A DNA stretch of 64,000 bases from Rhina ancylostomus (lineage: Eukaryota): assembly GCA_030265395.1 (NCBI GenBank), contig JARFYF010000061.1:10507916-10571915 (forward strand). The letters are read 5' to 3'. The notes under the pieces are model-generated. The model saw only the letters and a list, made by a program, of their open reading frames with translations. It was not told the DNA's origin and searched no databases. Of the stretch, positions 1-64,000 are shown piece by piece. The number at the start of each line of letters is the position of its first letter. Position 1 is the first letter of the stretch. Position numbers and translations under genes: made by a program.

Positions 1-1449
1 TGGTGCTCCACTAATTTATGTCTACACTCCTGTATGTTAGTATACATAGTTTATAAACACAATGATATCCTACTCACTTGCCTTCAGTTGTCCATTAAAA
101 GCTTGTAACTTTACACTATAAGAGAAAGGCTATTCAGTGCATCGTGTCTATGCCAACTCTGAGAGGTCTATATTCTTATGCTGAGGAACTGGCTCTATTT
201 TAACACATTTTTAATGCACACTTTGTGTTTGAAGCCATTGTGCACGCATTGGACTTAGCTAGAGAATATTTCCAGGTGTTTAAGCAACCATTAGCAACCA
301 TTGGAAAATTGGCATCAGATGCACACCAAATGATGTCATCCAGGGCACAGCTGCCATTTCCGTGCTTATTGATAGAAATTGGCTGTTAAAATGCAGCCTA
401 TGGCCTGCAAGAGTAAAACTGGGAGCAAACACTACAAGTCAGTAAAGCAATGAGAATTAAAGGCTCCTCACTGGGTCATTGATGTCTTGCCCACAGCCTC
501 TGTCGAAATACATTCTCTGTGCTTTACCTTTGTTCACAGCCGTGACTGACAAAGATTGCAGCATCTCCAGATTATGCTCCATAGGCAAGATGCTGCAGTC
601 ACTGGCCCCTCAATGAGTCTGTGCCTTGGACTCACAACACAAGTACCTGGACCACAGAGGAGTTCTCAGCTCTTCTCCACTGCCACTACTCCCACCTCAC
701 CCTATGCCCCAACCCTATCATTTCCATACCATCTTGCACACTGCTCAGCTGGCACAGTTATAAACACTCAATGACTCGCTACCCAGCAAACAGTTCAGCA
801 GTGATGCAGCAGCTATAAGCTTTGAGAAATACATGTACCAAACTTCTGTTCACCATTCAGGATGAAAACCACCGATTTCCCAATCTTTTTGCACTTCATC
901 CAAAGGGTGCTGGCATTGCACTCCGTACCTGCGTTGTGCACCAACAATGGTTGAACTCCAGTTTTGAGGCATTAATATTTCCTATGACATTTTAAAAATA
1001 CTATCAACTCATCAACCAACAGGAATGCCCCAGAGCTGACGAGTTGCCCTTGCTGACAAGACTTGTCAGCTCCAGCCTTCAACTTAACTTAGGTCTTATG
1101 CTGGCTGATAATGAGTATTCCACCTACACCTTTTCATCACATCCCTCCCATTTAACTCTTCCCAAATGTGCCTTAACTCCATCAAACAATTTTAATTGTT
1201 TTTGAACTGAACAATTTTTAAGAAAAAAAGCTACCTTTATACTGTAAGTAGGAAATTCTTTCCCCAGGATTGTCTAGATCAGGGCTCTGGCTTCTCAAAG
1301 GTGTCACATCACAGGTCACACAAAGATCACTAGACTCATGCACAATCATCAGCATATGGAAAATTATGTGACAGATGCCAATCAACAGACTAACCAAGGC
1401 TATGGGCCACAGAGTTTAAATCAAATAAGAAGAATGAAGGGAAGGTATT

Positions 1450-1560
1450 TCTTTACCAAACCCCTCTGTAATTTTCCCCATCTTTATCTCTATAATTCCC
1501 TCCATGATTACAACCCCCTAAGATCCCTGGTATCTTCCAGTTCTGGCTTAGATCTTAACC
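1450..1560 (+). mobile_element. Degraded L2-type LINE 3' fragment
   Basis: 'tatctctataattccctccatgattacaacccccta agatccctggtatcttccagttctggc' resembles the recalled elasmobranch L2 3' region; short and diverged. Confidence 0.4.
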
Positions 1561-1574
1561 TTCATCCAATTCTC

Positions 1575-1990
1575 TTTTGAAAGCCGCTACTGAATCTGTA
1601 TCCATTTGTATTTCAAATCTTAACCTCTCATTTTATTTAAAAATTACTTTTACTCATGTCACCAGCTTCTCCTGTCTTTCCACAAAACCCAAATCCCTCA
1701 TTCCTTTAATCCTTCTCATATTTCTCTTCTGTGTCCTCAACAAAACATTCACACCCTTTTCTAAACTATTGTGCCCACTATTGTATGCAATTATCCATCT
1801 AGGGCTGCTCTCATATCTATACAAGTTTAGCATAAGTTCCTGGTATTTGTACTCCATGTATCCATTTATGAGGTCCAGAATCATATATGCTTCATCAACT
1901 GCTTTGTTCGACTGACCCACCATTTTAACAGAATTATTCACATTTACCAGATGACTCTCACTCTTTACACCTCCTATAAATTTGTACAAC
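1575..1990 (-). mobile_element. CR1 LINE ORF2 C-terminal remnant
   Basis: ORF 1654..2052(-) reads VKMVGQSNKAVDEAYMILDLINGYMEYKYQELMLNLY...EKGVNVLLRTQKRNMRRIKGMRDLGFVERQEKL. This is collinear with the CR1 ORF2 tail (LKVAGQVDKVVKKAYGMLAFI..GIEYKS.EVML.LY...KDV..LERVQRRFTRMLPGM....YEERL.RL). Confidence 0.8.
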
Positions 1991-2342
1991 AGTCCCACTC
2001 CCAAGTAATTGTAAATGTCACAGAGGGATGGGAATAACTTCTTCAACTGCAAATATAATTAGTCAAAGCAGAAAGACTGTGCGAGAAACAAAAATCAAAT
2101 CCATGAATTCTAATGAAGTGTCCCACTCAAAATATTAATTCATCTTTTCTCTTTCAGGTGTTAGTTGCTATGCTGTATGTTTCCAGCATCTTGCTCAGTT
2201 AAAGAACTGATACCATTTAATAGAACATCCAAACCTTTGAACTAACATTAGTCAACAGCAGAGAAAGAATTTCCACCAGTATTAGATTGACTGAGATAGA
2301 AAATTCACCATGACATCATGCAGGAAGAAAATTAAGAGAGTA

Positions 2343-2775
2343 GAAGAAAGAATAGCATTTATACAATATCTCTAATTTTGTTTTCAGAGTCTCCCAAAGT
2401 ATTTTATAGATAATGAAGTACTTTTAAACAATAGTCACTGTTGTATTATGGGACACACAAAAACTAATTTGCACACAACTGCTCCTGGAAAGAGCAATGT
2501 GAGAATGATCAGATAATCTGTTTTTTCAGACATGTTGATATTGGCCAGGTCATCAGGGATAACTCTACTTTTCTTTTAAAATGGGCAATGGGATCTTTTA
2601 CACTCACTTGAGAGAGTAGATGAAATCTCAGTTTAGAATCTCATTTTAAAGACAGCACAGTTCTCCCCTAGTACCTCATTGGAATATCAACATAAATTTT
2701 TATGCCCTACTCTCTGGAGGGGGATTTGAACCTATTTCCTTCTAACCGAGGGGTAAAAGTGCTACCAACTGACCA
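2343..2775 (-). mobile_element. Near full-length Deu-domain SINE (SacSINE1-like)
   Basis: Minus strand shows a tRNA-like head (TGGTCAGTTGGTAGCAC...GGTTCAAATCC), a central 'AAAAGATCCCATTG...CCTGGCCAATAT...CAGATTATCTGATCATTCTCACATTGCT' and a tail 'ACAACAGTGACT..AAAAGTACTTCATT...TATAAATGC..TTCTTTCT'. Confidence 0.8.
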
Positions 2776-5749
2776 GACAATAAAATTAGCTTGATCATGA
2801 AGTTCAGCTACATGAAAACTACTGTGATTTCCTTTTTTAATTGGGTGTCACTCTGTTGGTTTCGACAGAGAAGAATCAGCTACCAGTCCTTTCATAACAG
2901 ATTAATTCAGCAATATGACTAAAGGCAGAGAAAATATATCAGTACCAGGGCTTCAGGAATATCTTTGTATGATAAACCTGTGTGCCAATTCTCAGCAGTT
3001 TTCAATAATGAATGCCTTCAACACAGGCTGCCAACACATTTGCTACAGAAAGAAGTAAATATTGCATTAGAAAAGCAACTGCTATTTGTAAAGGTGACTA
3101 ATTAAAGGAAACCACTCTATTAGCCACTAGCAGCCACAAATCCCTGTAATTGATAAATAGGAATACTTAGTGCAGCAAACACCCCAAGGTGTTCAATCTC
3201 CCCTCCTGCTTTTACCAGGTTAGAGGAAGAATGGAATTCTTACAGCAAACACTGGCTGGTTGAAAAGAAAATATTTTCATTGCAGTTTCGGGTTTCTGTC
3301 TGTGGAAGAAATGGGAGCTCCTGCAGTTCTAGTCCCTTCCTCACAAATGTTCTCCCTATCTATTTAACAGATATTGAACTTCATTGTTTAGATCATACAG
3401 AGTCCAGAATCTTTGTGCTACTTTGCCAGGGTTTTTTTTATCCTGAATGAGCCCAGACTGAGCATTTAGGCAGGGACTTCAGTGTGATGGGCTCCACAGT
3501 CCTGTCCTCCCTTTATCTGATGTCCAAAACCACACACTGTAAATATTTGCCTTTTTGAGCAAAAGGTAATCCATTTTCTTGGGAAGAGTAGAAGGAACCT
3601 CACTCTGCTATGCTTAAGTATTGCATTCATGGGAATGGCTAATGCACAAAATTAGATAGCTGATGAAATGTTTTATTGAGTGCTTAGAAAATTTACCAAG
3701 GAGAACAGATAATTATAAGAGATTTATAAGCTGGTAGGAAGCAAGCAATATCCTCATAACTGCAGATTCCAGGCCAATGAATACTAACCTTGGGGATGTC
3801 CACTTTTTTTTTATGGATCATGTTTGTCCAATGACACCATTAATGTGCATGTACCTCAGTTAGCCAATAATACCATTCATTGGTGTTTAATTTAGAATCC
3901 ATCCAGCAATGAAGTGATAGCTCTGAGATCAGCCCTCTCCAAACCTCCAGCCTCAATAATTCAAGCAGAGGAAACCAGTAAACCAGTGTGATAGCTGGAG
4001 TGAATAGCTTGGGCTTCAAACCATGCATTGTCAGCAGATACTAGCANNNNNNNNNNCCAAATGGACCCTGGTTGATGGGTTGAATGTATCACTCATTACC
4101 TGACCAACCAGAAGCAATTCCTATTGAGATATCCCCTGCAATTTTTACAGGATTATTTTAAATATATCTGCATGTTGACTATGCAAAGAACTGCAGGAAT
4201 AATCACCTCATCACTCAGAAATAGGAGGTAAACTTTGACTCTGGAAAAGACATGAGCCAAGACAGTCACAGGTCCATTTCATTTGGATGATGTCATATGT
4301 AATCTACTTAGAGGCATTTTCAAGAAGCATTTTCAAAAGTGAAGATTACCATTGCATTGCAAAAGTTACTTGACCAAACACTTTCCCAGAAAGTCGTCCT
4401 CTTCCATGTGGCAAGTGGGAACATGATTATTAACAATCAATTAAATGGAAACAGTTATTAATGTCTGTCCTAATGACAATTTTGTAAAATTAAAGTCTTT
4501 TTGTCTCCTTGGGTAACTCAAGTGGCTCATTTAAAAACTTGCTCCCCATCCTCAAAATGCCTTCAGCCAGAAATAATCAGATGCTGTGGGGGGTGGTGGT
4601 GATGAGTGGTTAAAAAAGAGAGAGAAGGAATAAAACTCAGAGTAAACTTCTGGTTATTTTTGCCCCCTCATTACACAAGGAAATGTTTGGCTATCAATTC
4701 AGTCTGCCCCAGTCCCTCTCCACAGCAGTGCATTGAATTTTTCAGTTTGCTAATATTGTTTCCTCCTCAATATAACCTACGTTGCTTATGCAAATACACG
4801 TCTTTTATTCCAGCTCTGATTTCCAGGAGTGGGACTTCAATGAGAAATAATCACCCTCTCCCAACCACCGCCCACCCCTTACCCCTCCCCATAAACTGTT
4901 CGTACAAATCCATCTACTTCATTTGCTGAGCATCAGTCTGCGCAATAACAGTGATAAAAAAACAAGGATAAAAGCTTTGTCCCATATTAAGAGACTGGAA
5001 CTTTGCATTTTGACAAAGGCAGTGTATATGTAACATACTTGGATGGGTGTGGGTGGATAAATTACTGGAACCAAATCTGTAGCCTTTATTTAACCTTTGT
5101 GAAGTAACACTACCAGCACTCTTAAGGTGTATTAGACAGATAGTTATTTAATTTTACACAGCAGAAATTCTCTGTAATTTGAACATGAAGTAGTCACGGC
5201 AACAGACTTCAACATTTTTATGGGGGCAGGGAGAAATTTTTTAAGTTAAAAATTATCATAGATGGTAAATGTACCACAGATGATTTGCACAGGATTATAT
5301 CTCTTTCTCTCTATTATGAAGTAATTGTTTCCAAATAATCTGGTAATCTTTAAAAAAATAGTACAATTTAGGACAATTTTGCCCTTACATCTCTTTTTCA
5401 ATGAGTTACTCATCAAGTTTAGGACAGTTTTATGCATTCAAATACCAACCCCAGATTGATTTAGTTACAGACTAATTAGAGGCATGGTCTTCACAGAACT
5501 GTTTTTAACAAGCCTTTCTCACTTGTTTGCATATCCACTAGATTACACAAAAAGCACGTCAACACACATGAAGACTGAATGTTAAACATTTGGATTTTCC
5601 TCCATCCTGAGATAGTTCATTCACGGTGGGACGTAAACATTTGTGTTCACAATGATTGCCTTCATTTAACTTACAAGGAATGATACCAGGGTTTGAAAGG
5701 GTTAAATTAACAGGCTAGGTTGCATTCATTTACATCCAAGGAAAAGCAG

Positions 5750-6550
5750 ACAAATAGGCTGTATGACCTAATTGATTTATGTTCCTCGTAAACCTCCTCC
5801 CACCCTGTCTCATCTATTCTATTTCCTTTTCCCTTACTTTCATCTAGTTTCCCCTTAAATGCATCTCAGCTAATTTCTTCAGCTAATCCTTGTGATGGTG
5901 CAATTTACATTCTTGATCCTTTGGTAAAGAACATTCTCCTGATTTCTCCATCTGAGTTCTTGGAGACGATCTTGGAAATATGATCTGTAATTTAGGATGA
6001 TACTCAAATCCTCATCAGGTCCTCATCAGTTATCCTTCAGTCTTTACTTTTCTGGAGACTTTTTAGCTTTTCCTAATAAAATATCCTCTCTGCTTCAGTA
6101 TCCTTGTGAATATCTATTTCCATTTGTAACTATTTCCTTTTTATTCTTTGGACAGTACTTAAAGTGGCCTAACCAAGTGTTAGTTTAACATAACTTCCAT
6201 GATATTTGGTGCTCCGTCCTGAAGAAGGGAACTCGACTGCTTTTTATTATGAACTTCTTTAACTAATATTCCTGTTAATATTTTGTGTATCTGTCCCGCT
6301 GATCCCTTTGGTCCTCTATTACTTAAGTCTAGTTATCCAAACAGGAGGTCACCTCTTTATTGTTCTTACCAATATACCCAACCTTACACAGACATATGTT
6401 GATTTTTGTTTATCTGTTGCAGCCCCATTCTTTAGGCTTCATTTATGTCTTTCTGTATTTTGTCATACTCTTTCTTATACTTCTCAATTTGATGCCACCT
6501 ATAAATTCTAAAATTACACTCATTTGATTCCCAGTGTAAATTGTGACTGA
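5750..6550 (-). mobile_element. Highly degraded CR1 LINE 3' fragment
   Basis: Reverse-complement CR1-like segments such as 'catctagtttccccttaaatgcatct' and 'ggtaaagaacattctcctgatttc'; no intact frame. Confidence 0.55.
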
Positions 6551-6914
6551 TTTCTGTGTTGCAATATTTTCCACCAGTCTGAGTAGCTACCATTAGTCCC
6601 TTTTCTTTGTTGTCTAATTTAATTTATCTCTTGAGTATTTGAAAAAAGCTTGATAGCACATACAAAAAGCCCACCTGGTCCTTAACTCTAAATACATGGA
6701 AATTGTTCCTCTGGTGGAAAAATCCTGAACGAGTGAAATAGAATTGGAGTGAAGCCAAGAAGCAAGTATTTGGACAAAAATTTAAAACATTCTCCAGCAA
6801 AAAGCACTGGATCCTGGGATAATTGGAGTCTTGGAGCTCTCAAGACTGTTAGATTTTCATTAATTGTGCATTTCCCAATACGTTGAGGGCAAAGGTGGAA
6901 GAGTGAAATTTTGG

Positions 6915-6985
6915 TACAACTCAACTCTGATCTAATTGAATGGCAAAGCAAGTTTGAGGGGCTGAATGGCTACTATCCCAAACTT
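6915..6985 (+). mobile_element. CR1 3' UTR end remnant
   Basis: 'gatctaattgaatggcaaagcaagtttgaggggctgaatggctact' matches the shark CR1 terminal motif. Confidence 0.5.
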
Positions 6986-7619
6986 AATCTCCTTATTTTT
7001 CTTCTCAGCTCCTAATAGCCCTGACTTGCTGGAGACTTACTGGAGCCAACGGCTGCCTTCTGCTACTTCCCCAAAATGGCACAGTGGTTCCACCACTTAC
7101 TAATTAGTGAACGAGTTGAGTACATCCTGTAGACATATTATAGGGAAACACCAATATTTGCCGGCATTTCCACAGCTGTCCAGCTGAAGTTATGGTGGGC
7201 AATCAGGAGAATAAGAACTGAAATTCACCAGCAAAATGTTCAAAACTTTGCCAATTAGCAAATATATCCCTGAGCATATTTAAGAGTAATATTATTTTAA
7301 AACATTACTTCAGATCATCATAATTAGCAAGTATTGTGAGTTTGCTAAGATGACCCTTTGGTTCATCAAGCTTGTCCCACACAGGTGGGTAATTGTTTGC
7401 CACAGAATATACACTGAGCAACCCACCAAATAAATTCCTACGGTAAGCAATGAAAATGTTGAAGATGGAAGCCAACACAGAAGAAAAAAGGTAAGGATTT
7501 TTTTTCTCTCTGAATCTGGGCAATCAGAATTATTCTTGAAGATCACTCAGGTCTCAATAATGCTTTACCTTCCTCTTGTTTGAAATTATCTTTGAGTCAG
7601 CCAGAAAAAAAAATGTCCA

Positions 7620-7724
7620 TCTCTGTGTGCAAGATGGCTGGAATGTTTTGACCACATTTCAAAAGTACTTCACAGCAAGTTCAGTACATGTGACAGGAGG
7701 TATAAAAATGCAAGTCTTTCTTTC
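7620..7724 (+). mobile_element. Deu-SINE 3' fragment
   Basis: 'ctgtgtgcaagatggctg...ttcaaaagtacttca...tataaaaatgcaagtctttcttt', the same tail as the 2343-2775 copy. Confidence 0.6.
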
Positions 7725-10139
7725 CCCTCCAAGGGTATATGAAGGGATTTAAACTTGACTGAATTTTGAGGGGCTCTTTAAACAGGGGCATTTTATGTAC
7801 ATGCACACGCATTTTCTTAATGTGTTTAATAATTATTGGAGAAGCCCATGAAAGCACTTTATCCTACACAGATCCTATTTTCTTCACATTCTCTACTGCT
7901 CTGGGTACCCTATATTGCAAAGCCTGCCTGCCAGCCTGAAGCCTTCAATAATTAAAAACATGCACCCAGAAACTCACTACCATCACAACAGCTATCACTA
8001 TTGCCATGTACAAAATTTACCTACAATTAAAACCAGCAGTCAATATGACCAGAGATTTAATAATTTAACAAGCTCTTCAAAATAACATTGATCAATCCAT
8101 ATTATTTAAAAAAGATTGGGAAACACAATCATAGTTTGAATTTTCAGGTCTACATCCTGTAGCAAAATGACTGAGATTGTATCTGTTGCTCTCACTACAA
8201 CATGATCTCCCCTAGGTATCCATGTAGATTGCACAAATCTTTCCACAGATAAACAACCCTGTTTTTGTCGATTGCTTTAATTCTGCATAATGAAGTTTTT
8301 GGTGTCAACTGACATTAACATCTTCTAGCTTTTTTCTTATTTTTCATTCTTAATACTGTGCTCCAAAAGATTTTTCTATTTGACCTTCTCAACAAAAAGA
8401 ACTGTGAACATTCATTAATGATCAAGCACAGATACAACACTTACATGGGTATCTATTTTACAAATTTGTTCATATGTATTAAAAACAGTAATTTCTTCTG
8501 AACTGACTGCAACTGATAACTTTCATCATCTATTGTTTGCTGTAATATATATAAGGGGCTTTGTTTTCCTTTCTACAGGAGCTAAGCAAAATATCTCCAT
8601 TATAATATACTTCTTGGTATGGATTTTGATTTCTGAAATAAAGAATGGGGTGGGATGGCTTCCTGAAATATTTCTTTCTTTTCAACCAATCAACTGTACG
8701 TTTCTGACATATTCTGCTTTTATTCCAGATTTCCAGCATTCACTATTTAAAAAAAAAGTAACATTATTTCCTTCAGGCATTGGGCTTGTGCTTTCAGGTT
8801 ATCAGGATTGCCCATGTTGATATAAGATGATGGTGACCTTATTGTTATCTGAAATATCATTGACATCAGCTCCCGCCCACTCTTTCGAGGGTTAACCTAA
8901 ACAAAATAATTAAATGAGCCTTATAAAGTTAATAAAAATGTACAATTTTTGATCCATTGAAGGGTCTTCACACTGATTGCATTTGTAAAAATGGCAATAG
9001 GGAAAGGGAACATGCATAGTTGTGTTGCATATGTAGTATCACTGCACTGTGCCCTGCATACACAGTCACAGAGAGAGAGTGAGAAGCTTCTGAAGAGACC
9101 AGAGGGGACACTCAGAGCTGAACAGGGCCTCGCCACTGAATAGCCACAGGGAGACATTGTTCAGAACACTCTGTTGAATCACCATGCTTATGCATGCGTG
9201 CATGAGGTGTGATGAGGTATCAATTCAGAGGGATCAGTGTGGGCTGCTCTGAAGACATCCATGAATGTGTCAATAGAGAAAAGAGAGAGAGACTGGGAAC
9301 GGCGGGGCCCCCCTCACTAATGATTGTCAAGCCTGCCCTTGAACCTCACCGGGCTTCGCCATTCCCAGGCTCTGAACAAGGGCTGAGGTATGCGTGAGCC
9401 CAGCTGTGTGGGGGACGCAGCTATGGCTGAAGTCAGACAGTTTGACAGGCCCTGCTTTTTCACAGCATAGCACAGGCCCAGGCATATTGCTCCTGGCAAC
9501 AGCACAGTGCAGTGTCTCTGAACCAGGGCCTGTCTGAGGCACAGAAAGGCTCTGCAGAAGGGTGTAGCCTAACTCTGGCCTCTAATTGCTCACAAACTTT
9601 GCCCGTTATTATATGAAGCCAGACAGTGCTCACACACTCTGCATATATAATCAAGGATCATTCAAATGAGGGCCAGTGCTGGCGAAGACAACTCTCTCCC
9701 AGTTACAAGAAGGAAAAATACACCCTCACAGTCAATTATTGTTTCTTCCACCAAAAATGAAGCATTTTTTCTGAAATGAAACTATAAATATTTTTCTTCT
9801 CAACATTTTAGAATTATTTTTCTTATCCATTCCTAAAACTAATTCTCAACCCCTTTGGGTAATTCACATCTCCGCTTAAAGGGTCTACCTGAAAAAAGGC
9901 CAAATCTGTGCAGCAATATTACAGTCCGACATTCTTGATGCAGGGTCTTTATGTAACCAGAATGCTTATGGTATTTTGGATGCAAGTTAAGGAGCAGAAA
10001 ATGTCCGGGCTATTGGCTTAATGCTGTTATGTGAAATCCTGCAACTATATCTTGTGTCTTTACAGCAGGAAAGAAAAAAGTTGAAGAGCTTCTGATTAAG
10101 GCTGCTTCCATATTTGCCTGTATCTCTAGTAATTCTTTT

Positions 10140-10372
10140 ACTAGTCCTTCCATACAGCAGGCACTTGAAATCTATAACTCTCTTCCCCAAGGACACATGG
10201 ACAATTGAAGCTTTCAAGAATGAGGTCAATAGATTTTTTTTGTCAGGTAAGGATATCAAAGGATGTGGAGCAAAGTTAGTTAAATGATGTTGAGATGCAA
10301 TAAAACAAGATCTAACTGCATAAAGGACCAGCTTCCAGGGGCTGAATGGCCTTTTCCTGTTTCTAATGTTCC
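10140..10372 (+). mobile_element. CR1 LINE 3' end
   Basis: 'tttcaagaatgaggtcaatagatttttt..ggtaaggatatcaaaggatgtggagcaaag...ggggctgaatggccttttcctgtttctaatgttcc'. Confidence 0.7.
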
Positions 10373-13300
10373 CAATTAATATGATCATTCAAATCTTACT
10401 TTTAGCTCTTTGTATACAGGAACACAATCTGAGTGCTTCCTCCACCAAGGCTGATTAACATCTGAGGTAAAGACCCTTCATTAGAACCCAGTCCTACCTG
10501 AAATATTATGCTGCGTTTATCTCTGCCCTGCTGGGTACTTACAACATTTTCTGCTTTTATCCTGCAAATAAGTCCACCTTGTAAAGCCGTGCTTTGCTGT
10601 GAAGTGGCATCTGTGAATCCCTGTTTGTTTCAAACTTAATAGATGCATATTTTAATGTGGTAGGCCCTGATGTTACCCTGTGGGGTGCAGACATGTTCTT
10701 CTGAAGCTCTTCTCTCTGCTGTTTTAATACAGTCCTTAACCCATTTTACAACTAATGTTCAGCAGAGAGAAGGCCTTCCATTAAGCATCCATGAGACTGT
10801 ATCCCATGGTGCAGTCTCAGGTTCCGTGGTTTACTGATGAATCAGTACCAAGAGCCCTTTCCAACTGGTCATGCTGGAGCGTGCTTCCAACATTATCCTG
10901 GGATTTTGTGGTGTTCCTTAACTGTGCTGATTTACATGACTGCAGTTGCTGACGACTTCAAAGCAGACCCAGGCTGCGGCTAAAACATTTGGGGTTACAC
11001 CGGGAAAAAAACCACACACATGCTTGAAACCCCCTCTGATCTGCACATCGTGCTCTTGAGTTTGAAAAAGGGACTATTCGGGAGCAGCATCAATTTTAAG
11101 CCGGTCTCTTTTAGTGGGGAATGGTCCGTTGACCTTCTGAATACTTTTGTCCCATGCTCTAATTTATACTGCATGTCTAGGACACAATGTTACACAGGCC
11201 TTTTTTAACCTGCAGTCCTTAATCTGTGCCTGGCCCCAGTGCTCTCTGATTTAATCATCATCAAATCCCTTTGTTTATTGTACTTCCACAGCAATTACTG
11301 AGATCCATTCTTTCTCCTCATTCTTGCGCACTTGAGATTTTTCCAGCCTTACATCTTTGGAGAAAATGATTTTTATTTAACGGAATCTCACATCTCACAG
11401 TCCCTGTGGACTCAGCAAAGGAGTTGTTTTAGTGTTCTGAAAAATCAAGATGGATCAGATCAATTGAACGAGTGCTTCTCTTACACAGTAGCACATCCTT
11501 CTTACAGGAAGGTTTTATTTTATTCCCCCTTTTGTGCAGAGAGAGAACACAAACTACTACAAAGAGAAAGAGGTAAGATAAAAGCAAGATTCTTGCCAGG
11601 GAGAGCAAAAGAGTTGCAGGAACATGCCCAAAAACTTATCCACAGCATTGAAAAAACAGCACAGCAACACCACAAAGCACTGCATCAAAGGTTCCTTGTA
11701 GCCATTACAAAGCCTCTACAACAGCCATTCCTGGGATAATCATGCTTATCTGAAGATTAGGAGTTAGATATGCAGCTGAGGGGAGTCACATGAGTGAGCC
11801 CAAGGAAATCTACTTTAAACAATCCCTTCACAGGCTTGACCTCTCACTTTGCTTGGCCCATGTATGGAATGATAGCCCCAGCTGAATTTCCGTTTCTCCA
11901 TAACAACACTGCATGTCAGGGCCACACAGTCAGATTATCTTCTGGTATAATAGCTGGATCTGACTTCCCTTTCTCTACTTTTCCTTCAAATAAAAATCTA
12001 CATGTACTGCAAATCTTCACTGTGCAATGACCAGCTTCTGAATGATGTTAGACGTTTTCACATTGATTCTCCACAGGAAAGGATGTGAGACACCTACTTC
12101 TGCATTACTTTATCCTACTTTCTGTACGGCAACCTTTGTAGGACAAAACTTGTGCAGAAGAACACCTTTAACCACAAGTCAATCAGTCAGTGGACAGCAC
12201 GGAATTTTCTGTAGGGTCTGGGGAACAGGAGATAGTTGGATGAATTTCCAAACAGATTGTCAAAGTCATTAGATGGAATGGTTCAACACCAGAACTTTTG
12301 AATAAGCACTGTGCTCAGTTGGTGGTGAGCAGAGCCTTTCTTGTCAGACCCTTCTTGAACAGCTGGAGTCTCTGTGCCAACACACACAGCCTTTGAGGCG
12401 GATGTGTTGGGCAGTGAGTCCATCATTCATTGCTTGTCGGAATGCATGATTGCCAAGAAGGTCTGGAAAGAGATGCAATGTTTTTGTTTATTGATGTTCA
12501 CCTAAACATTCTCCGGACTGCTCACAGGGACACACATCAAGACACACACCCGCTCATTTAGAAAGATGCCTTTTCATTTGCCCAAAACATGTTGGTCTTC
12601 CAGAACAAGGAGCTATCTACAACTGCATGTTGCGGACAGGCACATTCCAAGGTTCAGGAATATGTACTGCAGGGCACACTGAAGCACGATCCACCACAAA
12701 GCTTGCTTGCTTGATGGGGAAATACCACAGTTTAAGGCCTTGCCACTATTGCACACTGATGATGTGGAACTTGTGGAAAGCAAAACCCTCAGACTGTCTC
12801 TTCAAGAAAAGTTTGTCCAGATACAACATAAAGGGAATGATATGCCTTGTATTGAGAATAGCAACATATGAATGCAGAATAACACATATCTGCAAACTTT
12901 ATGAATAGAACAAAATATTTGAAATTTTAAAAATCCCTCCTTATCACTTTTAGGCTATGATAAAAGGCAGGGATAGGAATTCCAGTCAGGAATCAGTGGT
13001 ACCAGAGAAAACTATTCATAGAAAAATATTTTGAGAGTCAACTTCTTAATTAGATAATGGCAATAATTTCCCTTTGAAATCATGAGGAACTGGGGCTCGG
13101 ATTATGAGAGCAACCTCTGGGATAGACAGATCAATCTACTTGATTGTTGAACAATTCTTGGTTGCAATAAATAAAACAACTGAGACAGCATATCACAATT
13201 ACAGAGGGAATCATTATGTATTTTTTGACCCAATGTGCAGCGTTGGGTTTGCTCTACGTATAGGTTCCTTGTAGAACATACATTGCCTCGAAACAAAACA

Positions 13301-13989
13301 GGATTGAGTGTTGGCAATTATTCAAATGTCAGAGCCTATCACTGAAACAGCCAAGATGGGAGCTTCTTCAACTTTTACAAGATACTGCAGATAATTTGAA
13401 CAACATCGTCACAGGAATCCAAGATTTCAAACTGGAAAAAATGGTTGCAGAAAAGCTGCAAGGAATGGGAGAGAAGAAATGATAAACCTGGAAGTATTGT
13501 TTAGATAATACCCTCCATACATCATCCTGGACCTTGGAACATGTTAGTCCACAACATTCAGTAATTAAATCCTTGTTTTGGAAAACCAGCAAGTTTTGGG
13601 CAGGTGAGAAGGCTTAAGAGGAAACAAAGAATAAGGGAGGTGAGAGTTTCCAGAATTATGTGGTCCAAAGCAGAAAGAGCTTTCAAAACTACCTTGTTAT
13701 AGAAATGATCAGATTACTTGATCTACTATTCTCCTCAACCTTCGGAATTACTCACATGGCATCAGTGATTGTGCTATTTTTGTAAAGCATAAATTGTCAG
13801 TAACTATATGACTTTAAAAGATCTGGATTCAAAGCAATCCATTCAATTTCATTTCTGTCACCTCTTGCTGAAAGTTTCCAAGGCCACGGGTGAATAATGG
13901 GTTAACAAAAGGCAGTAGGATTTCCAAAATTTGAACTCCAGTTGTTCACCTCCTTTTGCCAAAATTTTCACAGTTAACAAATGCTCTTC

Positions 13990-14130
13990 ATGCCACCCTG
14001 TCCATGCCAACCATCAAGTACACATCTATATTAATCTCATTTACCAACACTTCATCTGTAGCCTTCTATGCCTTAGCAATTCAAGTATTTATCCGGGTAC
14101 TTCTTAAATGTTGTGAGAGTATCTGCCTCT
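13990..14130 (-). mobile_element. CR1 3' end remnant
   Basis: 'taatctcatttaccaacactt..ctgtagccttctatgccttagcaattcaagt...tacttcttaaatgttgtgagagtatctgcctc' is reverse-complement CR1 3' sequence. Confidence 0.6.
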
Positions 14131-14971
14131 TGATAAATTTGAACAAAACTATAAGATATAACCAATTCATTTGAATTTCTTTGCAGTCATGCAACTGAAT
14201 TTTTTGCAGGGAGAAGCTGAAGGGAGATTGAGATTGGACTCAGTCAGAAATCAAGCCTTGATCCTTGAACCAAGATGTACCCATTCAGCCAGAGGAGCTA
14301 TCACAGAAAGAGTCACGTCACCAAAGCAATTCACATATCCAGGAACAGGAGTGAGTGTGACAATTCAGCAACTAAGGCAGCAAGTGCACCCTTACAGTTC
14401 ATTCCAGGGCCCAGGGTCATTTCTCATCACAACAAAGCAGACTTTACTGTAAAGTGACCATTTCAAATGTCAAGTTTTTGCTTGCTTCCAGAGGGGTTAA
14501 TCTGAGTCTCCATCACAGTATTACAAAAAGATGAGATTACTGAAGTAAATGGTTTAATAATGAAAGCTCCAGTGACCATATTTCAATCATCCCTTTGTTG
14601 ATGCTACATAGAGAGTAGTTTAAAGACATTAATATTTGTTCAAGCTGCTCTTAGACCCCTGAAAATGCCCAGCACCACTCTGTCACTCTTAGTCTTGAAC
14701 ACTTGCCAGGCATCCATTCAGATTTGTCTTGAATTACTATTTGTTCTAAGGTTTCCTTGCAGTTCATCTTGAACGTTCAACCATTTTGTGCAGCACAATG
14801 AAATTGGCACAGTCTCATCACCATCTCATAACTGAGTCAAGCACAGGCTGCATGAATCACCCCTAAATTAATTAATGAATCTTAAACATTCTTTCTTTCC
14901 ACACCCTTTCCTCATGGATCACTTTCCAGGATTCTCAAACAAAAACAATGTTAAACATTGTTCTGGTCACC

Positions 14972-15085
14972 AATGTTAAACATTCCCAGGTCAGATATAC
15001 TGTAACATGGGTTAAACTCAGATTAATGCTCCCTCTACATTGTCCCTTCAAAACCTTCCTGATTAAATGTAGCATTTTTAGATGC
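14972..15085 (-). repeat. About 1.5 degraded units of a ~66-bp elasmobranch repeat
   Basis: 'aaacattcccaggtcag..catgggttaaactcagattaatgctccctctacattgtccc' is the reverse complement of the unit seen at 40020-40125. Confidence 0.5.
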
Positions 15086-16599
15086 AGATAAAAGATTCCA
15101 ATACAAAATCTCAATCGTCTTATGAAAGAAGACCATCCTGGAACATTAACTGTTTCTCTTTCTCTGAAAGTGTTGCCAACTTGCTGAGATTTTTGAGTTT
15201 TAATGATTTAAATATAGAACCAATGCTGTCCTGCACTATTTTTCCATTTTGCAACCAACCTATCGATAAGTTACAAGAAAAGGGATTTGTTGATGAGGAA
15301 GGATATATGGCCCACCCCATTTTATTCATGATTTAAATGCATTCTCCAAATCTCAGTTCCTTCTGATTCACCCCCTTCTCTGATTCCACCCTCTACTCCT
15401 GCCCACACTTCTTAGAAACTGTATCTAAGCTGCTCTGCACTCATCCAACATCAGACTCCAGGAAGCAGCATTGAGAGAGTGCTCGTATCTCGTCAATCTG
15501 GATCAAAACTCAAGACACGGAGGTGAAAGGTTAGTGTACAACTCAGCTTTAATTATGTTAAAACCTAAAGCAAAGAGCTGAGGGTACTAAGCTAGAATTG
15601 GGATAATAAGCTGCACATTGAACATGCCTGCATCCTCTCGCAATCAGACCCACATATCACTAGATAATCTTCATTGAATCTAATATATGCGAAAGCTACT
15701 TGTGGCAAAGGAATCTGTCTCTTGGGCAGTGTGGGTCTGAGGATAGCGGCATTGATTATGTCACTGGAAAATGTCTTGTGCTTTCAGTTACTCTGCTACT
15801 TCTGCATAAAGGCAGGAGGTTGGAGGGGACCAAGAGAAAAATAGCCAAAACAGAAAGTATTTAAAATTGTTTCTCTTAAATTGAAAAACAATCCTGTCAG
15901 CACCAAAGCACCAAGAAATAAACTACGGTAGCAGAAAGTGTCGCCCATGGCCAATTGACATAACCCACTTAGAACTTGTCATCAATGCATTATAATGCAA
16001 TTTCCATATCACATTAATTATCCATTAGCCTCTGTTTATTAATGGGAATGGTGCAGTCAGGGAAAGAAAAAGAATCTGACAAATTTTGTTCTACAAATTT
16101 ACACATAATGGCTACATTGAAACTCAAGGGAAGGTAAAAGGAGTAGGAACAGGAATTATAGAACCATCCCCACCCCCACAAAAAAGTCAGTTTAAATTCT
16201 CTGGTTCACAATTTTACAACTATGCTGAACAGTTCACATGGGCTATCTCTCCCGACAAGAGCAAAGAAGCACTTACTCTGCAAGCATCCTTGTCCACAAC
16301 CATTTACTTACTTGCTCCATGTACCATTAAACACTCCTCTTTTTCCAAGTACCCATCTAGTTTCCTTTTGAAATAATTCATCAGATCTGCTTTAACAACT
16401 ATGGTAAAAAATCTCATGTTCAAACAGAAATTCTTTTTGACTTTTCCTTCTTTCTTTTTGCACATCTTATATAATGCTCCCTCTCTTCAGAGTCTTACAG
16501 CAATCTATCAGTAGTAACCTTGTCCTAACTCTCTATCATTCAACCTGCTTTTCAGGCCCAGGTCCCATGAAAAATAAACCTAATTTGTCATAAAACAGT

Positions 16600-16915
16600 G
16601 AAGGGTTTCAAAAGTATGAAGGATGTTTCAGTGTCTGTAACTAGGAACCACATAGGTCAATAATAAATCCAGTAAGGAATCAGAAAAAAAAAGTTTTATT
16701 CAGAGAATGGTGAAAATTTTGAAATTTCTACCACTTGCACTGTTTGACATGAATCACATAAATTCATTAAAGGGGAAGATACTTGGGGGAAGGAACAGGA
16801 GGTATTATATAGATGGGTACATGCAGTAGGTAGGCTCCGAGGCGGTTCATGGGGAGCATCCACCATTCAGACTGAGTGTCCTGTTTCACTGTCTGCTGTA
16901 TGTAAGTCTCTGTAA
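16600..16915 (+). mobile_element. CR1 LINE 3' fragment
   Basis: 'aataaatccagtaaggaatcagaaaa..ttttattcagagaatggtgaaaat..ctaccac...attaaaggggaagata' followed by a CR1-like 3' UTR. Confidence 0.6.
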
Positions 16916-16934
16916 TTGCAACTGATCAAGCTTG

Positions 16935-17320
16935 GTCATATAAAATCACTGAATGATGCAGAAGGAGGTCATTTGGCCCACTGTGCTTGAAAAAGAAAAC
17001 TCCAACTGTCCCATTCATCAATTCCTTATCCTTAGCCCCGTAATCCTCCTCAAGTACTGATGTAATTTCTAATCGGAAGTTTTAATAACTCTGCTACTGC
17101 TTCCCTTTCAATGCCATCACAACAACTTACTACTTAAACATTTCATCCTTGTGTTCCCTTTTGCTCTGTCACCAACTATTTTGGCTCTGAGTGCTCTGGT
17201 TACCATTCTTCTGCCACTGGAAGTGGTTCCTCCCTTATTTTTCCTGTCAAATCTCATTGTGTTTTTGAGTACGACAGTCAAATCTCCCCTTAACCTTCTC
17301 TGTTTAAGTGAACGTGTGCA
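16935..17320 (-). mobile_element. CR1 LINE ORF2 end plus 3' UTR
   Basis: ORF 17117..17398(-) contains SLKQRRLRGDLTVVLKNTMRFDR...VTRALRAKIVG, matching the CR1 motif SLE.RRLRGDLIEVFKIM.GFDR...TRGH..K..G. Confidence 0.78.
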
Positions 17321-17340
17321 TGAACTTAACCAGTTCAACC

Positions 17341-17502
17341 ACAACAACGTGCATTTATTTGGCCCTTGAACATAGTAAATCATCCCAAGGGGCATCATGA
17401 AAGTTCAATCAGACAAAAACTGAAACCAAGCGAAGGAACTAGATATTGGAATGTGTGATTTAAAGCTTGGTCAAAGAGGTATGTTTTAAAGAGCATCTTA
17501 AA
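17341..17502 (-). mobile_element. L2-type LINE 3' end
   Basis: 'acaacaacgtgcatttatttggcccttgaacatagtaaatcatcccaagg...aaagcttggtcaaagaggtatgttttaaagagcatcttaaag' matches the reverse complement of the shark L2 terminus. Confidence 0.65.
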
Positions 17503-19459
17503 GCCTATAATATCCAAAACCATACACAATACTCTGACTGCAGTCTTTGTTGAATTTACTTTCTTGCCTCTAGCTATAAGCCCAAGATTTCTATCTATGT
17601 TTAAATGGCCTTTTCTACTTGCCCTGCCATTTTAATGAGGGTGAGGAGGAGGAGTCTGGAAAGGGTGCCCTGTAGGTCAGTCATAGACCAGAAGAACTAT
17701 AATAGAAATACCAGAAATATATTTAGTGAAAGTGTGCAGTCCAACATATATGTCTGCCAATGGATAATGTGCATTAAAAACTCAGTGATATCAACAACTG
17801 ATCATTAAGTTAAAAATGAAAATGCAAAATCTGCATGTCTTAGAAATAGATTCTGCAGCCAGTCTGCACAGACTGGCTCCCAGTTTATCATTTCTCCCTC
17901 TGTTTGACATATGTGCTGTCAATCTGATGCCAGTACTGTCTGTCTGCCTGATAGAGGCCCTGCACTTGATTTTTCCCTGCGGCCCGCACAGCTCCTGCTG
18001 CAGAAAGCACAAGTTCAGTCTCCATCACATCAGGGACAAAGATTCTAGAATGGGAGCCCCTTGGAAATTATCCCGTCACGGCACTAGGCTGTGGCAGCAA
18101 GAATAAATCAAGCTTGTTTTGTTACTTGCACAACCTTTTGCTAATCACAGCTGGACTGTTTAAATATAGTGATGGTCTGCACCACACTATTGTCAATCAT
18201 CTCCCTGTCACTTTCACACTCACTCCCCTTTCAGCTCATTCTTCGTGTATCTTTCATGCTACTCCTTCCATTGATTCTTTGTCTGAATAGATTCTTCTGC
18301 CTCACTCTGACTCTCTAATTTTTTGGCAATAACCCTCTCCTTCAATCTACCTACCTCCGATCACTGGTTCATCGGTCGCTGTTTGTCACCCAAGTACTTG
18401 TGCCTTTCTCACTAACTTGCACTACCGTGGTATCTTTCCAGCTGTTTTGCTTTGTACCTTCCTCAACGTACAGCTTATTCTACTCCCTTTATGCAAAGTA
18501 CGCCGCTGTGCTGATCTAATTAGGCATTATGAGATACTATCATGGTGCATTTTATTCCCTTCCTAATTCAAGGATCTCAAAATTAAATAAAGCAACCTTC
18601 CTGCTGCCCTAAAAGAACTTAGGACCGATTAAGGCCAGTATCTAAATTCCTAGTTTACAAGGCTCAGTAACACAACTGCCAAGCTGCAGGAACAGCAGTT
18701 TCTATTTTAAAGATGTTTATCAAAAAGAATGATGCTGATAAGTTTGAAACAAATACAAGATTGCTGAAGAGGGCAAATAAAATCTTTCCGTCACTCTCGG
18801 ATGCCAGTCATGTTGTGCCCATCTGAATCTCACTTAGGGTATAACAAGTAGCAGATTAGTGCACACACAGGGCTTGGATGCCTGTCTGGAATATATTTGC
18901 TGCAGATTTGGTTCTAAACTGCCATATGGGACGTGGGAGAGTCTTTTTTAACTCTAAGCTGTCGTTGCAATAAATTAATTTGCTTTGTTCCTTGCTGCAT
19001 TTGGAATCAAACAAGCCATAAATTCAGAAAGGGCTTCAAATTTATTACTGGGTGAATAAATGGAGATTCTATCACTCTTTCTCACACATTCTCTTTCTTC
19101 ATCCATCTTGTTTGCTCATAGACCTGCTTTCTGTGACTATTTTATAAATTATACTGTTGCATCTCACAAAAGAACTTTCATAGAATTTTCATTTTTAGCA
19201 TTTCAAAGAAGTGTACAAAGAAGCAGCCAATGCTTCTTTTGTTAATGATGTTTTCAAATTTAAATATCAACACAAATCATGAAATGATAAAACACAATGT
19301 AACAAAACCCAGTGTTAAAAGTTACAAAGGAAAATGTGAAGATTTCACAAAGTTGCTCACTGCTGGAGTGGTTAATATCCAAGTATGTTACTACATATTT
19401 ATGCAGAGGGATGTATGGGGAAACACAGAGATGGAGGAATAAGCAGGCAGAGAACACAA

Positions 19460-19462
<3 letters not shown>

Positions 19463-19530
<68 letters not shown>

Positions 19531-19656
19531 NNNNNNNNNNNNNNNNNNNNNNNNNNNNNNNNNNNNNNNNNNNNNNNNNNNNNNNNNNNNNNNNNNNNNN
19601 NNNNNNNNNNNNNNNNNNNNNNNNNNNNNNAGGAATAAGCAGTCAGAGAACACAAA

Positions 19657-19710
<54 letters not shown>

Positions 19711-19791
19711 CAGAGATAAAATGAGAAGGTAAAGATATATAGAGAGAAAGGGACACACAGACATAGGCACTCACAGACAAATACACACTCA

Positions 19792-19845
<54 letters not shown>

Positions 19846-19854
19846 CACACACAC
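19463..19854. repeat. Cluster of three (CA)n microsatellites spanning a 100-N gap
   Basis: Visible CA runs at about 19463-19530, 19659-19706 and 19794-19854. Confidence 0.95.
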
Positions 19855-22299
19855 ATCTAGCTACTGTGCCAAAGACTCAGTCTCACATGCACATGCACAC
19901 ACATAAACTTGCATCGCCGAAGTAATTAACACAGGCGCATGCACACAGACAGACACCAAGATAGCTTCACCAAGGAACAAGGAAGCCCTTGTCTGTGCCA
20001 ACACTCGGTGCCTTTGTCACTGATGGGCATCTGTTTGTATTCGACCTCAGCCGTGGTCACAGCCGTTTCCCAGCTCCTTTTGACAATGCCAAAGCTGCCT
20101 CTCCAGACTACGAATGAGGATCCCAGTACAATGCAGCCATTGTCAGAATGAGGAGAAGGGAAGGGGTGGGATAATGATCTGGTCACAATAAACTGTTTAC
20201 TAACACAATTGCTACAGCTGCATGGTCCCCCTCTTGAAAGGTTGTTTGTGTTTTTTGTTCTTATCCTGTTTATTGCATGGGGAAAGATCAACATTTATTT
20301 AAGCTGGCTTTAGAGACTGGAGAGTCACTGTCTATTAAAAACTGTTGTGCTGTTTTATTGTCCAGTTACATGCGAAAGCCAAGTGGTCAAAAAGAGATAG
20401 ACATGGGGCTTTTTTTCTCTCTAATGAGCATAGAATTTAGCTCACTTTAGCTGCACTAAAACCTGAATACAACTAGCTCACAGGGAGGAGGAATAAGATT
20501 ATTTTTCTTAACAGTATCTGTAATTTAACTGTCCTGTGCAAGTTAACTGGTGAATGACTGCCTCTCTATAGCTGAATAACTACTCCGATCAATTAACTGT
20601 TCTACTTTCAGTTTTGCTCATTTCTATAGATGCTTCATCTCAGTTTTCTAACATAATTATGATCAACGATCTCTATTCTAAAAATTTAACCTGTCTCTTT
20701 CGATTCTAGATGCTTGTGCAACTGATTAGCTTCACGTTGAATTTTCTGTTTATGCCAGTAATAGTAGGTTTTGTCTTTAGTTTAACATTACCCTCTCCCC
20801 ATATGACTTGCTTGCTTATCGCAACATTAAAAGGTAAACTTGGAACAGTTAACAGGAATTTTTTTTGTATAAAATTTGCTAAACTTGCACAACCCAGGGT
20901 GTGGATACAAGAACAGACAGTCAAGCGAAAATGAGCATCTAACTTATTGGGCTCTGTTTATTAAATCATCATTTCTCTTGGGTACCAAATCCAGCTCTCT
21001 TTACATACGTCTTGATGCAAAATTAATTAAAGAAAAGTTTGACTTTTAGATGGTTGAATGCATTATTGATGAGTTTCTTGTTTTGGAAGAGAGAACCACA
21101 TGAAGACTAGGAAAATGTGCCAAAGTCCATCCTCTTCCGGAAACACAACTTGCAGCTCTCAGCTTATACAGAGGTCAAGCTCTGACACTCACCAAAGCCA
21201 AGATAAGTTGATCCAATATCTAACTACACCAGACAGACCCAAGAATCTTGGCACAAGTCCAGCCAGTTCTCAGGTAACTGGCCTTGCTGAGGGCAGCATT
21301 AGCAACAGTAGAATTGTCCCCTGCAATCTTGAACTTCATGAGGGAATGTAGGACAGATTGTAGCAACAACAAAATCAACCAACAATTCTTTTCCTGATCA
21401 TTAACTAAGGTTGTGCTGGAAAGTGGATTTCTACATACATTTAGTGATGATCTGCAGTGATGTTCTCACAGTCAAATAGCCTTGTGCACGAACAATGGAT
21501 ATCTGAAATGAGATAATGAAAGCAGCCCAGTCTAGCTAGGAAGAAGCAGAACTGACATTTATTTTCCTTAATTGTTTAGGTTGTCCTTTCAAATTAATTC
21601 TACAAATACACAGCGTGCCTTGTACATTTATGTTTACTTTTATAACGTAAAGAGTTGGCAACGCATTCTATACAAATTTTGCCATTAAAGTCATCTGAAA
21701 TGAAACTCAAGATTTTTGCTGGAATATTGTTGGATTCATTCCCATGCAGGACACACTTATAACCAGCTCACCAATCTCTCCAATACTTTAGATATCACTT
21801 TCCTCTGGTAGGGGCAGAGACCTACACAATTGACAGCTTGTAACTTGATACAGATCCTGCATTTACGATGCTCACATCATTTAGAACGATACATCAATTT
21901 CATGCATATTTTTCTATAAAATATTTTTTTGCCAAACAGATTTGCAAAGCGAGAAAACTTCTGCCTCTGTCTCTATAACTTTACTTGTTCACACTCTGTC
22001 ATGCATCTTTGAGCATAACCTTCTCTCTCCCCTTTGGTCTAAAGTTAGTATCATCAGGAAGTCATTACACAGGCAATAGTTGTGCTCAAGTTTCATGCTG
22101 CAGTGAATCTTCATAACCTAGGCTGCATGAATGTCTTATCCAGCCTTGAGCAGAATTTCCATTGCACACTCTTTCCAATACAAAGACTGTCTAATCTAAT
22201 CTCATTACATTACTGGCTTCTGTTCCTACCATAGCCCATTCTTGGCAAAAACTCTCATCCGTGAGTTTACTGTCTACAGATTCCATGTTTGTCTTCACT

Positions 22300-22665
22300 C
22301 TCCACAGAGTTCACTTAGAACTCTGCTGATTCTACCTATTCTGCTCACAGTTAGTCCTGACTCACCTGAACTATGTTGAGTCCCTATTCCCAGGATTTGC
22401 AATTTAAAATTCTCATCCTTATGTTTAAGATCCTTCATGATCTTGTTCTTCCAGAACAAGGAAAGCAACCCCTCACCCCCACCTAACAATTCTTGACTCA
22501 AGACCCTGGTTGCACCCACACCTTCCATTTGTTTATGTCTTCAGGTATCCAGGCCTCAAGCTGTGGAAACCTCTCAGGAAATCCTCCACCTTTCCATCTC
22601 ATTTTCCTCTTCCAAGACTCTCCTTGAAACATCCATGACTAAGCTTTTTGACTGTCATTCCTAAC
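22300..22665 (+). mobile_element. Degraded L2-type LINE 3' region
   Basis: 'atttaaaattctcatccttatgtttaagatccttcatgatcttg...ccaggcctcaagctgtggaaacctctc...aagactctccttgaaac...gactaagcttttt'. Confidence 0.6.
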
Positions 22666-23434
22666 ATGGTCCAGCAGAGACTTCTCCTGCACATCACCCC
22701 TCTCATATCTCCAAGGACAAAGGTACTGCCTGACATGAAGCACAAGTTTATGATAGGCTCCACCTCCATAAGGATGAAAACTCCTGTTAATTACAAGATG
22801 ATCCTTACATGAATGGATTCTGGCTGAGGGCAGGGGACTGATACCAGAGACTGTCTGCTGTAATCAAATGACCTAGTATGACCTTGTTTCAATCACTCAC
22901 TTTCCAGACCCAAATTGAGTAATGTATGAAGGCACCTGAAGTACCTCGCACCCCTGAGGAAAGTGGGTGAGTTGAGAATGGTGGTGGGAAGGTAGTTCCA
23001 TCAGTTTTTAAAAACAAGGTACAAAAAAATACTGTAAACTTATAAAATAACATTTGAAATGCAGCCTTTTTTACCTGGTCTCAACATTAAAAAAAAATTA
23101 GTGCTATCCTCCGGTAAATCCGAAATATTTTTCATTTTCTAATATCCCACAAGGTTTGCTTTTTAAAGTAATGGGGAGGAAATGTATTAACACTGAATGG
23201 GTGCAATGGAATTGACTGCAGTTGTAAAGATCAGTTTCATCAAAGTCAGTGAACAAAATCTGGGGAGGAGCATTAAATGAAGAGCCATAATGTTTCAACA
23301 CAAGCAACCAAATACAAATTCCTATCCCAGTATTTATTTTTATTGAAGCATAGTTTTACCTCATGAGAAGAGAGATCGAGACATACAGAGGAGAAAGCAA
23401 AGAAGAGGCTGTACTTTTGAACCTTTGATTCTGC

Positions 23435-24038
23435 AGGCATTGGGTTCAAGCCTCACTCCAATTACTTCAGCACAAACACCGGGGCTAACATTCCAGTGCA
23501 GTAATGAGCTGTTCTTGTTTCAGACATATCCCAAATGTGCTGGGCAGAATAAGCTTCACTAAAAAAACAAATATTCTCTCTTTATTATATATAGACAGCT
23601 GGTGTCTAATACTAGAGGGCATGCATTTAAGGTGAGGGGGGAAAGTTCAAAGGAGATGTGCAGGGCAGATTTTTTTTTACACAGAGCGGTGGGTGCCTGG
23701 AGTGCATTGCCAGGGATGGTGGTGGGGGCAGATGTGATAGAGATGTTTAAGAGGCTCATGAATTTGTAGTGAATGGAGGCATGTGGACCATGTGCAGGCA
23801 GAAGTGATTAAGTGTCATTAGCTTAATTAGTCCAGCACAACACTGTGGGCTGAAGGGCCTGTTCCTGTGCCCTTGTTCTCTCTTCTGAGTATAGTTTGTG
23901 GGAGACTGCTGTGTGTAAGTTGACCACCAGGTTTCCTATATTGGAATAAATGGACTTCAGAAATGTTTCATTGACCGCAAAGAATTATGGGATGCCCAGT
24001 TGTCATGAAAGGTGCTAAACAAATGCAAGTCTTCTTTT
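23435..24038 (+). mobile_element. Deu-SINE interrupted by a CR1 fragment
   Basis: Head 'gggttcaagcctcactcca..cagcacaaacaccggggctaacattccagtgcagtaatgag' (about 23440-23510) and tail 'gtttgtgggagactgctgtgtgtaagttg...catgaaaggtgctaaacaaatgcaagtcttctttt' (about 23890-24038). Confidence 0.7.
23603..23878 (+). mobile_element. Younger CR1 3' fragment
   Basis: 'tgtctaatactagagggcatgcatttaaggtgagggggg aaagttcaaaggagatgtg...gtgggctgaagggcctgttcctgtgc'; same subfamily as 30825-31132. Confidence 0.85.
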
Positions 24039-27000
24039 ACCAAATAATAACCCATCAGCTGATCCAGAGGCTGAGTGCTGTGATCCCCTCCAAGACTGAG
24101 TAACTTGAAGAGGATGAACATCTAAACAGAACTGAGGTTGTGAAAGGGCAGCTGCCAGCTGTGAATTGTAGCCTGGCAGAAGCAAACGCCTTCAGGGGAG
24201 GTGGGGACCACTGGGGTAGAGAGGGCAGTCAGGGAGGAAATAATAGATGCCATAAAGAAATACTATAGTAATGTAAAAAGGCCAGAAAACACCCTTATCC
24301 CAGGGAAAATAATAAAGCACGACGATCTTGGCGCATTATTAATCCAAGTGCATAAATGCAGCTGCAGCGCTGACTGGGTGAGCATTAATCTGTTGCTATG
24401 CAACCAGCTATAAAAGAAATCCAGTCCAGCATAGAAGGAGTTAACTATGCAGATCAACGCTCAGTGACGGCCTTGTTAGCCATCTTGATTTTTGTTAAAT
24501 CACTCCTGCAGGGTTACAAACAGTAAGCCTTGGCATTGCACTGTGCAGAGGATCAGATGCCCATCAGGGGCTCGCACTTCTTTTTGCCTCTGTAAAAATG
24601 TATGATGCCTTAAATCATTTAGCAAAAGATAAATAGAAACCATGAATATTTCAGGATATTTAAATAATAAAGTGATTAAATGACAGAAATATTCCAAACA
24701 CCTCCCAATTCAGATTTCTACCCACCATCCCCCCGTTCCACTGTAAATAGAGCAATGTTATAAATGGTCAATTGTAAACTAGAGATCTGAACGTATTTTT
24801 ACATATCATCTCAAGATATGGCTCCAGCATGAAATAAAAAAAATAATCAGATTATATTATTCTAGCTCAAATTTAAAAAGCTTTTCGAAAAAATTTTATT
24901 TTTGCATCATGAAATGGTTTTTGTGTTGCAAACAAAGCAGGGGTAGCTTGAAAGTAGTGTAGAAGAAGCTAGCAGGGTTCACATCCAACAAATGAAGTGC
25001 ATAAAATATGGGCGATATTTACTGCAGAAATATTCTCAATGTCAAATGACACTGTGAATTAGTTACTATAGAGTGATTATTCAAATCAGTGACTGTGAAT
25101 TAATTACCATGGGGATATTATTCTGCTTTTTTGCAGGTGAATAGGGCTGTTTGTTATTTCTTAATTTTGAAATTGTTTTACCATTGTATTTTCTCTTAGC
25201 TTTGCTTCCACAGTTAAAGCTTTTTTATAATTAGTGAATCTGGATCCTGGAGTAAAATTGACCAAGCTATTTGAAGGTACAAGTCTTTTAATTGTGGTTT
25301 AACAAAGATAAATACAGACCCAACCCACACAGAATTCAAACCCATGCATCATTCCAAATTACCACATGACATTACACTCATCCTCTGTAATGTAACATTC
25401 CTAATGTAGGTGCAACCCCAAAATGAGGAATTTTCATCTAGCAATAATATATTTCCTAAATTTCCTAAAACGCTTTCTCCATCTCAACTATTGACTAGTT
25501 CAGTCTGTAATTATACATAAAGCCAACAAAATGTGATGTGCAGTTTTTTATTGCACTCTGTTGTAAAGGATTATTTGTCATTGTTCTTTTTATATAAAGT
25601 GTACACTGTCAGAGCTTCCTTTGAATGAGAGGTGCAGTTATATTTCTGTGGAAAGCCCAGTCTGCAAGGAAATTTGAATACAGTATTCACATCTCTTAGC
25701 CAGACTGAGTGTGCATTTTAATTGCAATTTAATCCCAGTTTTCATCCATCACTAATGCTCAGAATATCACATGGTGAAAACAGCTTCAATCAAAACAAAT
25801 CTCTCTGAAAAGGCACAGAATAATACACGCTCTTCCTTGGTATCCTTGCAAAGGTTCTTTGAGGGACTAGTAAAGTATCCAAAATATTGGAGATTAGAAA
25901 TAAATAGATGCCACAAAGCTGGACTGCTTCACAACATTCTCCATCAATCCTTCCCCGTCCTTCCTGAAATGCATTTCTGGAATCACTCGTACAAAGATTA
26001 CCTCATTAACCTATTTTTAAAAAGCACAAGACAATGACAATGTTTTGAAAATTCGTCTGAGAAAAATTCCTCAGCAGATGTTATAAAAATAAACCTGAGG
26101 ATGTGTTTTGATTGTGTATTCAGAATGCTTCATTTCCTTTGCCATATTTATATGTACTCATCATTCTGTCACACAGCATGCAGCATCAGACATGTTACAA
26201 AGGGATGAATTGACCACAATCACATGCCATCATCTCAAAGGAGTCTAAATTTCAGCAATGTTTGCTGATTTAAACTGAAAAAAGTACACCTCAGTTAAAC
26301 ACTAAATGCAAAGCCAAACGAGGTCATTTAACAAAAGACTTGGGTGCACAAATGTGGCTTCTCTAGTAGTCAGCTCACCATTGCAAAGAACTTACTTTAG
26401 CCATGAAAGTGCCTGAAAATACTGTGCAATGGACAAGTATCTTGTACGGTGATAGGGTTGGGTCAGTGAATCACGAGAATCGTAACCACACCTTGCTCTA
26501 AGCTGTGATAGCTATAAATGTGGTGCCTTGTGCTGCTCAGATATGCATACTTCATCTGCAAAATTCTTACATCAAGAGAGACACACACACGTGGGCAGAG
26601 AGACATGCAAAGACATTACTATGTTAAAAGAAATAATCTTCAGCTTTTTAAACCGTATAAATGTTCCAGCCTCATGCTTTTAGTTAATTAGTTCTAAATA
26701 TAGAAACCAAGGGGCTGATGGGGAGATCATTTTCTACAGCAAAATATCTTTAGATTTATTTTACTTCTGTGAGGAAAAATAATGAAGGAGCTTCATTAAC
26801 ACATCCACTGAAACAGTTAAAAAAATCAAATGTTGGTGGATGGGATGGGGTGTTGGGGAAAGTCTTGGAGTAGTTGCATAATAGTTATAACAGACTATGA
26901 AAAGCACAGAGTCAGCAGGAGCATCAGCTGCTTTAAAACTAACAGTTTCAGCAAGCAATTAAGAATAATTATTCCTAATGATTACAGGGAATCGAATGGG

Positions 27001-27688
27001 AAGGTGATTTCCACTGCCCTTGTGTTCAGACCAACAGGATGCAAACCCCCGGCTTAAACAACAAAAATGTACACCTCAATTTCCTTGATTCAAGGCCTTT
27101 CTCTGTGACGCTACATTCCAGGGACATACGTTGTGGATTTAAGTGGACAAAAAGGGATTTTAAAAAAAGAAAAACATTTCTTTCCAAAAGACATATGAAT
27201 TAAGTTACAATACCCATCCTGGGATAAAACAAACTACATTTACTTACTTTTGCAAATATCCTTCTGGTTTTTAATCCAGAGAATTACTTTTAATTTTTTT
27301 AAATCACGAATTGTTTACCTTAAAGATTATTTGGGCCACTCTTTATTTTAAAATATTTCTGTCTCATATTACTTACACCTTCATTGGTTAGGTTGCCAAA
27401 TGTAGAAGATAAAAAGGAAATTACTAGCTTTTATGGTTTTTTAAAAAAATAAATGTTTTATATTATTTTCAAAATTAAATTTTAAAATAATTTCAGAATG
27501 GTGTAATGTTAAAAATCATATTTGCCTAGTGCATATGAAAAGGGTGACAAAGGGGCTGCTGTTGTTTTAATTGTTTGTGCACAATCTGCTTGCCAGCGGC
27601 TCCAAGCTCTCACTCCATGTAATTATGTTAATGTACAGCAGCTTGTCAGGATTCTGTTCATTAGAAGCAGTTGTTTCATTGCTTATAT

Positions 27689-27718
27689 TTCTCTCTCTCT
27701 CTCTCCCTCTCTCTCTCT
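27689..27718. repeat. (CT)n microsatellite
   Basis: Direct inspection. Confidence 0.9.
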
Positions 27719-29139
27719 GATAATCTCCGTGTGATCAAGGCCGATGTTTACAACCTTGGAACACGGATCATCGCTTCATCATCCCCGTTTGCATTGGGAA
27801 CCCTCGCAATCGGGATTGACATTCATTAATTTTATTATTTCTTTGTTGAATTTAACCATTGCAGCAAAAATAAATCCCAACCAGTGGCAAAAGATGTATT
27901 AAATATGTGAATTGATTTCTGCTGATTTGCAAAATGCTTTATATTCTGGGATTCTATTGTTTTTTTTGAGGAGCCAGAAATTCAGGATCAATAAGCCTGT
28001 CCACTGCTACCAATAAATGGGCCAAGGCTTTGCTCATGTCAATAAAAGTAAAAATTTTGCAAATAAGTCTGTTGGAAGCATTTTATTTGCATAATCTTTT
28101 TGACAGATCTACATACCTTCTCTGAGCAAACACCTGGCATTTAAACTGAAGCACATACCATTAGACTACTGTTTAATGTAAGACAAGGTGGGGTTATTAA
28201 AAAGGGAACTATGTTCTAGCTTAAACTTCTGTTCATATTCAGGGGACATTTTAATAAGTGCAACATTGAACAGTGCTTAAAAAAGTCATTTATGGAGAGA
28301 TTGATTGATACTTGACTCCTGCTGAATCACACAGGTAGTGATCTGGTTTCTAGTGTGTCTATAAATTTTAACTGTAACATTCCACAGTAACTGACAGAAA
28401 TAAATTCAGCTATCCAGCATAATCAGCTTTCCACTGACCATTTATTGGTGTAAGCTATTATAGTGTTAAAATACTATTAATTCATCAATTAACAATAGAT
28501 GCTATACTAGAAAATAATCTCTCAGACTTTTAGATTTAGTTCTGAACTGTGCTATGACTTAAAACTCAGTATTAGTTGTTTCTACAGTTTATGACACCGA
28601 TGTTTGCTATTGGGAACCAGCACAGACCGCACAGAATCTAAACTGTATAAATTTGATTATGCAAATAAAAATAAATAATAATTATGAATAACCAAATTGT
28701 TTTCTGAAATTATCAGTGCCATAAAATATTCCTCTTTGTGAGAAAGTAGGGGATTTGCAGCCACATCTACTCATTAATCTACTGTGCATTTTGCTAACCT
28801 CCAGTGAAACGACAATGATTGCATTGTTACTTTTATAGAACAATATATTTACAGTAAAACTAAAACAACTCAAGGCCGACGTGGATTCTAGAAGTTAAAA
28901 ATTATGGGTGATGATGTCTGTAAAGTAAAAATATGATTGCTGAGTCTCCATAGATTTTGAATGATACTTAACTGGCAAATATTTAGCCTAAAGAAATGCA
29001 CAGAAATGCTATGATTTATTCGAAGCAAGTGTTCACACTGTATATGTTTGTGTTTAAAAAAACTAGATAATCCCAACTATGCTTGCACGGTAGACCTGAG
29101 GTCCCAACAAACAGCAGATCCCTAAAACAGGCTGGATTC

Positions 29140-29204
29140 CATCATATGTATACATATGATGTATATGAACATCATATACATCATATATATGTATATGAAC
29201 ATAC
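29140..29204. repeat. AT-rich nested palindrome/short repeat
   Basis: Perfect 22-bp palindrome CATCATATGTATACATATGATG (29140-29161) overlapping a 15-bp inverted repeat (29154-29168 / 29172-29186). Confidence 0.85.
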
Positions 29205-30824
29205 TGTATGAAGGGCTTCTCCCTGCTACTGTAGCTCAACCACAAAGGGACAAAATGATTCCTGAAATCTACAAAAACTATTGCGAAAATTTGAGAAGGG
29301 ACTTCCTCGGATGTGGGATAAAATTGGAAAATTATCCTTTAAAGCAAATACAGAAAATCTTTCAATATAATGCCTAGCCCAGCATGATTTGAGTTCAATA
29401 GCCATTTCCTTTCACAAACATTTTGGGGGATTGTGTAACTTATGTGTCAAATTCCTGTTTAGTTTTTAAAATTCTGTCATTTTGTCTTCTATGGTTTTCA
29501 GTGTGATGTTTTTCATAGCATTGCTCCATTTGTAAGAGGTGGGGCCAATATATTAAACTGAGTTATCTAGTGGAGCTTTTTAAACCTTCACCACCATCAT
29601 TTTCTATATAGACAGAACAAAGCTTGCTTGGCTGAGGCAGGTTATGCATCACAAACAGCTTGTTCTCTACCCAGATTGAAAAGTCTGACATTTATTTTGA
29701 ACTCCCAGCAAAGGTTTAGTTGATCCATCACATTTGCTTCCCCTAGTTGACAAATTCTCCTTTCTTTAAGATGAGGGCTTGTTCTCTTCATAGTTCCAAG
29801 CTGAAAACTCTAGTCCCTACTCTAGGCAGGGAGCTCTGAGACAGAGCTGATCAACTATTGCTGCATCAAATTTTGTGCTCACCCAAAACCCATAGGATGT
29901 GCAGCGAGAATTAAAATAATAGTCAGGCTTTCTACTTTTGATCGTAAACTGGTATTTCTAGTACACATGTGGAGAATGGACATTTGAGTGAGATTCTACA
30001 AACTGTTCCCTGCATGAACCAATCTTTTCCAATGAGAAGGGATAAAAAAAAGTACAGGAAAAAATGAATAGATTTGGCAGAGGGCAATAGACTGTTAGCA
30101 TAGCAAGTCATAGTTTATGGAAAAAGTGCCCTATATCTGGGCAGGCCCTCTTTGATCTTTGAACCACAAAATAATGCAGCATCATTCATATTTTCACTAC
30201 ATTAAAGTCAGCAATGCTCAAGAAAATATTTTAATTGTGTTCCCCATGCAACAAAATGCCGTTATGCAAAAGATACATGCTGTTGCTATGACAGGTTGCT
30301 AGGATTTTTGTGGCCCTTTAAAGCATAAGTTGTTGCAGTCATGGGTATTTCATTGTATAACATGCAATTCTCTGCACTAAAGTTCAGTATCCAAAGCGTT
30401 AACATTGACAGCAAAACACACAATTAAATTAACTTGGTTAAGTACATTATGTGGAATCAATGATTGTGGTAAATGTTAAAATCCAGCAATTTCAGAAAGG
30501 AAACATTCTTGTAAGAAATAGCACCACAAATGAAGGAGGACGGGTTGTGTGGGGAAGGTTGGAAAGGCAATAGAGTCAGCCAGCATTCGTGGTCCTGATC
30601 TCTTTCCCCATTGCTCCATGTTAAAAATTATACAAGGTCAGAACTGTGATGACCCACATGGTTGATTGCCCTGGTTGCACTCACTTTCTGGATTTGCACC
30701 CAAAGAGGTACCAATTAAGCACAGTCCCAGCAAAAGTCTGAACCCTGGACACCAGCAAAGGTGTTAGTGCTTCATTAGACAAGAGAGGAGCAATCAACAG
30801 AAAGAGAAAGTACACACAGTGTAT

Positions 30825-31132
30825 TGTCTAATACCACAGAGCATGCATTTAAGGTGGGAGGGGGAATGTTCAAAGGAGATGTGCAGGGCATGTTTTGTTT
30901 TACATAGAGTGATGGGTGTCTGGAATGTGCTGCCAAGGGTTGCGGTGGAGGCAGAAATGAGGGAGGTTCTTAGATAAGCACGTGAATATGCAAAGAATGG
31001 AAGGATATGGACCATGTGCAGTCAGAAGGGATTATCTTAACTAGGTGTCATTAGCTTAATTAGTTCAGCACTACCTCATGGGCTGAAGGGCCTGTTCCTG
31101 TGCTGTGCTATGTTCTATGTTCTATGTTCTAT
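30825..31132 (+). mobile_element. CR1 3' fragment with (TGTTCTA)n tail
   Basis: Ends 'gggctgaagggcctgttcctgtgctgtgctatgttctatgttctatgttctat'. TATTGT occurs at both ends (30822-30827, 31130-31135) as a possible TSD or microhomology. Confidence 0.88.
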
Positions 31133-32590
31133 TGTGAAATATCCAGATGCAGTCATGGAAAAGCAAATTTATTCTGTAAAAAGTTTCAAAATCCAAGAAT
31201 CAAAGTGATTGAATTTGCTTTATTATTTCTTATTAATCTTTGTTTTTATTCAAAGTTATGCTTAAAAAAATAGAATTGTTTGATTTTTTTGTATAATGTT
31301 TTTAAAATTGTCTTATTGTATCAGGCTAAATTCAGAAAGGAGGGAAAGTGGGATACTGTCTCTTTAAATATTATTTATACAGCATCAGTATTTGATAAAA
31401 TCCCCAAACAGTTTATCATCTGCATTTACTGAAGAGATGCAGTTCATGTTATNNNNNNNNNNNNNNNNNNNNNNNNNNNNNNNNNNNNNNNNNNNNNNNN
31501 NNNNNNNNNNNNNNNNNNNNNNNNNNNNNNNNNNNNNNNNNNNNNNNNNNNNAATTTTAAGTTTTCTTCCCAGAAATAAACCTCAACTTGCTCAATCTAC
31601 ACTGATGGTGGCATCCACTCAATCCTCGTAGCATGCTGTACATCTTTTAGGCTTTTGCCCAGTGCTTCAGTATTCACTTTCCTGAAGGCAGTAGCGTAGT
31701 TATAAACAGGTTTTTTGTTAAAATAACTTTCTTCACTGTTTCAATAACACAGGATGTCTTAACCAACAATTTATAGACATGAGCACAGAATATTGAAGAA
31801 ATTCTAGAAAGTAACTTCCAACCAATTGATAAATGTACAATTTGTTCATGTTCACTTTTAATTTAAAATAAATAATAAAAGTTTCTCCCTTCCATTGCTG
31901 AAGATCGGCACATCATTTAATATATTTGGATATTGTATCCAACACAACCAGCAATGCTATAAGCACCAGAGCAAGACAGCAAGTAGTATTCGCTTCATAC
32001 ACAATCATCCAAACAGAATTTTCAGATTATTCACTAAAGATCTGCTTCATTTATTGTATACATGTAACAATGGTATAGCTGTCAGAGGGGTGCAGTAATT
32101 AGCAGATGGGATCGGCAATCAACTTTGTATGAACTGTTCAATCAGGGATAATTAGAGTAAAATGCCAGGACTTTATTGCCTCATGTTGAAATCAAAAGGG
32201 CGTATGATATACGGAAGATTTGGAAGTATCACATTATACCTGAACTGACTATAGTGGCACACATGAGCAAAATAAAAAGGGTGGAAGGAATGATCAAAGA
32301 ATTCTGAAATAATGTTAATTCAATTAAAATTGAGGGCAGATTATCTGCTTGAAAGAATACGAGCGACAGGATTGGGTCACCTGAGCTACATTTATCGCTC
32401 CTTGCTTAGGTAATTAGTGTAATGATCAAAAAGGAGGGGGGCAGCTTTTGTTTTTTTGGGGGAGGTGTTAGTGGAGAACGTGATTGTGATTTGAGAATCG
32501 TGTTGCCTACCTTATGCCACAGTGAGTGGCGTTACGTCCATTTTAGAAACTGCAGCCCACCCACCCTCAAGATGGCTGCTGAGCAAAGAG

Positions 32591-32621
<31 letters not shown>
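32591..32621. repeat. (CT)n microsatellite
   Basis: Direct inspection. Confidence 0.9.
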
Positions 32622-33169
32622 ACAAAATGGCTTCCAGCTGGCCATTCAGGTGGTCATCCCCTTGCCTTCCATCATGGTGCTCTGCATAACTCAAAGTGGC
32701 AGCTTCATGTCTTCAGAATTGCTGCCTCATCAGGAACACAAAACAAATCGCAGTCTTCAGAGAGGACTTCAAGGCTTTTTGTTCTTATCGAAGGATGTGC
32801 TGGAAAATAGGAACAATGATCCTGTTATTCTTTCAAGCATTTGACATCTTGTCCTGGCTCTGTTAAACTGCTCTTCTGTATTTCAATGAAACAGGGTTCT
32901 CTGGGTACAAGAAGTTGAGGAAAGTGAGAAAGAAATGGGGATTGGATCCTTCACTTTATCCTACAATCTTTTCTCACTATAATTTTTGTTTCATAATTAA
33001 TACTAAAATCTGGTTCAAAAATTCTGGAGTATGGACTTCAAAATTTAGGTCATTCAGGGGCTAAAGAAAGTTGTTGATGATTACAATCTTAGTATTAAAA
33101 GATCTGTGGATCTGTTTCAGTCTTTGAGCTCCATGCAGATATATTTACTTGGTTTGAGTGATACCACCA

Positions 33170-33270
33170 ATAAAGAAAAAAAAATAGATTTATATAGCAC
33201 TTTTCACATCCATTCAGAACAGCCAATTAAATACTTTAGAAGTTTAGTCACTGTTGCTATGTGAGAACTG
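33170..33270 (-). mobile_element. Deu-SINE 3' fragment
   Basis: 'atttatatagcacttttcac..cagccaattaaatactttagaagtttagtcactgttgc'. Confidence 0.6.
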
Positions 33271-33344
33271 TGTCAGGAATTGCTTGGAATAGTGTTGCAA
33301 GCTCAACCATTTTCAACTGCTTTATGAATGATTTCTCTCCATCA

Positions 33345-33870
33345 TAGATATGAGGTATTCACCAATTATTGGATGCTAAACATTTTCATCTGTACTTCTT
33401 CAGAAAAAGAAGCAGTCCATGCCTGCATACAGCAAGACTTGAGCAATACTCAGATATGGGATAAGAACTGGCAAGAACATTCATGCCACACAATTGACAA
33501 GAATTGACCATTTCCAATGAGAGATACTCTGATACACCACCTCTGACATTCAGTGGCATCACTATCGCTGGATCCCCAACTGTTGGCCAAAAGCTCAACA
33601 ACCAGTCACATTAAAACTGTGAGTATAAGCATAGATGGGGGACTTGTGACCTGTGACATGTGATTCACCTTCTGACTTGCCAAAATCTTGGCACTTGACT
33701 TTCCAAAGTCAAGACACATCGAGAATGCAACATTAAAATCTCCATGTATTTTGACAGGTGCAGCTCCTCAAACATTCAGGAAGCTTGGCACCATCCAGAA
33801 TTAAGCAATTCAGATGATCAGTATCCAATCCTCTATCCTAACCATTCATTTCACAGCTGTAGTGTACACT
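33345..33870 (+). mobile_element. Degraded LINE (CR1/L2 group) reverse-transcriptase C-terminal fragment
   Basis: Translates to EAVHACIQQDLSNTQIWDKNWQ (compare LQ.DLD.I..WA.KWQ..F), then 'gacattcagtggcatcactatcgctggatccccaact' and 'gtgcagctcctcaaacattcaggaagcttggcaccatccag'; frameshifts and stops present. Confidence 0.75.
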
Positions 33871-34139
33871 GACTACATCAGTGGTTTGAGAAAGGCTGAC
33901 ATTTGCCTTTATTTGCCAGTCTAAATGTATGCACAATTGTGAGCTGTACATTCTCCCCCACTGCTACCAGTGAAACCAAAGGTGTACAGGTGAGTTTAAC
34001 CGGCCGTTAATATTTATACAGATGTCCAGCACCAGCGACCAAAAATAAGCTTCTCTGCCTTTAGCACAAAAAATCCAAGTTGAATGGGTGGGGATAAAGG
34101 GGGTGGGAGGGTTTGTGAACTACTAGAAATTTAATCCTT

Positions 34140-34418
34140 CAGATTCAACATTCAAATAGGCCCTGTTTTTTTGTCCCCTTGGATGTATGTGAAAGATCTC
34201 ATGTCATTGTTTCAAAAGAAGAGTCGGGTATCTATTCTGGGCGCACTAAAAATAAATGATCCATTCACTATCACACTTCCATTTCATGGGAGCTTGCTGT
34301 GCATAAATTGGCTCATGTTTTTCCTGCATCACAGCAGTGCCTAAACTTTATTGGTTATAAAGTGCTTTGGGATATCCAAAGTATGTAAAATCTGATACAT
34401 AAATGCAAATATTTCTTC
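34140..34418 (+). mobile_element. Deu-SINE central and 3' part
   Basis: 'gtgaaagatctcatgtcattgtttcaaaagaagag...atgggagcttgctgtgcataaattggct...attggttataaagtgctttgggatatcc...ataaatgcaaatatttctt'. Confidence 0.75.
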
Positions 34419-35594
34419 CATGAGACAAAGCTCAAGTATTGAATGAGCAGATCAAGTTTAACTGTAATACATCCTTTGTTAACTCGCCTGCACAAGGAAG
34501 CACACACACACAATGAATGGCCACAGTGGGTAAAATACTGGAGAATGTCAGGTTGCCTTGGAACCTGAGTGCAAATCAGAAGGGGAAGGGATAAAAAGGA
34601 ATATTTTTTTTTCAAACATAAACAAAAAATCTAATCTTATTTTTCTGTGAAGAAATAGATCCATATAAGTAATGGGTGGTTCAGTAAAATTAGGGTTGTG
34701 CTCAGATATTAGTCTAGACAACAGCTGCACAATGGAGTGAAACAGTACTCAGTAGGGGCTGGGGGGAAGGGGGCTTATGAATAAGTCTAGGCATTTGATG
34801 AGAGTCACTGTTGGCCATTTATTAAACCCAGCCTCTGAGTTTCTTACCCAATGTAATGATGAGCGATGTCATTTGTATTTATGATTAAGGGTCACCACTG
34901 CCACCCCTCCAGTCTTTTCAAGTTTCCTTCAGGATGTCTAAGTCAGAGAAATACAAAAATAACAAATGCCAAACCAACTGGTGAGATTCAAGTTTATGAC
35001 GGAAATTCAGATAGGAAGGGGAAAATCTCTAAGTGTGTCATAAGCTGCAAAATTAAAGCACCTATCCTCTACCCAAGTTCAGGAGGGTGTAATGGGGAGC
35101 TATTGAGCGGTCAGTGCCTTTAATTATGCAGACAGGCAAACAAAAGGAGGGGGTAAGTATAGAAAAATCAGATGGACACACCTTGGACATTCACATATTG
35201 AAATTGAATTTGGGAAAAAAAATTAATCCCCAGATTGTATGTATAAAAAGTACATCAGGTGTGATTTGGGATATGATTTGAAACATTTGCATCCATTACC
35301 TATTTGTTGCTTTAATGTATATGAAAATTCAGTTTGGCCTTCTTAAAGATCAAGACTTCTGTGAGCTTGTAACTGCAGTTCATAGAAGATTCGATATTTG
35401 TCACCCTGATCACCTGTCCATGGTGAAGGGGCACAATCACTCTGCTCCATGCTCATGGGGTCTGGCTCGAAGCTCCATGCACTGCTACCTTCCTCCACTC
35501 AGTGTTACCACTCCACACCCTCCAACATTATTCTTTTACAGCCCAACTCTCCTCATTCGGTATCACTGCCACCCAGTGAGCAATTAGCAATGCA

Positions 35595-35706
35595 AATGAA
35601 AGGGAATGAGAGGAGAATAGGTTACAGAGAGAGTGGAGGCAGAGAATTACTCTGTGAGCCAGCATAGACTTGATGGGCCGAAATAGCCTCCTTCCAAGTT
35701 GTAAGG
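35595..35706 (+). mobile_element. CR1 3' end remnant
   Basis: 'gagccagcatagacttgatgggccgaaatagcctccttcc'. Confidence 0.6.
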
Positions 35707-38700
35707 AAATAAGAAACAAAAAATGAAGGCTGGATTTTAATGCTACTTAAAGAGACTAAACCATGGTAAAGATTTCTGAAAGCAAAGATGTTCCAATTTC
35801 ATGACTTTTTGATTAACTTGAGATTCAACTTAAGATGCACGCAGCATCCATTTAAACACAACAAATATGGGTTATCCAATTTCTAGGCAACAGCATGTAT
35901 TAAATACACATAATGTTAACTGTGTGTTTTTATGCATTGTTACTAGATATAGTCAATGCCAAATATTCAATACCCTGGATACTCAAGGTGTTGAAGAAGA
36001 TGGGTCCACCTTAACACTTCGGATCCTCACACTCCAAGCTCTGAAGGCTTTAACTGAGTTCAGGATACACAGATCTTTGACATTTAGAAACTGAAGCAAT
36101 TTTATTTTCTCATCTAGATTAGGCCTCTGCAATTTAGTACAAGAGCGTGTGCCACTTGTTTATAGCAAGTTCACTCCACGTGTGCTATAGTATCACGTTA
36201 CAAGAGAAATTACAGAATAATTGCAGCCAATATATATGCATCTTTTTTCTTCCAAATCAAGATTACTCAACATTTTCTTTCTTTTCTTTCACTTTCTCTC
36301 TCTCCAGCTATAAATGGGGTCTGTCAATGGAGTTCTGATCCAAGGGTAATGACTATCTCCAAGTGCCTCAACCGAAAGACCACTCTCCACATGAAAGCCC
36401 AAACAGTAGCAAACAATTTTTGTCAACAACAATCAGAGAAGGGGCTCTTCTTAGGAAAATTAATCTTCTATTTATTAATTTTGCTATTCTGATGCAGCTA
36501 TGTTCCTTTCAAGATCTAATTGTAATTAAGTAAATACTGCCTGAAATTGGAAATTTACAAATTGGAAAGTGTTTCACAATTTCAAGTTATGAGTTAGCAC
36601 CATGCTTGTGCAATTGACTTTCTTTCACTTTTTAAGTTATTACACAAGCAAAATAAATTGCAAGATGTACGTGTATTTATATACCAATAGTATGTCACTG
36701 ATTGCATTGCTCCTGGAGAGACAGATGTTACACTGGGAGACCCATGTAGGTGTAAAGCGATACAGGAGAGTATCCCTTTAGCAAGAGAGTTTAAAAACAA
36801 TTTTGCAAGAGGTATTTGAAATAACAAGACTGAGAACAAGTTGCAATGTATTAAAAAGCATTGACAGCAAAGATGTTATTGTTATACTTATTTTGGTACC
36901 ACAAGTGCAATTCTTATCGATGCCTGTGTTTATGCTCCACATGATCCTGATCCCATTTTCCTTCAACAACACCATCAACAATATTTCTTTGACACAAAAA
37001 TTGTAAACCTTGGCATGTAATTAAGGTTAACAGCTTATTATTTAGTAACCATTTTAGTAATCATGTCTTTGCATAACACAAGCAAAATTGAACAAAAACT
37101 CTTGTTTTTATTTTCCATCTTTATCAAATATCTCTGGGACATAGATTGGCATATTTAAGCTGAACTATATGCTAAAATTTACAATTTTATTAGTAACCTC
37201 TTCTAAAGGTTAACAATGATACAACATGACCAGAAGTTTCCACTATTAATCTTTAGAATCAAATAGCTTGATGGATGGAATTAAATTATTATGTTCTGAG
37301 TTAATCATAACTATTTTAAGAGGATTGGGTTAAATCACAGAGGTCTTTGTGCCTGAAATCACTACAGTTCAACAGAAGAGGAGGAAGGTCCAGATAATAC
37401 AAAAACAATGGATGGAATAAGCTAACCTTGCCTTTCAAAAATGTTTACGTCAGTTTGGTCTTATCTGAAATGCTCCACACAGATTTGAATTGTCATAATA
37501 GGAGGGATGATTTAGCCTGGTTGAAAGTAAAACTGCCAAGTAATTGGATTACATGTGCCAGGTTTTTGTGCACTGCACAGTATAATTTGAGTGGGAAATA
37601 GTTTTTTCTCAATCAATGATTTCATGTAAGTTGTACAGAGTTTGTCATTTTCTTTCTAGTTCCTCCATGTACCTGACTCACTAATGCATGGAGGATGCTA
37701 GATATACAAAGTGGTGAATAAGGTTTGTCTCTGATAGTTAGGTAATTGGTGAGTGGTCCCTTGACTTCACACATCTCTTCACCATCCCCAGACTCACTGA
37801 ACTTGGAACCCTTGCATGAACTGTCCCACCCTTCTCCCATAACCACAAACCAGTCAAAACCTGGTGCCAAAGGTGACACCCCTCCATCTAGCAAGCCTAC
37901 CACCTGATCAATGATCCTATAGTTCCAATCAATGACAATGAACCCTCACCCTAACCCTTCTATCAATCAGCCTTCCCTTTCCAATCCTCGATGCCACCCC
38001 TTCCCATCCTGTGTCTATCCCACAATCCCTGGGCTTACCCTAACCCCAATCTTAAATAATTAATTTTGCATGCTCTGCAATGGCAAGGAGAAGGATATAT
38101 GAAGGAGAGTCCATGATGCCCTTGGACACTCAAGTGACTGAACTTCCCATCAGTGAGCCTGGGAACAAAAGTTTTGTTAGTCCACAGCCTGTCTGGCTGA
38201 TATGCCTCTATAAATGCCAAGCAATTTCCAGACAGGCATAGTTTTACCAGAAATGAAAGTCAAAGTTACAAGAAAAGGTTATCGTAACTAAGGCTACCAT
38301 TTATTGAACTGAGAAAAACTAAATGGAAATCTGATCAAAGTTTGCAACTGATTAAGGAAATGAACAAAGTAAACATAAATACTTTACAATGGTAAGTAAC
38401 TGAGTAACAGAGATAATGATGACAAAATAATCCTATGCAGTAAGAAGAGATTAGACACTTTATTTCATACAACTAGTTATCAGAAATTGGAATATTTTCT
38501 GAAGTAATGATTACCATTAAATTGCTTTACAATTGTGCTCACATCGTCCATTATTTTTGTTCAATCCTCTCCAGTAAGGTTGCCATTCTGACAAAGCACA
38601 AACATTTCCCAAAGTCAACAACCATTTGACTGTGACCATGCCCTATCATTCCTCTTCAACCTGCTTGATTGTATGGCTGCCTTTAGCACAATACACTATC

Positions 38701-39479
38701 CCATCCTCTTCAATAAGAATTACATTTGTGTTTTTCATGCCTGTCTATAACATCTTGAGATATTATATTGCTTACAATAGCTTCATCACCATGTCCATTG
38801 AAGTCGCCTCTGTATTACATCAGGATTCCACACAGCCATTTACTTGCTACCCATTGGAGACATCAACTGGAAATACTAAGTCAGCTTTCCTTTATATAAA
38901 TGATACTTGCCAATGATGACCAAATCCCATAAATGAATTTGAAAGTTGATACTCCAGGACAATATTGATTGGGTATTGCATTTTCTGAGATAATAAACAG
39001 ATGAATTATCAGTGGCTTATTTAGATGGAAGATCTCATGACATTATTTGATTCAGGAGCAGTAAATCTTCCCAAAGTCTTCACAAATACTCATCCCTTAC
39101 ACAAAAGCTGTAAAGAAAGGTACCCAATTCAATTATCTCATTTGCTGTCTGTGCAGTCTAACTGTACAGAAATTGGTTGCAAAAAACTGAACCTTCTGAA
39201 ATACATTTGCTTCAAAATGCTTTGGATCATAACAGACAACTTATCAATAGAATTTACACTTTACAGGGCACAGATAAAGCAAGATGTCCTCCAGCTTAAC
39301 TGCCTACAAAACTCAGGCAATTGCCTCTCAGTTTTTGCAAACTCTTAAGTGCCTCTATTACCATTCTGGCTGAAACCTCCAGCTGAGCTCAGAGATAACC
39401 TGCACAAAGGTATGGTTTACTGCCCAAACCCAAATATCAGTAGGACTAATTTTCCTCAGCTCTGAATGATGGATCACTC

Positions 39480-39900
39480 CTTTTCACATTCTGCTAATGA
39501 AATCATAATCCACACCCTTCCCACAAGCCTATACCACTCCAATATTCCACTTGCAAGACTACAGACCTCAACATCCTATAAATTTGAATTGATTCTTAAC
39601 ACAGTGGCCTGGTGTACAAGCTTGTTTGATATCCTTGTTCCAGAAGCTCCCACCTTCATTCTATAACCCCTTTATGGTCTTTTCACTCCTTATCAATGCA
39701 ATATTCTTCATTTATAAACCAATATGGGCAATCCCCATTTCTCATTTCCTCTAATTACATCTCAGTCCCCAAATGCCCTTCAGTCTTTTTGCCTTCCCAA
39801 TGGGAACTTCATTCTCTCAGCATTTGAACTGGTCATTTCTCTCTGTAGAGTCAAAGTCCTTTCCAACACTCTTCTGTTTTGTATACTTCAGAGCCCCTGT
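39480..39900 (+). mobile_element. Highly degraded L2-type fragment
   Basis: 'tattccacttgcaagactacagacctcaacatcctataaatttgaattgattcttaacacagtggcc...ccctttatggtcttttcactccttatc' resembles the L2 ORF2 end. Confidence 0.4.
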
Positions 39901-40019
39901 CATCCTTATTGCCCTCCTGGTCAGTATCAAGTGCCCTTTATGGTACTCTTAAGACTCCTGTCATCCATAATGACAAGCAAGCCTCTGTAGTTACCTAGTT
40001 GTGGAACATCAGAGCACGA

Positions 40020-40125
40020 TACTTGGAGGGAGCTTTACTCTGTATCTAACTCATGCTGTGACTGACCTAGAAATACTTGATGAGACAGTGAAGACAAAGC
40101 TATAGTTTGCATTTAATCCATATTA
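40020..40125 (+). repeat. About 1.5 units of a ~66-bp elasmobranch repeat
   Basis: 'gagggagctttactctgtatctaactcatgctgtgactgacctagaaatacttgatgagacagtg' followed by a degraded second unit. Confidence 0.6.
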
Positions 40126-40144
40126 TCCTTAAGATGCACAACAG

Positions 40145-40275
40145 GAAAAACACTGCTTTTATTGTCTCACCTTTCACATTCCTTTCAGTACATCCTAAAA
40201 TATCTTATACTTAATTATTTTTTAAGATGTTGTCATTGTTGCAATGATGGAACATGACAGCCAATTTGGTCGCAG
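40145..40275 (-). mobile_element. Deu-SINE 3' fragment
   Basis: 'cacctttcac...catcctaaa...gttgtcattgttgcaatgatggaacatgacagccaatttg'. Confidence 0.5.
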
Positions 40276-40338
40276 TCAGAGATGACTTTCATGAAATCTA
40301 AAGGACAAATATCCACCAAGTTCAAGAGGAGATACTTG

Positions 40339-40800
40339 CATAGGAATCTAGGAACATAGGACCATGAGATACTTAGCCTCATGAGCCTGTTCTACCATTG
40401 GATATAATGATGGATCTGTGGCCTAAATCCATACAGAAGGCCTTTCCCATATCTCTAAGTGTACCATTGATTCACCAAGAATCTATCAATCACAGATTTA
40501 AAATTAATAATTGACATTGAGGAAGGAAGTTCTAAACAGAGCCAGGTCTGTCAGAGAAGAAGGACTTGGCTCTACCTTTTTTTTTAAAGACAGTACCACC
40601 TAGTCCAAAATGCAGAAAGGATTTCTCTTTGTCTACCCTATCATTTCTTCTTAATACCTTGAAAGCTTCAATCAAAATGTTCCTTAAATGTTTAAATTCC
40701 AGGGAATGCAATCCTAGCTATATTATCGCTCCTAATTTAACCAGTGGAGTCCCAGTATTATATTGGTAAATTTATGCTGAACTCCTTCTAGGTGCCCAGA
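40339..40800 (-). mobile_element. CR1 3' fragment
   Basis: 'cataggaatctaggaacatagg...gagcctgttctaccatt...aagaatctatcaatcacagatttaaaatt...tgtctaccctatcatttcttcttaataccttgaaagcttcaatcaaa'. Confidence 0.72.
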
Positions 40801-43800
40801 ATTATTCACAGCTCTCGAACTGTGAACTAATCAGCTCTTTGTAAAGTGTATTGAAGTAAATATACCCATCTGAATAAATAAACATGCAAAATGCACGCAG
40901 CTTATACCATATAATAAAAAAAGTCCTGGGCTTTTGCAACAATGTGGTTGGTGTTCTTTCTTTAATTGTTTGATAGAAGATGACAAGGGTCACATATTAT
41001 CACTGGAAGAAATGAGGAACACCATCAACTCTTCACCCTCCCTATAAGTAAAACCATGGCTTCAGGTTTGGCTAATATCTTTTTCAATAATCTGGGCACA
41101 TGCCAAATCCAACAGCCTGAACTGTACATAACCAAAACTGGGTTGTTTCAGAGGCTAAAGAGAATTGTCCAGCAAAATTGCAAAAGTAAAAAGATTAAAT
41201 TAATTAAATAAAAAAAGCAATTCCCTAATTGCCAAAACTGTAAGCATCATCAAAGGTTTTTCCCTGCACAAAGGGGACATGTGACCATGCCTGCAGATGT
41301 CCTGGGTATTATTTTTTTTAAATGCAGATTTGATTCTCTTTTTAAATTTAATTTAACTCTAAAGCTTTCAACAAGAATGTGCACCCACTGAATCAGCTGG
41401 GACATTTGGTGCATGCATTATTTGCATAGACAAACAAACATGTGTCTTAGACAGGATTCAACTGGAGCAAGCCCGTCTGGTGGGAAAATATCATTAACAA
41501 GAAATTCGGTAACATACTTAATAAATGGACAGAGACTCTTGAGTTTTAAGCAGTTCTTGTCAGTCAGAGCTAGATGAAGTGGACACAATACCACTATTCA
41601 GTGCAGAGGCCTAGAGATTTCAATTGAATTAAAATAGCACAAAGAAGCCAGATTTTCACAGCCTTCCCCCTTATTGATTATTAAAATCTCCTCACAGTAC
41701 AACATAGAGGAGAAAGAAACTGGTTATCAGGGGCTGGGTNNNNTGAAGTGTTAAGGAATGTGGTTAAGAAACATTCCAATATTGAGCTCTGGACCTGAGA
41801 GGGATTATAGGCCAGCAGTGAGAAAAAAATAACATGAGAATCTACTATGTTTGCACAGTAGAATCACTCAATTTCAAACCACTTCTGGTTCACAGAAAAA
41901 CACATTGAAATTTCCCCCAAAGAAAATCTCTTTATTTTAAATCAAGGATTCTCCCTTCTGCACTGTTTCATGGTCCACAACCAAGTTCAACCCATTCTCC
42001 AACTATATGTGAAGATCGTGACCATCAAACGCCGAGCAAGAAGGGGAGAGTATGATCTGAACTAATCTGGGCAATGCTAACACCTGTGTGCACTTCCTAG
42101 CAGCAAAACACTACCTTGCACATTATTCTGTCTGTTAATTAGCAGAGGAAAGGAAAAGAAACATATAAAGGCAACACAATTCATTTGTTCTGTCCCAAAA
42201 TCTAATTCCTTTCCTTCATCAACCATTTCGGGCCATACACCAGTTTTAAAATATGGTCATTCTACGATTTAGTGATCATCTCACTCATGCACTGAAGAGA
42301 GAGGATACATTGCAGAAAATAATGCTCTGATGCAAAAGCAATGTTTGCTTTTATGTTTTCCCATGGAAAACGGTTCAGTGATTCAGCACCACTATTTGTT
42401 GAAGTGCTTACTCACACTGGTGGCCTCTGACATTTCAGAGGAGTTTTTGCCTCTGATCGGGCTCAGACTTGGATAGGAAGTGCATGAAAACAGCAACAAC
42501 AGCACAAGACTCTGAGTAACTGATCACAGTCTCCATTGGGTTCCAGATTGAATTATCTCATAGCAGATAGTTCCCAAATGATGCCTTCGCATAGACTGGT
42601 TTCCTTATCTTCCCTCTCCATTTGGGAATAATGAGGTGATTTTGGGGCTCTCATCTGATGTTGATGCATTTGTTCCCAATCTTCAGAGATTGGTGCCAGT
42701 ATCTTAAAGGAAAACCATTATCAGAACACATCTTTGACAAAACTTTCTTTTCACATGACATAAATGTCATCTAAAAGTCTAGTAAAATCATTTGTGCATG
42801 ATATCACTTTGAAGAAAGCAATAGAGAGCTTTCCTCTCATAAACAAAAAATATAATGTCAAACATGTTCCCCGTGAACATTGTGGGCCATTAATGTTTTG
42901 CCAGTAATGGGGTTATAGAGTCCAGGTCCTTCCCTCCCTCTATTTTTTTTAATTTCAAGCATCAAGTGGAACTTTAGAAGAGAACAACTTTTGGACCATT
43001 TTTGATTTTATCAATGCTCCTCGCTCCTCTGAATTTTCCTCTTTTATTCCTCCCAAATATATCACCCAATATTCTATTCTCATGATAAATGAACTATTTA
43101 GTTGAAGGATTTAAAGTTTTGAAAGTAAGATAAAGATAATTTTGAATGGGTCTGACTCAAGTTTGGTTGTTAACACTTTGATGGTTTTGTTGTAGTAATT
43201 AGCTTTGGAAAGACTAAGCAATTCATTAGTTCAATCCCCAAGTCTAATACCTTTCAAGTATCCTTTCCTCATTATCTATCCTGGGACATTTACATGTATC
43301 TGCGAGAGTTAAAATATGCTCATTGCAGGTTTCACTGAGAGTTTCACTCATGTGCCGAAGAATAAGACCAACATCCTCAACACCAAACCAGCATAAAGCA
43401 TTAACAAGCAAACGTAAGTGGCTTAATTCAATAAGATTCAATAAACTTCGTTTCTAAAATTGAAATGCTTGAAATAAATACATGATGTGTTATGTTACAC
43501 TACATGAATGAATCAGCCAGGAATGAAATACTGTGCACCTCACAACTACACCAAGTTCTTAAGCCAGCTAGCAGCACGGAATTATTTATCCTGGTTTTGG
43601 CCAGATTTTTACTTTATTCCACCATATGGCTTGATCAATAAATAAGCCAACATCAAATACAGCATAAACATTCCAGTTCTATCTCTTGTCTCTGTCCATT
43701 CACTGATCTCAAGTACAGTAGTGCTTGGCTGCTAATATTGGCTCTGGTGTTCATGGAATAGAAGAATATATATTAAACAAACTCAGGTTTCGGCTCTTTC

Positions 43801-43811
43801 TATTATTCAAC

Positions 43812-44080
43812 AGTCAGCTTGGTTCAGTCAGCATCACTTGGATCTATTAGTCAGAAGGTTATGGGTTAAGCACCACTCTGAGACCTGAGCACATAATCTA
43901 CACTGATGCTGCAGTGCTCTATTGAGAGAGTGCTAAATATTCGGTTATCATCTTTCAGATAACGTATTAAACTGAGACCCTGGGGCTCCTTGCTCCGGTG
44001 TTTCTTGGAGGTGGATGAAGTCAAATGATAAAATTGTAAGAAATATTGGGAATTCTCCTGAAGTCTTGGTCAAGACTCCT
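43812..44080 (+). mobile_element. Deu-SINE 5' part (tRNA-derived head)
   Basis: 'cagcttggttcagtcagcatcact..agtcagaaggttatgggttaagcaccactctgagacctgagcacataatctacactgatgctgcagtgc..tgagagagtgct..tctttcagataacgtattaaactgagacc'. Confidence 0.7.
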
Positions 44081-44624
44081 AATTCAAACCCCTTTGTAAA
44101 ACAATTTTCAGTAGATCATAATAACTAGTCACTGATCTTATATGATGCCAGGTGACACTTGTTATAAAGACCAACACATAGAGATATGGTGCTCAAGAAC
44201 TGCTGGGGCCTGTGAAAGTCCAGTGAAAATCAACATCATCAAGAGATTAGGTAAAATAAATTAGGAAAAACATATACTTTTAATGTCCATTCAAAATTGG
44301 GATACAGGAAAAGGCCAAATTATTTTTTTTAGTTTTTCCCTCTTTCTCTGTGTGAGGTTTTCAACAACTGGACAGATGGCAGGCCAGTCTCATTGGATGG
44401 TAGTGAATCACAGAGACACTTGTAAGTTGCTATGGGCAGAAATATCCATGTTTTCTTGAACATGTATAATTATTTTGGAGGTGTACCAAGAAGAGTCAGA
44501 GAGAGTGAGTAAGCAGAACCCAAACTGAATTCCAGCACTCTCAAGTATAATGTTATTACATGCAAGGAAACATTTGCAATAACGTGCTCCACCTTGCCCC
44601 AAGATATGGAGATGTACAGGATAG

Positions 44625-45235
44625 AATCTTTTCTTCATTATTCACTTCTGGGATGTGTGCATTGCTGATAAGGCCAGCATTTATTCTTAACTGCCTAGGG
44701 AAAGGACTGCTTGGCCACCCTGTTGAATCATGGTACTCACTGTAGTGAATGTACTTCCATTGTTCTAAATCTGATTTGAGCCAATGGAGAGGCTTTCCCT
44801 GGATTCCCACTGACCACTTTTATTAGACACCTTTGATGTCACACAAGTNNNNNNNNNNNNNNNNNNNNNNNNNNNNNNNNNNNNNNNNNNNNNNNNNNNN
44901 NNNNNNNNNNNNNNNNNNNNNNNNNNNNNNNNNNNNNNNNNNNNNNNNNNNNNNNNNNNNNNNNNNNNNNNNNNNNNNNNNNNNNNNNNNNNNNNNNNNN
45001 NNNNNNNNNNNNNNNNNNNNNNNNNNNNNNNNNNNNNNNNNNNNNNNNNNNNNNNNNNNNNNNNNNNNNNNNACCTGATTTTTGTGACAGGGCATACCTG
45101 GGCAATGTTCCAAATTGTTGGGTAGATGCAAAGTTGAGACTATACTGGAACAGCTTGACTGGAACTTCCATTTGTTATAACTTCTGGACCAAAAGTTCAG
45201 CACAACAGCTGGGATATTGCCAGAGTGGTGACAAT
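44625..45235 (-). mobile_element. Degraded LINE RT fragment spanning a gap (same group as 33345-33870)
   Basis: Minus-strand translations GNIPAVVL, KLFQYS, PCHKNQ and MGIQGKPLHWLKSDLEQ match the RT N-terminal motifs GPDNIPAVVLK..LAKLFQYS...VCPVHKK...MGI.GK.L.WL.SYL. Confidence 0.75.
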
Positions 45236-46974
45236 AATTCTTGCTGTTTCCAGTGTATTCACTTGCTTCTTGATCACCAGTCACATATTCAGAGGTTACT
45301 CTAAGCTTTCATGGGTCTCTGATGAAACCCCATTTAAACATTTGCATCCAGTTTTGCACATACTACTTCAAAGGAAAATATGTATTGGACAGGTTTAAGA
45401 GCATAAGGAATTACATTCCAGCATCCAGGATTAAGTTATAAAGATTGACTTGGAACCAAATTTGATTTTAAAAATAAATTGAAAAGAAATGACATGGTCC
45501 AATGTGCCAAAATTTCACAGGTCCCAAGTTAGGAATGGAAATCATTAACCAGAATTCCCACAAGTGATTACAATCTTTTGATCTCTATTGAACAATGCAC
45601 ACACTTGACAAGTGGATGAACATTTACTATGGCCTTTACCTCAGCTATCGAGAAGAGATGCTCCATACAGAAATAAAAGGAAACTAAATTGATTTTGCAT
45701 TCTATCTTGTCAAAAAAAAACTCGATACACATTACAATGTAGCTGGTGAACATGAAATATNNNNNNNNNNNNNNNNNNNNNNNNNNNNNNNNNNNNNNNN
45801 NNNNNNNNNNNNNNNNNNNNNNNNNNNNNNNNNNNNNNNNNNNNNNNNNNNNNNNNNNNNGAACATGAAATATATTAGTATTTGGCAAGATGTGTTTAGC
45901 AAGATGTATTTAAATTTGGGGGTAAATATAACAACTAAAGCAGAGGCAACTGTTTGATTATTTTACCTTAGTGAAAGAAAAATGTCTTACATATGTACTG
46001 AAGTTGAAAAATACTTTGCAGTTTGTAAAGGAGGGTGCCAGAAAATAATTATTTTCCAAAAAAAACTTCGATTTGTTGAAGATCTCTCTCACTTCTACTA
46101 AGTTTTTGTTTTCCTTCCTCAGTACACCACTATCTCCAACAAATTGCTGTTCTCAACTGACATCAACCCCACTTCCATTCCTCACAGCGTAATGGAAACC
46201 AGGGTGAAGTTAACCAATCTGAACAAGTTCCAATTGGAATTCAGAGGGGAAAAGACAATTCTTAATTGAATTGTAGCAGCCATGAAGCTGTTCCTTCACC
46301 ATTAATATTTCTTCACCATCCCCAGTGACCCTGACATATAAGATTCTTATACAGCAGTCTAACTGAGAAACTGGAAAATTTATTTTAGATTTCAAAATCC
46401 AACCCAAGGATGAAAGGTAGTCCAAAGCAGCTTCATGATAGGAACAAGCTAGGGTGAAGATGAGGCACACAGACAATTGTAATTCAATGGCATGCAACCT
46501 AAGTTTTAAGAGCCTTTAGATTGCAGAAGGCTGAGGAAAGGGAGGTATTTCATATTTCAAAGCTCTTAAGAAAAATAACTTACAGCAGGATAGAGATGTT
46601 GCTAAGCTGTAAGTCTTTATTTCAATGCAGGGAAGAGTTAGAAAGTGAAATGCTGTTTTTTTCTAAATTTAAAAGGAACCAGCAAGAAGCACTCAAAGTA
46701 CCAATGATCATAATGGTTTTCATCGTGATGTAAGAGCCAGAAAAGAGAGAGACGAGGAGTGTCTGACAAAAGTATAAAGGAAGAAATGATGAAAGACAGA
46801 AAGAGAGGCAGTAAGATAAAAAGTAATTTTAACGTAATCCATCTGGCTGTAAACTGTCACAGTCAGATTGACCACCCATTGTCTGCTTCCTCTGATTTTA
46901 TTATCCATTTAAATCAATTTGATCCACCAGCTTCCAACCAAATAAGTTAGGTTAACTTTCTGGTCAAGTATCTT

Positions 46975-47086
46975 CACCCTGAATTGTTCACCTATAGTCT
47001 CTGCCCAGATGCTGCCCAACTTGTGAATATTTCCAAGATTTTCTTTTTTATTCCAGATATCCAGCATCCATAGCATTTAGCTTTTA
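46975..47086 (+). mobile_element. Penelope-like element terminal remnant
   Basis: 'cagatgctgcccaacttgtgaatatttccaagattttcttttttattccagatatccagcatc' matches the abundant shark 'gatgctgcctgacctgctgagtatttccagcattttctg' terminus. Weaker copies near 2120-2195, 8690-8745, 10470-10560, 15125-15200, 51320-51390 and 51945-52095. Confidence 0.55.
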
Positions 47087-47154
47087 GATTGAGATTACCT
47101 CAGGGAAAGAGAGAACATGATTAGAGATCAGGGACATCCTAAAATGAAAAGAAG

Positions 47155-47395
47155 GGAAGGAACTTGCATTATTAATTTTCATAGTAAAGTACTTCTTCAT
47201 CACTATTAAATCTGAGTCACTGTTGCTACCTCCACAAATTCTGCAGTTAATTTTCACACAAGGTCCTATAAGTTAATTGGCCATTTTGTTTTTTGAATAA
47301 TGAAATAGACCTATAGTATACATTTTTGAGGTACCTGTGACTTGAGTTTAACATCTCATTCAAACAACAGAAGTGTTACTCCACAGCACTGGGAC
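47155..47395 (-). mobile_element. Degraded Deu-SINE
   Basis: 'ggaacttgcatt...agtcactgttgc...gtttaacatctcattcaaa..ctccacagcactg'. Confidence 0.45.
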
Positions 47396-47559
47396 AACAT
47401 CTTACATTACATGGTGAAAAGCTGGAGTGCCACCATCGCTGAACCAAGCTGCCAATTAACTTGTTGACTCTCAACTCAGCAAAGACAATATAAAACACAA
47501 CCCACTCAAAAGGAATGGCACTTGAAAATAACTGAGTATCACATAAATCTGTAGTATCT

Positions 47560-48382
47560 ACAGAAAGCGCTGCCTCAAAAAGGCAACACACATCATCAAA
47601 GATCCCCACCATCTAGGCCATGCCATCTTCTAGAAGCTACCATTGGGCAAGAGGTACAGAAGGCTGAAGTCCCACACCACCAGATTCATTCCTTTCAACC
47701 ATCTGGTTCTTCAACTAACCGGCACAACCCTAATCACTACAGTTTAGCAACACTATAATCAGGCACGGTAGTATAGCAGTCAGCATAATGCTTTACAGCA
47801 CCAGTGACCCAGGTTCAGATCTGGTCACTGTCTGTAAGGAGTTTGTACGTTCTCCCCGTGTCTGCGTGGGTTTCCTCTGGGTGCTCCAGTTTCCTCCCAC
47901 ATNNNNNNNNNNNNNNNNNNNNNNNNNNNNNNNNNNNNNNNNNNNNNNNNNNNNNNNNNNNNNNNNNNNNNNNNNNNNNNNNNNNNNNNNNNNNNNNNNN
48001 NNGTGTCTGCGTGGGTTTCCTCTGGGTGCTCCAGTTTCCTCCCACATTCCAAAGACGTACAGGTTAGGAGGTTGTGGGTGTGCTACATTGGTGCTGTAAA
48101 CATGGCAACACTTGCGGGCTGCCCCCAGAACACTACGCAAAAGATGCATTTCACTGTGTGTTTTGATGAACATGTGACTAATAAAGATATCTTATCACTT
48201 AGATCACTTTGACTGAAATAGACTTTTTTTGTTCTTTATGTATAATTTATGTTTAGTTTATGTTTTTCTTGTGATTGTTGTGTCTCTGATGCTATGTACC
48301 TGTGATGTTGCTGCAAGCAAGTTCTTCATTGCACCTGTGCATACATGTACTTGTGCATATGACAATAAACTTGACTTTGATT
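47560..48382 (+). mobile_element. Rex1/Babar-type LINE 3' end, split by a SINE insertion
   Basis: 47565-47687 translates KRCLKKATHIIKDPHHLGHAIF*KLPLGKRYRRLKSHTTRF (Rex1 C-terminus IIKDP.HPGH.LF..LPSGRRYRS...TTRF). The 3' UTR resumes at about 48197 and ends 'tgacaataaacttgactttga'. Confidence 0.82.
47762..48196 (+). mobile_element. tRNA-derived V-SINE/HE1-like SINE (Rex1-like tail), containing a 100-N gap
   Basis: Head 'ggcacggtagtatagcagtcagc..ggttcagatc', V-domain-like 'tgtaaggagtttgtacgttctccccgtgtctgcgtgggtttcctctgggtgctccagtttcctcccacattccaaagacgt', tail 'tttcactgtgtgttttgatgaacatgtgactaataaa'. Confidence 0.85.
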
Positions 48383-48399
48383 TAAAAATAATTTTTAAG

Positions 48400-48662
48400 A
48401 CTCTCTCAATCACCTTAGAAATTAATCTAGTAAACAGTATTACACACAGAGAGTGGCAGAACCTCAAAACTGAATTCGACAAATTAATACTAAATGAATG
48501 GTTAATGTTAAATCTAAGTTAGGAGACTTTTAATATTCAAAGGTATTAAGGGAAATGAAGAAAAATTAGGTACGTGGAGTAAGGTGACAGAACAGCCAAT
48601 TCTATTCTCACCTTATTGCAGAAGAGGCTTGTAAAACTAAATATCCTACATTGTTCCTGTGC
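48400..48662 (+). mobile_element. Degraded CR1 3' end
   Basis: 'aaaggtattaagggaaatg..ggtacgtggagtaaggt..cagcca...gaagaggcttgtaaaactaaatatcctacattgttcctgtg'. Confidence 0.55.
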
Positions 48663-49043
48663 TCATAGGCATACAAAAACTGCAAATGGGGGAGGTCCAG
48701 GACTATTACTGGTACTTCCCTAATGTCCCCAACCAGAACCTAAATGTGCCAGCCAGAGCAATAAAATTTTGTATTGTTTTCAACAACAAAAAAATGACAG
48801 CTATATTTTGGGAACAATAAATTTGATTACCCTAATCTTCTGGCATTACTACAGTGACAGCCCTACATTAACAAGTAGAATAGGTGGTGTATACCACCAA
48901 GAAAGGAGGACATTAATTGTTGGTGTGCAGCTGAGTGAAATTTAAATAAAAGTTACATCAAACCTATGGTAGCTTTGACGTACAAGTTCACAGTTAAATG
49001 TGAGTCAAGAATTACAAATAATTGGGAACTGGATCAGTCATTC

Positions 49044-49295
49044 GGGGCGGCACAGTAGTGTAGCGGTTAGTGCGACGCTATTACAGCGCCAGCAATCGGG
49101 TTTCGATTCCCGTCACTGTCTGTAAGGAGTTTGTACGTTCTTCCCGTGTCTATGTGGGTTTCCTCCAGGTGCTCCGGTTTCCTCCCACATTCCAAAGATG
49201 TACGGGTAGGTTAATTTGGGTTTAAAAATGGGTGGCGCGGACTCGTTGGGCCGGAAAGGCCTGTTACCACGCTGTAAATAAAATTAAATTAAATT
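49044..49295 (+). mobile_element. Young full-length tRNA-derived V-SINE/HE1-like SINE (CR1-like tail)
   Basis: A-box TAGTGTAGCGG (49056-49066), B-box GTTTCGATTCC (49100-49110), V-domain-like core, tail 'ggactcgttgggccggaaaggcctgttaccacgctgtaaataaaattaaattaaatt'; many CpGs retained. Confidence 0.9.
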
Positions 49296-49454
49296 AACCA
49301 TCAATGAGCCATAGTTGGATTGGCAATGCATTTATTGTTATCCCAACTTCAAATCCAATGGATATGCAAGTCATCACACCTTCAGCTTACAGTTCTCTTT
49401 TCTAGTTAATATTCCTTCTAGCTCATGGCTCCCAAAGACACAGGATCTTATGTG

Positions 49455-49845
49455 AAAAAGACTAATATTTATAAAGCATGGCACCAATCTGTTAGAGTAA
49501 TCTAAAAGGACTTTGCACACAACAAATGACTTACTGGAGAGCAATTGTTTAAGCAAATTAAACATTTTTCGAACAGTTCTTTTTCTAAATGATGTTGATA
49601 GAGAGGTGAATGTGAGCAATGATAATGGGAGAACTCCCTATTTTTCTTCCAAGAACGGAAAAAATGCTTAAACACTGAAACATTAAAACAGGGCCTTTGA
49701 TTCTGTTAGTCTTAAAGGGAAAATAAATCTCACAATGCAGCAGTCTTTTATTAGATGATTAGAGTATCAAAGTAGCTTATGTCTTTATGTTCAAGGATGG
49801 GGTGTGGACACAAAAATGTTAGAATCAAGTGCTAAACCACAGCAA
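49455..49845 (-). mobile_element. Old degraded Deu-SINE
   Basis: 'aaagactaatatttataaagc...tgatgttgatagagaggtgaat..gggagaactccctatttttcttccaa...acaatgcagcagtc'. Confidence 0.45.
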
Positions 49846-50999
49846 GAATCAGCTTGACAACATTGTACAATGCTAATAATTCTAAATTTGCGCAAAACTC
49901 ATAAAGCCCATTTTTCCCAGTGCTCATTGTTGAAAGTTACATAAACTGGGAGAACAATAACATTCAGACTCCAGGCAGCTCCACAACTCCTACCTTTCCT
50001 TACAAACACAGCATTCATCCACATATCAGATGGAAAATTAATTAATCCAGCCACACCAAGCTAAGTGAATCCAGGACATGTTCAGACCTGGTACTTGAAT
50101 TCACACCTTCCCAGCTGGATTTAGAAAGTTCTTATTCCCCAACTCCCAGGTCACAGTCTTCTCTCCTATTATCCAATTAGTATTCTCCTTGCTTCAGCGT
50201 CATAAAGCAAGATAGTTCACAAGAAACACATAAAGGACAGATATCTTGCTTGTGTTCTTCTTTGCTGACTCTCATTGAAAACATTGGCCCTTACCCTCCC
50301 CAAATTTCAAGCTAAGCTTAAGGCCTATTACTTAGTTTATGATACTTAAATTGTTTCTATTTCCCTCAGACTAATTTCCAACATGTGAGTTAATTCAATT
50401 CAAAGAGGAACAGTATCTTTCAACCAAGTGAACAACATGTCCTTGGAGGTGAGGATGACTCACTAATTTCAACATAATATTTCCCTGGGGAAAAGGCACC
50501 AGAACGGTGCAATATTTCACACTAGAAAGTTGCATTCCAATATATTTTAATTCATAGGCCAGAAATGAAAGAAATATGGGGATAATGTTTGGCAATGCAC
50601 ACGGTAGTGTATTACAGAATCTCTAAGAACAAAAGTTCCATCTGGGTCTATGCTGAGATAACTGAGGTGGCTGATCTAAACTGGGCAAAAACTGGAAACC
50701 AAAAACTGGATTCAATCCCTCTGTGGAGCGGGCAAAAGAAAAACTATGGTAAAAGTCAGATAGGATTTCCATTCTTGGTTCTATGGTGACAACACCCCTG
50801 ATATAATGGATAAATGACTGGGCACTAGATGAGGATGAGAAAAATTGTATTGTTCCTCTCAATGCATGCATACATTCACTAGGAACCCACATATTGGCCA
50901 ATTGATAAGGTGCAGAGAACAATATACTGCCATGAAGCATCAAGCATCAGCAATAACAAAAGAGGACATGAAAAGTACTGAAATGTAAAATTAAATGAT

Positions 51000-51215
51000 T
51001 TGGGGATGCAAAAAGGATATTAGTCTTTATATTTGGAATTCTCTAACCTTGATGGCTTTGGATGCTCATTCATTTAGTATACTCAATAGTGATATCAAGG
51101 GATGTGCTGATCAAGTTAACAAGTAAATTTCAGGTAGAGCATTAACTAAGATCTTTGCAAATGCCTAAGCAGACTCAAGCAGTGAAATGGGCAACTCCTG
51201 GTGCTATTTATCTTC
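51000..51215 (+). mobile_element. Degraded CR1 3' end
   Basis: 'tttggaattctctaacc..ggctttggatgctc...gatatcaagggatgtg...gcagactcaagcagtgaaatgggcaactcctggtgctattt'. Confidence 0.55.
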
Positions 51216-52324
51216 CTCTTGCATTTTTAATGACATTCAAATTTAATTTTGTACTGTAATTCTTCAACATTGACCATTACAGACAAAACTGAAAGAGTAA
51301 AATACTTTGGTGCTAAGTTGTTGACCCGAAACTTTGTTTCCATTGCCACAGATAATGCAAGATCTGTTAAGATTTTCCAGCACTTTATTGCTTAACGAGC
51401 TGTTCTATCTTGTAGTTATACATCACATCATTTTTAATCTGAGCAGTGTTTTCTTCTGACAAAAGCCAGCTGAAGTCTTGAATAAATTTTACATATATAT
51501 TGTTATTGTTAACAAAATATATCCTATTATAAAACAGCAACACTTGGTATTCAGAAGTAGAGTAAAAAAAACAAAGCACTTACTGATTATTATAAAGCAA
51601 AATTAAGGAGTAAAACTCTCCAGACAGGTAGAGAGGGAGTGTACTGTATTATACCAGTCCTACAATGCCAGCAGCTGAGGGCAATCACATTTAGTTTAAT
51701 TTAGATGTCATTGCCATAAGTAAATAGTTGTTTTTTTTTATTTCAGCTCCATTTTGAGGGCATCTTGCTCAAGCTCAGAAGCCTCCATCTTCACAAATAT
51801 CCAACCGCTATTAATTCAGTGAATCCAACTTTTGTTCCAACAATTCATTTTAAATATAGTTCATACCTCCACTGATAGTACCTTACAGTGAAAAAGATTT
51901 TTTTTCTGGGATTTTCCAATTTGGTAACAGCAGCCAAATTGTGAAGTGAAAAACTGTGGGCACAGGAAATAACAGATCTGCCAGCATTGGAAAGAGATGT
52001 TGGCTGGTACTCCTCATGGGTCCTTCATCTAAACATTATCACATTAATTTTCTCTTTCAGAAGACAATAAATCTGCCCTGAATATTGCACTTTTAAACGT
52101 TATTTTGACTCAACTACAGTATACACTTCCTTTCAGTGTTTTTTAAATGTAAGTTAAGTTCCTTCTACCCTTCTTTAAAATGCTAAGCCTGCTGTGAAAC
52201 ATTTTCTTCTTCACTCAATTACAGTGCTCTTCATCTATGAGCAGGGCCAGTGATTAGTATTAGGATCCCTCTTTATAAAACCAATGGCAACATTCCACAT
52301 TCAGACAAATTACTTCAGCATCAT

Positions 52325-52430
52325 TTTCCTGATGAACGTTTATGGACCTGAAACATTAGCTTCCTTTCTCTCTCCAAAGATGCAAACTGACCCACTGAAC
52401 ATTTCCAGCTGGTTTGGCTTTTACTTCAGC
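52325..52430 (+). mobile_element. Penelope-like terminal remnant with degenerate hammerhead core
   Basis: CTGATGA (52329-52335) ... GAAAC (52350-52354), then 'tctctctccaaagatgcaaactgacccactgaacatttccagc'. Confidence 0.55.
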
Positions 52431-55400
52431 ACAAGACTTCCCTGGTCTGTATGGTACAATGTCACAATGTGACCACATATTCCCAACATAAAGCTTTTCC
52501 TTTTAATTACAGAGTTATCACTATGCAGATCTACATCAGGGGAAAAGATGTCAGGCAATACCTCAAATGTTTACTGAAGTGGCTTTGGCAACATTTGAGA
52601 CACTGGACATCCAAGTTTCACGGTGTCATCTTGTATACGAAACTGGTGGGAAGGTGGATCTCAGTGGAGAACGGGAACTGCTTCGAAATTTACAATGAAA
52701 GCAGGCGGAAAAATCAAAAATCCACAACTCCACATAAAGCCAGGCAGTGCTTAATCACATACTGCTCTGATAAAATTTCACCTTTACCCCTACTTAAGTG
52801 GAGATCATTTAGTCCAGGCCAGAATAATCCTTGGTGAATAAGCACTCCTGGCGCAAGCATTCACCTCTGGCCTGAATCAACTCATTGGACACCTGACATT
52901 CAACCTAACATCCAATTCTCTATCTAAGCTACATTTCAGCTCAGGTCCAAACGGAACCCAGAGAACGACACTTGCACCTCAGTTACGCATCCCACGGATT
53001 AACCCAAATCCACCATTTGATTTGGAACAGTTTTTGATCTCAGACACAATTCTACGTTCGATCTACACCCAATGTCACTTAAAGGTTACAGTAAGGATAT
53101 TTGATCTGCACGGGCCAAGGGTCAAACCTTAATCGCCTATGTGGTTCAGTTGTTGAAAGTCCTACACTAGATACCATTAGGAAAGGCCGTGTTACGGTTA
53201 TTTTCAACATACAAACTCTCCGAATTTCAGTAACAGTAACGTATTTCAATCTGAAGATCTCAATTAGAAACACATTTCAGGTGAAATAAAAGTACCTGGC
53301 TAGAGAGGAATAGTTACCCTTCGAAGGGCAATTCGTAAAAGTGCAAACCACACCCACCAGGCACACGAGCCACAGGTGGGTGAACGAACTCACTGCCAAG
53401 CAGTGGTGAGTTTCCAGGTTGTATAGGGGCAGTGTCCATGGGAATGTGTCAGGCAGTGCTGCTCACACAACTAACTTCCCTGCCTCAGAGAAGTTACGGT
53501 CCCTCATCATGAAAGCCCCTGTACCCGTTCCACAGCATGGGGATAGACGGATGGAAATACTTATAGATTGTTGAAGCTGGGTTTCCAGTAGATTGGAGTT
53601 GGGATAATTAAGAGTCAGGATCGGGATACGAAACCCTGTCAATATTTAGTATGCAGCCCCCGCCCCCACAACATCTCTCAATATGGGTACTTAAGCAGGG
53701 TCTCTGGTCCCGCAGTGAAAAGACTTGCTTGCCTAGTAAGGGATTTTCAGTCCTATAAATGCGGCCGGCTTATGTGGTTCCAGCATTTGTCATTATGCCA
53801 CATATTGGTCTGTTTATTCAAAAGTCAGTTGGCGTACACTTTGAAAACGGAATTTTAAAACTGAATTACCCTAGTGTTTCTCTTCAGTCAGAATTCTCCC
53901 GGTAAAGGGAACGGAACGAATGCCATCAGTACAACGAATGAATGGCAGGTGAGCAGAAAAAGAAATTTTGAATCATTGTCACGATTCAAAATCTTTTTTT
54001 GGGAAGTGGAGTGACTCGGTGTGACCGAATGACCGGGAGAAATCCTGGCCTCTCGCCATTTCCAGGGCAAATTGACCCAGACTCCTGTTGTTTGATGATT
54101 TACGGGTTCCAGCTTCGGTGTCAAATGCTCTATTAAAGATTCCTCCCACCTCCCTGAAAACCCTGTGAATAACTACTTCAAATTTCAACAACAAAAAACT
54201 CCCTGAAATATGTAACCTGCTGACAAATCATTTACATTTCAACTCAATTTTGTACTATCACTTCAGTGAGATGACTTCGTGACACGAATTCCATAGTGGT
54301 GTTCGACCTTTGGGAAAAAAAGTGCTTGAGAACCTTAATGGTTCACTGAGTAAATATTTATATTTATGCATTACATTTTTTATGTAAAATACTTTGTCAT
54401 TTTAAGGTTGTTTGGTCAGCGTTATATTGCAAGAAGGGTGTTTTATATTCTACTTTAATTTAAAGTAAATGAAAACAAAACCTCAAATATATTTGCTTTG
54501 CACAGGCAGCGTGTGTCAATCCCAAATGCCAAATTTCGACTGTAATGGAACGGCGGCGGTGAACTATATTCTTCACTGAACTCGTTAGACATTAGGGGGC
54601 ACTTAGAGTAGGTGGATTTTCGGGCAGGGGCGTTGTGGGGGGGGGGGGAAGAGGGCGAAAGTGAGACAGAGCGAGGACGGCTCGTCGCAAAGTGGACATC
54701 TCATTAGAATTCAGAACCATGTCACAGGCGGGTTTGAATGGGGAGCTCCCAATGTGGTCCGTCTGTGTTGGAAATGGGAGTGAGGGCCCCCGACAGCCCC
54801 CGCCTCCTTCCACGCGAAAATAAAGAAAAGTTAGCGTTATTTCTGCTCCACTTCACCGTTCCTGGATACCTAGAGGCCAACAGCAAACAGCTGCCACCCT
54901 TGCCTGAAAAGTGACCAAATTATCGAGAACTTGACCTCTTAAAGGGGCCAACCTAAAACCCAATCAAAAAGTCTGGAATGCTAATCTGCCTGCACATTCC
55001 GCGCCGGTTGGGTTTTGAGTGTAATCTAATAAAGGAATGTTTAATCTATTTAAGCTAAATGGCTGTCTTTCGCGAACCCCTCGCTTTAAACGATCAATGA
55101 GAACCCTGAGATTTGCACAACAGATTTTAAGACGTCTAGGCAACGTGCTGCCTTGATGTAATGAGATGAAAGCGATTTAACATTTTATTCCTGCATAAAC
55201 TCAACTCTTCTGCTTCGAAATGAGTTCAACTAGCATGACAATTAGCGTTTTAAAAAAATCGGCAATAAGTGTCTGCAATGGGGGAATGAAAGCAAGAGCA
55301 GTTCATCTTATAGAAAGGGAGATTACTCACGTCGCTTCGCGGCCTGTTTTAATGGTATTGTCTCGAGTCGACCTGATGACTGTGACCACGAGTTTTCTTT

Positions 55401-55456
55401 TCTGACTCTTTGCATTTTGGTCATCTTTTGTTCGCTCTTGCTCTCCTCGAAGCTGT

Positions 55457-55545
55457 GGAAGTGGATTCTACTTTCGGTTATCTAGCTTTATGATAGATCA
55501 TCAATACTCATACAGCTAGATAACCAAAGACAGCAGCCAACTTCC
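55457..55545 (-). ncRNA. mir-9: microRNA miR-9 precursor hairpin
   Basis: Minus strand: GGAAGTTGGCTGCTG-TCTTTGGTTATCTAGCTGTATGA (miR-9-5p, 55530-55508)-GTATTGATGATCTATC (loop)-ATAAAGCTAGATAACCGAAAGT (miR-9-3p, 55491-55470)-AGAATCCACTTCC. Both mature arms are identical to vertebrate miR-9 and the basal stem GGAAG.TGG/CCA.CTTCC pairs. Confidence 0.99.
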
Positions 55546-55592
55546 GCTCCACATCTCAGGCGGTGGAACAGGGGTCAAGAAGATTTTTCCAT

Positions 55593-55624
55593 CTGTCATC
55601 AAAGAAGGAAGAGAAAATATCAGC
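55593..55624 (-). promoter_or_regulatory. 3' splice acceptor of a putative miR-9 host exon
   Basis: Minus strand GCTGAT-ATTTTCTCTTCCTTCTTT-GATGACAG|ATGG: branch-point-like CTGAT (A at 55620), pyrimidine tract, AG at 55594-55593. Confidence 0.65.
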
Positions 55625-55815
55625 AGCGAGCAACTGGCGGCTCCTCGCACCTCTCCCTCTGCGAGCTCGACACACTAGGTTCTGCATTTCTACAGGGTCA
55701 GAAGGAAGACGCTTAGCACGAACAGATCTTAACATTTTTTTTGCATTCAATCCATGATCTGACCTGACTCTCCCACAGCCAAGATTGAACGTTCTGTCTC
55801 TCTCACACACCACAC

Positions 55816-55817
<2 letters not shown>

Positions 55818-55859
<42 letters not shown>
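55818..55859. repeat. (AC)21 microsatellite
   Basis: Direct inspection. Confidence 0.95.
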
Positions 55860-55861
<2 letters not shown>

Positions 55862-57427
55862 ACCCACGCACAAGATCCACTGCTATTCACATGCTAATTG
55901 GTCTTTCAGTGGTGACGGAACTACAGCGGCAACCAATCCCTGTCTTGCACCGGCTTTAGTCAAATCACCAAGATTTCCCGCTTTTTTTTGTTGCAGATAT
56001 TACCTCCAATTCAAATTGAGTCTGTCACAATTCACTATCTCAACCCTAGGATCTAAAGGGATGTTCGATTAAAACGATCCCTCCAAAGGTCGCAAGCGAG
56101 ATTGCCCGAAGAAATTCCACAATTCCAACATTAAGAATATATTCCTAACCAATCAGGAGCCAGGGTCCAGTGGTGGGAGATTTCAAATTAAACACGAACC
56201 TTCTTTGAATATTAAATTACGTCCTTTCTCTAATCCAGCTACAGGCACAAGCATTTGTTTTAACTATTTAGGAGTTAATTCTTCAAAAAAAAATTAGCAA
56301 AAACAGATCTCACTTCTAACAGTGGTTACTTGCCGCAGTAAAAATCAAAGTAGATTGACTGTCTCGTGTTCAAGATTGCAAGGAATTAGTCGGGTTCAAA
56401 CCGGTGCTGAATTAGGGCAACGCACGATTATCGTCTTTCTTGCATTTTAAAAAATATATATTTTATTTAATTGCTGCAATTACATCTTATTCGCATGTTT
56501 TATTACTCATAAAATGAAAGTTTCTCGCGAATCTCGGCCGCTCATTTCATTCCTTCTCACGACGTCCCCCCATGGCAGCAAAAAGTTCCAGGATGGGATT
56601 TGCAAATAGACTTCACTGGCAAATGAACAGGCTCATTATACATGGTCTGCAATTAGAGCGCCAGGCTTGGATTCCCTGTAGAATCCCCAGAGCGCAGCTA
56701 TAAAAGAGCTTACTCAAAAATAAAAATCGTCAAACTACAGTATAAGCCACGAGCCATGTACTCGGTATTCATTTTCATCCTGAATAATTAGCGTACATTT
56801 CTGTCACAAAGTAAACCTGGTCCGTTTATTAACCAGGGACAACACCGACCACAATCTAAGCGGAAAGCAGAAAAGTGCATGAAAATGGAAGACAAAATCA
56901 AATGCCTTCAATTCTACCTTATTTGCATATTTCTAGGCTGCATTTTAATAATGAGCTCTACGTCATTTTGGTAAAAATAACCAAACGCACTGACCCCGAT
57001 TCACCCCCAGGATTTTTCTGCTTTTGCCAATAATCTCCGGTTTCCATCAACGTATGGAAACTAAAACCACAATGGGGGTAAATGGGGATAATAAATACAT
57101 AAATCTCTGCCAAAATCTATAGCCCGCATTCAGACAGATGTGAAATTGTTGTTTCAAAATTAATTAATGTGAGAATTAGATATTCCTGTGCACTGCTGTT
57201 AAAGCTAATGTGACGTTTAAAGATGGAAGCGGGAATTTTTTTCTGTTGAAATAGTAATTCGCAAATTAAGGCCATAAATGTACTTTATTAGATTTACAGA
57301 AAATGTTCACGGTTAATAATACGGTTCTGAATATTGGATGGTTGGGGTTAACATGGGATTAGTGATAGAGTGATAGGAATCGCTTAATTTTGTTTCAAGT
57401 CTCGACGACAGCAAATCGTCAAATTAT

Positions 57428-57437
57428 CTAAATATAG
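57428..57437. promoter_or_regulatory. MEF2 consensus site
   Basis: CTAAATATAG fits CTA(A/T)4TAG. It lies next to GGATTA, TGCGTCA and CTTTGT motifs, about 1.9 kb upstream of the hairpin. Confidence 0.35.
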
Positions 57438-57681
57438 GTGAGGGATTAATTGCAAACAACCAGGCTGCTTGCGTCATAGCCTTTGTCAACTCTGTCTCTC
57501 GTCCCGGTCTTAACCTGGCCGAAAGAATTCTTGAACGGTTTAGGATTCTGTATAAACTCATAAATGGAAAAGTAGAGGGGATTTCAGAAATTCGTTTGAT
57601 GTATAGAATTACCATATGCAAATAAGCACCTCGAAATCAAATGCATCTTTGATATTAGCTTTTGATATATATCTATCTTTG

Positions 57682-57685
<4 letters not shown>

Positions 57686-57721
<36 letters not shown>
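57686..57721. repeat. (TA)n microsatellite
   Basis: Direct inspection. Confidence 0.95.
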
Positions 57722-57725
<4 letters not shown>

Positions 57726-58261
57726 AAATGAGAGGAACGGAATAGTTGTTTCAATTTTGTCTGTGCTGCATATATAAATTCAACTTCAGAAGTATATAAC
57801 TTGGTAGATTGATTAATAACCTCATGACATAAGTAACTAAATTTTCAATAGGCATTTCCCACAAGAAATGTATCCAAACATTGCATTTATATACAATGAA
57901 CCAGCTGGAAAGTCAAAGCTCCTTTTGTATTTAAATACATTGGAAAAAAAGAGAAATGAACTCTTTCATTGTCCTTTATCGTTTTTACCACATTTGAGCA
58001 TCTGTCTTAATCTAAAGCAACGCCTCAGTTTAGTTTGGTGACTGGGATTCTAGATTCCCGTATTATAAGAAACTCTACGCCGCAAAAGAATAATAAACAC
58101 GCCCAGGTGTAATCATGGAATAATTTTCCGTGAATCCTGCGCAGCAGCTCTATCACACTGCCAGTACTTAAGTTCTTGAGTCTCTTCATTTTAACTTCAC
58201 TCGTGGAAATACCACAACATTTATAATGGAAATTAAGATAAGCAATGTTGCTGAAATTGAG

Positions 58262-58391
58262 TACTTTTGCATTCTGTATTGTTTTACTTGTACTACCTTA
58301 ATGCACTGTATAATGAATTGATCTGTACGAACAAGACAAGTTTTTCACTGTACCTCGGTACAAGTGACAATAATAAACCAATTCCAATTCC
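58262..58391 (+). mobile_element. 5'-truncated Rex1-type LINE 3' end with 8-bp target-site duplication
   Basis: 'tttttcactgtacctcggtacaagtgacaataataaaccaattccaattcc' terminus, flanked by AAATTGAG at 58254-58261 and 58392-58399. Confidence 0.8.
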
Positions 58392-60739
58392 AAATTGAGG
58401 ATGGCTAAAGAATTTCTCAGTTTTATTTTTGAAGGAAGAGAGAGAAAACTGGAGTAATTCCCCACCCACCTTCCTTAGGTTCAGGCCCCAAAGTGCAAGT
58501 CTTTGAGTTCAGCCATCTAACCCAAATAGTTGTTCCAAAACAAAAGCTTATCTACTCTCGCCTTCAAATCAGTACTTTGGTAATTATTCCAAAAGTAAGT
58601 TTTCTATTTCGAATTTAAGGAATTCAAAAACAATTCGTTACATTAAAAATACGTACAAGAAAGGTGTGACGGATCTCCTCAATGACTCTTTAAACACTCC
58701 AGTATTATCAATTCCAATGCATCCCACAAAATAAACATGGATTATCATCTTGATAAAAAAATTTTTTTTTTCAAATTTGATGATCATTTTATTGGAAAGA
58801 AAAGAATTCTAACAAAATGATCTTTTTTTTTAGAAAGAGTCCATCTGGTTCCTACAATTACTAAAGATATTTTAATATATTCTGCGGATGACGCCCACTG
58901 TTCAAATCCGATTATACTGATTTGTTCCATCGATGTCTAAATCCGAAATCGTTTGCCTCGGATTGTTTGAGACATGGTTTTTAGGAAGGGACGGTTCAAC
59001 AAAACAGATCGCTCCGATTTAAATTTGTTTTAATGATTCGGGCAGGTGGAAATAATTTGAACCGAATCGTCTGGAACTTTTTGATGCAGTTCCCTTGCGT
59101 CGAGACAACGGTCCTGTGGCTATAGGTTAGGATATCCCAGTTACACTTCCTATTGGGTATCTTAACCCAAGTTGTGGAGCCATTTCTGCCTAGAATTGAT
59201 ACACATTGATCTTCTTTAGCAGTGATTGATTTTTAATCAGTTTTGAAGCATAATAAAAACTCAAGTTCTTAAAATCGTGGGCTTTACTGAAATTGGTAAG
59301 AGCTCTCTCAGAAACTCTGCAGTCCCAATGCCTAACCAAGTAACATAGGGTGATTTAACAGATATCAAATAAATAGTCGTTTTCTTTATAGTTTCACCCG
59401 AATATCTCGAAACAGCTGTAAACAACTTTGTTCCAACAAAAAAAATCTAAAGTACGTCATTGAACAGTCAATAAGGGCAAAGCCATGAGATCAGCTGCTA
59501 AAATAAAAGTGTTAGCCTGGATAAACCGGACACCTCATCCATGATCCTTCAAGTTAAACAAATGCACTCTTCCCTGAAGTCAACACCTCTTGAAACAATT
59601 TGTACATCCCGACTCCACCCCCGGGCGACCCCCCCCCCCCCCAAGGTACTGAAGCAGGACACAGATTGATTTTAGATTACTTTGCGTCTCTTCAAAATCA
59701 AAAGAACCGAACAGTGATGTGTTTTCGTAAATTCAAATGAGACTCTGTTGCTCTACAGAAATTAGTATTCGGAATATTTACAGCAGCAGCCTATAAAATA
59801 CAACTTTTAACAAAGAGAAACAATGGCTATTGCAAAGCTAATTTCAGGCAGTTATCTTAATACGTTTTCATTGTTTTTTTAAAGTGCACAGTTGGAATTC
59901 ATTCACTTTTTTCACAATTAGAAGATTCTAGTATGATTTTAAGAAATAATAATTTTTGGTTATTATTTTAAAATCTATTTGAATAGTCAAAGTTTTTATA
60001 AATCTTTGAGAGCCATGTTGAGGTGCCAAATGCTCAGGAATACAGTCGATTAGATACTGAACGGCTGCTTTAAAAATCAAAAATTTCAATGTATTTTTAA
60101 TGCCATTCAGTGCAACGTTTTGCAGAAACAGGCGGATATTAAAATTATTGAGATTTTTATTATAACATTTTCAACGTGGCCTTAATCTTTGTTTTATTTC
60201 GCATTTGTGATTCAATTAATTTAGACGAACAGGGATTTCTTTTTCGGGGGGGGGGGTGTTCTACCATCAAGACTACAAAATCTTTGTGTGTCACGATTCA
60301 CGTGTAACATGGATTTTGAATATAACTTACGGGATTTCTATTTGGAGGATAGAAGTGTATTGGTATGTATAAACTGAGGCAATAACATTAAAAACAGTAG
60401 AATGTTTTTGCATCCGTTGTGAAATATGTGCATTGAACAAAGAGAATAAATGAGAAAACTGTACTGGTATTTTGAAATGCTCTAACATTCTTTTCATGTT
60501 ACTCTCATCAGAGAACATTGCACTGTTTTAGATGAAGTTCATATCACAAAAAATCTGAGGGCCGAGTGTTATGTCAGTCAAATCTGGCATGCCAATTGCA
60601 GAATAATGTCCAATAAAAATGGATTCATTATGCAACATTTGTTTAAGAAGAGCAAAACTCTGATCCCCTCACTCCTTGTCATATCAAGGGCACCTTATTG
60701 TTCAGATAATGAGATGTTTTATTAAACTAATATTCCTTC

Positions 60740-60842
60740 CAATACCATTGTGAACACACTTCAAAAGTACCTCATTGGCTGCAAAGTGCTTTGGGGTGTT
60801 CCGATATCATTAAAGGTGCCATATGAGTGCAAATCGTTCTTT
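60740..60842 (+). mobile_element. Deu-SINE 3' fragment
   Basis: 'acacttcaaaagtacctcattggctgcaaagtgctttggggtgttcc..aaaggtgccatatgagtgcaaatcgttcttt'. Confidence 0.7.
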
Positions 60843-63800
60843 AATAACAGATAGATTTTTAAAACAATATTACACCATTAGATACTCTAAAAAGGCAGTT
60901 ATTATATGAAGTAAATTTATTGGAATTTATTTTTTATGAATGTAATTGGTTTGAAGAAATATATTGTTAGATACATTTTGAGAACTTCTAAATTAACATT
61001 TAGGATAAAAATATATGCCACGCAAAGTGAGTGCATGTTTTAAGAAAATTCGCTTAACTTCTACCGTATGCATATATGTGTAGAGGTACGTGTATGTGCA
61101 CGCATGTAAAAAGCTGCATTTATCTATATAGACATTCGCATTTTGAGGGTACATAATCTTTAAAGACATACAGTTGTATTTGCGTGTGGAGGTGCATATA
61201 TATGAGGGAATATGCATAGAGATAATTCATATTCTTTTGCAGATATATAATCTATATTTATGATATATGCACATATGGATGTCTGTAGGGGTCTATGCAT
61301 ACCATATGTGGTTATGGCATTAGCAAGTCCCTTCTGTTATTGGAATATTTAGAGCAGCAGAGCATTTTAGCAGACCCACGGTCTACAAACCGAGGGTTGA
61401 TGCCAGTAAAATATGTTCTAATATTCTTATCCCCCACTCCCGCCTCTCAAAACAGAACTGTTTGATAAAGAATACTTGTGTCATGTTTCACAGCGTCAGG
61501 TGTTAAAAGGATTAGCGTTCTACGGGGTTAAATGTCATGACGATTGACATCTTCTTAAGATTGACACCAACTACCGCAGCGCGAGCTGAGTTTGCCCAGT
61601 TCCATCTTTGAAAAAAAATAGATAACGTTAATCATTTCCATTGTAGAAGCAGATTGTAGTTGTTGCTTGGTCCAAAATCTGAATCGTAGAACAACAGAAA
61701 CACAGACGCAGGCTCGCTGTCTCATTATCTGAACCAAGAGTGCTGGCCCGGGTGCTGCAATTGCTCTGTTCCTATAAGCAAAGTCTGTTTCCAATTAGTC
61801 TCGGCGAGGTTTTATCATGTTACCTTAACACAACATCTATACTTCNNNNNNNNNNNNNNNNNNNNNNNNNNNNNNNNNNNNNNNNNNNNNNNNNNNNNNN
61901 NNNNNNNNNNNNNNNNNNNNNNNNNNNNNNNNNNNNNNNNNNNNNTTAGCAATTTTATATAATAGGCCTCTCTGCTGCGGTTAAATTGTGAGGAATATCT
62001 CCCAGGTGATCCGTGCACGTAACATGTTCCATGCAATATTCAGTGTGGTGGATGGAAAAATAGTTCAAAGAGATCCATTGCACTCCACCTCAACTTAACA
62101 CGGGCATCTGAAATAAAAATCCTTTTACCCCGGGTTATTGGTTTACAGCAATCCTGACAAGAAATCAGAATTCGCCCCACCCCCAACAAAGTTTGCTAAA
62201 TCCCTGCTATTTCCAAGCAACGAATATTATATATTTGCCCTTGAGTTATTCATATTTATAAATACATCAGGCAGGAGATAATCAGTTCACATAATCACGC
62301 TGAGAAGCAAATACAGTCCCCATTGTACGTACATTACGTCTGACGCACTTTCTTTATAATTATTACAAGTTATTTTTAGTAAAACCTCAAGTAACCCATG
62401 CTTTTAAATGCTCTCAATGATTCTTCTTTTAATTACTGTAATGCGTGCTCTCCATGCTCCCAACAGCTACTAAATGTAAGTAAGGCTTATCAGAAATTGG
62501 CTCAAAAATGGTGGTGTCAGTCAGGATTGTGATAATGTGGCATTTCTTCCATTATTTATAGCTGATACTAACAGGGCCAGTTTACTCCCAACGGCCTCTT
62601 GTTCATCTTAACTTGGCTGAAATGTAAGCAGTACATAACTATCAGTGTCTGACCTGTTCTAATTAACATCCAATTACTCTTTTGCGCCTGTTGTTCTATT
62701 TCAAATCAAATCTTTCACAAAACAAAACATATTTACTTCCCCCTTTACACTTGTATTAGGTTTGATACCTGGAAGCAGTTACAATATTGAAGTATTAACA
62801 TAAGGAATGCAAAACCTTTGCCGCAAGAAAAAGATCAAATCACTTAGAACAATGCAGCTGAAATTAACATGTAACAAACTGGGAGGGGGAACAGAGAACA
62901 AACTAAAATTAGCAATCAAGTAAAGTCGGAATCTAACTCACAGCGTACAATAATCCAAAAGTAATGAATTCCAAACGTAGACTTTAAATTCACCCAGACC
63001 CCAGCAACGCCTTCATCTCCAAGGCCCACAGACACTTATACAAAATTATACCTCGATCAAATTGGCGTCAGGCGAATCCCATCCAGGAATGAATTGACCT
63101 TCCCTACATGGATTTCCTTTCAGGAATTCCGAAGGTGGAACCAGCTGCAAAGAGACGAGTTGGATAAGTTGGAATAATGCGGTCTGCCCGTCTCTTATAA
63201 TGACCACAAGAATGGTCTTTGGAAGGGGCGGGGTGTTGGTGAGTCGGGGTGGGGGTGGTAGTAAGGCCAGGGAAGGTGACTGCCTTCCCATCTTGTGCAC
63301 AGACTTGGCCGTGAACTGCGGCGTCAGCGCCGAGAAGAATAGAGAGCCGCCGATGACCGTGGCCTTGCCCTAATCCCCCTCTTCGCCCCCCTCCCCCACA
63401 GAGTGGAGGGGAAGAAGGGGAGGGAGGGGTGATGAAACAATGAAAAGGTGCCTCACCCGCCTAGTTACCAATAAATAATGACCTCAGGATGGGTCAAGCA
63501 ATAGACACCAAGTTTAACGCCGCTTCCTCGGCCTATTACAGGAACACATGTCCAGTCGCTGCTCTAACTTTAAACCTGCCTGTTTAATGCGAGGTCGCTT
63601 CCCCTCTTTGTCTCAGATTAATCCCTCAAACTTTAGGCGGAAAGCGCATCGATATTTGCACAGAGGACCCGACGAAATGGAAGACTCGGTACCAGCCCGG
63701 CACAGCTCAGCACGGCAGCGAGGATTTCGGTGGAAGCTCGCCTTGCACCAGCAAATGGTGGCTCACAAAATAGAGATCCTATTCCTTGAGGATACTGATG

Positions 63801-63890
63801 GCTATATTTCAAATGCCAGCGATCGTAGGGGATGTGGGGGGTGGTGGGGGGAGGGCTAGCGGGGAGCTTTCTTCGTCCCTCTTGACCTGT

Positions 63891-64000
63891 ACCTACCCGC
63901 CGATGTGAGATCTGCCTCTTGCTCTGCGTGTGAAGTCTCTGGCTGCGTCTTTCCAAATCTCTCCAATCTCTAGCTTCAACCTGCCTCTTGCGCAGCCCCG
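63891..64000 (-). other. Candidate upstream non-coding exon end and 5' splice donor of the miR-9 host transcript
   Basis: Minus strand purine-rich segment ending ...CACATCGGCGG|GTAGGT (GT at 63896-63895), within a CpG island. Confidence 0.35.

Follow-up and report, generated by a model that had tools for sequence, protein, structure and literature searches.

The miR-9 hairpin in the RHCG-POLG interval of Rhina ancylostomus as the probable elasmobranch orthologue of human MIR9-3

The stretch of DNA that we analysed, 64 kb in length and called the window below, carries on its minus strand a miR-9 hairpin which we regard, with a probability of roughly 0.96, as the elasmobranch orthologue of human MIR9-3 (Mir-9-P1). 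It lies in the interval between RHCG and POLG, and Drosha and Dicer probably process it to the standard miR-9-5p; the orthology was read from synteny alone. Synteny was taken as a stronger test than the neighbour-joining precursor clades of PMC5824543, and these clades were left unused. The equation of Mir-9-P1 with MIR9-3 is our own and was drawn from the linkage to POLG, while PMC12594335 and PMC9404528 name Mir-9-P1 without mapping it to a miRBase number. The window miR-9 is thus an expected and ordinary orthologue of a gene already known, and the annotation of one more copy of a well-studied neural microRNA matters little alone. In mammals the neighbourhood of POLG and miR-9-3 has been described as one locus of joint regulation in the nervous system, and here it is intact in an elasmobranch, together with a 26-kb CpG-retaining domain. 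The coordinates of all features are collected in Table 1.

Table 1. Features of the miR-9 locus; plain numbers are positions in the window, and C61 is the contig that contains it.
Feature	Position	Strand	Remark
pri-miR-9 hairpin with basal stem	55457..55545	-	Rfam RF00237, fold z-score, synteny
miR-9-5p arm, 23 nt	55508..55530	-	identical in both other loci of the genome
Terminal loop, 16-nt segment between the arms	55492..55507	-	without apical UGU/GUG
miR-9-3p arm	55469..55491	-	22 nt to 55470; 23 nt to 55469, given a presumed 2-nt Drosha overhang
CNNC motif CTTC	55449..55452	-	17-18 nt past the presumed 3' Drosha cut
Conserved non-coding stretch downstream of the hairpin	55301..55429	.	second, hairpin-less copy in three related organisms
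CpG-retaining domain, start	52001..64000	.	about 26 kb in all; 14 kb beyond the window toward POLG
Treslin/TICRR	C61 10.135 Mb	-	1 of 1 match; two internal stops, probably intron read-through
RH gene (RHCG-like)	C61 10.233-10.241 Mb	+	5 of 15 matches
miR-9	C61 10.563 Mb	-	window hairpin
POLG	C61 from 10.626 Mb	+	4 of 4 matches; PDB E 7.6e-61; 17 aligned pieces in order
FANCI	C61 10.712 Mb	-	2 of 2 matches

The covariance model of the mir-9/mir-79 family (RF00237) matched the minus strand at 55462-55539 with 77.0 bits (E 2.1e-13), well above its gathering score of 58.6 and over its whole length (model positions 1-78), so the hairpin belongs to the family. A further match of 63.9 bits on the plus strand was the same hairpin in reverse; these two were the only Rfam matches across the 64 kb, no other model reaching its gathering score. 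The 141-nt region around the hairpin folded with -51.9 kcal/mol (z -5.12), none of 200 shuffles being equally good, and in this stable fold both the mature arms and the basal stem were paired. The original prediction of a miR-9 gene on the minus strand was therefore borne out by the Rfam score, the fold and the presence of both arms. Its description of a 16-nt loop, a 5' flank ending in GCTGCTG and a paired basal stem also held when the coordinates were re-read from the sequence, the loop between the arms being GTATTGATGATCTATC (16 nt, window 55507-55492, minus strand). The loop and the flanks probably differ from those of the human MIR9-3 precursor. The hairpin had also been called the only gene in the window, which stands for protein-coding genes: 16 stop-to-stop ORFs reach 120 aa or more, none of them resembling a gene, and the 64 kb contain neither a POLG nor an RH exon. 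A non-coding host transcript, however, is likely to be present. Interspersed repeats were seen at 47734-48212 and 58265-58396, one of them SINE-like and one a repeat end common to many places on contig C73. The SINE-like element presumably belongs to a common shark/ray SINE family.

The identity of the paralogue is carried by gene order. On C61 we found, in sequence, TICRR(-), RHCG(+), miR-9(-), POLG(+) and FANCI(-), with MEF2A 6.1 Mb off, and POLG, FANCI and TICRR were each matched at a single place in the genome, the C61 locus. The nine best matches of the first coding POLG exon came from sharks and rays with 74-86% identity, the tenth from an amphibian with 65% (among 120 of the 241 matches), and an RHBG exon gave the same pattern, with sharks and rays best. 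The top PDB match of the C61 RH exon was RHCG with 90.3 bits, compared with 76.2 for RHAG, and RHBG was not among the PDB hits; to elasmobranch RHBG it showed only 60% identity. The sole MEF2 exon on C61 showed identity to MEF2A over 69 aa at the 6.1-Mb distance, the MEF2 paralogue names used here being founded on few residues of a single exon. According to PMC5760859, the human POLG locus holds MIR9-3 in an intron of LINC00925, along with FANCI, RHCG and TICRR. The supplement of PMC8789304 lists both POLG and FANCI under linkage group C of subgenome 1-alpha and assigns Mir-9 P1 to P4 to subgenomes 1-alpha, 2-alpha, 1-beta and 2-beta, respectively. The window hairpin occupies the position of the MIR9-3/Mir-9-P1 group, flanked by POLG, FANCI, RHCG and TICRR and linked to MEF2A, and from these neighbours we therefore assign it as the MIR9-3 orthologue. 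The proposed check of the flanking genes thus returned the MIR9-3 neighbourhood, and of the identities first suggested, that of a diverged chondrichthyan copy was right, as judged from the Rfam match and from the shark and ray matches of the POLG exon. In Torpedo, PMC4597359 gives no miR-9, only miR-99.

The genome contains three miR-9 loci, at C57:32.62 Mb(-), C61:10.56 Mb(-) and C104:95.35 Mb(+). An exact search with the 5p arm, an Rfam search and a search with the 3p arm allowing one mismatch all agreed on this number, although the count comes mainly from the two pattern searches because the Rfam search scored 65 candidates only. Their scores against RF00237 were 83.9, 77.0 and 74.3 bits; the family model is matched over its full length here, yet it is blind to the paralogue. 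The loops of the three loci (16 nt in the window, 15 nt in each of the other two) are all different, and an unfamiliar loop is therefore uninformative on paralogue identity.

On C104 a MEF2 exon (95.20 Mb), miR-9 (95.35 Mb) and TMEM161 (95.67-95.72 Mb) all lie on the plus strand, and the translation of the MEF2 exon equals the MEF2C chain. In PMC5909433, human MIR9-2 has TMEM161B and MEF2C as its neighbours. The C104 miR-9 is of the MIR9-2 type (MEF2C-miR-9-TMEM161), and it is this locus, not the window hairpin, that sits in the MIR9-2/Mir-9-P2 position between MEF2C and TMEM161B. From 55440 to 55545 the window shares 81.6% identity with the C104 paralogue, in an alignment of 103 nt that takes in the basal stem and the 3' flank with its CNNC; this similarity past the hairpin has been conserved between the paralogues ever since the genome duplications. 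On C57, TMEM161 (32.48-32.51 Mb), miR-9 (32.62 Mb) and a MEF2 exon with MEF2B as its best match (32.72 Mb) all lie on the minus strand. The hairpin there (32623665-32623741) has one change near the 3' end of its 3p arm relative to the other two loci, and look-alike contigs were seen in 7 of 8 runs. This locus, with its order TMEM161-miR-9-MEF2B, is of the fourth ohnologue type, absent from humans. We take that class (Mir-9-P4) to be located by TMEM161A and MEF2B, with which the C57 locus is consistent; the slot between these two genes is filled by the C57 locus and not by the window hairpin.

CNNC motifs start 6, 9, 12, 15 (CAGC) and 18 (CTTC) nt past the 22-nt 3p arm, in agreement with the CAGC/CTTC motifs predicted 15-21 nt after that arm. 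PMC6004053 places the CNNC motif 16-18 nt after the 3' cut, and the motif is further sourced from PMC5340965. Only CTTC falls into that range, at +17/+18 from a cut site which we infer, and both paralogue loci carry a CNNC at +18. With five CNNC motifs within 21 nt of the 3p arm, the motif alone is weak evidence of canonical processing. The basal UG and the apical UGU/GUG, which are found in a minor subset of miRNAs, were both absent from the window miR-9; GA occupies positions -14/-13 in all three paralogues, and the window loop begins with GUAU.

The hairpin was compared with contigs from 8 of 24 listed sequencing runs, and in two of the eight (X2 and X9) its orthologue was not seen. Runs X14, X17 and X19 come from three distant relatives with 5-6% of words in common, and in each of them a single orthologous contig covers the whole hairpin. 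These contigs have 6, 14 and 10 other letters, respectively, plus 3-4 gap positions, and none is listed within 55442-55555; the listed positions explain every difference in X14 and X19, and 12 of the 14 in X17. One contig of X3 extends as far as 55525 and shows differences downstream of the hairpin alone, and a separate 36-nt contig of this run covers the loop with one unlisted difference; a contig of X13 covers part of the loop. The X1 contig is not independent because it is identical and possibly of the same source. No difference in the loop is listed for the orthologous contigs of X3, X14, X17 and X19, and it is clear that the 16-nt loop is real and common to the relatives. An unchanged 16-nt loop is no sign of loop-specific selection, being expected about half the time at the roughly 4% divergence of the flanks, and the unchanged 114 nt as a whole are more telling than the loop alone. 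In X14, X17 and X19 we also noticed a second contig that matches the conserved stretch downstream of the hairpin (55301-55429) with 9, 15 and 11 differences, respectively; beyond it these contigs diverge and carry no hairpin. A search of the genome itself gave no second copy of this stretch (1 candidate); the copy in the relatives could stem from the duplication of a conserved element or from an ancient repeat.

A CpG-retaining domain (C61:10.56-10.586 Mb) begins just downstream of the hairpin and extends toward POLG. Inside these roughly 26 kb the observed/expected CpG ratio was 0.46-0.91, compared with mostly 0.05-0.36 outside, at a GC content of only 33-48%, a pattern characteristic of loci of developmental regulators. 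On the model of the human LINC00925/MIR9-3 locus (PMC5760859), the domain likely holds the promoter of a host transcript and enhancers. A candidate RE1/REST-like site lies within the domain at window position 61758(-), about 6 kb upstream of the hairpin; it has 2 mismatches to the core motif, is the sole such site in 154 kb and was given no weight as evidence.

These observations bear on whether the hairpin, though a Mir-9-P1 orthologue, has become silent or poorly processed in this lineage. Having neither the basal UG nor the apical UGU/GUG would fit such a decay, but the arms are intact, 114 nt around the hairpin are without a listed change in relatives whose flanks do differ, and the CpG-retaining domain lies over the locus, and we consider a silent copy very improbable.

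We give equally little credence to an identity with MIR9-1, whose slot (Mir-9-P3) we take to be between RHBG and MEF2D. Such an RHBG-miR-9-MEF2D arrangement is suggested by the RH-family gene 315 kb downstream of the hairpin, and no MEF2D-linked miR-9 was found elsewhere; in the MIR9-1 paralogon, too, the Rh gene is presumably convergent with miR-9. However, the neighbouring RH gene is RHCG-like, exons of RHBG with 86-95% identity to elasmobranch RHBG are on the small contigs C20284, C3695 and C29315, MEF2D is on C73, and the upstream neighbour of the hairpin is POLG and no MEF2 gene. The window hairpin does not have the RHBG-MEF2D position, and MIR9-1 was rejected as its identity. Among other Rh sequences, we noticed at C36:22.71 Mb an ORF for an ammonium transporter of the Rh family, which lacks introns and measures 492 codons from stop to stop. 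A reading of this 492-aa ORF as an Amt was rejected, the protein being an Rh protein with 48% identity to RHBG; we assume it is probably Rhp2, known from shark kidney.

As to the MIR9-1 copy itself, blastn and a mismatch scan gave no MEF2D-linked miR-9 remnant in 140 kb, of which 54,013 bases are N. Likewise, in the 300 kb at C73:6540001-6840000, around and after the MEF2D MADS exon and with 86,673 N (29%), neither a blastn match to the hairpin nor an RH exon was detected. RHBG itself is split among several contigs, each 1-3 kb long. The supplement of PMC8789304 lists Mir-9 of subgenomes 1-alpha, 2-alpha and 1-beta for human, 1-alpha, 2-alpha and 2-beta for elephant shark, and all four for coelacanth, and our three-copy complement, in which the types P1, P2 and P4 were found but not P3, agrees with the elephant shark row. 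The absence of a P3 type beside MEF2D may reflect a chondrichthyan loss of MIR9-1/P3 shared by both or an assembly gap, and GC-rich small chromosomes may be poorly assembled in both species; the match with the elephant shark complement hints at an early loss of MIR9-1 in cartilaginous fishes. The C104-type paralogue, though existent, was seen in none of the 8 runs, probably because a filter removes records resembling human sequence, so contigs of this kind are no test of such a loss. At the level of titles and abstracts we found no report of it, and supplements may cover it. A wider scenario, which we offer as speculative and rather doubtful, is that all cartilaginous fishes lost MIR9-1 (P3) and kept P1, P2 and P4, mirroring the loss of P4 in placental mammals, with P1 residing in a POLG regulatory block since the jawed-vertebrate ancestor and its elasmobranch-specific loop held constant through a processing control of its own.

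That the window hairpin is instead the fourth ohnologue Mir-9-P4 (miR-9-4/miR-9b), lost by eutherian mammals and absent from humans, as the original prediction had proposed, has next to no chance of being correct: a fourth class lost in eutherians is real (legend of Fig. 1 of PMC3834235; supplement of PMC8789304) and the loop is unlike those of the other two loci, but the Mir-9-P4 slot between TMEM161 and MEF2B is already taken by the C57 locus, all 16 TMEM161 matches are on C104 or C57 and none on C61, and the adjacent POLG and FANCI belong to 1-alpha, a subgenome of which human keeps its Mir-9, so that synteny refutes the proposal for this locus, which could be rescued only if the assembly were wrong here or if paralogons had exchanged their hairpins.

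For the hairpin as the MIR9-3 orthologue, its action would probably be as follows. A long non-coding host RNA on the minus strand, like LINC00925, would start in the CpG-retaining domain toward POLG, a domain that would have been unmethylated for long and contain the promoter and enhancers. The Microprocessor would free the precursor, with SRSF3 presumably aiding through the CNNC at +17/18, and Dicer would yield miR-9-5p as the guide; the 5p arm is the guide strand of miR-9 in deuterostomes, as stated in PMC3834235. As in other vertebrates, miR-9-5p may then repress targets of the Hes/Her, NR2E1 and ONECUT type, that is, neural-progenitor genes. The product would be the same as that of the other two loci and would form an additive share of one miR-9 pool, in the way that zebrafish miR-9 paralogues feed one additive pool (PMC9641661). 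By analogy, the role in nerve-cell formation is likely the same as that of MIR9-3.

The locus resembles the known systems in several respects. Human MIR9-3 is embedded in LINC00925 (MIR9-3HG) among the same neighbours, POLG, FANCI, RHCG and TICRR, according to PMC5760859, and by Rfam its mature arms are the same as here. As in human, few genes occupy the sequence upstream of POLG where the hairpin lies; its distance from the presumed POLG start is about 63 kb here, and PMC5760859 places the human enhancers 34-55 kb upstream. In the MirGeneDB scheme, Mir-9-P1, including that of Callorhinchus milii, is likewise found among the 1-alpha genes POLG and FANCI (supplement of PMC8789304).
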